From an uncultured Dictyoglomota bacterium (GTDB lineage: Bacteria > Dictyoglomota > Dictyoglomia > Dictyoglomales > Dictyoglomaceae): DNA of 64,000 nucleotides. The stretch spans positions 123,986 to 187,985 of the forward strand of contig CAZZIO010000065.1 in NCBI GenBank assembly GCA_964654465.1, in the 5' to 3' direction. The position numbers and the translations under genes were made by a program. This document shows, one piece after another, positions 1 to 64,000 of this stretch (positions are counted from its first letter, which is position 1; every line of letters starts with the position of its first letter). A model generated the notes under the pieces. That model searched no databases. It was not told where the DNA came from and saw only the letters and a program-made list of their open reading frames with translations.

Positions 1-1042
1 TATTCTGAAATCTAATAGCCTTTTTAGATGCTCTATATTGGGGTGGTTCTAATAGTTCTCTAAAGATAAATAAAAATTGACTACCAACAAGTTCAGGAGA
101 ATGAGCATAGGCAAATGCTCTTGATGTACCGAGAATTATATCTCTTAGGTTTTTATTTTCAAATAATAGTTTTATTTTGTAAAAAAGATCATCTTTATTT
201 TTAAACCTCAAAACACCTGTATAAAGCTCGGTTTTTGATATTCCCTTTATTTCTGTCCTTTCTTTACCATCAAATTTTATGGCTTCATTGTATAAAAAAT
301 TATTAAATATCTTATATTTTATAACGAGAGGTGTCCCCCAACCTATAAGTTTATAAACCTCAAAAGGTTCCACTTCATCTCCTCCATCCATAATAACCAT
401 TTCGGAAGCTCCCACGATTTGCAAATCATCATCCCATATTCCACCTAATATAACAGAATCCACATTAAGCTTATTTTTAGCAACAAATTTTTCAACCTTC
501 AACTTCCTTTCATAAGTAGAAACTAAAACAACAATATAAAGATTTAATAAACTTTTTACATAAGAAAGATAAAATAGGACATTCTCAAAAGAATAATCGC
601 CCATTACAAGAATTATCCTTTTATCTTGAGGAAATCCCAACTTTTCTCTTGAGATCTCCAAATTCTTTTTAAAAACAGGATAAGAAGGAAATTTTACCAA
701 ATATATATTTTTAGGCAAATATTCTTCCCAAAAAAAGGAAATAATTCCATCCCACTTATGTCTCCATATAGGATGATCAGAATTTTTAATTGTTTTAGGA
801 TAATTTAAAAAAAGAGTTTTTCCTTTAACATTTCTAATCTCTTCTAATAACATTCGCCATGGAATATGATCCTTAGGACTATCAACAATTAGATATATCT
901 TAGAATTTATATCCCTAATTTTATAGTTATATTCAATTTCTACATTAAATCCTTCTTCTTTCCAATAATCAACTACTGGAGTTAAAAAATCATGAAACCC
1001 TAATAATGTTATTTTATCTCCCTTTCTTAATCCTGCCATCAT
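1..1042 (-). CDS. Partial CDS running off the window start; glycosyltransferase (GT-B/GT4)-like hypothetical protein
   Basis: Not in the ORF track (no stop inside the window). Read by hand: SD GGAGGAG at 1060-1054, ATG at 1042, open frame MMAGLRKGDKITLLGFHDFLTPVVDYWKEEG...GWGTPLVIKY...RFQN to position 2. The 'REKLGFPQDKRIILVMG' and 'GTPLVI' segments resemble the C-terminal GT-B domain. Confidence 0.6.
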   Translation of the reverse strand, partial: MMAGLRKGDKITLLGFHDFLTPVVDYWKEEGFNVEIEYNYKIRDINSKIYLIVDSPKDHIPWRMLLEEIRNVKGKTLFLNYPKTIKNSDHPIWRHKWDGIISFFWEEYLPKNIYLVKFPSYPVFKKNLEISREKLGFPQDKRIILVMGDYSFENVLFYLSYVKSLLNLYIVVLVSTYERKLKVEKFVAKNKLNVDSVILGGIWDDDLQIVGASEMVIMDGGDEVEPFEVYKLIGWGTPLVIKYKIFNNFLYNEAIKFDGKERTEIKGISKTELYTGVLRFKNKDDLFYKIKLLFENKNLRDIILGTSRAFAYAHSPELVGSQFLFIFRELLEPPQYRASKKAIRFQN

Positions 1043-1160
1043 AATACCTTCAACTCCTCCATCAAGTCTTTCTCTAATTCATTCCAAAGGATTATATTAA
1101 TAGAATCTATAAAAAAATCAAGCCAAAAAAGTTACAAAAAAATCATGTATAATATTAAGC

Positions 1161-2252
1161 ATGTGGTTAGAAATTATTTACAAAAGATTAATAAAAATCC
1201 TTCTTTTTTTATTTGTCATTGTTTACTTTACCCTTTCCAATACCTACGAAGAGGAATTTAAAAATCTATCCTTAGCTTTTGCAGGGGATCTTTTTCTCCA
1301 AAAACATTTATCAAATTCTTATTATGATCCATCAAGCAAGAAATATTATTTTCCTCCTGATATATTTGAAGAAATAGAGGAATATATTAGAAAAGATTTT
1401 TCTTCCATTGTGATTGATACTCCTATTGCCTCAAATATATTTCAAGTATCAGGTTACCCCCTATTTAACGCTCCAGTAGAAATTTTAGATCTTCTTAAAA
1501 AAAGTGGATTTAATATTATGATTCTGTCAACAAATCACATATTTGATAAGGGTGAAATAGGACTAACAGCTACAATAGAGAATATAAAAAAGAGAGGATT
1601 ATATTATGTGGGTGCATATACCTCAGAAGAGGACAGTAAAAATTTCCTTGTTTTATCTAAAAACGGCATAAAAGTAGGAATTCTTGCATATACATTTAGC
1701 ATCAACGGTTTTAGTTTACCTAAAAACAAAGAATATATGGTTAATCTCATAAATGAGGACAAAATCAAAGAAGATATAAGAAAGATAAAGAATTTAGTTG
1801 ACTTTACAATCATTTATCTACATTGGGGATACATAGAATACTCTGAAAAACTTGAATCCTATCAAAAATCGCTTGCTAAAAAAATAATATCATGGGGTGG
1901 AGACTTGATAGTAGGAAGTCACCCCCATTCAGTAAGACCTTACGAGAAGATAAATGGAAAATGGTGTTTTTATTCATTGGGGAATTTTTTCACAGACCAA
2001 TATGGACTAAATATACCTCAAGTAAAATTTGGATTAATATTAAATATAACATTGAACAAGTATAAAAATAAAACCTTTATCATTAGAAAAGAGATAATAC
2101 CTATATTCATTTCAAAGACCACAAAGGATAAAAATAATCCTCATAGATATAAGGTTATAAAAGCAGAGAAAATAACTAATTTGACATATGTAGAATCTGA
2201 TTCTAAAATATACCTAAAAAAAGTCCTTAATTATATATCGAAAGGGGAATAA
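1161..2252 (+). CDS. CapA/PgsA-family (PGA_cap) metallophosphatase-like protein with N-terminal membrane anchor
   Basis: Motifs AFAGD, LSTNHIFDKG, YLHWGYIEY, GSHPHSVRP, YSLGNF are typical of CapA domains; N-terminal hydrophobic helix. Confidence 0.85.
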   Translation: MWLEIIYKRLIKILLFLFVIVYFTLSNTYEEEFKNLSLAFAGDLFLQKHLSNSYYDPSSKKYYFPPDIFEEIEEYIRKDFSSIVIDTPIASNIFQVSGYPLFNAPVEILDLLKKSGFNIMILSTNHIFDKGEIGLTATIENIKKRGLYYVGAYTSEEDSKNFLVLSKNGIKVGILAYTFSINGFSLPKNKEYMVNLINEDKIKEDIRKIKNLVDFTIIYLHWGYIEYSEKLESYQKSLAKKIISWGGDLIVGSHPHSVRPYEKINGKWCFYSLGNFFTDQYGLNIPQVKFGLILNITLNKYKNKTFIIRKEIIPIFISKTTKDKNNPHRYKVIKAEKITNLTYVESDSKIYLKKVLNYISKGE

Positions 2253-2256
2253 ATTT

Positions 2257-2715
2257 ATGAGAGAAAAAGCTATGGCTATCCTTTTAATATTTATAGGTCT
2301 CCTTTTGCTCCTAAGTAATTTTGGGATTCTTTCAGGAAATCTCTTCCTTTTAATTATTAGTGCCATATTTTTGTTTTCATATTATAGATTTAACAGAAAT
2401 ATAGGATTTCTCATTCCAGGATGTATCTTATTAAGTATAGCTTTATTTAATATTTTACAATCCCTATACACTATCAACCCTGTATATATCATTTCATTTA
2501 TAGGATTTGGATTTCTAATGATTTTCTTTATTCATTCATCTAAAAAAGAGTACTCCTATGCAGAAAAGTACTGGTCTATATATCCAGGAATCATCCTTAT
2601 CTCTTTTGGTATCATACTAGGCTTAATATCAAAATCTCCAGAATATATAAGATATTTATTCCCCATACTTCTTATAATTATTGGAGCTTTACTACTTTTT
2701 CGTTCTATAAAATAA
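2257..2715 (+). CDS. Small multi-pass membrane protein (LiaF/DUF5668-like repeats)
   Basis: Very hydrophobic; repeated 'LIxIGxLLL' helices and 'LIPGCIL'/'IYPGIIL'; SD upstream; 4 nt after the capA-like gene. Confidence 0.6.
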   Translation: MREKAMAILLIFIGLLLLLSNFGILSGNLFLLIISAIFLFSYYRFNRNIGFLIPGCILLSIALFNILQSLYTINPVYIISFIGFGFLMIFFIHSSKKEYSYAEKYWSIYPGIILISFGIILGLISKSPEYIRYLFPILLIIIGALLLFRSIK

Positions 2716-2720
2716 TCAGT

Positions 2721-3347
2721 TTATCCTAATATTACATATTTCAAAAAGTAGACACTAAAGAAAATAAGAGAAAAAGATGCTAAATACAATATAATCTTGT
2801 ATAATTTATTCCAAAGAGGAAGGGCTAAACCTTGTCCTACAAAGCCAATAAAAATATACCATACAAAATCAGAAAAGATATGGCCCACATAAAAACTTAA
2901 AATTCCCAACATAAAAAAACTCCTTGCTTGTCCGAGAAAAGTTACCCCTACTGTAACCCACCATATCAGCCAATAAGGATTTGATAAAGAAACAAGAGCT
3001 CCGGCTAAAGGAAGGGGAATTTTTATAGGATCAGAATTCTTTAGCTCTAAACTACTTTTTTTAATAAGTGATATAAATAGAGATATACCCATATAACTCA
3101 AAAATATACTTCCTAAAAAAGTAAAAATTTTTAAAAAAGTCGGATCTTGAAGAAAAGGTTGTAAACCTAAGAGCAGAAGTATAATAAGAACAGCTTCCAA
3201 CATAGCATGCCCAAAAACTATTTTGATAGAGTCCTTCCAACCTTTAAGGCTACACTGTGTAATTACCATTGTCATCATAGGACCAGGAGCTGACGCCCCT
3301 GAAAATCCTACTACAAAACTAGTGATGAATAAATTAAATACAACCAT
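2721..3347 (-). CDS. LysE-family translocator
   Basis: [15 protein letters not shown] and SLSNPYW motifs; about 6 TM helices. Confidence 0.85.
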
Positions 3348-3756
3348 TCTTCACACTCCATTCTATATTTAATCTTCTAAAATACTTCTTCATATTATCT
3401 AAAAAATTCTCTTCCACTTTTATAAGATGAGAATCACATTTACAGTCTGATGATCCAAAGCGAGGAACTTTCTCTCCATCTATCAAAGATGCAATCTTAC
3501 ATTCCCATTCTTTACAAAGATGATCATTATATAAGGCTTCTCTTACTCTAACAAAAGGAGATTCCAATAGATAGTCAATATGCCAATATAATTTTTTATT
3601 TTTACTAAGATGCCTTTTTATTCTTTTCTCCATACTATTTTGTGCTGATCCTACATAGATATAAAGGCCCCTATTAAATTTTATAACTCCAAGTCGCCCT
3701 ACCCTACACTCTATATCTTTTTCTACCTCAACAACCAAAAGATATATTCCTTTCAT
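3334..3756 (-). CDS. GIY-YIG (Uri superfamily, DUF123-type) nuclease
   Basis: GIYLL...[31 protein letters not shown] motifs. Confidence 0.85.
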
Positions 3757-3758
3757 AA

Positions 3759-5387
3759 TTAAATTCTAATAACCTTATAAGAATTTGGTTCCAATCTGAT
3801 TTTCATTTCTTTATCCTTATTTACTAATGTTACCTCAGTTCTATAGGATAAAAAGGACTCTAAAATACAATAACCATTATCATACAAAAACATTCCTATT
3901 TTTTCATCTCCTTTGAAATAAATACCTAATTTATTCAAAAATATTTTTCTTATTTCATTAAGTACCTCTATGGGTAACAGATAAATATCTGAATAATTAT
4001 CGGGAATATTTAAAACATAGATCCTTCCCTTTCCATAAAAATCTCTGAGAAGAATAGGAAAATTATTTTCTCCATTAATTCCTACAATTATTGGCCAAGA
4101 AGAATTAGTGTGATACTCAATAATCGGGAAAATAATTTCCTTACGAGAATATACATATTTACTAAAACCAGTCATAGCAGGATCTATAGCAAATAAACTT
4201 AATAATACTTTTTTATCTGTATATTTTATTGATGTAAAATCCTCCATATTTCTACCCAATCTTCTCAAAAAACCAGATGTAATGATCACATCTCCACCAC
4301 TAAGAAGAAAACTTTTTATTTTATTTAAAATTTCCTTATCTTCAGCAGAATTTTCAGGTAAAAATAAAATATTTGCATCATTTGGAAAATAAGGTGTAGG
4401 ATCAAAGGGTATCCCAATCATTCCTAAATAAGAAGAGAGATGATTTTCACCATCAGAATGAAATGGATGATAAACCTTAACACCAATTGGGTTTCCTAAC
4501 TCTGAAAGATATTCATCCAATTTCTCAAGCTCTAAGGAAAGGGAAGGAATAAAAGTTGATCTCCTTAAAGAACTAAAATCAAAAAGAGTAATTTCTTTAG
4601 CTTTAGAGAAAAGAGTAAGATGCGCTTGTTCTATATACTGATTTAAGTTACATTCAAAAGAATCAAACCATCCTCCTTTATTTTTCCCAGGCTTCACATT
4701 TTCGAACCATCTCATTAAATAATAACTTAAGTAACGAGGAAGATGTTGTTGTGTATATTTAGGATCTCTTGTCTCTGTCCCGGTATATAACTCATCAAAA
4801 ATATCTTTTTGAGATTCAGGATTATAACCATTTTGATGATATGAATCTATCCAATTAGGATATTTTATAATCATATTAACCCTTGGATTTACTTTCTTAG
4901 CTGGTCCTACCACATAATTTTGAGATATCTCCGCCATTAAGTTAAGTCTATATTCTTTCCATGATAATTTTCCTTTTCTTTCTATACATTCAGGACAAGA
5001 ACAACTTGTAAAATAAAAATCATCAAGAATAACCTCATCAAAAATTGAAGCAGTATACTCTACAATTTCTCTTAACCTATTTTTCAATATTTCGTTGGAA
5101 TAACAAAATGTATGAAAAATTCTCAAATCATGAACCAGATCACCAGGAAGATCTATCGTAGTTGTGATTCCTCCCGATGTTTTAATTCCCTTTTTATCAA
5201 AAAACTCTTTTATTTCAAGAATTTTCTCCATAGGAACATCATCCTTTCCTCTATGAGTTTCCAGATATACTTTATTTATTTTTAAGTATCTTTCAAAAAA
5301 AGCAAAATCTTCCTCCAATTCTCTTAAAGAAACTTTATTTAAAAATGGGGCAGTACAATATATGGCCAGAGAAAAATTCTTATACAT
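3759..5387 (-). CDS. Uncharacterised cytoplasmic protein, probable glycoside-hydrolase-like TIM barrel
   Basis: 542 aa, no TM segment or signal peptide; ILDDFYF followed by CSCPEC, an upstream [22 protein letters not shown]; divergent from the cellobiose epimerase. Confidence 0.5.
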
Positions 5388-5447
5388 ACTTAACCTCCCA
5401 CAAATTCATAAATAAAATTTAAAATTTATTATTTCGTTATTATATTA

Positions 5448-5475
5448 TTGAAAATAATTACCCACAATATATAAT
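5448..5475 (+). promoter_or_regulatory. Sigma70-type promoter for the cellobiose 2-epimerase operon
   Basis: TTGAAA (5448-5453), 16 nt, TATAAT (5470-5475). Confidence 0.5.
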
Positions 5476-5524
5476 AGTGAATAAAATTTATATAGATAAC
5501 TTACTTTCACTGAGGAGGAAAAAA

Positions 5525-6703
5525 ATGGATTTAAAAAAAGTAAAAAATGAGGTAAAGAAACACCTTACAGAGAAAATTATACCTTTTTGGACAAAACTCA
5601 TGGATAAAGAAAATGGAGGATACATAGGATATGTTTCTTTTGATTTAAAGAAAGACCCTTACGCTCACAAAAGCTTAGTTTTAACTACAAGAATATTATG
5701 GTTTTTTTCTGCTGTATACAATCTTACAAAAGAAGAAGATATTATTCCTTATATGAATCACGCTTACAACTTCTTAATACAAAAGTTTTGGGACCATAAA
5801 AACAAAGGTTTTTATTGGATGGTAGACTACAAAGGAGATCCTGTTGACAAAAGAAAACATATATATGGGCAAGCTTTTAGCATCTACGCATTATCAGAAT
5901 TTTATAAATCCACAAAAAAGGATGAAGCTCTTAATATTGCATTGGAAACTTATAACCTCATAGAGGAAAAGTGTAAAGATGAATATGCTTATATAGAAGA
6001 GTTTGATGAATATTGGAATCCAAAGGAAAATAAAGCTATCAGTGAATATGGAGTAATAGCTGAAAAAAGCATGAATTCCCTACTTCATATATTGGAAGCT
6101 TATACTAATCTTTATACAACATGGCCTAATGAGAATCTTAAGAAAAATATAGAAAATCTTGTAATAATTTATAAAGATAAGATTATTAACCCAGAGACAA
6201 AACATTTAGGTGTTTTTTTTGATAGAAAATTGATTCCTATAATTGATGCCATTTCATACGGACATGATATTGAAGCAACCTGGTTATTAGATGAAGCTTT
6301 AAAATATATTGATGATACTAACCTTAAAGAAGAGATTAGTAGAATAACCTTAGAGATTGCTGAAAAAGTGTTAGAAGAAGCCTTTGAAAATGGTAGTTTA
6401 ATTAATGAGAAAGTAAGAAATATCTTAGATAAAAGTAGAATTTGGTGGGTTGAAGCAGAAGCCTTAGTTGGTTTTTTAAATGCATATCAAAAATCAAGGG
6501 AAGAAAAATTTTTAAATGCAGTAATAGTACTTTGGGAATTTATTAAAAATTATATGGTAGATCAAAGAACAGAAAGTGAATGGTTCTGGAAGCTTGATGA
6601 AAATTATATTCCAGCTCCTATGCCTATAGCAGAACCCTGGAAATGTCCTTATCATAATGGAAGAATGTGTATAGAAGTAATAAAAAGAATAGATGGAGAC
6701 TAA
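5525..6703 (+). CDS. Cellobiose 2-epimerase (AGE family)
   Basis: IIPFW, RILWFFS, KHIYGQAF, KSMNSLLHILEAY, SYGHDIEATWL, WWVEAE, WKCPYHNGR (three catalytic His). Start moved to ATG 5525, after SD GAGGAGG. Confidence 0.92.
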   Translation: MDLKKVKNEVKKHLTEKIIPFWTKLMDKENGGYIGYVSFDLKKDPYAHKSLVLTTRILWFFSAVYNLTKEEDIIPYMNHAYNFLIQKFWDHKNKGFYWMVDYKGDPVDKRKHIYGQAFSIYALSEFYKSTKKDEALNIALETYNLIEEKCKDEYAYIEEFDEYWNPKENKAISEYGVIAEKSMNSLLHILEAYTNLYTTWPNENLKKNIENLVIIYKDKIINPETKHLGVFFDRKLIPIIDAISYGHDIEATWLLDEALKYIDDTNLKEEISRITLEIAEKVLEEAFENGSLINEKVRNILDKSRIWWVEAEALVGFLNAYQKSREEKFLNAVIVLWEFIKNYMVDQRTESEWFWKLDENYIPAPMPIAEPWKCPYHNGRMCIEVIKRIDGD

Positions 6704-7934
6704 TCTTTTTAGAGCATTAAAGAGCAGAAATTACAAGTTATATTTTACTGGTCAAGCAATCTCTCTTATTGGCACATGGATCCAATCTACAGCCTTGAGT
6801 TGGTTAGTTTATAGATTAACAAATTCATCAGTTTTATTAGGCACTATTGCTTTTTTATCCCAAATACCTAATACCTTTTTATCACCGATTATAGGTGTAT
6901 TTTTAGATAGATTTAGTAAACATAGAATTCTCATAATAACCCAATTTTTACTTATGTTACAAGCTCTTATTTTATCTATTCTCACTCTTACAAATCAAAT
7001 TCAAATTTGGCATATTCTTCTATTAAGCCTTATTTTAGGTATTTTTAATTCTATTGATGCTCCTACAAGGCAATCCTTCGTTATGGAGATGGTGGAAAGA
7101 GAAGAGGATCTAAGTAATGCTATTGCATTAAACTCCTTTTTATTTAATAGTGCTCGCTTAATAGGGCCAAGCATTGGAGGTTTTCTTATTTCATTTCTTG
7201 GGGAAGGAATATGCTTTACGATAAATGCAATTAGTTATTTAGCAGTTGTTATTGCTCTACTTTTCATGAGAGTAAAACCAATAACCTCAACAAGAACTTC
7301 CCATCTCGTTTCTGAACTAAAAGAGGGATTTTACTATGTCTTTAAAACATTAGTAGTAAGACACATTTTAATATTTATTGCATTATCAAGTTTACTTTCA
7401 GCAGTCTATAGTGTATTATTACCTATCTTTGCAAAAGATATACTGCATGGAGGCCCTGAAACTCTTGGAATACTAACTAGCTCAATAGGTGCAGGAGCGC
7501 TTTTTGGCGCTATATTCCTTGCAGGAAGGCAAAAAATAAAGGGTATTGAAAAAATTATAGCCCAATCTTTTAGTACAGCAGGTTTAGGCCTTTTAGCTTT
7601 TTCCTTATCAAGAAATTTATATTTATCCCTTTTATCATTATTCATAACTGGATTAAGTTTTATGCTTATTAGTGTTTGTAGTAATACATTAATCCAATCT
7701 ATTATTGATAACCACATAAGAGGGAGAGTTATGAGTATCTATGTAATGTTCTTCATGGGAGCTATGCCTATCGGTAGTTATTTAGGAGGATACCTATCCA
7801 AGTTCGTAGGCCCAGTGTACACAATCCATTTAAGTAGTGTCTTATGTTTCGCATCTTGCATCTTGTATACTCATCGTCTCATCTCATTGAGATCCTATAT
7901 TTATGAAATATTAGAAAAGAAACACCTAAATTAA
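6693..7934 (+). CDS. MFS transporter (DHA3/MFS_3-like)
   Basis: 12-TM pattern, GQAISLIGTWIQ, DAPTRQS, ARLIGPSIGG, RGRVMS; overlaps the epimerase stop. Confidence 0.88.
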   Translation: METNLFRALKSRNYKLYFTGQAISLIGTWIQSTALSWLVYRLTNSSVLLGTIAFLSQIPNTFLSPIIGVFLDRFSKHRILIITQFLLMLQALILSILTLTNQIQIWHILLLSLILGIFNSIDAPTRQSFVMEMVEREEDLSNAIALNSFLFNSARLIGPSIGGFLISFLGEGICFTINAISYLAVVIALLFMRVKPITSTRTSHLVSELKEGFYYVFKTLVVRHILIFIALSSLLSAVYSVLLPIFAKDILHGGPETLGILTSSIGAGALFGAIFLAGRQKIKGIEKIIAQSFSTAGLGLLAFSLSRNLYLSLLSLFITGLSFMLISVCSNTLIQSIIDNHIRGRVMSIYVMFFMGAMPIGSYLGGYLSKFVGPVYTIHLSSVLCFASCILYTHRLISLRSYIYEILEKKHLN

Positions 7935-10240
7935 GTGATTAAAAACTCTCCTTCTTTAAGTTCAAAACTAAACTCTTTTTTAAAAGTTTTAACAATAATC
8001 TTCTTTATAGAACTCTCATATCCCTTCTTTAAAAATTTTATACCTAAATATTGATTACCATCTTTCATAAATGTATAAAATTCAATCAAATTGAACTCTC
8101 CCTTTTCATAATTCCATGAGACTCCATCATCTTCATAATACAAAAACTTTCCTTCTCCTTGAGTAATTTTTAAATAAAGATTTTCTTGTTTCTTTTCTCC
8201 CACATAATTTTGCACATTCCACATAGGAATAATACTTCCCTCTTTTAAGAATAAAGGAATCCTATTTAAAGGAGCAAAAACTTTTATAATACTTCCCCCT
8301 CTATACCTTTTTCCAGTATAAAAATCAAACCAAAAACCCTTAGGAAGATATACCTCTCTTTCTCTTTTGCCCCTTAGGTATACTGGAGCTACAAGGATAA
8401 ATGGACCAAACATAAATTCATCCTCATGAGATAAAACTTCTTCATCTTGGAATTCTAAAATAAAACTCCTAATTAATGGAATACCCTTTTCCTTTGCCTC
8501 ATAAAACAAAGAATAAATATAGGGAATCAATTGGTACCTAAGATTAATATATTCTTTAGTAATTTTTTCTATTTCTTCTCCAAAACTCCATGGTTCTTGA
8601 TCTCTTGTATTCTTAGCAGTATGTATCCTAAAAAAAGGATAGAAAACACCCAGCTGAATCCATCGTATAAAAAGCTCTTTCTCACAATCTCTCCAAAAAC
8701 CCCCCACATCTTCACCAACAAAAGGAACTCCAGAGATCGATAAATTTTGAAGAGTTACTATACTGGAATAAAGATTCTCCCATGTACTTTTGTTGTCACC
8801 ACACCACACTGCTGAATATTTCTGTATACCTGAAAAGCCAGCTCTACTCAATATAAAAGGTCTTACCTCTTTATTTATCTTTCTAAACCCCTCAAAAGTT
8901 GACTTTGTCATCAAAAGCCCATAAACATTATGTACTTTATTATGTATAAAAATTTCATCATCACCATGTACTACATCTTGAGGTAATGTCTTTTCTTTTA
9001 TTTGCTTAATTCTTTCTTCAAAATTTTTAGCCTTAAATGGATCTGGAGGTTCTTTAAAATGAAAAACATGAAACAATAATTTCATCATGTAATAGCCAAA
9101 TTTAGAAAAATTGGAGGGTTCATTCATGTCATTCCAAAAACCATATATACCGTTGTCTATAAACCATTTATGTTTTTCGCCCCACCATTTTCTAACCTTC
9201 TCCTTGAAAAAATCTGGGAATACTGTTTTCCCAGGCCATACATACCCTACAAAAATTTCTCCCGTTCTTTTCTTGCAAAAAAGTCCATCCTTTAACCCTT
9301 CAATATAAATCTTATACTTTTTATCTACCTTTATCCCAGGATCTATAATAATAACAACCTTAAAGCCTAATTTTTTTAAATCCTCAATCATCTTTTCAAA
9401 ATTAGGAAACCTTTTTCTATTAACCGTAAATACCCTATAACCTTCCATATAATCAATATCTAAATATAAAGCATCACATGGAATATTCTTTTTTCTAAAC
9501 AATTCAGCAATTTTATAAACCTTATCCTCTGAATCATAACTCCATCTGGATTGGTGTAAACCTAAAGACCATAAAGGGGGCATATAGCACCTACCTGTAA
9601 GATAAGTATAATTCTCTATAACTTCCTTAGGTGAAGGGCCGAATATAAAATAATAATCTAATTCATCATCTTCGGTAAAAAAATAATAGTAATTTTTACT
9701 TTCAAATCCCATATCAAAATAACTAAAAGCTGTACTATCATAAAAAAGCCCATAACTCAAATCTGAGTATGCAAGAAAAAAGGGATGGGATTGATACAAT
9801 GGATCTCTCTCAAATTCATGATTTGGCTCATCTGTATTCCAGTTTATAATCTTTTTACCCTTTTTATTAAGCGACCCCAACCTTTCTCCAAATCCAAGAA
9901 AAGCTTTCTCTCTTCCCATCTCTTTATATGAATATATACCATTCCCTTTCTTAACATAACCCAAATCCATATAATCAGAGATTATTAAATTACCTTTCCT
10001 ATCATATATTTGTATTTTACTTGGATTTTTATATATCCTAATATCCAAATCTGAAGTTAAAAAATAATGAGCCCTATTGTCCTCCCTATGTTCACAGTCG
10101 ACTTCTTTAAATTTTTCCAGGTTAACGCAAAAAGAATAATTCTTCTTCCAAATTCTATCTTTTGAGAAATGAAATCTCACTATTTTGGAGGTTATAAATT
10201 CAATCTTGAGAAGTTCATTATTATATTCAACAATCTCCAT
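7931..10240 (-). CDS. GH31 alpha-glucosidase
   Basis: LYLDIDYM, WNDMNEP nucleophile, WCGDN acid/base, GEDVGGF, FFRIH, QEPW. Confidence 0.92.
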   Translation of the reverse strand: MEIVEYNNELLKIEFITSKIVRFHFSKDRIWKKNYSFCVNLEKFKEVDCEHREDNRAHYFLTSDLDIRIYKNPSKIQIYDRKGNLIISDYMDLGYVKKGNGIYSYKEMGREKAFLGFGERLGSLNKKGKKIINWNTDEPNHEFERDPLYQSHPFFLAYSDLSYGLFYDSTAFSYFDMGFESKNYYYFFTEDDELDYYFIFGPSPKEVIENYTYLTGRCYMPPLWSLGLHQSRWSYDSEDKVYKIAELFRKKNIPCDALYLDIDYMEGYRVFTVNRKRFPNFEKMIEDLKKLGFKVVIIIDPGIKVDKKYKIYIEGLKDGLFCKKRTGEIFVGYVWPGKTVFPDFFKEKVRKWWGEKHKWFIDNGIYGFWNDMNEPSNFSKFGYYMMKLLFHVFHFKEPPDPFKAKNFEERIKQIKEKTLPQDVVHGDDEIFIHNKVHNVYGLLMTKSTFEGFRKINKEVRPFILSRAGFSGIQKYSAVWCGDNKSTWENLYSSIVTLQNLSISGVPFVGEDVGGFWRDCEKELFIRWIQLGVFYPFFRIHTAKNTRDQEPWSFGEEIEKITKEYINLRYQLIPYIYSLFYEAKEKGIPLIRSFILEFQDEEVLSHEDEFMFGPFILVAPVYLRGKREREVYLPKGFWFDFYTGKRYRGGSIIKVFAPLNRIPLFLKEGSIIPMWNVQNYVGEKKQENLYLKITQGEGKFLYYEDDGVSWNYEKGEFNLIEFYTFMKDGNQYLGIKFLKKGYESSIKKIIVKTFKKEFSFELKEGEFLIT

Positions 10241-10304
10241 ATTCGTTAAATACCCCCTAAGGATATTCTTTGTAGTTTAGTTTAATATATTTTATAAAAA
10301 ATAA

Positions 10305-10335
10305 AAAGGGGAGAAAATTATACTTTCTCCCCTTT
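10305..10335 (-). terminator. Intrinsic terminator after the GH94 pair
   Basis: AAAGGGGAGAAA-7 nt-TTTCTCCCCTTT perfect 12-bp stem; A-run on the left gives a U-tail on the minus strand. Confidence 0.8.
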
Positions 10336-10362
10336 CATTCAATAATCTTATTTATTGACCAA

Positions 10363-12798
10363 TTAACCCATTTCTACTGTTACCTGATGAATTTTTCCAT
10401 CATTAAAAACAGGTAATAAATTCCCTTCTATCTCTTTTCCATCCAATAATATTCTTTTAATACCTTTCGAGACTCCTTTACTATTTTCTATCTTTATATC
10501 ATACACAGCACCCCTGAATTTTCTAACCACTCTAAATTCTTTCCAATCAGGAGGGATACAGGGATCTATTCTGAGACCATCATAATCCGGTCTTATACCC
10601 AATACAAATTGGGATATTAACACAAAAGCCCAAGATGCAGTACCAGTAAGCCATGAATTTTTACCTTCCCCATGTCTTTTAGCATCTTTTCCAGCTACCA
10701 TTTGACAATACACATAAGGCTCCATTTTATGGATCTCACTTTCATCCTCAAAATATGCGGGTGTAATCTTCCTATATACCTCAAAGGCTCTTTTTCCTCT
10801 ACCTATTACCGTCTCTCCTATACCTACCCAAGGATTATTATGGCAAAATATTCCTGCATTTTCCTTGTATCCTGGTGGATAAGAAGAGATCTCGCCCAAT
10901 TCTATATAATATCTGGAATAAGCTGGCTGTTGTAAAACCATACCATATTGGGTATCTAAATACTTAATACAAGAATCTAAAGCAGATATAGCTCTCCCAT
11001 CTTCTACTCCAATTCCTGCCATAGTACATATACCTTGAGGTTCAATAAATATCTTTCCTTCTTCACATTCTTTGCTTCCTACTTTTCTACCAAAGTAATC
11101 ATAGGCCCTTAAAAACCATTCTCCATCCCATCCATACTTGTTAATCGCTTCAATCATTTGCTTTCTTGCTTCTTCAGCCCACTTAGCCTCTTCTTCCTCT
11201 CCCATTGCTTTACACATTCTTATATAATCTGGTGTAGCATATACAAAAAGCCCTGCTATAAATACTGACTCTGCAGTACCACCTTCTACATTAGAGGTAG
11301 TCTGGAAAGATTCATCAGGGGTTTTTGAGAAACAATTAAGATTAAGACAATCATTCCAGTCTGCTCTTCCTATAAGAGGCAAACCATGTGGTCCTAAATT
11401 ATTTGTTACATGATGATAAGCTTTCTTAATATGTTCAAATAGTGTACCTTTCCTATTCTCATCATTATTATAAGGAATTATTTCTTTTAATATATTAAAA
11501 TCCCCAGTCTCTTTTATATAAGCTCCTGTGGAAAGAATAATCCACAAAGGATCATCATTAAAACCACTTCCTATATCATTGTTCCCTCTCTTTGTCAATG
11601 GTTGATATTGATGATAACAACTCCCATCTTCAAACATAGTTGAAGCAAGATCCAAAATTCTCTCCCTTACTCTATTTGGAATCATATGAACAGAACCTAA
11701 GATATCTTGATTTGAATCTCTAAAACCTATTCCTCTACTTATTCCTGATTCAAAATATGATGCGCTTCTTGCCACATTAAAGGTAATCATACATTGATAC
11801 TGATTCCATATATTAACCATCCTTGAAAGAATTTCATCATCATGATTAATTTGATATTTTGATAATATCTCGTCCCAATACTCTTTTAATTCTAAAAAGG
11901 CATTATCAACAGATTTTACATCTTTAAATCTTTCTATCATTTCATAAGCTCTTTTCTTGTTAATTACCCCTGGCCTTTCCCATTTTTCCTCATCAGGATT
12001 TTCAACATAACCTAATATAAATACAAAATCCTTAGATTCCCCAGGTTCTAAATTAACCTCAATATAATGAGATGCAATAGGTGCCCATCCTTCTGCCACT
12101 GAGTTAAATGCCCTTCCTTCAACAACAGCTCTTGGTTCATCAAAACCATTATACATACCTATAAATGTATCTCTGTCTGTATCAAAACCCTGAATTGGAA
12201 CATTTACAGAATAAAAAGCAAAATGATTTCTTCTCTCCCTATATTCCGTCTTGTGATATATGACTGATCCTTCTACTTCTACTTCACCGGTAGAAAGATT
12301 TCTCTGAAAATTAGTTTGATCGTCCCAAGCATTCCATAGACACCATTCCACAAAAGAAAATAGCTTTAAATATCTCTTAGTATTAGAATTATTTTTTAAT
12401 GTCAATTTATGTATCTCACCATTAAACCTCAAAGGTACAAAAAAAAGTATTTCAGCCGAAATTCCGTTCTTCTCCCCCAATATCTTTGTATATGATAGTC
12501 CATGCCTACACTCATATTTATCTAAATCCTTCTTCGTGGGCTTCCATGATGGATTCCAAAAATCTCCATCTTCCCAAATATAGAAATATCTTCCACCATT
12601 ATCCAAAGGTACATTATTGTACCTAAATCTTAATATTCTTCTAAGCCTTGCATCCTTGTAGAAACAATAACCTCCTGCTGTATTTGAAATTATGGAAAAG
12701 AAATCCTCAACCCCCAAATAGTTAATCCAAGGAAACGGAGTTTGAGGGGTTGTTATAACATACTCCCTATTTTTATCATCAAAATATCCAAATCTCAT
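10363..12798 (-). CDS. cbpA: GH94 cellobiose phosphorylase
   Basis: 811 aa; [26 protein letters not shown] (catalytic Asp), [31 protein letters not shown]. Confidence 0.9.
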
Positions 12799-12814
12799 TT
12801 TTAATTCTCCTCCT

Positions 12815-15244
12815 TTATCCCATAATTACTATTATCTCATTATCATCTTTCAAATCTTCTTCTAAAATAAAATTACCCTCAACCTCTCTTCCATTGAGGT
12901 TAATAGCTTTCACACCCTTCTGTACCCCATTTGGATTTTCCACTTTAATCCTCAATTTTTTACCCCTAAAGACTTTCTCTATATAAAATTCTTTCCAATG
13001 AGATGGTACACAAGGATCGATCACTATACCGTCATAATCAGGCTTAATTCCAAGTATTCCTTCTACAGCAGCTACCATCATGCTGGAGGCAGTACCAGTT
13101 AACCAATGAACATGTGCTCTCCCATGATAAGGACTATCCTTTCCTTCCACAAACTGACAATGGACATAAGGCTCTGCTTCCCTTATCTCTGCTTTATCAT
13201 TCATATTGGCTGGATTTACTTCTTGATAATATTTGAAGGCTCTATCTCCATTACCAAGAATGGTCTCTGCTTTTATAAGCCATCCTTGGGGATGGCAGAA
13301 AATTCCTGCATTTTCCTTCATACCTGGATTGAAGAGAATCATTCTAAATACAGGAAATCCCCAAGTCCTTACAGGTGGATACATAATCATAGCTCCATAG
13401 TCAGTATTAAGTATTTTTTCCACATTATCCATTGAAATCTTTGCTTGTTCTTCTGTAGCCACCCCACTTAATACAGCCCAAACCTGTGGATTAAGCCAGA
13501 AACTCGCCTCATTGTTATTCTTAGACCCTATAACTTCATCTCCTATAAATCCTCTTACAAACCTGTCTCCTTCCCAAGCATATTTCTGTATGTTTTCATA
13601 TAATTTAAGGGCTTCCTTTTCAGCCCATTCTACATCTTCTTTTTTACCTTTTCTTTCAGCAAACTCAGCAAATATCTTTAGTGCAAGATACAATTGCATG
13701 GATGCAAAAACTGTCTCTCCTTCTTCCCCAAGTCTTAAAGTATCATTCCAATCAGCATCTAATCCAAAAGTCAATCCGTGCTTACCTAATTTACTAAGAG
13801 AGAATAAAATACCTTTTCTTAAATGTTCATATACTGTATCTTCCCCATAATCAGAATAAGGTATTACTTCATCCAAAAATGCCAAATCTCCAGTTTCTTT
13901 AATGTATTGCCTTATGGTAATATACAGCCACAAATGGTCATCACATCTATATTCAGTGTATCCAGTTCTCTTTACATAATACGGATTATCCAATGATAAG
14001 CCTTGATTAGGTTTAATCTCATAATCAAAAAATACTAAAGGCAAAGCTACCCCTTTAGATGTTTGTCCCGCTAACATAAGTCTTAACCTTTTCTTTGCCT
14101 CTTGTGGTTCAAGATGAATTATTCCTTGTATATCTTGTACAGTATCTCTATATCCGTATCCATCCCTTTGCCCCACATAAATCATAGAGGCAGCTCTTGA
14201 CCAGAAGAAAGTAATAAAACATTGATATGCATTCCATATATTAACCATAGTATCGAAGTTCTCGTCTGGAGTCTTAACTTTAAAGCCTTCAAGTTTTGAT
14301 TGCCAATAATTCTTAAGTTCATTCCACTCCTTTTCAACTATACCTTTTTCTTTATATTTTGCCATGACCTGTCTACCTGTAGCTTCTGCTCCTTGACCAA
14401 GTACATATATTACTTCTCTTTCTTCTCCTGATTCTAAATCCAAAACAACTTGAGTACCAGCACAACTATTTTTACCATAATTTAGACTATTACTACACAT
14501 TCCTCTTTCCACTGCAATAGGATTTGAGTAATCTCTATAACTTCCTATAAATATGTCTCTGTCACCATCATAAGAAACAACTTTCTCTCCAATCACTCCA
14601 AAAAATCTGTTAAATCTTCTACCACTTATTCCTTCTTCTTGAGGTATAACTCTACCAATCTCTGAATAATTTTCATTTATTGTCTGTATTATAAGATTAT
14701 CTTTATAATAGGTTTTAGATATATAAAGGGTATATTGCATATTTACTAAATCTTGCGTTTCATTGGGTTCATTTGTAAATTCTGCATAACTAAAAAGGGA
14801 AATCTTTCTTCTTCTTCCACTATTATTTCTAACTTTTATTGCCCATACTTCATATAGTTCATTTAAGGGGACATAATATAAGGTCTCAGTTTCTATACCA
14901 TCGTATTTTGAAGTTATAATCGTATAAAGAATACCATGTCTACATATAGATTCATACTTTGATAAATCTTTTTTTACAGGAAGCCAAGATGCGGACCAAT
15001 AATCTCCATTCTCCATATCCCTAAGATATATATATCTTCCAGGAGCTGTGGTAGGTGGAACATTGAATCTTCCTCTTAATATTCTTCCGCTTGCCCCTGA
15101 TTTGACGAAACTATAACCTTGAGCGTTATTAGTAATAATAGCTCCATATTCTAAAGATCCAAGATAATTAGTCCATTCCCTCGGAGTATCAGGCCTGGTA
15201 ATAACATATTCTTTTCTCTCACTATCAAAATAGCCAAATCTCAT
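12815..15244 (-). CDS. Second GH94 glycoside phosphorylase, specificity uncertain
   Basis: 809 aa; [34 protein letters not shown]; acceptor-site loops differ from the neighbouring cellobiose phosphorylase. Confidence 0.85.
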
Positions 15245-15331
15245 GAATAAACCCCCTTATCTATTTAATTTTTCATAAACTTTATTAAGAAACCAGTTAT
15301 AATTTCATCAAGAAACTTTTACTTAATATGT

Positions 15332-15360
15332 ATAGTACAGACTTAGATAGCATATGTCAA
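15332..15360 (-). promoter_or_regulatory. Sigma70-type promoter of the GH94 operon
   Basis: Minus strand TTGACA (15360-15355), 17 nt, TACTAT (15337-15332). Confidence 0.7.
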
Positions 15361-15385
15361 TAAGGGTATTAAACTAATTATAAAA

Positions 15386-15422
15386 AAGGCTGGAAAGATA
15401 ATTTAATATCCTTCCAGCCCTT
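15386..15422 (-). terminator. Intrinsic terminator after eda
   Basis: GGCTGGAAaGATA...TATCcTTCCAGCC stem flanked by A-runs. Confidence 0.7.
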
Positions 15423-15453
15423 AAAAAATACCTTTTATAAAATTAAAATTTTA

Positions 15454-16098
15454 TTACGATCTTGCCTTTTTAATTTCCTCTATATAATTTTTTGCTCTCT
15501 CTGTTAATATTTCGAATTTTTTCTCTGCAATAACCTTTTTATCTACCAAATTTCCCCCAACTCCTACAAAACAGGCACCAGCCTTAATGAATTCTCCCAC
15601 ATTTTCTAAACTTACTCCTCCTGTAGGAGATATTCTAATATATGGCATAGGTCCATGTATAGCTTTTATATATTTAGGTCCTAATGTATCTGCGGGAAAA
15701 AGCTTTACCACATCCGCTCCTTCTTCCCAAGCAGTTAATATCTCTGTAGGTGTATAAGCTCCAGAAACAGCTATTTTATCATACCTATGACATAAATTTA
15801 TAATTTCTTTCTTTAAAACTGGAGAAACAATGAAATCTGCACCAGCGAGAATAGCCATTCTTGCAGTTTCAGGATCTAATACTGTACCCATACCAACTAT
15901 GGCTTCTTTGCCAAGAGCCTTCTTCACTTTTGGCAAATATTCTATAGCTAAAGGGACTGTCATTGTAATCTCTAAAGAAATAACTCCTCCGTCATATAAA
16001 GCTTTAGTCACATCCAATAAATCTTCGGGAGAATCTGTTCTTATTACCGCCACTATTCCACATTCTATCATTCTTTCTAAAATATCATATCGCCCCAT
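15454..16098 (-). CDS. eda: KDPG/KHG aldolase
   Basis: VAVIR, LEITMT, GMGTVLD, TPTEI, VKLFPA (Schiff-base Lys), PTGGV. Confidence 0.9.
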   Translation of the reverse strand: MGRYDILERMIECGIVAVIRTDSPEDLLDVTKALYDGGVISLEITMTVPLAIEYLPKVKKALGKEAIVGMGTVLDPETARMAILAGADFIVSPVLKKEIINLCHRYDKIAVSGAYTPTEILTAWEEGADVVKLFPADTLGPKYIKAIHGPMPYIRISPTGGVSLENVGEFIKAGACFVGVGGNLVDKKVIAEKKFEILTERAKNYIEEIKKARS

Positions 16099-16112
16099 AA
16101 TAATTCCTCCCC

Positions 16113-16919
16113 TTACCTTTTAGATTCCCTTATAATTTTCTCTACCGCTTTAATCCACTTATGATTAGGATCATCATTAATAATTGACTCCCTTATGTCT
16201 CCTGCAAGTATCCAGAGATAGTAGAGTTGGTATCCAGGAGCAGAAACTACAGGATGATACCCTCTGTTTATTAGGAGTAAGGAATTATCTTCTATCAAAT
16301 AAACATTATCTATATCCCTTTCAGGTGTATAAACCCTTTGCAACCCAAATCCATTAGGAGGATTTAATTTATAAAAATATACCTCCTCCATCTTCACCTC
16401 TTCAGGATAATTATTGGTATCGTGCTTATGAGGTGGATAGCTGGACCAATTACCTGGAGGATTTATAGTCTCTCCAATTAATAACCTTTTTGCCTTTATT
16501 CTCCTATCAATAATATCCTTTACATCTCTCCTCCAATTATGTACTCCCACATCTCTAATTATCACGTCCCCAGGTTTGATTAATTTTACCTCTTCATCTG
16601 TTTTTACCCTTGTTTTGCAGATAGCAACCTCTATATTTTCCAAAGCTTCAATTTTCACCTCTTTATTATTAGGTATATAAAGTGCATAAGCATTTCCATC
16701 GAAAACATTTCTTCTTGCCCCTAAATTATCATATTTTATATCATCTATAGTTACATTAAGTTTACCTGTCAATATAATAAGGCCAATTTCATAATCTTTT
16801 GAATTAAAAGAATAGGAATCTCCTTTCTCTCCTTTAAATATATCTAATTCTATGTATTCCATTTCACCTGGTTTCACAAGGGAGTTTAAGCCTTTCTCAA
16901 GAATAACCTTTCTAAACAT
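16113..16919 (-). CDS. iolB: 5-deoxy-glucuronate isomerase (IolB/KduI family)
   Basis: GNWSSYPPHKHD, EEVYFY, RGYHPV motifs. Start moved to ATG 16919, after SD AGGAGGAG. Confidence 0.88.
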   Translation of the reverse strand: MFRKVILEKGLNSLVKPGEMEYIELDIFKGEKGDSYSFNSKDYEIGLIILTGKLNVTIDDIKYDNLGARRNVFDGNAYALYIPNNKEVKIEALENIEVAICKTRVKTDEEVKLIKPGDVIIRDVGVHNWRRDVKDIIDRRIKAKRLLIGETINPPGNWSSYPPHKHDTNNYPEEVKMEEVYFYKLNPPNGFGLQRVYTPERDIDNVYLIEDNSLLLINRGYHPVVSAPGYQLYYLWILAGDIRESIINDDPNHKWIKAVEKIIRESKR

Positions 16920-17043
16920 ATTTACTCCTCCTTTTTTATCACTAAAAAATAATAGAGGCATTATTGAATGATATAATGATTAACTTTTTTTGTCAAGAGT
17001 AAAAATACAGCAAGCGTTTATTAAATCAATATTAAAAAATTAA

Positions 17044-17068
17044 GGGATTCCCCCTATAAAGGAATCCC
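17044..17068 (-). terminator. Probable terminator after the lipoprotein gene
   Basis: GGGATTCC-9 nt-GGAATCCC stem. Confidence 0.6.
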
Positions 17069-17101
17069 CTAATAATGAATTTTTTGTTTATTATAAAATA
17101 T

Positions 17102-17983
17102 TTATTGCAAATAATTAGACAAATGAAGTTCTAAATATAGATCATCATATCCGTAAGTTGTAGGATCCCCGTCACTATCTTTACTTCCTGAAATCTTCAA
17201 GATAGGATCATTGGTATTATCCCCAACAACAGAAGAAGATGCAGAAATCATAAGTTTATTATCTATATTTATATTATTTTCAAAGTCAACATATATAGCA
17301 TAAATAGAAAACTTTCCGGTTAAAACTGGGAAATTGTTAAAATTACTTAATTTAACCACACCTACGTTTTCTAAAGACATTGTCAGTCCAATTTTATTTA
17401 CTTTATTTGGATCTGTATAACCATATAAATAATAAGAAGATCTCAAACTTACAGGATAAGCACCATCAATACCATTTTTTATGTCCTTATTAAAAATAAA
17501 ATACCCTTCTATACGCGCTCCCAACACTTGATTATTTAATTGAGAATACCCATCTAATACATATTCAAGTCTCTTTACTGAAGAATAATATCTTACTTTT
17601 AGGTAACTTCCAGTATCAATTTGTAACATATACCAACCATTAGCATCTGGCCCTTGCCATTCATTTGTAGGCTCAATTGTTATTTTCTCGAGTGGAGTCT
17701 TTATAGCTTCTTTTAATGACATGGATTTGCTAATCATTAGATTATTAAAGCTTCTACTAATTGGTGATACCAGTGAACTTCCTTGATTAAAAACAACACT
17801 TGGTATGTCCATATAAATATCTATGTTCTTGGCGTAATCCGAATCAGTATTAATTACAGTAGCATAAATATTGTTTAGTTGATCTTGGGTTAAATCTTTA
17901 TCTGGTTGTGGCTCCTGTTTTACACAACCTGAAAGAAAAATCGCAAGGATGGCTATTAAGATTAATATCAAACATTTTTTCAT
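17102..17983 (-). CDS. Hypothetical lipoprotein
   Basis: MKKCLILILIAILAIFLSGC signal with LSGC lipobox; SD AGGAGGA 10 nt upstream of ATG 17983; no recognisable domain. Confidence 0.75.
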   Translation of the reverse strand: MKKCLILILIAILAIFLSGCVKQEPQPDKDLTQDQLNNIYATVINTDSDYAKNIDIYMDIPSVVFNQGSSLVSPISRSFNNLMISKSMSLKEAIKTPLEKITIEPTNEWQGPDANGWYMLQIDTGSYLKVRYYSSVKRLEYVLDGYSQLNNQVLGARIEGYFIFNKDIKNGIDGAYPVSLRSSYYLYGYTDPNKVNKIGLTMSLENVGVVKLSNFNNFPVLTGKFSIYAIYVDFENNINIDNKLMISASSSVVGDNTNDPILKISGSKDSDGDPTTYGYDDLYLELHLSNYLQ

Positions 17984-18146
17984 GAACAATTAATCCTCCT
18001 TCCCCAAAATTTTATACATTATTATTATAGCAATATATCTTAAAGGGTGTATTAAAAAATTTTCAATTCCTAAAAACTAATTGTTGATATAATAAAATAC
18101 ACTTACAAAATTAATTTTAATTTCTTTAGGAGGTATATAAAAAAAG

Positions 18147-19478
18147 ATGTGTAAAAAGATAACTTTTATTGGGGCTGGAAGTCTTGGATTTACAAGAAAT
18201 TTAGTACGTGATCTCCTTACCTTTCCTTCTTTTCAAGATGCTCATATTTTTTTAATGGATATAGACGAGGAAAGATTGAATTATTCAAAATTGATGGTAG
18301 AAAAAATAGTAAAAGCTGGAAATTATCCTGCAAAAGTATTTGCCACATTAAATAGACAAGAAGCATTAGATGGAGCTGATGCAGTCATAATAACTATTCT
18401 CGTTGGTGGAGTACAAATTTGGAGACATGATATAGAAATACCTAAAAAATATGGTGTAGATATAAATGTAGGAGATACAAGAGGCCCCGCAGGAATTTTT
18501 AGGGCTCTAAGAACTATTCCTGTAATGATAGATATTGCTAAAGACATTGAGAAACATTGCCCAGAAGCAATAGTTTTAAACTATACAAACCCTATGGCAA
18601 TGCTCATAAGAGCAGTACAAACAGTTTCTAAAATTAAAATCGTAGGACTATGCCATAGCGTACAAGGAACGGCTGAAATGCTTGCCCGCTGGATAGGAGC
18701 ACCTATGAATGAAATTACTTATTTTTGCGCTGGAATAAATCATCAGGCCTGGTTTTTGAAATATGAATGGAAGGGAAAAGATGCCTATCCTCTTATTAGA
18801 GAAGCAATTTTAACAAGACCTGAAATTTATAAAGAAGAAATTGTAAGAAACGAAATGTTTTTACAATTAGGATATTATGTCACAGAATCTTCAGGGCACA
18901 ATTCGGAATACAACCCTTGGTTTAGAAAAAGACAAGACCTTATTGAAAAATATTGTCTTCCAGGTACAGGATGGAATCCAGGAGAATGGGGTTATATATT
19001 AAAAGAATATCTTAAGAGAGAGAACACTTGGAGAAAAGAGGTTAAAGAGTGGATTGAGAAAGAACCAATCAACCTTGAAAGAGGGCATGAATATGCTGCA
19101 TATATATTAAATGCTATTTTAGGCGATGGGACCATATTCGAATTTAATGGTAATATTAGGAATTTTGGTCTTATTGATAATTTACCTTATGGGGCTTGTG
19201 TAGAAGTACCTATTATTGCGTCAAAAAGAGGTTTCGATTCTATAAAGGTAGGTAATCTTCCACCTCAGGTTGCTATCTTAAACTACATAAACTCATCTTG
19301 TGAAGAATTAGCTGTAGAAGGATCTCTTGAAGGTGATCCTAAAAAGATATTCTATGCAATAGCTTATGATCCCCTTACATCAGCAGTTTTATCCTTAGCT
19401 GAAATAAAACAGATGGTAAAAGAGATGTTTGAAATTAATAAAGATTATCTTCCTCAATTTAAAAATTTTGAGATATAA
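18147..19478 (+). CDS. melA: GH4 NAD+/Mn2+-dependent alpha-galactosidase
   Basis: [44 protein letters not shown]. Confidence 0.88.
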
Positions 19479-19492
19479 AAAGGTAAAAAGAT

Positions 19493-20353
19493 ATGAACAA
19501 ATTGTTAGCTTTAGTATCTGTAATAATATCTTGCCTCTTCTGGAGCATCTCTTTTTCTGTTTCCAAAATACTTCTAAATGAATATTCTCCTTTTGAACTA
19601 TCCTTTATAAGATTTTTTCTTGCCTTTATATTTTCTGCTATTCTTTTTTATCCAAAGATTAGAAAAACTCCTTTGCATTGGAAATATCAAAAACCTCTAT
19701 TTATAGCGGGAATGTTAGGGGTCACATTATATTTTGTCTTTGAAAACTCTGGTTTAAAATATACCGACGCTTCAGAAGGAGCCCTTATTGTGGGCTCCTT
19801 TCCTGCCTTGGGATTAATTGTAGAATTTCTCACCTCAAAAGAAAAAATACCAATGAATAGATTATGGGGTGTAGTACTTTCCATAATTGGAGTATTACTG
19901 ATCATAGGAGATTCTGGAATTAACTTAAAATTTAACAATTTATTTGGTGATATTCTTGTACTTCTATCAGGGGTGATGTGGGTAATATACAATTGGGAAA
20001 TAAAAAAGGTTAATCATCTTTACTCCCACGAAGTAATAACTACCTTCCAAATGCTATGGGGAACCCTTTTATTTATTCCTTTTTTAACCTTTACAAGAAT
20101 GCATATAAAAATTAATTTTCCTATTTTCTTATCACTTTTTTATTTATCATTCTTTTGTTCCGTATTAGGCTACCTACTTTACAACTATGGTTTAAAACAT
20201 CTTTCTGTAAGTCAAGTTGTAAATCTCTTAAATTTAATTCCACTTTTCGGAGCTATTTGGGGTGTAATTTATTTAAAAGAGACCTTAAGTTTTTTAAAAA
20301 TTATAGGCGGAATATTCATTATCTCAGGCGTTAGTCTATCATCTAAAAAATAA
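19493..20353 (+). CDS. DMT/EamA-family transporter
   Basis: Two EamA repeats (FWSISF, FIRF, GDILVL, LIPLFG..GE-like); about 10 TM. Confidence 0.88.
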   Translation: MNKLLALVSVIISCLFWSISFSVSKILLNEYSPFELSFIRFFLAFIFSAILFYPKIRKTPLHWKYQKPLFIAGMLGVTLYFVFENSGLKYTDASEGALIVGSFPALGLIVEFLTSKEKIPMNRLWGVVLSIIGVLLIIGDSGINLKFNNLFGDILVLLSGVMWVIYNWEIKKVNHLYSHEVITTFQMLWGTLLFIPFLTFTRMHIKINFPIFLSLFYLSFFCSVLGYLLYNYGLKHLSVSQVVNLLNLIPLFGAIWGVIYLKETLSFLKIIGGIFIISGVSLSSKK

Positions 20354-20354
20354 T

Positions 20355-20385
20355 AAGAGCCTACCCTTTACTCGGGTAGGCTCTT
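20355..20385. terminator. Bidirectional terminator between convergent DMT and CBM9 genes
   Basis: AAGAGCCTACCC-7 nt-GGGTAGGCTCTT perfect 12-bp stem, followed by TT. Confidence 0.85.
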
Positions 20386-20410
20386 TTCTAAAAATCTCTA
20401 ACCAAAGATT

Positions 20411-21061
20411 TTATTTTTCAAGCTTTAAATTTCCAAAATAGGAAGCATTTCTCCAAGCCTCATTATCCCACTCATTCCATGCAACTATTCCAACTCTATT
20501 TGCAAACATATTTGCATCATTTACTTGTAAATCAAACCCAATTACCATTCCTTCACTTAATTTCCTTGTTCTCATCTTTACCTGAGCTTCTACAACATAC
20601 CCAAAATCAGTCTTTCTTGTAGCTGTTACAAAATAGTCTTTAGAGGCATTAGTTCCAAAACTTTGATAATTATCGAAGTTTACTCTATACTGAGCATCAT
20701 TGTTATCATACGAAGAAGCTTTCTCATTTCCTTCGTCCACAAATATCTCTACAGAATCTTGTTCCCAAGGATTAGTATTATCTTTATTTAAAAGAGAATC
20801 ATAAACTTCTGCCAAAACATATATACTATCTTCATCCCACAATACTCTAAATTTAGCATAAGCTACTTTACCCTTTGTACCTGATACATATCTATCTGTT
20901 ACATACTCATTGGCAGACTTCCAAACCTCATCCATTTGGGCATCAATTTTAGGTTTGCCATATTTAGCTACTGCAGTTTGTGTTTGTTGTCCGAGAGTCA
21001 AAGATGCTAAAATAAAAAGAACAAATAAGGATAAAATCAGAATAAAACTTAACTTTTTCAT
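20411..21061 (-). CDS. Secreted stand-alone CBM9 carbohydrate-binding protein
   Basis: Signal peptide, then AKYGKPKID, RVLWDE, LNKDNTNPWEQDSVEIF, DAQYRVN, GFDLQVND, AWRNASYFGNL, as in xylanase CBM9-2 modules. Confidence 0.85.
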   Translation of the reverse strand: MKKLSFILILSLFVLFILASLTLGQQTQTAVAKYGKPKIDAQMDEVWKSANEYVTDRYVSGTKGKVAYAKFRVLWDEDSIYVLAEVYDSLLNKDNTNPWEQDSVEIFVDEGNEKASSYDNNDAQYRVNFDNYQSFGTNASKDYFVTATRKTDFGYVVEAQVKMRTRKLSEGMVIGFDLQVNDANMFANRVGIVAWNEWDNEAWRNASYFGNLKLEK

Positions 21062-21143
21062 ACCAACTCCCCCTTTAATAAAATTTTAATAAGAATTATA
21101 AAGTTAATTAAATAATTCTGTCAACCGTTCTTTTAATATTCCC

Positions 21144-22958
21144 TTACTCTAACTCTTCCGCAAATTGGCTCATATATAGATTGTAATAAAATCCTTTCTT
21201 TCTTATAAGTTGCTCATGAGTACCTCTTTCAATTATCTCCCCATTATACACAACCAAGATCATATCAGCATTTCTAATAGTGGACAATCTATGGGCTATA
21301 ACAAAACTTGTCCTCCCTTTCATTAAGTTTAACATTGCATTCTGAATATACTTCTCTGTCATTGTATCTACATTACTAGTTGCTTCATCCAAGATCAATA
21401 TCTTAGGATTAGCAAGAATAGCTCTTGCAATAGCTATAAGCTGTCTTTGTCCTTGGCTTAGGCCTCCCCCATCTTCCGAGAGAATTGTATCATAACCTTG
21501 AGGTAATTTAATGATAAAATCATGAGCATGGGCAAGTTTAGCTGCTTCTATAACCTCTTCATCAGTAGCATCCAATCTTCCATATCTGATATTCTCTTTT
21601 ATAGATGTAGAAAAAAGAAGCGTATCTTGTAAAACAATTCCAAGATATGATCTTATATCCTTTCTTTTCATTCTTCTTATATCAATACCATCTATCAGAA
21701 TTTGTCCTTCATCTACATCATAAAATCTTGCTACTAAACTTGCAATTGTAGTTTTTCCAGCACCTGTAGGCCCCACAAGAGCTATCACTTTCCCTTCTTT
21801 AACATAAAAGCTTACATTTTTAATAACAGGATTACCTTTTACATAAGAAAACCAAACGTTTTTAAATTCAACTTCTCCTTTGATATCTTTTATCTCCATT
21901 ATATTGGGATCTTCTTTTTCTTCCTCTTCTTCAAGAACCTCAAAAATTCTTTCTGCACTGGCTATGGCTGATTGAATCATATTATATTGATTTGCAAGTT
22001 CATTAATAGGTCTTGTAAATTGTCTTGAATAATTGATAAATATAGTAATATCTCCTATAGATATCATCCTTTTAAAAGCAAAATAACCTCCAAATCCTGC
22101 AATTATTGCAAAACTTAAATTATTAAGAAGATTCATAAGTGGTCCAATTGAACCAGAAAAAACCTGAGCCCTTATTCCTACTTGAGTTAGTTCTTCATTT
22201 AAAGCCTCAAACCTTTTAATTTCCTTTTCTTCTCTATTAAATATTTTTATTACTTTTAAACCAGAAATATCCTCTTCTATCAAACCATTAAGTTTTCCTA
22301 AAAGAGTTTGGTTAGCATAAAAATAATTACGAGTTCTATGGGATATGAAGTTTGTTAACCAAATAGTTAAAGGAATGGTAATCAAACTAACAATTGTCAT
22401 AGGAATACTTATTCTTAGCATCATAAATATAATGCCAATTAAAGTCGTAATACTGGAAAAAAACTGTATCACACTATTAGAAAGAACCATGCTTATATTA
22501 TCTATATCGTTAGTAATTCTACTTATAATGTCCCCATAAGATCTTAAATCAAAAAACTTAATTGGTAGTCTATGAATTTTGCCAAAAAAATCCCTTCTCA
22601 TTTCATAAACCAAATTTTGAGTGGTTTTCAACATTACATAACCTTGAATCCATCCAAGAAAGGATAATAAAAGATAGATTCCACCGAGAACTAATAGAAA
22701 GCTAAGAAAACCATCAAATCTTTTAGGAATTATATAAGTATCAATACCCTTACCTATGAGATAAGGACCTACAATTCCCAATATGGAAGAAATAAATGTC
22801 AAAATAAAAACAAAAATAAATCCCCACTTAAATTTTTTCATATATTTAAAGAGCTTTCTTAAAGTACCCCATGGATCTTTAATTTCTACTTTCTCAAAAT
22901 TAAAATGTGGTCCTAATCTTCCAGGCCCACCAAATGGTCTTTCGCCTTCTCTACGCAT
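21144..22958 (-). CDS. ABC exporter subunit, TMD+NBD (TM288-like, consensus site)
   Basis: GPTGAGKT, LSQGQRQ, LILDEATS, AHRL. Confidence 0.92.
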   Translation of the reverse strand: MRREGERPFGGPGRLGPHFNFEKVEIKDPWGTLRKLFKYMKKFKWGFIFVFILTFISSILGIVGPYLIGKGIDTYIIPKRFDGFLSFLLVLGGIYLLLSFLGWIQGYVMLKTTQNLVYEMRRDFFGKIHRLPIKFFDLRSYGDIISRITNDIDNISMVLSNSVIQFFSSITTLIGIIFMMLRISIPMTIVSLITIPLTIWLTNFISHRTRNYFYANQTLLGKLNGLIEEDISGLKVIKIFNREEKEIKRFEALNEELTQVGIRAQVFSGSIGPLMNLLNNLSFAIIAGFGGYFAFKRMISIGDITIFINYSRQFTRPINELANQYNMIQSAIASAERIFEVLEEEEEKEDPNIMEIKDIKGEVEFKNVWFSYVKGNPVIKNVSFYVKEGKVIALVGPTGAGKTTIASLVARFYDVDEGQILIDGIDIRRMKRKDIRSYLGIVLQDTLLFSTSIKENIRYGRLDATDEEVIEAAKLAHAHDFIIKLPQGYDTILSEDGGGLSQGQRQLIAIARAILANPKILILDEATSNVDTMTEKYIQNAMLNLMKGRTSFVIAHRLSTIRNADMILVVYNGEIIERGTHEQLIRKKGFYYNLYMSQFAEELE

Positions 22959-24684
22959 ACCTCATTACCTCTTCATCTATCTGAGATTTATAAATTTCCC
23001 TATAAAAATTATTTTCTTTAAGTAATTCAGAATGAGAACCAAATCCTACTATTACTCCTTTATCAAGTACTATTATCTTATCTACATTCATCATAGTACT
23101 AATTCTCTGAGCCACAATAAAAGTAGTACAGTTTCTTATTATCTCTCTCACTCCATGGATAATCTTTTGCTCTGTAACAAAATCAACAGCACTAGTGGCA
23201 TCATCCAAAATCAGTATTTTAGGCTTTCTTACTAAAGCCCTTGCAATTGCAATTCTCTGTTTCTGACCTCCAGATAATGTAACTCCTCTCTCTCCTATAA
23301 CAGTGTCATAACCTTGAGGAAGTCTTATAATAAACTCATGGGCCTGGGCAATTTTTGCAGCATTAATTATTTCTTCCTCATTAGCATCCTCTCTTCCCCA
23401 ACATATATTCTCCCTTATAGTACCTGAAAAAAGTATAGTTTCTTGTGGAACCATGGATATAGCATCTCTAAGTATCTTAATATCCATATCTCTAATATCT
23501 TTTCCATCAATTAAGATTCTCCCTGAAGATATATCATAAAGTCTTGGGATAAGATTTACTAAAGTAGATTTACCAGAACCGGTTGTTCCAATTATCCCTA
23601 TAACCTCACCCGGATTTACCTCAAAATTAATATCTTTTAGTACATATTCCTCTTTATTAGAATAGCTAAAATAGACATGTTCAAATTTGATCTTGCCTTC
23701 ACTTATAGGGTTCTTATCTGCATTTTCTTTGCTTTGGATATCAATTTTCTCTTCCAAAACTTCTATAACCCTTGAAGCAGAAGCTGAAGCCCTTGATACA
23801 AACATTAAAATATTACCTATCATCATTAATGAGAACATAATCTGCCCTATATAGTTAATATATGCCATTACTTCCCCCACCTTCATACTTCCACGATTAA
23901 CCAAAAGACCCCCAAACCAAAGTAATCCTAATATACTGAAATTCATAACTAACATGAAAAGAGGCATAGCAATTATTAACAACATAACAGCTTTAATAAC
24001 TGCATTCATTAATAAAGAATTTGCATATCTAAATCTCTCTTTTTCATAATCTTCTCTTCTAAAAGCTCGCACCACCCTTATACCAACCAAATTTTCTCTT
24101 ACCACGTTATTCATATAATCTATTCTTTTCTGGATCTCACCAAAAAGAGGGAAACTTTTCTTCATAATAACTAAAAAGGTAAGGATTAATATGGGGATAG
24201 AAAACAAAAAAATGACTGATAAACTTTTATTAAGGGAAAGAGCCATTATAATACCACCTATAAAAAGAAGAGGAGCTCTAACCATAATTCTTAAAGACAT
24301 CATAACAAGAGTCTGAACTTGATTTACATCATTTGTTAATCTAGTTATCAAAGAAGAAGTATGAAATTTATCTATATTTTTAAAGGAAAATTTTTGTACT
24401 CTTTTGAATAATTCATTCCTTAGATCTCTACCAAAGTATTGGCTGGCTAAAGAGGAAAAAACTGTACAACCCACTCCACCTATCATTCCAATAAAAGCAA
24501 TACCAAGCATTATGAGTCCAGTATTTAGAATTAAAGAAAAATTATTTTTTAAAATACCATTATCTACAATGTGGGCAAGAAGAGTTGGTTGATAAAGATC
24601 ACATATCACCTCTATGAGCATAAAAATAGGGGCTAATATAGCAAAAAGAGTATAAGGCTTCAAATATTTTATAAGCTTCTTCAT
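22951..24684 (-). CDS. ABC exporter subunit, TMD+NBD (TM287-like, degenerate site)
   Basis: GTTGSGKS, LSGGQKQ, LILDDATS (catalytic E to D), AQRI (H to Q). Confidence 0.92.
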   Translation of the reverse strand: MKKLIKYLKPYTLFAILAPIFMLIEVICDLYQPTLLAHIVDNGILKNNFSLILNTGLIMLGIAFIGMIGGVGCTVFSSLASQYFGRDLRNELFKRVQKFSFKNIDKFHTSSLITRLTNDVNQVQTLVMMSLRIMVRAPLLFIGGIIMALSLNKSLSVIFLFSIPILILTFLVIMKKSFPLFGEIQKRIDYMNNVVRENLVGIRVVRAFRREDYEKERFRYANSLLMNAVIKAVMLLIIAMPLFMLVMNFSILGLLWFGGLLVNRGSMKVGEVMAYINYIGQIMFSLMMIGNILMFVSRASASASRVIEVLEEKIDIQSKENADKNPISEGKIKFEHVYFSYSNKEEYVLKDINFEVNPGEVIGIIGTTGSGKSTLVNLIPRLYDISSGRILIDGKDIRDMDIKILRDAISMVPQETILFSGTIRENICWGREDANEEEIINAAKIAQAHEFIIRLPQGYDTVIGERGVTLSGGQKQRIAIARALVRKPKILILDDATSAVDFVTEQKIIHGVREIIRNCTTFIVAQRISTMMNVDKIIVLDKGVIVGFGSHSELLKENNFYREIYKSQIDEEVMRYA

Positions 24685-24700
24685 TTACCAAATCCTCCTA

Positions 24701-25138
24701 TTATTCGTTTAACCTTCTTAGATTATCTATTACTCTCCTTAAAAAATTCATTAATTGATCCTTTTCCTCATCAGAAAAACCATTAAAACATTCCTCTTCC
24801 AATTGTCTATATATCTCTCTTAATCTACAAATAAATTTTTTTCCATCCTCAGTTAAATACACTTTCGTATATCTCTTATCTTTTTCATCCCTTTTACTTG
24901 AGACAAGACCTCTTTTTTTCATCCTTCTAAGAATTAGAGTGACGGTAGATGGCTTTATCTTTAATTCTTCTGCTATCTCCTTCTGAGTTAGGCCATTTTT
25001 TTCAGCCAAAAGAAGAAGAACAGGAGCTTGCCCCCTATAAACCTTTAGATCAGAAAGTAGCTTTTCTCTTCTCCTAAAATGCTCCTTTATTACACCTTTA
25101 AATAACCCATATAAAGACTCTTCTTTTCCATAAAACAT
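24701..25138 (-). CDS. MarR-family regulator
   Basis: LTQKEIAEEL..STVT..L.RM.K.GLV..RDEKDKR winged HTH. Confidence 0.9.
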   Translation of the reverse strand: MFYGKEESLYGLFKGVIKEHFRRREKLLSDLKVYRGQAPVLLLLAEKNGLTQKEIAEELKIKPSTVTLILRRMKKRGLVSSKRDEKDKRYTKVYLTEDGKKFICRLREIYRQLEEECFNGFSDEEKDQLMNFLRRVIDNLRRLNE

Positions 25139-25153
25139 ATATCCACTCCAATA

Positions 25154-25167
25154 ATTAGCTAACTAAT
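25154..25167. promoter_or_regulatory. Candidate MarR operator
   Basis: Palindrome ATTAG-ctaa-CTAAT just upstream of the marR SD. Confidence 0.4.
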
Positions 25168-25231
25168 AGTATATCAATTAAGTATATCCAATGTATATTT
25201 ATTTTGAAAACTAAAAAACATAGATTTTTTA

Positions 25232-26224
25232 TCATAAGCTAATTTCCTTACAACTATTCCTTACAACAAGCTCCGTAGCTATAATGACTTTTTTTGAATT
25301 TTTTCTATTTTTTTCTATCCTTTCTAACAATAAATTGATGGCTGTCTCAACTAAATCTTCAATAGGAATACTTATTGTAGTAAGAGGAGGATTCAAAAAT
25401 TTAGATATAGATATATTGTTAAAACCAACAATACTTATATCTTCAGGTATCTTTAATGAAGCTTCAAATAAAGCCCTATAAACACCTATAGCCATCGAAT
25501 CATTTGCCACAAAAATTGCTGTTGGATTTATATTATGTGCTAAAAGCTCCTTAGCAGCTTTATACCCTCCGTTAGGTGTATAATCTCCACGTTTTATATA
25601 ATTCTCATTTATAGATAATCCCTTTTCCTTCACATATTTTCTAAAATAATATTCTCTTTTATCCATTATATCGCCACCTATAAAACCTATCTCCCTATGG
25701 CCTAAAGAAAACAAATAATCAATAGCATCTTTCACAGCTTGTTTCATATTTATAATTACGCAGTCTATTACTGGATTCTCAACATAAGCATCTAAAACTA
25801 CAATATTAGAAGATTTGGTTAAAAGATTACTTAACTCTTCATTGTTAAGTACACCAATAATAGCTATTCCATTTATATCTTTTAAATCAATATTAAACAT
25901 ATCGTCTTTATGAATAGTTACAGTATCTATATTCATATATTTAGCAAGTTTTTCTAATATTACTCTTAGAGATAAATAATATAAATCTTGCATTTCTAAA
26001 TCTTCAGAAATAGTCCTTATTATCAATAATCTACTTGTCCTTTTTCTTTTTTTAGGTTTTACTTCATAATTTAACTCTTCAGCCACTTCAAATATTTTTC
26101 TTTTTAATTCACTTGAGACGTTAAAAGTTTCATCATAATTTAATACACGAGAAACAGTAGTAATTGAAACTCCTAACCTATTCGCTATATCTTTAATTGT
26201 TACGTTGTTTTTACTTCTTTTCAT
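25232..26224 (-). CDS. LacI-family regulator, EbgR/LacR-like
   Basis: TIKDIA..GVSITTVSRVLNYDETFNVS, ELNY, 'EDLEMQDLYYLSLR', ANDSMAIG, PPLTTI. Confidence 0.9.
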   Translation of the reverse strand: MKRSKNNVTIKDIANRLGVSITTVSRVLNYDETFNVSSELKRKIFEVAEELNYEVKPKKRKRTSRLLIIRTISEDLEMQDLYYLSLRVILEKLAKYMNIDTVTIHKDDMFNIDLKDINGIAIIGVLNNEELSNLLTKSSNIVVLDAYVENPVIDCVIINMKQAVKDAIDYLFSLGHREIGFIGGDIMDKREYYFRKYVKEKGLSINENYIKRGDYTPNGGYKAAKELLAHNINPTAIFVANDSMAIGVYRALFEASLKIPEDISIVGFNNISISKFLNPPLTTISIPIEDLVETAINLLLERIEKNRKNSKKVIIATELVVRNSCKEISL

Positions 26225-26313
26225 ATTAACTCTTTCCCCTTACCGACTTCCTATTAATGATATTACTAAATTCTTACTTTTTTCTCAACATAACCTAAAA
26301 TCCGACTTATTCC

Positions 26314-26363
26314 AAAATAATTTTACTAAAAATATTGACATTTTACTAAAATTATTTTAAACT
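26314..26363 (+). promoter_or_regulatory. Promoter of the sugar ABC operon with overlapping operator-like repeats
   Basis: TTGACA (26335-26340), 17 nt, TAAACT (26358-26363); TTTTACTAAAA direct repeats at 26321 and 26341; 12-bp inverted repeat AAAATAATTTTA (26314-26325) / TAAAATTATTTT (26347-26358). Confidence 0.7.
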
Positions 26364-26397
26364 ATTCTTAACATTACCTATAAAGGAGGTATATAAA

Positions 26398-27654
26398 ATG
26401 GCCTCTAAAGAAAAAAGATCATTACCCAAAACCTTATTTTCCCTTCTTATTTTTCTTTTATTCATTACTATTTCATCACCCCAAAAAATAACCACAATAA
26501 GATTTGCAACATGGGATACTGGAGAGCTTTTTCAAATTGAACAAGCTATAGCCAAAAATTTTGAAAAACTATATCCTAATATTAAGGTACAAGTAGAAAG
26601 TTATGGCGATAATTTTGATCAAAAACTTGCAGCATCCTTTGGGGCCAAAAACCCACCAGATGTTATGTATATGTGGGATTTCCCAACTTATGCTGAATCT
26701 CTTTTACCGTTAGATGATTTAATTAAAAATGAAAAAAACATAAATCTGAACGATTACTATCCTGCAGTTCTCAACTATTGTAAATATGAAAATAAATATT
26801 ATGGTCTACCTGTAGGATTCACAAGCCACGTAGTTTACTGGAATAAAGATTTATTCAAAAGAAATAATGTCCAACCCCCTTCTCCCAATTGGACCTGGGA
26901 TGAATTAATAGATAAAGCTAAAAAAATAACCAATCCTTCGCAAAAAATCTACGGTTTTGCCTTTCCTATTAGTCCAGATCCTTATGATTTTGAACAATTC
27001 TTATGGAGTAATGGAGGAAGATATTGTAGTTTAGATGGAAAAGAAATAGAAGGATATTTAAACAGCAAAGAAATGATAGAAACTTTAGCCCTATTTACTA
27101 AGATGTTAAGAGAAGGTATTGCTGTTCTAACTGGCACCCAACAAATACAATCTGGAGGCGATTTATTCAAGGCAGGAAAAGTTGGTATGTTAGAAAGTGG
27201 CATATGGCGTCTACCCGAATTTCAAGAAGCAAAATTAAACTTTGGAGTTCATATTCTCCCAGCCTTTAAAGGGAAAAAAGTAAAAAGTATATTAAATGTT
27301 TCTGCTATATCAATAGCAAAAGATTCTAAAAATATAAAAGAAGCATGGGAATTTGTCAAATATTACAGTTACAACAAAGATGCAATAAAAATGAGAAAAG
27401 GAGATTTACCCACAAGAAAAAGTGTCGCATCTGAAATGGGATTCTTAAAAGATCCATACTATCAACCATTCTATAAAATGGTTGAAGCCTCTAAAGACAC
27501 TGTACCTTCATTTAATCTCAATAGAAATATGAGAAAAGTATATGACGAATTAGCAGTAACAATAGAAAAGATATTCAGTGAACAAGCTGATGAAAATAAA
27601 ATTAAAGAATATTTAAATGAACTTGTTACTACATGTAAAAGATTTCTTAAGTAG
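26398..27654 (+). CDS. Sugar ABC transporter substrate-binding protein (CUT1)
   Basis: Signal peptide, FEKLYPNIKV, PPDV, YGLP, YWNKDLF, WTWDE, EAWEFVKY. Confidence 0.9.
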   Translation: MASKEKRSLPKTLFSLLIFLLFITISSPQKITTIRFATWDTGELFQIEQAIAKNFEKLYPNIKVQVESYGDNFDQKLAASFGAKNPPDVMYMWDFPTYAESLLPLDDLIKNEKNINLNDYYPAVLNYCKYENKYYGLPVGFTSHVVYWNKDLFKRNNVQPPSPNWTWDELIDKAKKITNPSQKIYGFAFPISPDPYDFEQFLWSNGGRYCSLDGKEIEGYLNSKEMIETLALFTKMLREGIAVLTGTQQIQSGGDLFKAGKVGMLESGIWRLPEFQEAKLNFGVHILPAFKGKKVKSILNVSAISIAKDSKNIKEAWEFVKYYSYNKDAIKMRKGDLPTRKSVASEMGFLKDPYYQPFYKMVEASKDTVPSFNLNRNMRKVYDELAVTIEKIFSEQADENKIKEYLNELVTTCKRFLK

Positions 27655-27673
27655 CTAAAGATAATATTAAGAA

Positions 27674-27708
27674 ATATGGGAGGAGATTTTGAAAGTCTCC
27701 TCCCATAT
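27674..27708 (+). promoter_or_regulatory. Intercistronic hairpin (mRNA stabiliser or partial terminator) after the SBP gene
   Basis: ATATGGGAGGAGA...TCTCCTCCCATAT perfect 13-bp stem with no U-tail. Confidence 0.7.
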
Positions 27709-27737
27709 CTCAGATAAAATGGAGGAAAAACAAAACC

Positions 27738-28610
27738 ATGAAATACAATAAATATATTCCATATCTTTTTATCCTTCCCTGGATAATAGGATTACTATCA
27801 TTCACTTTAGGGCCATTAATTTTCTCATGTATAATGAGCTTCTATGATTGGCCTATAGTAGGGAAAACCAATTTCATAGGTCTTAAAAATTATATAGACA
27901 TGTTTCAAGATCCACTATTTTACAATGCTCTTAAAGCAACATTTAGATATGTCTTACTTTATGTTCCTTTGAATACCATCTTTGCATTATTTTGTGCAAT
28001 ACTAATTAACCCAAAATTTAGACTTACATCTATGTTTAAAGTATTGTTTTTTCTTCCAACTATAGTTTCAGGAGTAGCTATAGCTATAGTATGGTCATGG
28101 ATCTATGATAAAGAATATGGAATTTTAAATTATTTTCTATCCTTATTGGGAATAAGTGGAATAAATTGGCTTGGGGATAGAAAATGGAGTATTGTTTCTT
28201 TGGTTATAGCCAGTTTATGGACTATGGGTAATACAATGCTTATATTTCTCGCTGCTCTTAAAAATGTTCCAATAGAATTATACGAAGCAGCTTATATAGA
28301 TGGAGCAACTAACTGGCAAAGATTTTTGAAAATCACTTTACCAATGATATCTCCTTCCATCCTTTTTAATTTAATAACGACCCTAATAAGCGCATTTCAA
28401 GTTCTAACATTAGCCCTATTGTTGACAGGTGGAGGTCCAGCAAGAAGCTCCTACGTATTTGCTATGTATGTATACCACAATGCTTTTAGATACTCTCAAT
28501 TAGGATACGCTGCTGCTAACGCTTGGTTTATGTTTATTATAATCTTTATTCTAACTATGATTTTATTTAAAACATCAAATTTATGGGTTTATTATGAGGC
28601 AGAATCATAA
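27738..28610 (+). CDS. Sugar ABC permease (MalF-like)
   Basis: YLFILPW, FIGLKNY, EAA motif ELYEAAYIDGA, GYAAA. Confidence 0.92.
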   Translation: MKYNKYIPYLFILPWIIGLLSFTLGPLIFSCIMSFYDWPIVGKTNFIGLKNYIDMFQDPLFYNALKATFRYVLLYVPLNTIFALFCAILINPKFRLTSMFKVLFFLPTIVSGVAIAIVWSWIYDKEYGILNYFLSLLGISGINWLGDRKWSIVSLVIASLWTMGNTMLIFLAALKNVPIELYEAAYIDGATNWQRFLKITLPMISPSILFNLITTLISAFQVLTLALLLTGGGPARSSYVFAMYVYHNAFRYSQLGYAAANAWFMFIIIFILTMILFKTSNLWVYYEAES

Positions 28611-28632
28611 ATAAAATAAAGGAGGTATTATT

Positions 28633-29457
28633 TTGAAAAGGTTGTTAGTTAGTTTAGGTTATTATATATTGATGATATTTCTATCAATATATTTTGTATT
28701 TCCTATAATTTGGATGATCATAAGCTCAGTAAAACCCTCAACTGAACTTTTTACTTATCCTCCTAAATTTATACCATCCTCATGGCATTTAGAAAATTTT
28801 AAAGAGGCCTGGAATGCACAACCATTTAATTTATATCTCAAAAACTCTTTACTCATTGTTATTTTCAATACTTTAGGTCAAATATTTTCATGCACACTCG
28901 TTGCCTATGGCTTTGCAAGATACAAATTTAAAGGAAGAGAACTTCTATTTACAATTCTATTGGCATCTATGATGATACCCTGGGATGTCACAATGATTCC
29001 TCAATATGTACTTTTCAAAGCCTTAAAATGGATAGACACTCTTAAACCCTTTATCATACCAGCATGGTTTGGAGGACCTTTCTATATTTTTCTTTTGAGA
29101 CAATTTCTATTGACCATACCAAAAGAATTAGAAGAAGCTGCTGCCATAGATGGTGCAAATCCATTACAAACATTTACAAAAATTTTCTTACCACTTATGA
29201 AGCCCGCTATAGCTATATTAGCCATTTTTAATTTTGTAACTTGTTGGAATGACTTTTTAGGACCTTTAATATTTATAAATAATCCTCAAAAATACACTCT
29301 TATGTTAGGTGTAGCTCAGTTTAGAGGATTACATCACATTGAAATAAACAAAATCATGGCAATAACAACCATTGTATCATTACCACCATTGCTATGTTAT
29401 ATTTTGGCACAAAAATACTTTACTGAGGGAATTGCAAGTGTAGGAATAAAGAGGTGA
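28633..29457 (+). CDS. Sugar ABC permease (MalG-like)
   Basis: AYGFARY, FLLRQF, ELEEAAAIDGA, WNDFLGP; TTG start after GGAGGT. Confidence 0.92.
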   Translation: MKRLLVSLGYYILMIFLSIYFVFPIIWMIISSVKPSTELFTYPPKFIPSSWHLENFKEAWNAQPFNLYLKNSLLIVIFNTLGQIFSCTLVAYGFARYKFKGRELLFTILLASMMIPWDVTMIPQYVLFKALKWIDTLKPFIIPAWFGGPFYIFLLRQFLLTIPKELEEAAAIDGANPLQTFTKIFLPLMKPAIAILAIFNFVTCWNDFLGPLIFINNPQKYTLMLGVAQFRGLHHIEINKIMAITTIVSLPPLLCYILAQKYFTEGIASVGIKR

Positions 29458-29461
29458 TTTA

Positions 29462-31144
29462 ATGATAAAAAGCAAATATGAATTAAGTAAGATACCATTT
29501 ACAAGAAGAGGATCTTATATAAGAATTTTACTTGATAAAGATGACAATATTTTAATCGGACATCTAACAGGTGGGGATGATGTTGAAAAAGAGATTATAA
29601 AAATCATTGTTAATGAAAAGATAAAAGATATTTCTATGTTACCGTATTTACTAAAGATAGAATACAAAGTTGGAGAATTATATATCTCTTTTAGTAATCC
29701 CAACATCTTAAAGATAAAAACTTACAAACTTCCTATTAAATTGGAATTTTTAACAAAAAGCTACGACTATGTAATTGAAAGAAACAATTCTTTAATAGAG
29801 TTTAATTGTTCTCATAGGAACAATTTATTTCTGTTTATAAAAATTGAAGAGGGAGAATACAAACTAATAAATAAATGGAATGGATTAAGAACAGAATATT
29901 CCATCCTCTCTATTACACCTATCAGAGAAAGTTGTGAATTAGCTGTTTTAGATTTTAAATGTGAAAATCCCCAATATACTATACCTTCCTTCGATGAGTC
30001 TGTAAACAAAACAAGAAAAGAATTTGAAGACTTTTCTTCGAAATTTAAGATAAGTAATAACAATTTTCAAATAACCTTAGCAAAATATATTCTTTGGGCA
30101 AATACAGTATCACCCAGAGGATTAATAAAATACGAAGGATATTTCTCTTCAAAAAATAAAATGACAAATATATGGAGTTGGGATGTATTGTTTACAATAA
30201 TTCCAATTATAGAAAAATTTCCAGATTTAAGTTTTGATAATCTAAGAATTTTCTTCTCTATTCAGGGAGAAGATGGATTAATACCAGATTTTATAAACGA
30301 CATATACTTTCATGAAAACTTCTGTAAACCCCCCATTATTGGATATATTTTTAAATACTTCCTAAAAAATAATCTTATAGCTTATGAAGATTTAAAAGAA
30401 TTCTATGAACCTCTTAAGAGTTGGGGATTTTGGTGGTTAAATCACAGAGATGATGATAAAGACTTTCTTATTCAATATAATCATGGGAATGAAAGTGGTT
30501 GGGATAATTCAACAGTTTTCAAAAAAACTATACCTGTTGAATCTCCTGATTTAAATTCATATCTTATTATTCTATTTGATCTTCTATCTGATATGGCTCA
30601 AAAATTAAAAAGATATAATGATTACGTAAATTTTAAAGAAATTTCAGAAAAGTTATTTGACAAATTAATAAAATTATGGAATCAAAATGAATTTATTGTT
30701 TTTGATCAGAAACACAATATTGTAAACTGCAATAGCTTACAAAAATATATTCCTCTAATACTCACTAATAAACTTCCACTTAACATTATTGAAAAAATAA
30801 TCATTAATATCCAGAAAAGATTTATTACCCAACATGGTCTTACCACAGAAGCAATAGATAGTCCAGATTTTGACCCAAAAGGATACTGGAGAGGCCCTAT
30901 TTGGGGTCCCACCACATTTCTACTTACTTCTTCATTAGAAGATTTAAGCTTTAAAGAATTTTCTACAGATATTAAAACTAAATTTATAAAATTAGTTTTA
31001 AATAGCTATTTTAATGAAAATTTTGATCCAATAACAGGAGAAGGATTATGTGACACTGGATTTAGCTGGACTAGTAGTATATTTTTAAAATTCTTAGAAG
31101 AAATAGAAAAGGAGGGAATCTATGAAACTCTGGGAAAACTATAA
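29462..31144 (+). CDS. GH63/MGH1-like (alpha/alpha)6 glycoside hydrolase
   Basis: WSWD, KPPI, HGNESGWDNS, YWRGPIW, ENFDPITGEG, FSWTS. Confidence 0.8.
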   Translation: MIKSKYELSKIPFTRRGSYIRILLDKDDNILIGHLTGGDDVEKEIIKIIVNEKIKDISMLPYLLKIEYKVGELYISFSNPNILKIKTYKLPIKLEFLTKSYDYVIERNNSLIEFNCSHRNNLFLFIKIEEGEYKLINKWNGLRTEYSILSITPIRESCELAVLDFKCENPQYTIPSFDESVNKTRKEFEDFSSKFKISNNNFQITLAKYILWANTVSPRGLIKYEGYFSSKNKMTNIWSWDVLFTIIPIIEKFPDLSFDNLRIFFSIQGEDGLIPDFINDIYFHENFCKPPIIGYIFKYFLKNNLIAYEDLKEFYEPLKSWGFWWLNHRDDDKDFLIQYNHGNESGWDNSTVFKKTIPVESPDLNSYLIILFDLLSDMAQKLKRYNDYVNFKEISEKLFDKLIKLWNQNEFIVFDQKHNIVNCNSLQKYIPLILTNKLPLNIIEKIIINIQKRFITQHGLTTEAIDSPDFDPKGYWRGPIWGPTTFLLTSSLEDLSFKEFSTDIKTKFIKLVLNSYFNENFDPITGEGLCDTGFSWTSSIFLKFLEEIEKEGIYETLGKL

Positions 31145-34100
31145 AATCACTGGAATAAATGTTCTAAAACCAAGAGCATACTTTATACCTTTTACAGAAT
31201 TAGAAAAAGCAAAAACTTATGAAAAAGGTTTAAGTATAGGATATAAACTCTTAAATGGAGTTTGGAAATTCATGTTTATTGAATCTCCAGAATATTCACC
31301 TAATAATTTCTGGACAGAAGAATTTGATGACACTAATTGGGATGAAATAATCGTACCATCACCCTGGGAAACTCAAGGTTACGATAAACCATACTATACA
31401 GATTTTCTTTACCTTTTCCCTATAAATCCACCTTATGTACCCACAAAAAATCCTTGTGGTATATATAGACGAAGATTTAATATCGACAAAAGTTGGTTGG
31501 AGAAAAGAATAATTTTAAGATTTCATGGTGTTTCTTCAGCTTTTAGTGTTTGGTTAAATGGAAAAGAAGTAGGATATAGTAAAGGGTCAAGATTAACTTC
31601 CGAATTTGATATAAGTCATGTTGTAAGAGAAAACGATAATTTAATTGTAGTTAGAGTATATAAATGGTCAGATTCAAGTTATTTAGAGGATCAGGATATG
31701 TGGAAACTTGGGGGAATCACAAGAGATGTAGAATTAATAGTTGAACCTGAGGATGGAATTTATGATTATTTTGTAATTCCGTATCTTGATGAAGATTATT
31801 CAAAAGGATCTTTAAATTTGAAAATTGAATTTAATAAAATTTTAGAAGACTATAAATTAAAGACAATATTAATGGATGAGGAGGAAATAATAATATCAGA
31901 AAATATATATGAGTTCTCAAAAAACAACTCTTTAGAATTAACCATAGGCAACCTTAAGATTAAAAAATGGTCAGATGAAGAACCATATCTTTATGATTTA
32001 TTTATAGTCTTAGAAAAAGATGAAAAAGTTATAGAAGTAATTCCCCAAAAAGTAGGATTCAGAAAAATAGAAATAAAAGGAAATACCTTCACTTTGAACG
32101 GCAAAAAAATTAAATTAAAAGGAATAAATAGACATGAATTTCATCCTAAATTAGGATACTATACTCCTAAAGAAGTAGTAGAAAAAGACATAAAAATCCT
32201 TAAGCAACACAATTTTAATGCTATAAGAACGTCTCATTATCCAAATTCTCCATATTTTTATGATCTATGTGATAAATATGGAATTTATGTTATTGCTGAA
32301 TGTGATTTAGAAACCCATGGATTTGAAATAATAAACAAATACAATTTCATCAGCAATAATCCAGAATGGAGATTATCCTTCGAAAATAGAATTGAAAGAA
32401 CAGTACAAAGAGATAAGAACCACCCATCCATAATAATGTGGTCCTTAGGTAATGAATCTTCTTTTGGAGACAATTTTATTTATGCAGCCCAAAAGATAAA
32501 AAGTATTGATAAATCTCGCTTAATCCATTATGAGGGAGATAAAGATGCCAAAATTGTAGATATATATTCTACAATGTATACATGGATAGAACCAGAAAAC
32601 TCCAATAGATCTCTTAAAGAAATAATTGAAAACACTAAGAAACCCTATATTCTTTGTGAATATGCACATGCTATGGGTACTGGTCCTGGAGGCCTAAAAG
32701 AATATGAAGAATTCATGGAAAATTATGATAATTTTCAGGGTGCATTTATTTGGGAATACTGCGATCATGGCCTATTAATAAAGAACAACGAAAATTTTAT
32801 CTTTGGTGGGGATTTTCCAGAGGATTCAAATTTCTGTATTGATGGTCTCCTATTTCCTGATAGGAGTATTAAGCCAGGACTCTTAGAAGCTAAAAATGTA
32901 TTTTCTCCAATCAAAATTAAACCTAAAGATTTAAACAAAGGGGAATTTATAGTAAAAAACTTATACTATTTTTCAGACCTATCAAACATTACCCTATCTG
33001 TAGAAATTTTTAGTTTAAACAAGATCCTATTTAATAAAACCATAAATAGTCTTAATATTGATCCTCAAGAAGAAAAAACCATAGTGATAGATGATATTCC
33101 ACAAATACTTAAAAATTACAATGAAGAGATCTTTATAAACTTCGTCTTTCAACTTAAAGAAAATACAATTTGGGCACATAAAGGTCATGTTATCTCCTAT
33201 TATCAATTTAAACTAAAAGAAAATAACAACACAAAACGTAAAATTATGACACCTAAAGATTATTCTATGGAAGAAAATGAACAATATATTACTATAAAAG
33301 GAGAAGATTTCAACATAAAATTCGATAAAGTAAATGCTAAATTAACTGATGGTTACAAAAATAGTTTCAAGTTACTATACAAGGGACCCTTTTTTAATTT
33401 ATGGAGAGCTCCAATAGATAATGATAGAAATATAGTAAAAGATTATATCGAGAAATACAGACTACCATTTTTACAAGAGAGAATCGATAAAGTAAACATT
33501 ACACCCCACAAAAGTTTTGTTGAAGTTTACGTAACTGCTACATATGGAACTTTAAATTCATCATGGTTATACATTTTAGAATATAAATATCTTATAATTC
33601 CGGATGGGAATATATATATAAAAATAAAAGGAAATACAGAGGGGGACAAGCATTTAGCACCTACAATGCTTCCTAAAATAGGCTTTAAATGGTACTTAGA
33701 CAAAAATCTTGAAAAGGTATTATGGTATGGTAGAGGCCCTGAAATAAATTATCCAGATATGAAAGAAAGCTCTATAATAGGCATATATGAAAAAAATATA
33801 AATGACCTAATAATAAAATATATTAAACCTCAAGACGCCGGGAATAGAGAAGAATGCAGATTTGTAAGCCTAACAAATGAATTAGGATTTGGATTATTTG
33901 CTGGTTCAAAAACACCTTTTAGCTTTAGTGCATACTATTATGAAGATGAAGATTTACAAAAAACTAAATATTTTCATGAACTCCAAAAACGTAATTACAT
34001 TGTTTTCAATACCGATTATAAACAAAATGCTTTAGGCAGCAATTCTTGTGGTCAAAATCAACTCAAAAAGTATAGATGTATATTTGAAAATTTTGAATTT

Positions 34101-34187
34101 AGTATATTGATATCCTTATTTAACAAGTACGAAATATCTGAAAAATCTAAATATCTTAATGATGTATTAATAGAGAATGAATGTTAA
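31122..34187 (+). CDS. GH2 beta-galactosidase, EbgA-like
   Basis: 1021 aa; YLEDQDMW, GINRHE, IRTSHYP, WSLGNES (acid/base), HYEGD, CEYAHAMG (nucleophile), LGSNSCG. Confidence 0.9.
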   Translation: MKLWENYKITGINVLKPRAYFIPFTELEKAKTYEKGLSIGYKLLNGVWKFMFIESPEYSPNNFWTEEFDDTNWDEIIVPSPWETQGYDKPYYTDFLYLFPINPPYVPTKNPCGIYRRRFNIDKSWLEKRIILRFHGVSSAFSVWLNGKEVGYSKGSRLTSEFDISHVVRENDNLIVVRVYKWSDSSYLEDQDMWKLGGITRDVELIVEPEDGIYDYFVIPYLDEDYSKGSLNLKIEFNKILEDYKLKTILMDEEEIIISENIYEFSKNNSLELTIGNLKIKKWSDEEPYLYDLFIVLEKDEKVIEVIPQKVGFRKIEIKGNTFTLNGKKIKLKGINRHEFHPKLGYYTPKEVVEKDIKILKQHNFNAIRTSHYPNSPYFYDLCDKYGIYVIAECDLETHGFEIINKYNFISNNPEWRLSFENRIERTVQRDKNHPSIIMWSLGNESSFGDNFIYAAQKIKSIDKSRLIHYEGDKDAKIVDIYSTMYTWIEPENSNRSLKEIIENTKKPYILCEYAHAMGTGPGGLKEYEEFMENYDNFQGAFIWEYCDHGLLIKNNENFIFGGDFPEDSNFCIDGLLFPDRSIKPGLLEAKNVFSPIKIKPKDLNKGEFIVKNLYYFSDLSNITLSVEIFSLNKILFNKTINSLNIDPQEEKTIVIDDIPQILKNYNEEIFINFVFQLKENTIWAHKGHVISYYQFKLKENNNTKRKIMTPKDYSMEENEQYITIKGEDFNIKFDKVNAKLTDGYKNSFKLLYKGPFFNLWRAPIDNDRNIVKDYIEKYRLPFLQERIDKVNITPHKSFVEVYVTATYGTLNSSWLYILEYKYLIIPDGNIYIKIKGNTEGDKHLAPTMLPKIGFKWYLDKNLEKVLWYGRGPEINYPDMKESSIIGIYEKNINDLIIKYIKPQDAGNREECRFVSLTNELGFGLFAGSKTPFSFSAYYYEDEDLQKTKYFHELQKRNYIVFNTDYKQNALGSNSCGQNQLKKYRCIFENFEFSILISLFNKYEISEKSKYLNDVLIENEC

Positions 34188-35034
34188 GGTATTAGCAATT
34201 ATATTATTATTTCTATCTTCAATAATATGGGGAGGGGGATTTGTCGCAGTAAAAAATTGTACTCTTTATTTATCTTCTTCTTATATTATCTTTCTTAGAT
34301 TCTCTATTGCATCTTTACTGCTATTTTTCATTTATTACAAAAGATTAATAAACACAGATCTTTTCTCAATTATTAAAGGCTTTATATTAGGAACCTTTTT
34401 ATTTTTAGCTTTTTGGCTACAAACAGAAGGAATAAAATTCACAACTCCTGGCAGAAATGCTTTCTTCACAAGTACAAATGTCATAATAGTCCCTTTTTTA
34501 TATTGGCCCCTAAGTAATAAAAAACCATCCCTAATTCATATTATAAGTGCCTTTATTTCCCTATTAGGAGTTCTTCTGCTCTTTTATAACGGTGAAAGAT
34601 GGAATATAAATACAGGTGATATTCTCAGTCTATTTTGTGCCTTATTTTTTGCTCTACACATTATATACACTAAAAAATTTGTGAGTACCATAGATCCAAT
34701 TTCTTTAACTTTTTACCAATTCTTATCTATATCATTATTATCTTTATTCACAATCATATTATACAAAGAATCATTAAGCATAATAATAGACAAAACTTTT
34801 ATAATATCTTTAACTTACATTTCACTATTAAGTACTTTTATAGCTTATATTTTTCAAACCCTATCTCAAAAATACTTACACCCTAGTGTTGTTTCAATAA
34901 TACTTAGTACAGAATCAGTATTTGGTTATTTCTTCTCCCATATTATTTTAGGAGAAGAAATTACTGTAAATACCATATTAGGTGGATTGTTGATTTTTAT
35001 AAGTGTAATGATTGCCTCCTCAAAAGAGCCTTAG
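34177..35034 (+). CDS. DMT/EamA-family transporter
   Basis: IWGGGF, LRF, GDILSL, STESVFG, ILGE; overlaps the GH2 stop. Confidence 0.88.
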   Translation: MNVKVLAIILLFLSSIIWGGGFVAVKNCTLYLSSSYIIFLRFSIASLLLFFIYYKRLINTDLFSIIKGFILGTFLFLAFWLQTEGIKFTTPGRNAFFTSTNVIIVPFLYWPLSNKKPSLIHIISAFISLLGVLLLFYNGERWNINTGDILSLFCALFFALHIIYTKKFVSTIDPISLTFYQFLSISLLSLFTIILYKESLSIIIDKTFIISLTYISLLSTFIAYIFQTLSQKYLHPSVVSIILSTESVFGYFFSHIILGEEITVNTILGGLLIFISVMIASSKEP

Positions 35035-35036
35035 AG

Positions 35037-36008
35037 CTAATAGAATATCTTAACAAGTTTCTTTTTTAAAGCAGAATCATACCAAGCAGAAATCACCTTC
35101 ATATCCTTTAACCCTTCAAATCCCGATGTTTTGGGATCCCTTTTATTCAAAATAGCATCCTCCATATCCTTTATTTCTGCCACATATTGATTCTCTCCAT
35201 AAAAAGTATAAAGGGTAAAGTTGTTTTCTTTTCTTAAAATAACTTTACCATCGTATTCCTGATAAAGAGTATCTAACACATATAAAATTCCATCTCTACC
35301 CCTTATCTCAAAAGATACAGAAAGAGAAGTATCATAACTTGCATCCATGAGTACTAAAACCCCATCATCAAACTTTGCTACTGCTCCAGCATTTTGCTCT
35401 ACTTCATACCCATAATTATCATTAATCGCACATATCTCAACGATTTTATTATTAGGTCTAAAAAAATGTAAAGTGTTAATTACATGAACCCCAATATCCA
35501 TAACAGCTCCTCCACCTGCAAGTTTAAGATCATATCTCCACTTATCTCTATTTAAGTTAACAAAGGAAAAACTTGCTTTTACTATTCCAAGTTTTCCCAC
35601 AATATTATCTTCTAAAAGTTTTTTTGCACCTATATTATAAGGATTAAATCTACCCATGTTAGCTATTCCAAGAACTACTTTATTTTTTTCACAAGCTCTT
35701 ATCATTTCCTCTGCTTCTTCCACATTCATAGCCATAGGTTTCTCACAAAGAACATGAATACCCTTCTCCGCACATTTTATCGTTTGTTCTTTATGAAATT
35801 TGTTAGGAGTAGCTATATATACCACATCCACATCTTCTAAATCCTCAATTCTTTCGTAAATTTTAGCCCCGTATTTTTCAGCTAAATCTCTTGCCTTTTC
35901 AGAATTTGTTGTAACTATCGCAGTAAGCTTAGCACCCATTACCTCTTCAAGAGCCGGGAGAAATCTATCCCTTACAATCTGTCCAGTACCAATTACTGCC
36001 CATCTCAT
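35037..36008 (-). CDS. Gfo/Idh/MocA-family oxidoreductase
   Basis: IGTGQI, YIATPN..H, VLCEKPMA, GGGAVMDIGVH. Confidence 0.92.
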   Translation of the reverse strand: MRWAVIGTGQIVRDRFLPALEEVMGAKLTAIVTTNSEKARDLAEKYGAKIYERIEDLEDVDVVYIATPNKFHKEQTIKCAEKGIHVLCEKPMAMNVEEAEEMIRACEKNKVVLGIANMGRFNPYNIGAKKLLEDNIVGKLGIVKASFSFVNLNRDKWRYDLKLAGGGAVMDIGVHVINTLHFFRPNNKIVEICAINDNYGYEVEQNAGAVAKFDDGVLVLMDASYDTSLSVSFEIRGRDGILYVLDTLYQEYDGKVILRKENNFTLYTFYGENQYVAEIKDMEDAILNKRDPKTSGFEGLKDMKVISAWYDSALKKKLVKIFY

Positions 36009-36020
36009 AATCTTTACCTC

Positions 36021-37007
36021 CTATGTATGGAATTCTAAAATATCTTCATCTTTTACTTGATAATTTTTCTCCACTGGAATTCCCTTTACACTACCATCTC
36101 TTGTATAAAGTTTTGCATATTTTAAATTTTTGGCTATATCTTTATGAATTAATTCAGCCACATCAAGCACTTTTGCTCCCTTCTCTAAAATATATGGATG
36201 TTGCAAATCTGGAGGATATCCGGGCTTTTTAGTATAGACTCTTACTACTTCTAAAGCATTAAATATCTCTCTCTTTGCTTCTTCCATATTAATTCCTTTC
36301 TCAGCAGAGATTAAGCACAACTTTAAATCGTCCTTTAATATACTAACATCTTCTTTTAATTCAGAAGGATCCAATAGATCAATTTTATTTATCAAAATCA
36401 TTCCTCTAACCTCTTTTATAGGTGAATAAGGATCTTTACTAGGATTCTCAGAGACCAATTTAATCTTCCTATTCTGCAGCATTTCTTTAATCTTAACATA
36501 TTCCTCTAAAATAGAACCTTGATCTGGGGAGAGAAAAATTAAGGTCAAATCTGAATTTCTTATAAGATTATACATCCATGAATCTGAATTTTCCCAAAAG
36601 GGCGGAAGATCTATAAGCTGAATTTGTATGTTTTCAAAAGGCATCATACCTACCACAGGATAAATAGTAGAAAAGGGGTAATCTGCCACAAAGCTTTGTA
36701 CTCCTGTAAGAAGACTAAAAAACAAAGATTTTCCAGTATTAGGTGGACCTATTATAACAACCTGCCCTGCTCCTTCTTTTTCTATATAATCCCATGATCT
36801 ACCACCACCTTTTTTTGACCTTTTTTCAGCTTCCTCCATAAGTTGAGAGAGTTTTCTTCTTAAATCTGCCTTCATTTTATCTGTACCTTTATGCTTTGGT
36901 AAAATAGCAAGCATCTCCTTAAGAGCTTGAATCTTATCCTCTATAGTTTTAGCTTCCCTAAATCTCTTTTCAGCCTCAAAATATTGTGGAGGAAGATTAG
37001 CAGGCAT
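36021..37007 (-). CDS. DRG/OBG-like GTPase with C-terminal TGS domain
   Basis: MPANLPPQY start (ATG 37007), PKHKGT, G1 GPPNTGKS, G2 YPFST, G3-like DLPP, G4 NKID, RVYTK.PG, TGS 'IHKD...DEDILEFH'. Confidence 0.85.
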   Translation of the reverse strand: MPANLPPQYFEAEKRFREAKTIEDKIQALKEMLAILPKHKGTDKMKADLRRKLSQLMEEAEKRSKKGGGRSWDYIEKEGAGQVVIIGPPNTGKSLFFSLLTGVQSFVADYPFSTIYPVVGMMPFENIQIQLIDLPPFWENSDSWMYNLIRNSDLTLIFLSPDQGSILEEYVKIKEMLQNRKIKLVSENPSKDPYSPIKEVRGMILINKIDLLDPSELKEDVSILKDDLKLCLISAEKGINMEEAKREIFNALEVVRVYTKKPGYPPDLQHPYILEKGAKVLDVAELIHKDIAKNLKYAKLYTRDGSVKGIPVEKNYQVKDEDILEFHT

Positions 37008-37229
37008 ATGGATTACACCCCTTTTGCTTATTATACTTAAAAAATTATACACCAAAAAATTTCTTTTTTATATATAAAATGATATAATTAAAAATAAATT
37101 CTAATTAATTCTTTTGATAAAAACTGAACTAATTAGAAAATTTTTCCCTAAGGAGGCGATTCTATCTTTAGATTCTTCTTTTTTCTAAATTATCCTATTT
37201 TAAAAAATTTAAACGGAGGTAACCAATCA

Positions 37230-38390
37230 GTGAAGAAAATTATAATATGGCCAATAATTTTAATTCTCAGTATCTTTCTCTCTGGATGTAATCCACCACC
37301 AGAGAATCCATTGTTAGGAAGTTCAACTATCCAAGGAAATGTCTATTATTTTGATAAACCTGAGAATCAATCAAATAATATAAAAGTAAATCTAATACCG
37401 CAAACAGAAGATTCACCCCTGAATATAAATAATACCTACGTAGTTACAGGAAATAGTGGATCATATAAATTTCAAAATATACCAGCAGGTACTTACCTTA
37501 TTTTAGCACAAGATATAGATAAAAATTATCAACCAGCCAACGTAATAGTGGAAGTCGCTGACAATCAAACTATTACTGCTGAAACAATGATATTAACCAA
37601 GGTTATAAAACACATAGTAATATTTAGAGAAACAGAAACAGGATGGTCAAATGCAGGAATTCCCTCTTCAGTAATAGGTGATATATTAACAACAGAAATT
37701 GGAATGACGGAAGGAACAAGTCAAAACCAGTTTGAATATAGAAGTATAAGAGATCAAAATCCAAACCTAAACTTAAATATAGGAGACCTAATAATTATTG
37801 AAGGCGATCAGCCTCAGGACTTCTATGACTTCTATACAAACAATATAGAAACCTTTAACAATTTCATAGCAAATGGTGGCACAATTTTTTGGATAGCATG
37901 TGATAATGGTTGGGCGTATGGAAACTATACTTCTCATCTTCCTGGAGGTGTTACTTGGAGGGATGCCTACGATTCCTACAATAACTTAGTATATTTTGAA
38001 CATCCTATTACTAAAAATTTCCCAGAACAACTATACGGAAATTATGCAAGTCATGGTGGATTTGATAATTTAGATACCGCTAATATCGCTAACTTAATGA
38101 TTTACATAAAAGAAAAAACAGGAGATGGTGTTAATACTTTTCCTACATATATAGAATATAGATATAATAAAGGTAGAGTTTTAGCTACCACAGCACCCTT
38201 AGAATGGTATGTAACAAATGGACCAACAGAAATTCCTGAAGGATTTAATACAACTTATAAAGACTTATTTAAACTAATGTTAGTAAGATCTTTGAGATAT
38301 ATCATGAATTTAAACGTAAGTCCTGATATCCCAATTTCTGAAACTATAAATGTTCAAATTCTAAAAGTAAATGGAGTTTCTCATAAGTAG
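37230..38390 (+). CDS. Lipoprotein with an Ig/transthyretin-like N-domain and a class-I glutamine-amidotransferase-like C-domain
   Basis: LSGC lipobox; 'TIQGNV...TGNSGSYKFQNIPAGTYLI' beta-sandwich; 'FIANGGTIF', 'HPI', 'YNKGRVLATT'; GTG start after GGAGGT. Confidence 0.6.
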   Translation: MKKIIIWPIILILSIFLSGCNPPPENPLLGSSTIQGNVYYFDKPENQSNNIKVNLIPQTEDSPLNINNTYVVTGNSGSYKFQNIPAGTYLILAQDIDKNYQPANVIVEVADNQTITAETMILTKVIKHIVIFRETETGWSNAGIPSSVIGDILTTEIGMTEGTSQNQFEYRSIRDQNPNLNLNIGDLIIIEGDQPQDFYDFYTNNIETFNNFIANGGTIFWIACDNGWAYGNYTSHLPGGVTWRDAYDSYNNLVYFEHPITKNFPEQLYGNYASHGGFDNLDTANIANLMIYIKEKTGDGVNTFPTYIEYRYNKGRVLATTAPLEWYVTNGPTEIPEGFNTTYKDLFKLMLVRSLRYIMNLNVSPDIPISETINVQILKVNGVSHK

Positions 38391-38406
38391 ATCATAAAAC
38401 ATATCA

Positions 38407-38436
38407 AATAGGGGAGGGAGTTTGCCCTCCCCTATT
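38407..38436. terminator. Bidirectional terminator
   Basis: AATAGGGGAGGG-6 nt-CCCTCCCCTATT perfect 12-bp stem between convergent genes. Confidence 0.8.
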
Positions 38437-38441
38437 AAATT

Positions 38442-41237
38442 TCAAAAACCAATCGTTATATAATAGTATAAATTTCCAGATTCATTAGGGTTAGGAGTTC
38501 CTTGCCATACAGGGAAAGCATATCCTATGTTTAAAGAAAAGGGAATTTCAGCAACAGTAGTAAATCCATATTTAATTTCAAAACCAAGGCCTAACTTTAA
38601 ATTATTCAATGAAACAACATTTATATCATCACATATCCCACCAAATTCCAAGAAAGTATTGAAATCTAAATTCCTCAATATAAACAGGTTAAAGTATTTT
38701 TTCTCTTGATCCCTAAGTATAGGTAAATCCCAATTAGCCAAAATTCTTAATTTAAATTTTCCTAAGTATTCATCTGTTAAAGATTTAAAATCAGAAAGAG
38801 ACAACATCTCTTCATAATCTGGATTCCCATTGATATAACCCACTATTCCATCCAAACTCAAATAACTCTGAGGAAAAACTAAAAAATACTTATTAAAACC
38901 AGCTTGAATCCTATAAAAACTAAATCCAGTAGAAGAAAACGCCAATCTTAAATCAACATTACTTAAAAGTGCTCTTGAATAATAATCAGCAAATCTTTGA
39001 ATCCCAAAATCGACATATAATTTATTATTAAGCATTTGATTATATAACAAGGAAAAGTTTAAGACATAGGCTTTATCCCAATAATTTCCACTTATACCAA
39101 TATCAAATTTCCTCCATATATTTTTTGTATATGATATACCACCAGCTATCACATTAGGATCCATATACCATAACTGGAATAAAAAGGAATCATCTTTGGG
39201 AAGATTATAGATATAAGATAAACTAAATCCCTTGTAATCTTCTCCATAAAAACCTTCAAGAGATAGATTAAAATTCATAGGGTCATAAATTTCCAAATTA
39301 TATGATGCATAATTTATCTTCCCTGTAGAAAGATCAATACTAAAAGACGGAACAGTGTTATAATAAACCACATATGCATCTAAAGAGGCTCTCCTCTTGG
39401 AAGTATAGATAATCTTCCTTGGATACCAATTATTAACTCTATTTGCATCTGGAATCTTAGAATCTGGATCAATTACTGCATACTTAAATGAACCTTCTAA
39501 CAGTACATCTACAAAACCTGCTTCACCATCATACTCAACTCTTACAACTCCTGAACATATATCCCTTGAATTTACACTTTTTTCTCCCACTACTTCCAAT
39601 TGCAAAGGCATATTTATATTACCATTATTTTTGATATATATTCTTACAAAATTCTTACCATCTTTATTAATATTCTCTACCCTATATATCTCATAGTCCA
39701 CCTTTCCTTTAGAGTAAAACCAATCCTTAAAAAACTTATCACAATCTAACCCAAACTTATTTTTTAAGTAATTCTCTATTTCTGTAGTCTCCAAAATTTT
39801 GTACTTATAATCACTATACAATTCCCTTATTATTTCATCAAATTTTTCCTCTCCAACTTCAAAAGCTAAAGCCCTTAAAGCAAGATAACTCTTATTATAT
39901 ACCTTAGTACTATAACCATTTAAATAACTGTTCCAATAATCTTTAACTATTTCTTCATCCCATCCATCTTTTAAATACATTAAATATGGAAGTTCTGAAT
40001 TCCACTCTCTTAAATTAAGTTCTCCAAAAACGTAATCTTTTAGAAGTTGTAAAAAGTAATCATCTCCTAAATCAGGAAATAGATTTCCACCTTTTGCCCC
40101 ATACTTCCTTTCAAAATATGTAATAGAAAGATATTCAGCAAAACCTTCTGATATCCAATTTTCTTTATTTAAATCCATACCTATACCTATTCCCCACCAA
40201 AGATGAGCAAATTCATGAGCAATTAAATATTCTAAAAGTCTCTCCCAAAGGTAAGGAGTAATAAGATCTGATGAATAAAAAGCTGTATTACCTAAAATCA
40301 CAAAACCATCAGCAGCCATTCCCCAAAAATTATTTATTTGCCCTTCAATTATATTAATTCTCCTATGTTCAGAACTTCCATAAACCTTAGAATAATAATC
40401 ATAAACTTCTCTCGCAAAAGATGCTAAAATCCTTGCTTTATATTCTCTCCCAGGATAAAAGTACACGTATATTTCAGGGAATCTTCCATCTGCCAATCTA
40501 TATACTTGATAATCTGGACTTATTGCAATAGGTAAGGATCTCCTTGGGCTATCATTTACCCCAATTACTCTTTTCCAATTTCCCTCTACTTCTTCTCTTA
40601 CTTCATCCATACCTACTGCAACTTTGTATTCTTTTGGCACTAAGAGTTCAAGATAAAAATTACTTGAAACAAGTCTACCTCCTTTGTCCCATTCATCCTT
40701 TACATAAGGAATCTCATATGGAAACCACCCAAATCTCCATACAAAAGCATTTTTACAAAAAGCCATATCTCCTGCATAGGACTCTGGAAACTTGGTAGAA
40801 AAATATATAATTAAACCATAAGATTCTCCAGGACTGAGTTTCTCAGGAAGTATTACCTTCAAATAGTTATCCTTTAATGAATAATTTTGAAGAAGAACCT
40901 TTCCATTTTCTAAGGTATAACTTATATCCTTTCCTGAAAGATCGGTAACCCTTGATATATTAGTAAAACCTGGATCAAATCCCCTCACATACCCTGAATC
41001 CTGTAATATTGGGTGAAGATACGGATTTCTTTCCTTCAGAAGATTAGCAGGAAGATAAAAGTAAATCTCTGAAAGCTCTTTTTCAGTATTATTCACGTAA
41101 TTTACTTCTACTTTTCCACTAATAATTCTTTCCTTAGGTGAAAGCTGAGCAAATACTTTGTAGCTGGATACATCAGCAAAAGATATTGATGAAATATAAA
41201 AAATTAAAATAAAGATTCCCAATAAGTATTTCCTCAT
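38442..41237 (-). CDS. Exported M1-family (gluzincin) metallopeptidase with C-terminal beta-barrel-like domain
   Basis: Signal peptide; HEFAH-x18-E (ISEGFAEY); VYNKS; FFKDW; IDPD..PD.NR.NN; last ~320 aa made of amphipathic beta-strands ending YYYITIGF. Confidence 0.8.
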   Translation of the reverse strand: MRKYLLGIFILIFYISSISFADVSSYKVFAQLSPKERIISGKVEVNYVNNTEKELSEIYFYLPANLLKERNPYLHPILQDSGYVRGFDPGFTNISRVTDLSGKDISYTLENGKVLLQNYSLKDNYLKVILPEKLSPGESYGLIIYFSTKFPESYAGDMAFCKNAFVWRFGWFPYEIPYVKDEWDKGGRLVSSNFYLELLVPKEYKVAVGMDEVREEVEGNWKRVIGVNDSPRRSLPIAISPDYQVYRLADGRFPEIYVYFYPGREYKARILASFAREVYDYYSKVYGSSEHRRINIIEGQINNFWGMAADGFVILGNTAFYSSDLITPYLWERLLEYLIAHEFAHLWWGIGIGMDLNKENWISEGFAEYLSITYFERKYGAKGGNLFPDLGDDYFLQLLKDYVFGELNLREWNSELPYLMYLKDGWDEEIVKDYWNSYLNGYSTKVYNKSYLALRALAFEVGEEKFDEIIRELYSDYKYKILETTEIENYLKNKFGLDCDKFFKDWFYSKGKVDYEIYRVENINKDGKNFVRIYIKNNGNINMPLQLEVVGEKSVNSRDICSGVVRVEYDGEAGFVDVLLEGSFKYAVIDPDSKIPDANRVNNWYPRKIIYTSKRRASLDAYVVYYNTVPSFSIDLSTGKINYASYNLEIYDPMNFNLSLEGFYGEDYKGFSLSYIYNLPKDDSFLFQLWYMDPNVIAGGISYTKNIWRKFDIGISGNYWDKAYVLNFSLLYNQMLNNKLYVDFGIQRFADYYSRALLSNVDLRLAFSSTGFSFYRIQAGFNKYFLVFPQSYLSLDGIVGYINGNPDYEEMLSLSDFKSLTDEYLGKFKLRILANWDLPILRDQEKKYFNLFILRNLDFNTFLEFGGICDDINVVSLNNLKLGLGFEIKYGFTTVAEIPFSLNIGYAFPVWQGTPNPNESGNLYYYITIGF

Positions 41238-42019
41238 ATTAACTCTCCTCTCTTTAAATTTTTTAATAACATATTAAAAAACAACAACACTAATATTAGA
41301 AGGGAAGTCCCTATAATAAACAAGTACCAAATATTACGCATAAACATTTCATAAAAAGGATTAACAACTAACTTGAAAGATATTTCAGAACCAATATATA
41401 TGGCCAATACTACCGATATTATTTGTAAGACCTCAAACCTCTTTTTAATAATTAAATACAGAGGTAACAATATATAGGGAACTATATAATTAAAAAACAC
41501 TTCTAATAAAGGCAATTTCATAGGAAAACCAATACCTTCCCAAATGAAAGAAAAATCTGCTCCCAAGAATAAATTTGTAACCATACTACTGAAAAAGATC
41601 AAAGATAAAGATAGAAACATAGAGGATATGAATAAATATTTAAAGCGTCCAGCCTTTTTGTAATAATCCTTAGCTAATTTATAAGAGAAAATAAAAAGAA
41701 GCAAATCTGCCAAAGTACCTAATGGAAAAGACAACACACAAAGAACAGCTGCTAGAGGAAAATTTTTAAATGGATTTTCATCATATATACCACCTTCATA
41801 TCCCTGAACTTTTGGGGGTTCTGGAATCTCTCTATTAAGAATAATCGCAGGTAGTACAAAAATTCCATGTCCTCCTTCATGACAAAGTATATTAGTAATT
41901 GTAAATATAGGATTTAAGAGAATAAGCAAAAGAACAAGCAAAATATATTTTAACAAAGAGTTTTCTTTAATGATTTTGTTAACTAAAAACCACATCTTAT
42001 TAAATTCCCTCATAATCAC
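41234..42019 (-). CDS. Multi-pass membrane protein with HExxH motif (M50/site-2-protease-like)
   Basis: CHEGGHG next to a TM helix; later 'NLFLGADF'; about 7 TM. Confidence 0.5.
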   Translation of the reverse strand: MIMREFNKMWFLVNKIIKENSLLKYILLVLLLILLNPIFTITNILCHEGGHGIFVLPAIILNREIPEPPKVQGYEGGIYDENPFKNFPLAAVLCVLSFPLGTLADLLLFIFSYKLAKDYYKKAGRFKYLFISSMFLSLSLIFFSSMVTNLFLGADFSFIWEGIGFPMKLPLLEVFFNYIVPYILLPLYLIIKKRFEVLQIISVVLAIYIGSEISFKLVVNPFYEMFMRNIWYLFIIGTSLLILVLLFFNMLLKNLKRGELI

Positions 42020-42789
42020 TATTTTATCTCCATTTTTTTCTCAAAAACCCAGGAGTTTAACATTAAAAAAGAGATAGTAACAATGATATCAAATAATATT
42101 ACAAAAATATTAATACTATAGCTACCACCAGATACACTTATTGAGGTTTCTAATGAGCCAGTAATACTCTCAAAATTAAATTGAGGTAAATTAAAATTAA
42201 GACTGTATGGAAACCACTTACAAATTATAGCTCTTATTTTATCGCCAAAAACCAGAATAAGAATTACTATCATATAAAGCATCCTTTTAAAAGGATTTTT
42301 CTCTGAAGGAAGACCATTTGCAATAGGAAAGGTTGAAGCTAATATAACAACTTCCCATAAACCAGGAATTAGAAGTATTATGGTGTAAATTCCACCCCTT
42401 TGTAAATAATTGATAATTAGACTTTTAAATGCTGGATTCATATGATTAATTATTATGGTCATGAAGCTTAGATTTAAGATTAAAATATATAAGCTTTCTA
42501 ATAATCCCATAAGCATTCTACGAATATAAATATATTTAGGATTAATTGGAATGGAGTAATAAAGAGATTTCATATCCTCTGATGCTAAACTTGTAATATT
42601 AAAAATCCCATTTAAAATTATTGACACCAATAACAATATAAAAGATAAAACAAAACCATCTTCAGGGGTTAAATTCCTAAAATAAAGATATCCTATAAAA
42701 AGACTGATGTATACCCCAATAGTTACAATAGTAATAATTAAATAATATCTCTTTTTTCCTAATATCCCATATTTAAATAAATTTAACAT
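42019..42789 (-). CDS. ABC-2-type permease (Ytr-like)
   Basis: About 6 TM, 'LYYSIPINP' motif, directly downstream of the ABC ATPase. Confidence 0.7.
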   Translation of the reverse strand: MLNLFKYGILGKKRYYLIITIVTIGVYISLFIGYLYFRNLTPEDGFVLSFILLLVSIILNGIFNITSLASEDMKSLYYSIPINPKYIYIRRMLMGLLESLYILILNLSFMTIIINHMNPAFKSLIINYLQRGGIYTIILLIPGLWEVVILASTFPIANGLPSEKNPFKRMLYMIVILILVFGDKIRAIICKWFPYSLNFNLPQFNFESITGSLETSISVSGGSYSINIFVILFDIIVTISFLMLNSWVFEKKMEIK

Positions 42790-42803
42790 ACCCGTAACCT
42801 CCC

Positions 42804-43493
42804 TTAAAATGTATTCCTAAATAATTTATCTATGGACATCTTCTTTTCTTCTCTAAGAGTCTCTGCTTTCCCATCAATTAGAATCTCTCCATTGGAGATA
42901 AATACAGCCCTATCAATAATAGACTCTACATCATCAATAAGATGAGTGGAAATTATCATTAAACTATCCTCTCTATAGTTCTTCAAAATACCAGTTAATA
43001 TTCTTTCACGTGACGCTGGATCTATTCCTCCCAAAGGTTCATCCAAAAGATAGACCTTTGCTTTTCTTGAAATAGCAAGGCTCAAACATACTTTTTCTTG
43101 TTCACCTTTGGAAAGTTCTTTTATTTTACTCTCAAATTTTAAATCAAAGTACTCCAACAAATCCTTAAACTTTTTCTCTTCAAAATAAGGAAAAAAATCT
43201 TTATAAAAATTAAAGGCATCTTTAATCTTCATCCATGAAGGAAGCAAATTATTATCAGGTAAAAAAGAGACTATAGCTCTGGTATTATAGTTTATATCTT
43301 TACCGTCAACTTTTATACTCCCAGAAGAAGGTCTTAAAAATCCTATAATTAATTTTAATAAAGTGGTTTTCCCACTTCCATTAGGGCCAAAAAGCCCTAC
43401 AATTTCTCCTAAATCTCCAGTCAAATTTACATTCTTTAATGCACATTTTTTTCCATAATATTTATACAAACCTTTAACCTCTAAAACTCCCAT
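42804..43493 (-). CDS. ABC ATP-binding protein (YtrB/YhcG-like)
   Basis: GPNGSGKT, LSKGE, LLDEPLGGIDP, STH. Confidence 0.92.
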   Translation of the reverse strand: MGVLEVKGLYKYYGKKCALKNVNLTGDLGEIVGLFGPNGSGKTTLLKLIIGFLRPSSGSIKVDGKDINYNTRAIVSFLPDNNLLPSWMKIKDAFNFYKDFFPYFEEKKFKDLLEYFDLKFESKIKELSKGEQEKVCLSLAISRKAKVYLLDEPLGGIDPASRERILTGILKNYREDSLMIISTHLIDDVESIIDRAVFISNGEILIDGKAETLREEKKMSIDKLFRNTF

Positions 43494-43859
43494 TTAATTA
43501 ACCTCCTCCCAATATTTGGCTAATAGAAGATTCAAGTCTTCCTTAGATAAATTAATTTCCTTCATCTCCTTTATAAAAGCCTTTATCCTTTCACTTGCTA
43601 AATTTTCTTTAAGCTTCATAAGTTTCTTTTCATTGCTTATCACAAAGGAACCTACACCTTTAACAGTTTCTATTATTCCTTCCCTTTCTAATTCTTGATA
43701 AACTCTCTGAACAGTATTAGGATTTACCTTTAATTCCAATGCCAACTCTCTTACTGAAGGCAATTTATCACCTCCTTTTAATTCACCCTTAATTATTTTT
43801 TTCTTAATCAGATCCATAATTTGAAGATATATAGGAATACGCTCATCAAAATCAGTCAT
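43494..43859 (-). CDS. GntR-family regulator, YtrA subfamily
   Basis: PIYLQI, GDKLPSVRELA, VNPNTVQR, short C-terminal domain. Start moved to ATG 43859, after SD AGGAGGTG. Confidence 0.92.
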   Translation of the reverse strand: MTDFDERIPIYLQIMDLIKKKIIKGELKGGDKLPSVRELALELKVNPNTVQRVYQELEREGIIETVKGVGSFVISNEKKLMKLKENLASERIKAFIKEMKEINLSKEDLNLLLAKYWEEVN

Positions 43860-43883
43860 TTTACACCTCCTTTCAATATGTAT

Positions 43884-43928
43884 TACTGTATTAGTTATAT
43901 AATACAGTATGACAATAAAATTTGTCAA
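43884..43928 (-). promoter_or_regulatory. YtrA-type operator overlapping the gntR promoter
   Basis: Perfect palindrome TACTGTATTA-gttata-TAATACAGTA (43884-43909); minus-strand TTGACA (43928-43923), 18 nt, TATTAT (43904-43899). Confidence 0.8.
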
Positions 43929-43982
43929 GGGTATGATAGAATATTCAAGAAATATATAACGAAGAAAGGAGGAATGATTATT

Positions 43983-45215
43983 TTGAAGAAATCTAATTCT
44001 AACCTTTTCCTCTATCCCAAAATAAGATGGATTTATATACCCTTGGGAATAATCATATACATATGCTTAGGAACTGTATATTCATGGAGTGTTTTTAGAA
44101 AACCCTTAGAAAATCTTTTAAACATAACAGCAACCCAAAGTGGTATTCCTTATATGCTCTTTTTGTTCTTTTTTTCTCTCTTCATGGCTATTTCGGGAGG
44201 ATTTATAAACAAATTTAAGCCTAAATATGTTATTATCTTTGGAGGTTTATTGGTTGGTTTAGGTTGGATTCTTTCTGGGTTTCTACCACAAATCAACTAT
44301 ATCTCAATAACATATGGAATAATAGCAGGAAGTGGTGTTGGAATAGTATATGGAGTACCCATTGCTGTAATATCAAGGTGGTTCCCAGACAAAAGAGGAC
44401 TTTCTATGGGTCTTGTAATATCAGGCTTTGGATTATCTCCTCTTATAACTGCTCCCTTAGCAAGACAGCTAATAAGCTTATATGGACCCTTTAATACTTT
44501 TAAAATCTTAGGAGCTATTTTTATATTTTTAATTACTTTTACAGGATTTTTCTTTAAATTTCCTTCAGAAAAACTTGATTTAAAAAAAACTCAATCCACA
44601 CAAAAGAGAATATTGTCTGAGTTAAATCCAAAAGAAATGTTAAAAAGTCCTAAATTTTATGGGCTATGGTTTTGCTATTTAATAGGAACCTTAATAGGAT
44701 TAATGATTATTGGAATATCAAGTCCTGTGGGAGAAGAATTAGTAAAATTAGATCCAAATATTACTGCAAGACTTATATCTATTTTTGCTATTTTCAATGC
44801 TTTAGGTAGACCACTATTTGGTTGGATAACCGATAAACTACTACCCATGAAATCTGCAATTACCTCTTATATTTTGGTAATAATAGGTACTCTTCTTATG
44901 CTATTATCACAGGATCGAAATCCAATTTTTTATATTATTTCTTTTTCGCTATTTTGGTTAATTCTCGGAGCTTGGCTCGCAATAGCTCCAGCATCTACCA
45001 TCATTTTATTTGGAGAGAAAAATTATAGCAAAAATTACGGAATTGTCTTTACAGCTTATGGTTTCGGAGCTATTATAGGAGTTATGATTTCAGGGATGCT
45101 AAGGGATATTTTTGGCAGTTATTTATATGTTTTTTATTTATTAATAGTCTTGGGAATTTTAGGAATTATCATTGCTTCCACATTTTTAAAAGATAAATCA
45201 AATTTGTATGGGTAA
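43983..45215 (+). CDS. OFA-family MFS transporter (oxalate/formate antiporter-like)
   Basis: GTVYSWSVF, RWFPDKRGLSMG, FNALGRP..GWITD, FGEKNYSKNYG. Start probably TTG 43983 (or ATG 43974), after AGGAGG. Confidence 0.85.
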   Translation: MKKSNSNLFLYPKIRWIYIPLGIIIYICLGTVYSWSVFRKPLENLLNITATQSGIPYMLFLFFFSLFMAISGGFINKFKPKYVIIFGGLLVGLGWILSGFLPQINYISITYGIIAGSGVGIVYGVPIAVISRWFPDKRGLSMGLVISGFGLSPLITAPLARQLISLYGPFNTFKILGAIFIFLITFTGFFFKFPSEKLDLKKTQSTQKRILSELNPKEMLKSPKFYGLWFCYLIGTLIGLMIIGISSPVGEELVKLDPNITARLISIFAIFNALGRPLFGWITDKLLPMKSAITSYILVIIGTLLMLLSQDRNPIFYIISFSLFWLILGAWLAIAPASTIILFGEKNYSKNYGIVFTAYGFGAIIGVMISGMLRDIFGSYLYVFYLLIVLGILGIIIASTFLKDKSNLYG

Positions 45216-45229
45216 TTAAAAACATTAAG

Positions 45230-46255
45230 ATGAAGGCAATGGTATTAAAAAGAATATGCGATCTTTCAGAATGTAACAATCCATTAGTACTTGAAGAGCT
45301 ACCTATTCCATCACCTAAGGAAAAGGAGATTTTAATAAAGGTCTCTGCCTGTGGAGTATGTAGAACTGATCTGGATATTATTGAAGGAAGAACTCCTCCC
45401 ACAAAACTTCCCATTATCTTGGGACATCAGATAGTTGGAAGAGTAGTTGAAAAGGGAGAAAAAGCCAAAAGATTTGAGATAGGAGATAGAGTTGGCATTG
45501 CATGGATAAACTCTTCTTGTGGTAAATGCAAATTCTGCTTTTCAGGACAAGAAAATTTATGTGATGAATTTAAAGCAACTGGAAGAGATGTGGATGGTGG
45601 TTATGCAGAATACGCCATAGTATCAGAAGATTTTGCATATAAAATTCCTGAAAATTACTCAGATGAAGAAGCTGCCCCTTTACTTTGTGCAGGAGCAGTA
45701 GGTTATAGATCTCTTAAACTTGCTCAAATAAAAGATGGAGATAATATTGGACTTTCTGGATTTGGGGCTTCAGGTCATTTAGTATTAAAAATGATAAAAG
45801 CTCTATATCCTAATTCTAAAATTTTTGTATTCTCAAGGAATGAAAAGGAAAGAATCTTTGCTAAAGAACTTTTAGCCTTTTGGACAGGAGATTTTGAAGA
45901 AGAAACACCAGAAAAATTGAAAGCAATAATAGATACTACTCCTGCTTGGAGACCTATTGTATTGGTCTTAAAAAATTTAGAAAAAGGAGGTCGACTTGTA
46001 ATAAATGCCATAAGAAAAGAAGAAAAAGATAAAGAATTTCTTTTAAATATAAATTATGAAAGAGATTTATGGATGGAAAAGGAGATAAAATCAACAGCAA
46101 ATGTAACAAGAAAAGATGTAGAAGAATTTTTAACTCTTGCTCAAAAGTTTAATTTTAAGCCAGAGGTTCAAATATATCCATTAGAATCTGCAAATTTAGC
46201 TCTTTTAGAATTAAAACAAGGTAAGATAAGAGGAGGAAAGGTATTAAAAATATGA
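45230..46255 (+). CDS. Zinc-dependent alcohol dehydrogenase family protein
   Basis: CGVCRTD, GHQIVG, CGKCKFC...NLC, PLLCAG, GFGASG. Confidence 0.9.
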   Translation: MKAMVLKRICDLSECNNPLVLEELPIPSPKEKEILIKVSACGVCRTDLDIIEGRTPPTKLPIILGHQIVGRVVEKGEKAKRFEIGDRVGIAWINSSCGKCKFCFSGQENLCDEFKATGRDVDGGYAEYAIVSEDFAYKIPENYSDEEAAPLLCAGAVGYRSLKLAQIKDGDNIGLSGFGASGHLVLKMIKALYPNSKIFVFSRNEKERIFAKELLAFWTGDFEEETPEKLKAIIDTTPAWRPIVLVLKNLEKGGRLVINAIRKEEKDKEFLLNINYERDLWMEKEIKSTANVTRKDVEEFLTLAQKFNFKPEVQIYPLESANLALLELKQGKIRGGKVLKI

Positions 46256-47544
46256 TAAAAATAGAAAATTTTACCGAAAGAAAGGAACATTTCCATTCAA
46301 GAGAAGTAAGAATTTTAGAATTTAACTTCTCCATATTAGAAGAATCCTATTACGATTTTTATATTTACTATACTTCTAAGGAATATCATTTAAAATGTTA
46401 TTGCTTCCTAAACGATCTTGCCTTGGGAGAAGCTAATCTTTTTCCTAATGAAAATTACCGCCTCATGGGTGACCTAAAACTAAAAAAGGGAAATTATACC
46501 CTTTCCATAGGCCATATTCCAGAAGATTTTAAAATTCATCATATTGAACTTTTTAAGAAAGAAAAAAGTAACTTTAAATTTCCTGAATTTAAGATTAGAA
46601 ATAATTTAGCCAATTCTGCCAAGAAACTTTTAGAATTTTTTGAAAAAATATACTCCAAATACATAATTGCAGGTCAACATACAAATACGTCAGCAGGGCC
46701 TGAAATAGCCTACCTTGAATATATTACAGGTAAACTTCCTGCTTTAAGAGGTTTTGATCTTTTAAGTTATTCATCTAAAACAAGGACTGAAAACATGACA
46801 CAAGATGCAATAATAGAGATAGAGGGAAATAAAGGCTCTATAGAAAAAGCCATAGAATGGGGTAAAGATTATAATGGAGTTGTAACTTTTTGCTGGCATT
46901 GGTATGCTCCAACAGGTGGAAAAGATAAAACATTTTATACAATTAACACTAACTTTGATCTAGAAGAAGCCTTAAAACCTGGAACAGAAGAAAATAAAGC
47001 ATTGATGTTGGATATAGATTTAATAGCTAAGGAACTTTTAAAATTAAAATCAGCTAATATTCCTGTATTATGGAGACCACTACATGAAGCTGATGGGAAA
47101 TGGTTTTGGTGGGGAGCAAAAGGACCCAAAGCTTACAAAGAACTATATTATCTTCTTTTTGACATTTTAACAAATAAATACGGATTAAATAATCTCCTTT
47201 GGATTTGGAATGCTCCTCATCAAGAATGGAAAATTGATGATGAGTATTATGATATAGCTGGTATAGATAACTATGTCCCTGCTGGAAATTATGGTCCTAT
47301 GAAATTTTCTTATGATTATCTTTCCCATTTAACAGATTATAAAAAACCTCTTGCTTTAACCGAAAATGGACCTATACCCGATCCTGATTTACTTTTTGAA
47401 TATGAGGCTTGTTTTTTATGGTTTATGCCATGGTTTGGTTCTTTTATATTCGATCATAACATTAATTCAAAAGAACATTTAATTAAAGTTTATAATCACG
47501 AACGTGTTATAACATTAGATAAATTTCAATGCTATAATAATTAA
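46252..47544 (+). CDS. GH26 beta-mannanase with a small N-terminal beta-sandwich domain, no signal peptide
   Basis: IAGQH, RGFD, CWHW, WRPLHEADGKWFWWG (acid/base), ALTENG (nucleophile). Confidence 0.9.
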   Translation: MIKIENFTERKEHFHSREVRILEFNFSILEESYYDFYIYYTSKEYHLKCYCFLNDLALGEANLFPNENYRLMGDLKLKKGNYTLSIGHIPEDFKIHHIELFKKEKSNFKFPEFKIRNNLANSAKKLLEFFEKIYSKYIIAGQHTNTSAGPEIAYLEYITGKLPALRGFDLLSYSSKTRTENMTQDAIIEIEGNKGSIEKAIEWGKDYNGVVTFCWHWYAPTGGKDKTFYTINTNFDLEEALKPGTEENKALMLDIDLIAKELLKLKSANIPVLWRPLHEADGKWFWWGAKGPKAYKELYYLLFDILTNKYGLNNLLWIWNAPHQEWKIDDEYYDIAGIDNYVPAGNYGPMKFSYDYLSHLTDYKKPLALTENGPIPDPDLLFEYEACFLWFMPWFGSFIFDHNINSKEHLIKVYNHERVITLDKFQCYNN

Positions 47545-47567
47545 TAAACATAGAGGGGAGGTATAAA

Positions 47568-48431
47568 ATGAAACGCTTACTTATCTTTATTTTTCTCCTT
47601 CTTTTTATGATACCTATATTAGGGGCAGAACCACGCTATAAAGATGCTCTTATTCTTAGAGAACCTTCTTCTGCAGATATCAAAACTAAAAATCTTCCTC
47701 TTACTATGGAGCTTAATTTTTGGAATATTTCAAGCTATGAAGGAGAAACTTGGATGGCATTTTATGAAAAAGATGATACAGTAGAGTATTATGCAGACAT
47801 AAAAAATATTGTATTAAAGGATAAAAATTCATGGGTACATGGATACCCAGAAGTCTATTATGGGTATAAACCATGGTCTGTTCGAGGAACATATTGCGAA
47901 AAACTTGTTCTTCCACAAAAAGTATCTAAATTCCCTGACATCTATTTTAACTTTAAATACTCTTTATGGCATGAAAGCTATCTACCAATAAATTTTGCCA
48001 TGGAAACATGGATCACACGTGAAGAAAAACAAAAATCAGTTTCTTCTGGTGATATTGAAATGATGGTATGGCTATACGCCCAAAAATTAGGACCAGCTGG
48101 TAGAAAGGTTGCAGAAGTAAAGATTCCAATTATATATAATGGAAGGGTTAAAGATATAATTTGGGAGGTCTATGTATCTCCTATGTCATGGGATTATATA
48201 GCCTACAGATCAAAGGAGAATTTAAAGGAAGGAGAAGTAAAGATACCTATAAATGATTTTCTAAAAAATTTGAGAGATATTATTAAGCAATACTCTAAAA
48301 GAATTACTCCAGAACAGTTTGACCAAATGTACGTTACAGATTGGGAAATAGGAACTGAATTTGGAGATCCTTATACTACATCTGCAAAATTTGGATGGAC
48401 ATTTTCAAATTTTGATATAGAAAATAAATAA
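47568..48431 (+). CDS. Secreted GH12 endo-beta-1,4-glucanase
   Basis: Signal peptide; ELNFWNI, VHGYPE..YGYKPW, NFAMETW, EMMVWLY, WEIGTEFG (Thermotoga/Pyrococcus type). Confidence 0.92.
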   Translation: MKRLLIFIFLLLFMIPILGAEPRYKDALILREPSSADIKTKNLPLTMELNFWNISSYEGETWMAFYEKDDTVEYYADIKNIVLKDKNSWVHGYPEVYYGYKPWSVRGTYCEKLVLPQKVSKFPDIYFNFKYSLWHESYLPINFAMETWITREEKQKSVSSGDIEMMVWLYAQKLGPAGRKVAEVKIPIIYNGRVKDIIWEVYVSPMSWDYIAYRSKENLKEGEVKIPINDFLKNLRDIIKQYSKRITPEQFDQMYVTDWEIGTEFGDPYTTSAKFGWTFSNFDIENK

Positions 48432-48432
48432 A

Positions 48433-48462
48433 AAAGAGGGGAGAATTACCTCTCCCCTCTTT
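48433..48462. terminator. Bidirectional terminator overlapping the 3' end of the GGDEF gene
   Basis: AAAGAGGGGAGA-6 nt-TCTCCCCTCTTT; the GGDEF stop codon lies in the loop. Confidence 0.75.
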
Positions 48463-51400
48463 CATACTTATACTTATACATCTTAAAATCAGCCCTACTT
48501 ATTAATTCATAAGGTGAAGTAATATCTTCGGAAGAAGTCTCTATTCCATAACTTATTTTTATTTTTCCGTTGGTAGAATTATCAATATGCATTTTTATCC
48601 TTTCCACCACTTTTAAAGCATCATCATAATCAGCCTTTCTCAAAATTACAAGAAATTCATCTCCACCCCATCTAATAGCAGAATCGTTTTGTCTAATTGA
48701 ATTTTTAATAATATTAGCAACTTCTTTCAATAAGTAATCACCATATAAATGTCCCAAAGTATCATTAATCTTTTTAAAAGAATCTATATCTATAAATACA
48801 ACGCTAAATTTCTCTTTTTCTCTTACAAAGTCAGAAAAGGCTTCTTCTATTTTTCTTTCTCCATAAGATCTATTAAAAATACCTGTTAAAGGATCATAAA
48901 TTCCATATTTTTTCTCCCAAAAGATAATAAAATTCTTAAGTATATTTCTCATAATAAAGAAGACTTTTGGAGAAGGTTTTTCTAAGGAATAAAGCTTAAT
49001 TGTATACGGCATTCTTCTATAAGTAGGTCTTAAATGAGAATCATATAAAAGTCTATTTCCTTTCTCTAAGACTCTATCCCCTATATCTATCCTTACCATA
49101 AAATCTTCCAAAAAATCTGTCAAAATTCTATATATAATCTCCATAGCCTCTTCCTCTTCTCTTGCCTCCATCAGTGCTTTTCCCATATAAAGATCAAGAG
49201 CTCTTAATTTGGAGTGTTCTTGTATTATCTCCTTATAAGTATCACCCATCTTTTCTTTTATTTTATTTATCACATCTTCAATCCCAAGAAGAATAGCAAG
49301 CTCAAAAGCTTCCAATCTTACATATGGAAGAAATCCCATAAAAAATTCTCTCTTAACCATATATTCATCAAGAAGCATGTATGAATATAAAGCATCTAAA
49401 AACTCCCATCTTTCTAACATTTCATCAATGTAACCTATAAGATTTAAAAAACTTTCTCTTAGAATAAACCCCTTCAAGAAAACATGCAAAGGAAAGTCTG
49501 TAGGATATTCTCTTAATGACTTTGAAAGATCAAATCCTCTTTCAGCAGAAAGTTTCATATATAAGGTAATTATTTGTTCCTCCTTAGTATTAAGGACTTC
49601 TTCTTCAGAAATATCATATTCCTTATTTAGAAAAGTCTTTAATATCTTCACTAATATTTCACTCTCTTTTATATTTTTAATTTCTTCCAGTTTCTGAATT
49701 ATTCTTTCCAAATCATTTAATTTTCCATAAGAAAGATATGATATTGCTAATCTCCTATAACCTGAATATAAAAAATAATCAAATTTAATATCCTCTAAAA
49801 GACTTTCAAGGATATTGATTAAACCTATCATTTCTTCATAATTACAATATTGAATCTTATTCTTTATAAGATTTCCTAAACTTATAACCACTAAATTTGG
49901 TGATAGATATTTTGAAAGCTCGTATGCCTTCAAAGAAGCAGAAATAGACGCTCTCGGACCGTTCAAGTAAGCCTTCAAATCCCCTATATTATTCAATAAT
50001 TTATGCAAAATTACTTTGTCCTTTGTCTTATTTGCAAAAGAAAGGCCAGTCTCAAAAAAGGATAAAGCCTTCTCATATTTATTCTCTCCCATAGTCAAAA
50101 GTCCAAGCATGTTATAAAAATTAGCCAAATACTTAGGAGAAGATTTGAGATTTATAACTTGATCAAGATATTTGTTAAAAAGATATAATCCATCCTCAAC
50201 CTTCTTAGATAAGAAATAATAACTTCCTATTCTTGAAAGAATCTCTGGGGTTTCATAAGATACAGAAATATCCATAAAATTATTCTTAATAATTTCTTCT
50301 GCCTCTTCATATTTACCAAGATAAGATAGACATCTAACCTTAGTTGCTAAATCTAATAAATTATTTTTTTCCAAATCATTTATAAGTTCTAAAGCCCAAG
50401 AAAATTCTTGGAAATTAATAAGTAGATCAATTAATTCCCTTCTGTAAAGATCCTTATTGGGTATCTCTTTTTGAAGAATCTCCTTTAGAATATTGCTTTT
50501 TCTCTGTAGATTATATGTACTTCTATATTCCTTAAGTTTAAATAAAGTCCAACTTCTTATATCATCCTCTGAAAGTAAAGCCAGTCTTCCCCATAAATCA
50601 GAGTAATTGTATGAAGAAAGCTTTTTAGCAAATTTCTCTCTTAAAACTTTTTCATCCTTTATATAGCTTCTAATATTATTAAGTACATCTTCTGAAGCAA
50701 ATCTCCATAAAGGATATTCCCATTTTAGAATTCTGCTTTCAGCAAATTCCTTCATAAATTTAAGAGGGCCATAAATATCCTTAACAGCCTTTATAGTAGT
50801 AGAAGAAAATGTTTTACCCACTATGGTGAAAGTAAAAAGGGCATTTTTATCACTCTCAGAAAGGTTAGAGACTTTTTCATGTATAATCTCATCTAAAGGT
50901 TTAAATTGATTCACAAAAATAATTTCTGCATTATTCCAATTACCCTTACTTAAGTTATATAATTTTTTAGCTTCTTTAGGGGTAATATTAAAAGCCTTAG
51001 ACATTTCATAAACTACAATACCTTCCTTAGTTATAGGTACAACATACTTATCAGGATTAAGCCTAAAACAATTCAAAGCAAAATCCTTCCCCGCAATTAA
51101 AAATCTTATATCATACTTTTTCCTTAAATAGGGGATTAGTTCTGAAAAAATTTCATTAAAATACAAGTATTCTTGCCAATTATCGAAAAACCAGTATTTT
51201 ATAGTTTTACGTTCAAGAATTACCTTAATAATATCCAAAATTTGAGAGATCTCAGCATCTTTTGTGATTACCTCTTCAGCATCATAATCTTTCAAAAGAC
51301 ACAAAAACCTTGGATGTATATAACGCCTTAAAATAGGTCCAACTATATGACCCTTCTCATCTAAAAACCTTTTTTTATCAATCAAATTAAGCAATGATAA

Positions 51401-51586
51401 GAAAAATTCACCAATAGGAGTCCTATGTGATGCATAATGAGTAAAGATAGATTGGGATTTTAATTTATTGTATAAAGACTTTAGTATATATGTTCTTCCA
51501 CTTCCTTGTGGAAAATCTAAATATACTATTCTCTCCCTATCAAGGAGAGATTCTAAATAATTAATATTCTGCAAGATTAACCCCAT
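48446..51586 (-). CDS. Diguanylate cyclase with degenerate N-terminal P-loop domain and central TPR-like region
   Basis: C-terminal DPLTG.FNR, DIDSFKKIND..GH..GD, RQND I-site, RWGGDEF; N-terminal FPQGSGRT and WFFDN; TPR-like 'LANFYNMLG...ALSFFE..L...LLNNIG'. Confidence 0.85.
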   Translation of the reverse strand: MGLILQNINYLESLLDRERIVYLDFPQGSGRTYILKSLYNKLKSQSIFTHYASHRTPIGEFFLSLLNLIDKKRFLDEKGHIVGPILRRYIHPRFLCLLKDYDAEEVITKDAEISQILDIIKVILERKTIKYWFFDNWQEYLYFNEIFSELIPYLRKKYDIRFLIAGKDFALNCFRLNPDKYVVPITKEGIVVYEMSKAFNITPKEAKKLYNLSKGNWNNAEIIFVNQFKPLDEIIHEKVSNLSESDKNALFTFTIVGKTFSSTTIKAVKDIYGPLKFMKEFAESRILKWEYPLWRFASEDVLNNIRSYIKDEKVLREKFAKKLSSYNYSDLWGRLALLSEDDIRSWTLFKLKEYRSTYNLQRKSNILKEILQKEIPNKDLYRRELIDLLINFQEFSWALELINDLEKNNLLDLATKVRCLSYLGKYEEAEEIIKNNFMDISVSYETPEILSRIGSYYFLSKKVEDGLYLFNKYLDQVINLKSSPKYLANFYNMLGLLTMGENKYEKALSFFETGLSFANKTKDKVILHKLLNNIGDLKAYLNGPRASISASLKAYELSKYLSPNLVVISLGNLIKNKIQYCNYEEMIGLINILESLLEDIKFDYFLYSGYRRLAISYLSYGKLNDLERIIQKLEEIKNIKESEILVKILKTFLNKEYDISEEEVLNTKEEQIITLYMKLSAERGFDLSKSLREYPTDFPLHVFLKGFILRESFLNLIGYIDEMLERWEFLDALYSYMLLDEYMVKREFFMGFLPYVRLEAFELAILLGIEDVINKIKEKMGDTYKEIIQEHSKLRALDLYMGKALMEAREEEEAMEIIYRILTDFLEDFMVRIDIGDRVLEKGNRLLYDSHLRPTYRRMPYTIKLYSLEKPSPKVFFIMRNILKNFIIFWEKKYGIYDPLTGIFNRSYGERKIEEAFSDFVREKEKFSVVFIDIDSFKKINDTLGHLYGDYLLKEVANIIKNSIRQNDSAIRWGGDEFLVILRKADYDDALKVVERIKMHIDNSTNGKIKISYGIETSSEDITSPYELISRADFKMYKYKYERGER

Positions 51587-51622
51587 TTATTTATTTTTAT
51601 ATCATTTATTAATTAAATTGTA

Positions 51623-52342
51623 TCACAAATTCATTAAAGATTTAATTTCTTTTATCAAACATTGAGCCTCATAATTTAATCTTTTCTCCCCAAGTTTTTC
51701 ATCTATACTTTTAAGAGCTTCTTTTGTAAGCCCAACCTTTACATCCACATTATTGCTTCCTATTCTATCAAGATCAACATAACCTAAATCTATACTCATC
51801 ATTTCACTGCTTTCCTCTATTCCGGCATGCATAGGATTTGCTGATACAAGTTTCTCTGGATACTTTACCTTACCCCAATGCCATCCCAAAACCTTCATAA
51901 CCCTGCCCCTATATTCACTTTCCAATCTCTCAATAACCTTGATCTGTTCTTTAGCCATATGTCCGCTACAAACTACTGCCATTTTAAATCCTGTTCTCTC
52001 TAAAAAGAAAAGTACATCACTAAGAAGATAATAAAGAACATCTTTTTTCACAAATACGCTTCCTGGAATTTTTTCTTCTGCAAACATCTCCATTCCCCAT
52101 AAATTCTCTCCATTTTTTATCTTTATACCATCAGCACCTATAAATAAAGTAGGAAATAAAACTCCCCCTATTTCATCCCATACCAACTCCAATACTTTTC
52201 TTGCCCTAAAAGCATCGGTACCAAAAATCAAATGTTCTCCATGCCACTCTATAGGACTTATAGGTAAATAAACTATAGGTTTACTATTTAAAACTTCCCT
52301 TAGTTGATGGGGAAACATATTTTCATATCTATATTTCATCAT
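51623..52342 (-). CDS. Creatininase/creatinine amidohydrolase family protein
   Basis: PISPIEWHGEHL..GTD, SGH, HAGIEESS. Confidence 0.8.
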   Translation of the reverse strand: MMKYRYENMFPHQLREVLNSKPIVYLPISPIEWHGEHLIFGTDAFRARKVLELVWDEIGGVLFPTLFIGADGIKIKNGENLWGMEMFAEEKIPGSVFVKKDVLYYLLSDVLFFLERTGFKMAVVCSGHMAKEQIKVIERLESEYRGRVMKVLGWHWGKVKYPEKLVSANPMHAGIEESSEMMSIDLGYVDLDRIGSNNVDVKVGLTKEALKSIDEKLGEKRLNYEAQCLIKEIKSLMNL

Positions 52343-52511
52343 ATTCTTAACCCTCCTAAAATTTTTTCTCTAAAAATATTTTATCAGGGTCTATTTTTGT
52401 CACTTTATTATGGTACTCTCAAAATAAAAATTATAAGATCGTAAATAAAATAGAAATAAGTAATAACGTATAAGTATAATATTATAGTATAATTATAAAA
52501 AGGGGGAAGAT

Positions 52512-53282
52512 ATGAGAATAAAATTAACATATGAAAGCCTAGATGGGGACATAATACTTCCAAAACATTATAACTACCATATTCAAGCTCTCATATACAA
52601 AACTTTTACCCCTGATCTTGCCACCAAACTTCATAATGTAGGTTTTCCCTTAGGAAAAAGAAGATTTAAACTTTTCACCTTTTCCCGCATATTAGAAAAA
52701 GGAATTCCCACAAAAGATAATGAAAAATTAATATTCAAAAGAAAAATAACCATATATTTCTCTTCTCCCATAGAAGATATAGTAGGGAATTTAGCTGAAA
52801 GAAGTTTTAAAGAAAGAGAATTTAAATTATGCAATAAAAAGATATACATCTCTCAGCTTGAAATAGTAACTACTCCAAAGATAGAAAATAAAGTAATAAT
52901 TAAAGCTTTATCCCCTATTACCATATACAGCACTTTATATAAAAAGGATGGTGAAAAAATTGTACATTATTACAAACCAATTGATAAAGAATTCTCAAAA
53001 CTTATTGAGAAAAACGCAAAGAAAAAATATCATCTTCTTTACGGAAAAGATGCAGAACAAATGTCTCTTGAAATAAAACCTTTAAAATTCTCAGTACAAG
53101 AAAACTTAAAAATTATAAAATTTAAGGACACCATTATAGAAGGATACACTGGCATCTACGAACTCCTAGGGGATCCAGAATTAATTTATCTCACCTACGA
53201 GACAGGCTTAGGAAATAAAAATTCAGCAGGATTTGGAATGTGGGAAATATGGAGAGGAAAGGAGAGTGATGAAGATGCTTGA
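52512..53282 (+). CDS. cas6: CRISPR endoribonuclease Cas6
   Basis: YN..IQ.LIY, LHNVG, FKLFTFS, LSPI, C-terminal Gly-rich loop GLGNKNSAGFG. Confidence 0.95.
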   Translation: MRIKLTYESLDGDIILPKHYNYHIQALIYKTFTPDLATKLHNVGFPLGKRRFKLFTFSRILEKGIPTKDNEKLIFKRKITIYFSSPIEDIVGNLAERSFKEREFKLCNKKIYISQLEIVTTPKIENKVIIKALSPITIYSTLYKKDGEKIVHYYKPIDKEFSKLIEKNAKKKYHLLYGKDAEQMSLEIKPLKFSVQENLKIIKFKDTIIEGYTGIYELLGDPELIYLTYETGLGNKNSAGFGMWEIWRGKESDEDA

Positions 53283-55026
53283 TGCGGTTAAAGAGATAGG
53301 AGATATATTACTAAAAAAGGATATCAAAAACCAGATTGAAATCCTTATAGAAGATCCAAACCCTAACCAAAAATATAATAACGTTTTTTGCTTAACTTTT
53401 GAAGAAAATGGTGAAATAAAGTATATAGGAATTGAACTTGAAGACTATGAATCAGACAAGATAATAAAATACCTATACAGAAGCGGACCCTCTAACGGAC
53501 CTAACTTTACACCTTCAACAAAAGTTACAGAGATAGAAAAAACTCTATACATTAAAGTTTTAAATTGGTTCAAAGATGTGTTTTCCCGAAAAAATTTAGA
53601 GCTATCCAAAGAGGAAAAAGAGTATTTAGAAAAGATTTATACAGTATTAAAAAATCACGAAAATGAAATAATTGAGGAATTTAAGCAAAAATCAAAAGAC
53701 ATTTCGAAAAAGGAAGGTATATTTCTAACCTTAAAATTCAAAAAAGAAGGAAAAACAGAATATATAGGAGACAAGGAGGTTTTTATAAAAACCTTAGAAA
53801 AATTGGTAAAAATAAAAGAGAGTAAAAAAGGTTCTAATATAGGCCAATGCTCTATATGCTTAGAGGAAAAAGAAGTTACCATAGGAGACGGTATATATGC
53901 CTTCTATACAATAGATAAACCAGGATTTATCTGTGGTGGTTTCAAAGAAAAAGAAGCATGGAAGAATTTTCCATTATGTGAAGATTGTAGACGAAGTTTA
54001 GAAAAAGGAAAAGAATACATTGAAAAAGAGCTTACTTTCAAAATGGCAGGAATTTCTTATCAACTTATTCCTAAATTCCTCTTAGGAAGGGAATTTATAA
54101 AAGAAGATGTTTATAATATATTTTTCGATACTCCAAAACTGCTATCTCTAAAGAAAAATACTGCCAAGAGATATCTTGGAGATGAAGAAGATATTTTACA
54201 GTATTTATCTGATACCGAAGATTACATTACTTTAAACTTTTTATTTATAGAAAGAAAACAAAGTGCAGAAAAAATCCTTGCACTCATAGAAGATGTTTTA
54301 CCCTCTCGACTAAGAAGTATATTTAAAGCAAAAGAAAAAGTAGATAAGTTATTTAACACAGATTTCACTATGAGAAATCTATGGACATTCTTTTCAAAAT
54401 CAGATCCTGACAAAAGAGAAACAGACCTTGTAAATTACTTTTTAGAAATTGTAGATCGCATATTCAAAGATAGATCCATAGACAAAAATTTCATATTTCA
54501 ATTTTTTACGAGGAAAATAAGAACTCAGTATGTTAGAGATGAATATTTCTCCTATGTAGTAAAAGATGCCCTAATGTCACTTTTGTTTCTACTTTATTTA
54601 GATTTAATCCCTATGGAGGTGATAAATATGGAAGAAGAAAGATTATTTGAGCCTATATTTAAAAAATTTTCTCCAACTTTCAATCATCCTATTAAAAAGG
54701 GACTTTTCTTGCTCGGCGCCTTAACCCAAATGCTATTAAATGTACAATATTTAGAAAGAGGTAGTGATCCTTTTAGAAAACAACTAAAAAGTTTAAAAAT
54801 GGAAGAAAAAGACTTTAAAGGGCTTCTTCCAAAAGTAATAAATAAATTACAAGAGTACGATTCCTTTGATATAGGAAAACAAAAATTAGCAGAAGAAGCT
54901 TCCTACTATCTACTTCTCGCTGGAGATAACTGGAAACTTTCAAATGATGAGCTTAATTTCTACTTTGCATGTGGTATGAACCTATTAGATGAACTAAAAC
55001 CATATATTTATCCAGACAAAAAATAA
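53275..55026 (+). CDS. cas8b: Type I-B Cascade large subunit Cas8b (TM1802/Csh1-like)
   Basis: Position in the operon; CSIC...LCEDC Zn motif, FYTIDKPGF, YFACG. Start 53275 or 53269. Confidence 0.88.
   Translation: MLDAVKEIGDILLKKDIKNQIEILIEDPNPNQKYNNVFCLTFEENGEIKYIGIELEDYESDKIIKYLYRSGPSNGPNFTPSTKVTEIEKTLYIKVLNWFKDVFSRKNLELSKEEKEYLEKIYTVLKNHENEIIEEFKQKSKDISKKEGIFLTLKFKKEGKTEYIGDKEVFIKTLEKLVKIKESKKGSNIGQCSICLEEKEVTIGDGIYAFYTIDKPGFICGGFKEKEAWKNFPLCEDCRRSLEKGKEYIEKELTFKMAGISYQLIPKFLLGREFIKEDVYNIFFDTPKLLSLKKNTAKRYLGDEEDILQYLSDTEDYITLNFLFIERKQSAEKILALIEDVLPSRLRSIFKAKEKVDKLFNTDFTMRNLWTFFSKSDPDKRETDLVNYFLEIVDRIFKDRSIDKNFIFQFFTRKIRTQYVRDEYFSYVVKDALMSLLFLLYLDLIPMEVINMEEERLFEPIFKKFSPTFNHPIKKGLFLLGALTQMLLNVQYLERGSDPFRKQLKSLKMEEKDFKGLLPKVINKLQEYDSFDIGKQKLAEEASYYLLLAGDNWKLSNDELNFYFACGMNLLDELKPYIYPDKK
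54628..55026 (+). CDS. cas11: Probable internally translated small subunit Cas11 (132 aa), in frame within cas8b
   Basis: SD GGAGGTG at 54615-54621, then in-frame ATG at 54628; helical product MEEERLF...FLLGAL...YFACG. Confidence 0.7.
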   Translation: MEEERLFEPIFKKFSPTFNHPIKKGLFLLGALTQMLLNVQYLERGSDPFRKQLKSLKMEEKDFKGLLPKVINKLQEYDSFDIGKQKLAEEASYYLLLAGDNWKLSNDELNFYFACGMNLLDELKPYIYPDKK

Positions 55027-55043
55027 AATAGGAGGTGTTTTAG

Positions 55044-55955
55044 ATGGGTGTGCTAAAAAATAGATCTGAAATTCTTTTTCTCTATGACGTAACAGATGCA
55101 AATCCAAATGGTGATCCAATGGATGAAAACAAACCAAGAATAGATGAAGAAACAGGAACAAATATTGTTACAGACGTAAGACTTAAAAGAACAATAAGGG
55201 ACTATTTATATGAATATAAAGGGTTAGAAGTTTTTGTCAGAGAAATAAGAGATGATAAAGGAGAACTAAAAACTAAAGAAGATAGATTAAAGGAATACAA
55301 AGATAATAATGAGATTATTGAAAAATGCATTGATATAAGACTCTTTGGAGCAACCACTGCAGTAGAAGGGAAAACCATGACTTTAACTGGACCAGTACAG
55401 TTTAAATTTGGAAGATCTCTTCATAAAGTTGATCTGACTTATATAAAAGGTACAACAGTCATGCCATCAAAATCAGGCAAAACTCAAGGTACATTTACTG
55501 AAAAATACATTCTTCCTTATTCTTTAATAGCCTTTTATGGAATAGTAAATGAAAATTTAGCAAAAGTCCAAAATATTCCCCTTACCGAAGAAGATATCGA
55601 TCATATGTTAGAAGGAATTTGGCATGGTACAAAGAACCTGATATCTACCTCAAAATTTGGTCAAGTTCCAAGATTATTAATACAAATTATCTATAAACCT
55701 GACTCATATTTTTACATAGGCGAATTAGATAGAAGAATAAAACTTATATCAGATATAGAGGATGAAAAAATAAGAGATATATCCCAAGTAAAAATAGACA
55801 TCACAGAACTAATAAAGGTATTAACGGAAAATAATAATAAAATTGAAAAAATCAGATATAAAGTAGACGAAAGAGTAAACTTAGTATTAGACGGTAAAGA
55901 AGTATCGTTAAATGAGTCTCTAAAAGATTTCCAAGCAGAAGAACTACCGATTTAG
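55044..55955 (+). CDS. cas7: Cas7b/Csh2
   Basis: NPNGDP..ENKPR, VTDVRLKRTIRDY, DIRLFG, TGPVQF. Confidence 0.95.
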   Translation: MGVLKNRSEILFLYDVTDANPNGDPMDENKPRIDEETGTNIVTDVRLKRTIRDYLYEYKGLEVFVREIRDDKGELKTKEDRLKEYKDNNEIIEKCIDIRLFGATTAVEGKTMTLTGPVQFKFGRSLHKVDLTYIKGTTVMPSKSGKTQGTFTEKYILPYSLIAFYGIVNENLAKVQNIPLTEEDIDHMLEGIWHGTKNLISTSKFGQVPRLLIQIIYKPDSYFYIGELDRRIKLISDIEDEKIRDISQVKIDITELIKVLTENNNKIEKIRYKVDERVNLVLDGKEVSLNESLKDFQAEELPI

Positions 55956-55968
55956 GAGATGATTTTTA

Positions 55969-56685
55969 ATGAAAGTCTTGGTTTTTGATATTTTTGGAGA
56001 ATTTGCCCATTTTAGAAAATTCTATACCACATCATCTCCCCTTTCCTTTCCTTTTCCTCCCCCTCCTACCATATTCGGTATGCTTGGAGCTATTTTAGGA
56101 ATAGATAGAAAAGAATATTTAGAAACATTTTCCTTTAATAATTGCAAAATAGCTTTGCAAATTATAAATCCTATTAAAAAGATAAGATTAGGCTTAAATT
56201 TGATAAACACAAAAGGAAACATTTGGATACCAGTCAAAAAGAAAAACCATGATGCAAGAACCCAGGTAAAAACAGAGTTTATTAAAAATCCAAGATATAG
56301 AATATATTTTTACCATAAGAATGAAGAATTATTTAATAAATTTGTAGAAAATATTAAAAACCATAGAAGTTATTACACATTCTCTTTAGGCCTTTCAGAA
56401 CTTTTAGGAGATTTTCAGTTTGTTGGAATAAAAAACTTTACAGAGAAAGAGAATAATGAAATTTATGTATCCACAATAATCCCTATATCCCAAATATTAG
56501 AAAACAAGATAATTTTTGAGGAAGGAAAAAGCTATTTTAAAGAAAGAATTCCATTAATAATGAATAGTAATAGAATAGTAGAAAGATACGAAGATATTAT
56601 CTTTGAAAGCCAAGGAAAACCCATCAAAGTTAAAATAGATAAATTTTATCAAGGAGAAGATGGAACAAATGTCATATTTCTCTAA
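55969..56685 (+). CDS. cas5: Cas5b
   Basis: FDIFGEFAHFRK..T.SS.LSF.FPP..T.FGMLGAILG, LGLSE. Confidence 0.93.
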   Translation: MKVLVFDIFGEFAHFRKFYTTSSPLSFPFPPPPTIFGMLGAILGIDRKEYLETFSFNNCKIALQIINPIKKIRLGLNLINTKGNIWIPVKKKNHDARTQVKTEFIKNPRYRIYFYHKNEELFNKFVENIKNHRSYYTFSLGLSELLGDFQFVGIKNFTEKENNEIYVSTIIPISQILENKIIFEEGKSYFKERIPLIMNSNRIVERYEDIIFESQGKPIKVKIDKFYQGEDGTNVIFL

Positions 56686-59023
56686 TTTATTTTCCCATCC
56701 AAATAAATATTTAGAAGTACACTTAAATAACACTATGAATCTTGCTATCAGTTTCTTAAACGATGTACCTATGGAAAACTTATTCCTATCAAAGGAACAA
56801 CTACAAAAATTAATAAAAATTAATACTTTATCCCATGATATAGGAAAAGCTACAAGTTTTTTCCAAGAATATTTACTTTCTGGAGAGGAGGAGGGAAGTA
56901 AAGAAACAAGGCACTCTCTCCTCTCCTCCTTCATTGCTTATTACATCACTAAGAAAGTTTTTGAAAAAGAAAATATTTCGGATAATATCAAAATAATACT
57001 CCCCATGTTCTCTTATATAAATGTTAAAAGGCATCATGGAAATTTTTTAGACATACTCATAGAAATTGATATTTCTGAAGAAGATAAAGAATTGCTCTAT
57101 AGACAAATTGAAAGTATAGATGAAGACAAATTTAATATATTGATAAAAAATATTGATGAAGCTTTATTTAGTGAAATTACAAAAGATAAACTTAAAGACA
57201 TCGTAGAAGCAGTATCAAAAGATATAAAGATTAAAAGAATAAAAATCAAAAACCTTAAACACGAAAATGCTACAGAATACTACTTATTAAATAACCTACT
57301 CTTCTCCCTCTTAATAGATGCAGACAAAAGTGAAGTAACTATAGGAAAGCCAGAAAGAAACCCCTTAGATATTCCATACATAGTAGTAGATCATTATAAA
57401 AAAGATTTAAAAACTGACAAAAAACCTATAAATGAGCTTCGAGAAAATGCATATCAAGAAGTAATAAACAAAAAGATTGACCTTGATCAAAAAATTTATT
57501 CTCTAACTCTCCCAACAGGTCTTGGAAAGACCTTCATTTCTTTTGCCTTCGCCCTTAAGCTAAGAGAAGAAATAAGAAAAAAGAAAGGATATACCCCAAG
57601 AATTATATACTCATTACCTTTCCTAAGTATTATAGAGCAAAATGCAAGTGTACTCGAAAAAGTCCTAATAAAGTATTTTGGAAACATAGATTCTACCATA
57701 GTATTAAAACATCACCACCTTTCGGAAATCTACTATACATACAATGACAATGAAATAGAGCCTGACCATGCAAAAATATTAATAGAAGGCTGGAATTCAG
57801 AGATAATAATAACTACATTTGTACAACTATTTCATACATTGATATCAAATAAAAATTCAAATCTAAGAAAATTACATAGAATATTTGGAAGTATTATCAT
57901 ATTAGACGAAGTACAATCTATTCCTATTAAATATTGGTACCTTTTAAGGGAAATATTTAAAGAACTTGTAGAAAAATTTAATACCTATATTATTTTCTCT
58001 ACAGCAACTCAACCCCTTATATTTAAAAAGGACGAAACCCTCAACTTAACAAACGCTGAAGACTACTTTACAAAATTAAATCGCACAATATTAATTCCTC
58101 GTCTTAATGAATCTCTCTTATTAGAGGAATTCATTGAAAACATTGACATCAAACTTGACAAATCTTATATGTTTATCTTTAATACAATAAACTCAGCTCA
58201 AAAATTTTACAGTCTTTTAAAAGAAAAAACTAAGGAAGATATAGTTTTTCTTTCAAGCCACATAATACCAAAGGATCGTTTAGAAAGAATCGAGAGTATA
58301 AAAAAAGGAGAAAAAAGAATAGTGGTTACAACTCAATTAGTAGAAGCAGGTGTGGATATTGATTTAGATATTGTTTATAGAGATATTGCACCCTTGGATT
58401 CTATAAACCAATCAGCAGGAAGATGTAATAGAAACTGGTTAAAAGATATAGGAGAGGTATATCTATATTCATTACAAGATGATAAAAGAAGATATGCTTC
58501 ATACATATATGACAAAATTCTTTTGGATGTTACTAACAATATTCTTAAAAAAGATGAAAAAATTGAAGAAGTAGAATTTCTCAACTATATACAAAATTAT
58601 TTTTATGAGATTAATGAAAGAAAGGCCAAAGACATATCTAAAAACTTCTTGGATGCAATTTATTCATTAAGATATTCGGGATATACAGAAAATGAAAATG
58701 ATAAATATATAGGTATTGAAGATTTCAAACTTATTGAAGAAGATCAACCCAAGATTGACGTATTTATAGAATTAAATGAAGAAGCAGAAAATCTATGGAA
58801 TCAATATATAAAACTTAAAGAAATAAAAGATATTTATGAAAGAAGAATAGAATTCCTAAAAATAAAAAGTAATTTCTATAAATATGTAATATCAATCCCT
58901 GTAAGAGCAGAAAATCTACCAGCTATTGAATATGGCTTTGGATATATATCTAAGGATAATTTAGAAGATTTCTATGACAAAGAAACAGGATATAAAATTA
59001 AAAGCGGTATCCTACTCTGGTGA
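56660..59023 (+). CDS. cas3: Cas3 HD nuclease-helicase
   Basis: HL, HDIGK, RHS, HHG, DAD; LPTGLGKT, LDEVQ, STAT, TQLVEAGVD, QSAGRCNR. Confidence 0.96.
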   Translation: MEQMSYFSNLFSHPNKYLEVHLNNTMNLAISFLNDVPMENLFLSKEQLQKLIKINTLSHDIGKATSFFQEYLLSGEEEGSKETRHSLLSSFIAYYITKKVFEKENISDNIKIILPMFSYINVKRHHGNFLDILIEIDISEEDKELLYRQIESIDEDKFNILIKNIDEALFSEITKDKLKDIVEAVSKDIKIKRIKIKNLKHENATEYYLLNNLLFSLLIDADKSEVTIGKPERNPLDIPYIVVDHYKKDLKTDKKPINELRENAYQEVINKKIDLDQKIYSLTLPTGLGKTFISFAFALKLREEIRKKKGYTPRIIYSLPFLSIIEQNASVLEKVLIKYFGNIDSTIVLKHHHLSEIYYTYNDNEIEPDHAKILIEGWNSEIIITTFVQLFHTLISNKNSNLRKLHRIFGSIIILDEVQSIPIKYWYLLREIFKELVEKFNTYIIFSTATQPLIFKKDETLNLTNAEDYFTKLNRTILIPRLNESLLLEEFIENIDIKLDKSYMFIFNTINSAQKFYSLLKEKTKEDIVFLSSHIIPKDRLERIESIKKGEKRIVVTTQLVEAGVDIDLDIVYRDIAPLDSINQSAGRCNRNWLKDIGEVYLYSLQDDKRRYASYIYDKILLDVTNNILKKDEKIEEVEFLNYIQNYFYEINERKAKDISKNFLDAIYSLRYSGYTENENDKYIGIEDFKLIEEDQPKIDVFIELNEEAENLWNQYIKLKEIKDIYERRIEFLKIKSNFYKYVISIPVRAENLPAIEYGFGYISKDNLEDFYDKETGYKIKSGILLW

Positions 59024-59026
59024 AAT

Positions 59027-59518
59027 ATGATTACAGGAAGTTTAATTGAGAGTTTCTTAATATGCGAAAGACAAGCATGGCTTATGGCCCATCAAATAAC
59101 TCCAGACCAAGACCATCCATACTTAGAGCTTGGTAGATTAATAGATGAAGAAAGTTTTACAGACGAAAAGAAAAAAATAAGCTTAGAAAACATGATTATA
59201 GACCTTATAAAAACTGAAAATAAAACATTAATTTTAGGAGAGATAAAAAAGAGTTCAAAAGTGCAAGAAATCGCCAAAATTCAACTCGCTTTTTACCTAT
59301 ATTCTCTTAAAAATAACTATGGCATAAAAGCTGATGGATTACTTATATTTCCCAAAGAAAAAAGAAGAGTTAGAGTAGTATTAGACAAAGAATTGGAAGA
59401 GAAAATTGAGGACACTATTAAAAGGATCGAGATTCTCATATATAAGGGAAAACCCCCGTTACCCCAAAAAATTCCTTATTGTAAACTCTGTGCATATAGG
59501 GAGTTTTGCTGGTCATGA
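59027..59518 (+). CDS. cas4: Cas4
   Basis: CERQAW, EIKKS, QL.FY, C..CAY..FC Fe-S cysteines. Confidence 0.95.
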   Translation: MITGSLIESFLICERQAWLMAHQITPDQDHPYLELGRLIDEESFTDEKKKISLENMIIDLIKTENKTLILGEIKKSSKVQEIAKIQLAFYLYSLKNNYGIKADGLLIFPKEKRRVRVVLDKELEEKIEDTIKRIEILIYKGKPPLPQKIPYCKLCAYREFCWS

Positions 59519-60510
59519 GTGAAAGTATATATATTTTTACTAGTGGGGAATTAAAAAGGAAGCACAATACTATATATTTTGAAACTTCTGATGGTCAGAA
59601 AAAATATTTACCAATAGAAAATGTAAGAGACTTACATATATTTGGTGAGGTAACTTTAAACAAAGAAATTTTAGAATATCTATCTCAAAAAGAAATAATT
59701 CTCCATTTTTACAATTACTATGAATATTATGTGGGAAGTTTTTATCCAAGGGAGCATTACAATTCAGGATATATGATTCTAAAACAAGCAGAATATTATT
59801 TAGATCAAGAAAAAAGACTAGAATTAGCAAAAAGTTTTGTAAAAGGAGCTATTGATAATATAAGAAAGGTTTTAAACTATTATACAAATAGAGGTAAGGA
59901 TTTATTAAAATCTAAAATACAATCCATAGAAGATTTGGCTGAAGGTATTGAAGGTTGCAAAAAAGTAGATGAAATCATGGGATTAGAAGGTAATATAAGA
60001 GATATTTATTATTCTTGTTTCAATGATATTACAGAAAATGAGGATTTCTTCATTAAGGAAAGGACCAAAAGACCACCTTCTAATTATATGAACGCCCTTA
60101 TAAGCTTTGGAAATTCCCTACTCTACACAGCAATCCTCTCTGAAATATACAAAACCCATTTAGATCCAAGAATAGGATATCTACATGCTACAAACTTCAG
60201 AAGATTTTCCCTTAATTTAGATATAGCAGAGATATTTAAACCAATAATTGTGGATAGAATTATCTTTTCTATGGTAAATAAAAAAGAGATAACACCTAAA
60301 GATTTTGACGAAAAATTGGAAGGTGTATACCTTAAGGAAAAAGGGATGAAACTCTTTGTGCAAAACTTTGAAGAAAAAATGAAAACTACTATTCAATATA
60401 AAGATTTAGGAAAAATCTCTTACAGAAGATTAATAAGATTAGAACTCTATAAACTTGAGAAACATTTATTAGGAGAAGAAAAATATTCTCCTTACATATC
60501 TCCTTGGTAA
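59515..60510 (+). CDS. cas1: Cas1 (type I-B)
   Basis: GEL.RK.NT, YVGSFYP, MGLEG, R.KRPP.N.MNALISFGN, GYLH, LDIAEIFKP. ATG 59515 overlaps the cas4 stop (ATGA). Confidence 0.96.
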   Translation: MSESIYIFTSGELKRKHNTIYFETSDGQKKYLPIENVRDLHIFGEVTLNKEILEYLSQKEIILHFYNYYEYYVGSFYPREHYNSGYMILKQAEYYLDQEKRLELAKSFVKGAIDNIRKVLNYYTNRGKDLLKSKIQSIEDLAEGIEGCKKVDEIMGLEGNIRDIYYSCFNDITENEDFFIKERTKRPPSNYMNALISFGNSLLYTAILSEIYKTHLDPRIGYLHATNFRRFSLNLDIAEIFKPIIVDRIIFSMVNKKEITPKDFDEKLEGVYLKEKGMKLFVQNFEEKMKTTIQYKDLGKISYRRLIRLELYKLEKHLLGEEKYSPYISPW

Positions 60511-60774
60511 ATGTATATAATAATGGTTTATGATGTAAATCAGAAAAGAGTTAATAAAGTACTAAATACAGCAAGAAAGTATTTAGAATGGATACAAAAT
60601 TCTGTTCTTGAAGGAGAAATTACAGAAGCAAAATATGAAAGACTAAAAAGAGAAATAGAATTAATAATAGATGAGGAAGAAGATTCTGTTATTTTCTACA
60701 TTATGAGAACCACAAAATATTCGGAAAGACAGATAATAGGAATAGAGAAAAATAAAAGAGAACAGATATTATAA
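60511..60774 (+). CDS. cas2: Cas2
   Basis: VYDV, RV.KV, YL.WIQNSVLEG, EDSV.FY. Confidence 0.96.
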   Translation: MYIIMVYDVNQKRVNKVLNTARKYLEWIQNSVLEGEITEAKYERLKREIELIIDEEEDSVIFYIMRTTKYSERQIIGIEKNKREQIL

Positions 60775-61224
60775 AAGACTTTTATATATATCTAGCACTT
60801 TTCTTTTTAAAACTGGATGTATAAAGTCTGGCTCGAGCTCAGAGATAGGTCCCATAACAAAGATCCTATTATGGGCATCAGGATGAGGTATTATTAATTC
60901 TTCCGTTTCAATTATTAAATCATCATAAAATATAATATCCAAATCAATATTTCTCGGACCCCATTTAAAAATCCTTTTTCTTCCCAACTCTTCTTCAATT
61001 TTTAGCAGAACTTTTAATAAGGAAAATGGATCAAGATTTGTCTCTACCAAACAAACAGCATTTAAAAAACTGTCCTGATCTTTATATCCATAAGGTTCTG
61101 TTTCTATTATAGAAGACATTTTTAAAATATTAATTCCTATTTCTTTAATCTTTTCTATAGCTATTTCTATATTTTTTCTTTTATCACCTAAATTACTCCC
61201 TAATGCTATGAAGACCTTATGCAT
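60769..61224 (-). CDS. folK: 6-hydroxymethyl-7,8-dihydropterin pyrophosphokinase
   Basis: ALGSNLG, ETEP, FLNAV, KWGPRNIDLDI, IPHP..NR.FV. Confidence 0.95.
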   Translation of the reverse strand: MHKVFIALGSNLGDKRKNIEIAIEKIKEIGINILKMSSIIETEPYGYKDQDSFLNAVCLVETNLDPFSLLKVLLKIEEELGRKRIFKWGPRNIDLDIIFYDDLIIETEELIIPHPDAHNRIFVMGPISELEPDFIHPVLKRKVLDIYKSLL

Positions 61225-62402
61225 TTTATAGCCTCTATAACATCAATTACTCTCTTATTTTCCTTTACATCGTGAACTCTAACAATATCAACATCCTTAA
61301 GTGCACAAAGAGCTGTAACTCCAAGAGTACCCTCTAATCTTTCCTCAGGAGGAATATCACCTAAAACTTTTCCTATAAAACTTTTTCTTGAAGCTCCTAT
61401 TAAAATAGGTTTTTTCAAACTTTTAAATTCAGTTATTCTGGCTAATATTTCTAAATTATCCTCATATCTCTTTCCAAAGCCTATACCCGGATCAATAATT
61501 ACCTTATCCAGATCAACCCTATATCCCTCTGCATAATTTAATCTTTCTAAGAAAAACTCATATATTTCTTTAATTACATCATCATAATATGGATTTATTT
61601 GCATATCCTTAGGTGTACCTTTCATGTGCATTAAAACATAAGGAATTTTATATTCAGAAATAACTTTGACAAGATTATCGTCAAATCTAAACCCACTAAT
61701 ATCATTTATCATATCTGCCCCCAATTCAATTGCTTTTTCAGCTACTCTTGCTCTATAAGTATCCACTGAAATAAAAATATTTGAAAAATTTTCTCTAATT
61801 ATCTTTACAGCAGGAATAACCCTATTAATTTCTTCCTCTTCATCTACAGGATCAGAGCCAGGTCTTGTTGATTGCCCCCCTATATCAATAATATCTACCT
61901 TGTTTTCTATCATATATTTAGCAGTATTTAAAATCTCTTCTAAATTTATCTTACGAGAATTGGCATAAAAAGAATCTGGGGTCACATTTATTATTCCCAT
62001 TATTAAAGTTCTATCAAAAATTATTTTTCTCTTCCAAGGAGATTCAATATAAGATACTTTATCCTTCTCAAAAAAATTCTTTAAAAGATTATAAACTTTA
62101 GGAATATCGAAATAATTGATATTTTCCAATTTTTTAATAAGAATATCATAATGTTTTTTTGTCCCAAGAAGAATTACATCATTTTTGTTTATTCCACAAT
62201 TAACAACATTTTTATGAACTACAACATCTCCTCCAATAGAAAGCATCTCCTGCTTCAAAATATTGGCAGTAGGAGAAGTAATGTCAAAAATCTTTAATGG
62301 AATAATTCTACTTTTTCTTAGAAAAATTGAAAAAGAATCAAAATGAGCTCCTACTTTTTCCATCTCTTTAATTAAAAAATCAAGTGTTAACTCCATTATC
62401 AT
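61206..62402 (-). CDS. folP: Dihydropteroate synthase with ~130-aa N-terminal extension (reductase-like)
   Basis: MGIINVTPDSF, DIGGQSTRPG, SVDT, INDISG, DPGIGFGK, GASRKSF, RVHDV; N-terminal ANILKQEMLSIGGD. Confidence 0.93.
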   Translation of the reverse strand: MIMELTLDFLIKEMEKVGAHFDSFSIFLRKSRIIPLKIFDITSPTANILKQEMLSIGGDVVVHKNVVNCGINKNDVILLGTKKHYDILIKKLENINYFDIPKVYNLLKNFFEKDKVSYIESPWKRKIIFDRTLIMGIINVTPDSFYANSRKINLEEILNTAKYMIENKVDIIDIGGQSTRPGSDPVDEEEEINRVIPAVKIIRENFSNIFISVDTYRARVAEKAIELGADMINDISGFRFDDNLVKVISEYKIPYVLMHMKGTPKDMQINPYYDDVIKEIYEFFLERLNYAEGYRVDLDKVIIDPGIGFGKRYEDNLEILARITEFKSLKKPILIGASRKSFIGKVLGDIPPEERLEGTLGVTALCALKDVDIVRVHDVKENKRVIDVIEAIKCIRSS

Positions 62403-63180
62403 TCTTTAGCCACCCCTTCTCTACACATGCAAAAGCTTCATGATTATGAATACTTTCAAAACTTATTACTTCCACCCTATACCACTCTATTCTTTTATCC
62501 TTATCCAAAATAAAAACTATATCTCTTACTACATCTTCTACAAATTTTGGATTATCATATGCCATTTCTGTAATATATTTTTCATCTGGACGTTTTAAAA
62601 GAGAATAAATTGGGGCACTTGCAGAACTCTCTGCTATTTCAACTAAATCCTCAAACCATATAAGTTTTTTCGACTTAACTTCTATATTTGCTATAGCTCT
62701 TTGATTATGAGCTCCAAATTCGCTTATCTCCTTAGAACAGGGACAAAGAGTATGAATAGGAACTTTTACCCCTACAACCATCTCCAAATCTTCAAAAAGC
62801 TCCGCCTCAATTATACATTCTATTTTATTAGGAGACTCCATTTGCGAAATTGGAGCCTTTTTCCATATAAAATAAGGGAAAGTAAGTTTTATATGGCTAC
62901 TTTCTGCTTTTAACTTTGTCTTAACCTTCTGCAAAATTCTTTCTAAATTTTCAGGTCTAATTACATCAATTTCATTCAACACTTCTACAAACCTACTCAT
63001 ATGTGTACCTCTTAAATCGTGTCTAAGATCCACAGAAAGATCTATTTTTGCTATCGTATATTGGTGCCCTCTCCTTTGATCAAAAACCTTTATGGGATAA
63101 TAAAAATTCTTAATCCCTACTTTTTTCAGGGATATACCTCTCTCATCTTTTTCATTTTGTACATCTTTTAAATTATCCAC
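62380..63180 (-). CDS. folE2: GTP cyclohydrolase IB
   Basis: DVQ, VGIK, GTHMSRF, TLCPCSKEIS..GAHNQR, LKRPDEK, NPKFVED, ESIHNH.A. Confidence 0.95.
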   Translation of the reverse strand: MDNLKDVQNEKDERGISLKKVGIKNFYYPIKVFDQRRGHQYTIAKIDLSVDLRHDLRGTHMSRFVEVLNEIDVIRPENLERILQKVKTKLKAESSHIKLTFPYFIWKKAPISQMESPNKIECIIEAELFEDLEMVVGVKVPIHTLCPCSKEISEFGAHNQRAIANIEVKSKKLIWFEDLVEIAESSASAPIYSLLKRPDEKYITEMAYDNPKFVEDVVRDIVFILDKDKRIEWYRVEVISFESIHNHEAFACVEKGWLKNDNGVNT

Positions 63181-63529
63181 CTCTATATATCACTCCACTA
63201 TCTGATGTTTCCCATATTTGTACCTCATAAAGAGAAAAATTTTTACCTCTTAATTTTCCTTCTAATTTATTCCAAACCCATATAGCTATATTCTCAGCTG
63301 TGGGTTGTGAGATTATATCATTTATATAACTATGATCCAGTACATCAATAATTTCCTTTTTCACGATATCCTTTAATTCTACAAAGTCCATAATCATACC
63401 TTCCTCATCAGGCTTACCTTCCAAAACTATTACTAATTCATAAGTATGTCCATGTAATCTCTCACACTTTCCTTTATAGCTTACTAAATTGTGAGCTGCA
63501 TCAAATTTAAATTTTTTAATTAGAAACAT
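63173..63529 (-). CDS. queD: QueD/6-pyruvoyl-tetrahydropterin synthase family protein (hybrid PTPS-I/III motif)
   Basis: FDAAH, CERLHGHTY, MDF, LDH..IN, PTAENIA, WET. Confidence 0.9.
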   Translation of the reverse strand: MFLIKKFKFDAAHNLVSYKGKCERLHGHTYELVIVLEGKPDEEGMIMDFVELKDIVKKEIIDVLDHSYINDIISQPTAENIAIWVWNKLEGKLRGKNFSLYEVQIWETSDSGVIYRGG

Positions 63530-63848
63530 TTTTTTACCTTACTCCTTACTTGATTTATATAAACCTCTTAATAAATCTCTATAGATTATACCATTTAAGT
63601 CAAAAATTTATAACTTCTCTATATCATCGTAAGTCTAAATTCTTGTTACATAAAAATCTCAATCAAATTAGGCTTATTCATATTTTTTTGAGATTGACAG
63701 AAAATGTAACAATTAGGGATAACCTTCTTTTATTGCACAACTTGATTCTTACTAATTTCTTAATGATTTTTTATCTCAAATATTTTCCAAAATAGTTCTT
63801 TACTTCATTAGAAAATATTTTAGCTTATTCTTAAAAACTATTTTTACA

Positions 63849-63952
63849 GTCTACCCCCGATAACCCCAAAACCCTGGAGGATCGACAGAAATATAAATTT
63901 TCACATCAAAACCTATTTACATCTAATTTTTCTCATGCTATACTACCAACAA
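63849..63952 (+). promoter_or_regulatory. Probable CRISPR leader with sigma70 promoter
   Basis: GC-rich imperfect inverted repeat GTCtACCCCC...AAAACCCTGGAGGATCGAC (63849-63886) in AT-rich DNA, resembling leaders of thermophile/clostridial I-B arrays; TTTACA (63916-63921), 17 nt, TATACT (63939-63944) with extended -10 TG. Confidence 0.7.
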
Positions 63953-63982
63953 AATTGTAGTGTACCTATAAGGGTAGTAATT
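63953..63982 (+). CRISPR. Single degenerate or truncated CRISPR repeat-like sequence
   Basis: aaTTGTAGTGTACCTATAAGGGtagtaatt resembles 30-nt repeats of the GTTTGTAG..TACCTAT.AGG.ATTGAAAC type but lacks the ATTGAAAC end. No second copy is visible; the window ends 18 nt later. Confidence 0.5.
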
Positions 63983-64000
63983 TTTAGAGAGATCTTTTTT

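Follow-up and report, generated by a model that had tools for sequence, protein, structure and literature searches.

A truncated, handle-less repeat copy in the conserved leader of a type I-B CRISPR array in Dictyoglomaceae

What does a single truncated CRISPR repeat mean when it stands behind an apparent leader and promoter, in the neighbourhood of a complete cas operon? The question is raised by the end of a 64,000-nucleotide stretch from an uncultured Dictyoglomota bacterium (the window; C65:123986-187985, where C65 is a contig of 187,985 bases in a 1.91-Mb assembly of 72 contigs). A first-pass annotation, made from the letters alone, described a CRISPR leader followed by only one truncated repeat, and proposed that the array had collapsed, that it continued past the window, or that the repeat belonged to a crRNA-like regulatory RNA of the CreA/CreR or SRU class. 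The evidence presented here indicates that positions 63690-64000 are very probably the ordinary leader of an actively acquiring type I-B array, served by the module at 52512-60774 and cut by the contig end. The truncated repeat, designated psiR, would be a fixed element of this leader, a copy of repeat positions 3-22 and not a decayed first repeat. The features needed for the argument are as follows.

52512..60774, + strand: type I-B cas operon (cas6, cas8b, cas7, cas5, cas3, cas4, cas1, cas2), assigned with NCBIfam
60769..63529, - strand: folate/pterin genes (folK, folP, folE2, 6-pyruvoyl-tetrahydropterin synthase family), assigned with NCBIfam
63690..63712, + strand: distal conserved leader box GAGATTGACAGAAAATGTAACAA, kept in leaders of G001, G003 (two), G005 and G007
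63846..63891, + strand: GC-rich leader element; relatives have it as an inverted repeat TTTCTGTCGAC...GATCGACAGAAA, whose left arm is degraded in the window
63916..63944, + strand: predicted sigma-70-type promoter (TTTACA, 17 nt, TGcTATACT), from a consensus scan
63953..63974, + strand: psiR, a copy of repeat positions 1-22, 19/22 identical to the genome's repeat
63975..63982, + strand: pseudo-handle TAGTAATT in place of ATTGAAAC, 2/8 match
63983..64000, + strand: cut leader segment of 18 nt, with a T-run inside; uncut, the segment from psiR to repeat 1 measures 31-32 nt

All eight cas genes exceed the curated NCBIfam cut-offs, and together they form a complete type I-B module in one operon: cas6 (TIGR01877, 140.9 bits), cas8b (TIGR02556/TIGR02591), cas7 (TIGR02590), cas5b (TIGR02592), cas3 (core plus HD), cas4 (TIGR00372), cas1 (TIGR03641, cas1b, 468.5 bits) and cas2 (TIGR01573). 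The closest structures to the Cas6 of the window are of the P. furiosus type. Four folate/pterin genes on the opposite strand separate cas2 from the leader, as they do in the same-genus genome G001. In the related genomes G003, G006 and G009, the same leader lies directly after cas1-cas2 of a homologous I-B module, and the folate interposition is therefore a peculiarity of the window genome and G001. From the folate cluster a 470-bp non-coding stretch runs to base 64000, and no credible small ORF was found in the leader; an 81-codon frame at 63550-63795 has no family match.

Base 64000 is also the last base of contig C65, such that the phrase 'only one truncated repeat' describes the assembly and not the genome. 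Within the 64-kb window, a tandem-repeat finder detected no array, and the pattern of repeat core and handle has no instance. The T-run that had been noted at the window edge is indeed present and supplies the final bases (63994-64000); no terminator-like site was found after it in the window leader or in the metagenome contig L039. A 12-mer search of the C65 tail against the genome returned mostly noise and pointed to a second contig, C53. Ends of contigs in this assembly (G000) call for caution, given that the last 250 bases of contig C58 are rich in long G and C homopolymer runs and are apparently of low quality.

Sequence from public metagenomes carries the locus past this limit. Contigs of public sequencing runs align to the window over 63807-64000 only, and those of two runs extend 40 nt beyond base 64000. 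A metagenome scan that used the exact 32-mer at 63960-63991 of the window as query returned 25 contigs, all of which also contain the last nine bases of the window and then, after 13-14 nt more (in four variants), an intact repeat, GTTTGTAGCGTACCTATAAGGGATTGAAAC. The arrays in these contigs hold 14-179 repeats, with spacers of 35-40 nt except for three merged units. Because the search pattern itself fixed psiR in the 25 contigs, they are uninformative on psiR variability. They do carry a record of acquisition: there are 24 distinct first spacers among the 25 contigs, and contig pairs with 29-52 spacers in common differ by extra spacers at the leader end (an offset of 1 for L037/L050, and 3 versus 15 for L041/L042). 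Such differences at the leader end are the expected trace of polarised acquisition, as read from metagenome assemblies that may be chimeric. Across this hot-spring population (L026-L050), 1114 distinct spacers were counted in the 25 contigs, only 112 of them shared. The population data thus show very active acquisition, the newest spacer being different in nearly every contig.

The array of the source genome is itself unassembled, and its continuity with the leader rests on these same-leader metagenome contigs and on C53. The genome's true repeat, GTTTGTAGCGTACCTATAAGGGATTGAAAC, is present in the assembly as one full copy at C53:2-31. In metagenome contig L044 this leader is followed by 81 repeats and then by a flank with the same sequence as the start of C53; because the contig joins the leader through an array to the C53 flank, the source genome most likely reads from the C65 end into the array and on into C53. 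That C53 starts with an intact repeat is accordingly what would be expected of an array broken by assembly. The same-genus complete genome G001 provides a further view of the locus. The last 851 bases of the window align over their full length at one locus of G001, and there the GC-rich dyad, the promoter and the same truncated repeat are followed, after 40 nt, by a 32-repeat array. The leader lies on the transcribed strand, the orientation of the repeat being set by its 3' ATTGAAAC handle and by the cas operon.

These results bear on what the first-pass annotation had asked of the sequence downstream. Its identification of a leader holds, as an array follows in 25/25 contigs and at the orthologous locus of G001, and its option of an array continuing past the window is borne out by the intact repeat 13-14 nt on in all 25 contigs, with which the G001 locus agrees. 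It had recommended inspection of the sequence beyond 64000, naming a normal downstream array as the mark of an ordinary leader, and a normal array with intact repeats is what follows. Two of its statements must be given up: 'only one truncated repeat' reflects the C65 terminus, as external contigs carry the full array, and the leader-proximal repeat is not degenerated, as the true first repeat is intact and the truncated copy is a separate, conserved element of the leader. On its sequence, the locus is of a known kind, a CRISPR leader; its repeat-like motif is family-specific, with a function that is predicted.

The resemblance of psiR to the repeat is close, and it stops abruptly. The 20-mer TTGTAGTGTACCTATAAGGG (63955-63974, + strand) has no second copy in the window, gave no match in 100 shuffles at up to 3 mismatches, and matches the true repeat GTTTGTAGCGTACCTATAAGGGATTGAAAC at 19/20 positions, so that the likeness to the genome's real repeat, which the first-pass annotation had left to be checked, is confirmed. 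Its description of a repeat-like 20-mer without the 3' handle was also correct, ATTGAAAC being replaced by TAGTAATT with 2/8 positions matching. Matches to the leader alone extend to further loci in G001, G003, G005, G006, G007 and G009, which places this leader in 6/10 other family genomes searched and in three genera; in two family genomes the repeat is confined to array fragments that lie at contig ends, and in two more it is absent. psiR is present in 11/11 assembled leader-array junctions from the six related genomes, always without ATTGAAAC, and none of the 11 junctions shows a leader of this repeat type that lacks the truncated copy. The count of 11/11 overstates independence, because the genomes are related to one another and each genome's leaders are nearly identical. 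In every case psiR position 22 lies 37-40 nt before repeat 1.

Conservation within psiR follows a distinctive pattern. Across nine leaders, psiR matches each genome's own repeat at 17-20 of 22 positions, and its invariant columns read TGTAG....CCTAT.AGGG; these coincide exactly with the invariant columns of the true repeat over its 5' 22 nt, the first three bases excepted. The four variable columns of psiR are likewise the variable columns of the repeat, and they differ from the genome's own repeat in 8/9 leaders, from which it follows that psiR is not kept alike by recent copying. By contrast with this internal agreement, the handle segment of the same nine leaders matches ATTGAAAC at only 1-4 of 8 positions, and 0/8 of its columns are invariant. 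As judged from these alignments, the interior of psiR seems to be constrained in the same way as that of the repeat, while the borders of psiR (G1 and the handle) are free or lost. The Rfam model CRISPR-DR2 (RF01315) separates the two kinds of sequence: true repeats reach 48.1 bits, above the gathering score of 37, whereas psiR goes unreported at E up to 1 in L039 and up to 10 in the window. An Rfam search of the last 600 bases of the window gave two chance-level matches only.

How far the arrangement extends was addressed by a one-genome-per-species scan for psiR followed by repeat 1, which covered this repeat family at this spacing and possibly left out near relatives, and which returned nine stretches, two of them the family's own leaders. 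The other seven, all from other phyla, proved to be repeat pairs of the usual kind in which the spacer is short or 1 nt is deleted.

The elements upstream of psiR complete the leader. The distal box core, GATTGACAGAAA, is a direct repeat of 63880-63891, and the 12-mer GAT[CT]GACAGAAA has only two sites in the 1.9-Mb genome, at 63692-63703 and 63880-63891. The motif is also found inverted near 63846-63858 and in relatives forms the arms of the GC-rich dyad, features that make it a candidate binding site for a leader-specific regulator. The GC-rich element as a whole, in which 17/45 columns are invariant across 11 leaders, is likewise a candidate regulator site. The first-pass annotation had called it a GC-rich inverted repeat; the element is real and conserved, but as a dyad it is weak in the window (DNA fold z = -0.45) and clear in two relatives (-2.5 in G003 and -3.5 in G006). 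Over 63807-64000, the only common variant in four public runs is 63853 A>G, which falls inside the degraded left arm. An orphan GC-rich dyad in G003 (L017, G003:C1:193800-195800, about 380-560) stands after two decayed repeats some 69 nt apart, with no array following, and looks like the remnant of an old array-leader junction.

Between the GC-rich element and psiR lies the predicted promoter. The extended -10 promoter of the first-pass annotation is found at the coordinates given there, with TTTACA as its -35 box (63916-63921) and, across a spacer of 17 nt, TATACT (63939-63944) preceded by TG (10/12). The promoter scan is not significant alone (one site found versus 3.4 expected in shuffles), but the alignment of the 11 leaders shows both the -35 and the -10 box at conserved positions, and the same site is present in metagenome contig L039. 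The -10 box ends 8-11 nt before TTGTAG. Transcription would start near 63950-63952, so that psiR would be placed a few bases after the predicted start and the pre-crRNA would begin with psiR. In the leader transcript, 0/17 predicted pairs show a compensatory change and the fold z-score is -0.15; with no covariation and no excess stability over shuffles, a role for RNA structure is unsupported.

The genome carries further CRISPR-associated loci. A second array, unrelated to that of the window's leader, lies on contig C1 of the same assembly together with an I-B module of its own and has the repeat GTTTGATCTGAACTATGTGGGATTTAAAT (C1:1-1150). Of three genomes examined for this second system, two have a short copy of the first 10-15 nt of its repeat (TTTAATCTGA...), which follows closely on a TATAAT box and is separated from repeat 1 by 8-9 nt (C1, L060 and L061 examined), and it is possible that this short copy parallels psiR. 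A third cas6 fragment (50 bits, below the cut-off) at the very start of contig C48 (C48:20-226) suggests a further, unassembled cas locus. A search for type III effectors in the genome gave no Cmr2 match and a Csm1 match of only 19 bits.

Three explanations would deny psiR a present role in the leader of a working array or assign it a different one. That the array collapsed or decayed at this locus in this genome, leaving a degenerate repeat behind, is barely credible: the single repeat-like unit in the window and the one full repeat copy in the assembly are what it would predict, yet the window stops at a contig end, C53 opens with an intact repeat, and long arrays stand behind the exact leader tail in 25/25 contigs, the arrays found being of 14-179 intact repeats. 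Moreover, psiR is equally truncated in relatives with full arrays, and because the truncation there is identical, psiR is not the product of local decay. The proposal that psiR, the next 32 nt and repeat 1 constitute a crRNA-like RNA (CreA/CreR, SRU or mini-array) through which Cascade represses a promoter draws on a repeat-like sequence with its own strong predicted promoter beside a I-B module, on a segment after psiR that is nearly constant in length with partly conserved motifs, and on a preprint report that crRNA-like RNAs are common in I-B loci (10.1101/2023.03.03.530964). Against it, the 8 nt that should act as the handle before the guide are the least conserved part (1-4/8 matches, 0/8 invariant), and from the established anatomy of crRNAs neither Cas6 cleavage nor Cascade loading of a psiR unit without a handle is expected. 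Nor does the pseudo-spacer behave as a guide. Its matches in the genome are low-complexity 11-14-mers at chance level, its best ungapped match to the cas6 upstream region is 19/32 with no target near the cas promoter, and its single 11-mer seed match falls inside a likely coding region on C1. psiR is also not solitary, as only 39-40 nt separate it from a full array. Lacking a handle and a target and adjoining an array, the solitary-repeat RNA suggested by the first-pass annotation is thus very improbable.

A more serious alternative is that psiR is the fossil of an ancient first repeat-spacer unit, functionless now and retained through its overlap with the promoter-proximal part of the leader. 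The dimensions agree, psiR and the following segment spanning about 62 nt and a repeat-spacer unit 66 nt; most leaders contain a second short TGTAG fragment midway that resembles repeat debris, and the decayed repeat pair beside the orphan leader dyad in G003 shows that such debris arises. The distribution of conserved columns argues the other way. In the 11-leader alignment, where mean column identity is 60% and 45/340 columns of the whole leader are invariant, the 5' 22 nt of psiR account for 14/22 invariant columns and are the densest invariant block across three genera, as compared with 6/34 in the promoter segment, 0/23 in the stretch between the GC element and the promoter, 0/8 in the pseudo-handle and 3/31 in the segment before repeat 1. 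In addition, the conserved and variable columns of psiR mirror those of a functional repeat, and the variable ones are not copied from the repeat. An invariant block with repeat-mirroring columns is hard to reconcile with neutral decay, and we consider the fossil origin unlikely.

The reading we put forward, tentatively and at clearly less than an even chance, is that psiR is a functional repeat mimic that is bound, but not processed, by Cas1-Cas2 on the DNA and by Cas6 at the start of the pre-crRNA. What psiR keeps are the internal blocks of the repeat, and what it lacks are G1 and the 3' border; it stands at a fixed distance from repeat 1, with a T-rich tract between. Missing its initial G and its final 8 nt, which make up the ATTGAAAC crRNA handle and cleavage region, and at 37-40 nt ahead of repeat 1, psiR would offer internal repeat motifs to repeat-recognising Cas proteins with neither border present, and would most likely serve as a docking site for Cas1-Cas2 or Cas6 that cannot itself be processed. 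On the DNA, psiR would hold the Cas1-Cas2(-Cas4) integrase beside repeat 1 while being no integration site itself; on the nascent transcript, it would bind Cas6 without being cut and without yielding a crRNA. We prefer the DNA-level reading, integrase docking, whose probability in our analysis approaches one half, and regard the RNA-level reading, Cas6 binding, as doubtful. What probability remains is shared among action at both levels at once, the involvement of another factor, and the absence of any present function.

Several features of known systems make such docking conceivable. In P. furiosus-type Cas6, as a review describes it, an unstructured repeat RNA wraps around the protein. Cas6 of this type holds the 5' part of the repeat, distant from the cut site. 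For integration in P. furiosus, the repeat G1 has been identified as a key determinant. The CCTAT and AGGG blocks of psiR may correspond to the two mid-repeat motifs of the type I-B system of Haloarcula, judging from our own alignment to the Haloarcula repeat. That system is reported to anchor the adaptation complex through these two motifs, which in Haloarcula hispanica are AACCC and GTGGG, and its repeat resembles that of the window in being 30 nt long, in its similar layout and in an ATTGAA(A/G)C-type handle (PMC4872114).

The leader as a whole also has counterparts. In types I-E and I-F, the integrase is reported to bind leader motifs upstream of repeat 1, the upstream motif of I-E acting with IHF and the inverted-repeat motifs of I-F being bound by Cas2; leader motifs are likewise described as important in Sulfolobus I-A and in Thermococcales. 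The window leader is like all of these in having conserved blocks about 60-300 bp upstream of repeat 1, a fixed spacing to the junction, an A/T-rich tract between, and acquisition at the leader end. Unlike in the accounts of those leaders that were consulted, its proximal motif copies repeat positions 3-22, and docking is here predicted from the sequence. A comparison with SRU, mini-array and CreA/CreR elements runs along similar lines: like psiR, they are degenerate repeats outside an array in a I-B locus, and they have their own promoter, as psiR is predicted to have; they keep a handle by a guide that partly matches a promoter and are found between or beside cas genes (10.1101/2023.03.03.530964). 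psiR differs from them in having neither a handle nor a detectable target and in forming part of the leader of a full array. From Rfam CRISPR-DR2, which the true repeats match, psiR stands apart as well. Our literature searches found no leader motif described as a handle-less repeat copy, no study of CRISPR leaders in this family, and no account of array polarity set by a repeat mimic in bacterial type I-B systems that lack a known IHF-type site.

Two implications follow from these findings. For the annotation of CRISPR loci, where a contig ends in what looks like a solitary or degenerate repeat, an unassembled array is the first thing to consider. For the biology of type I-B systems and of thermophilic bacteria, this leader lends itself to a clean mutational test of how the integrase finds the first repeat, because it is compact and strongly conserved and has as its proximal motif a truncated repeat at a fixed distance. 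If the proposal is true, a repeat mimic in the leader would mark which repeat is first, or would load Cas6 onto the nascent transcript.
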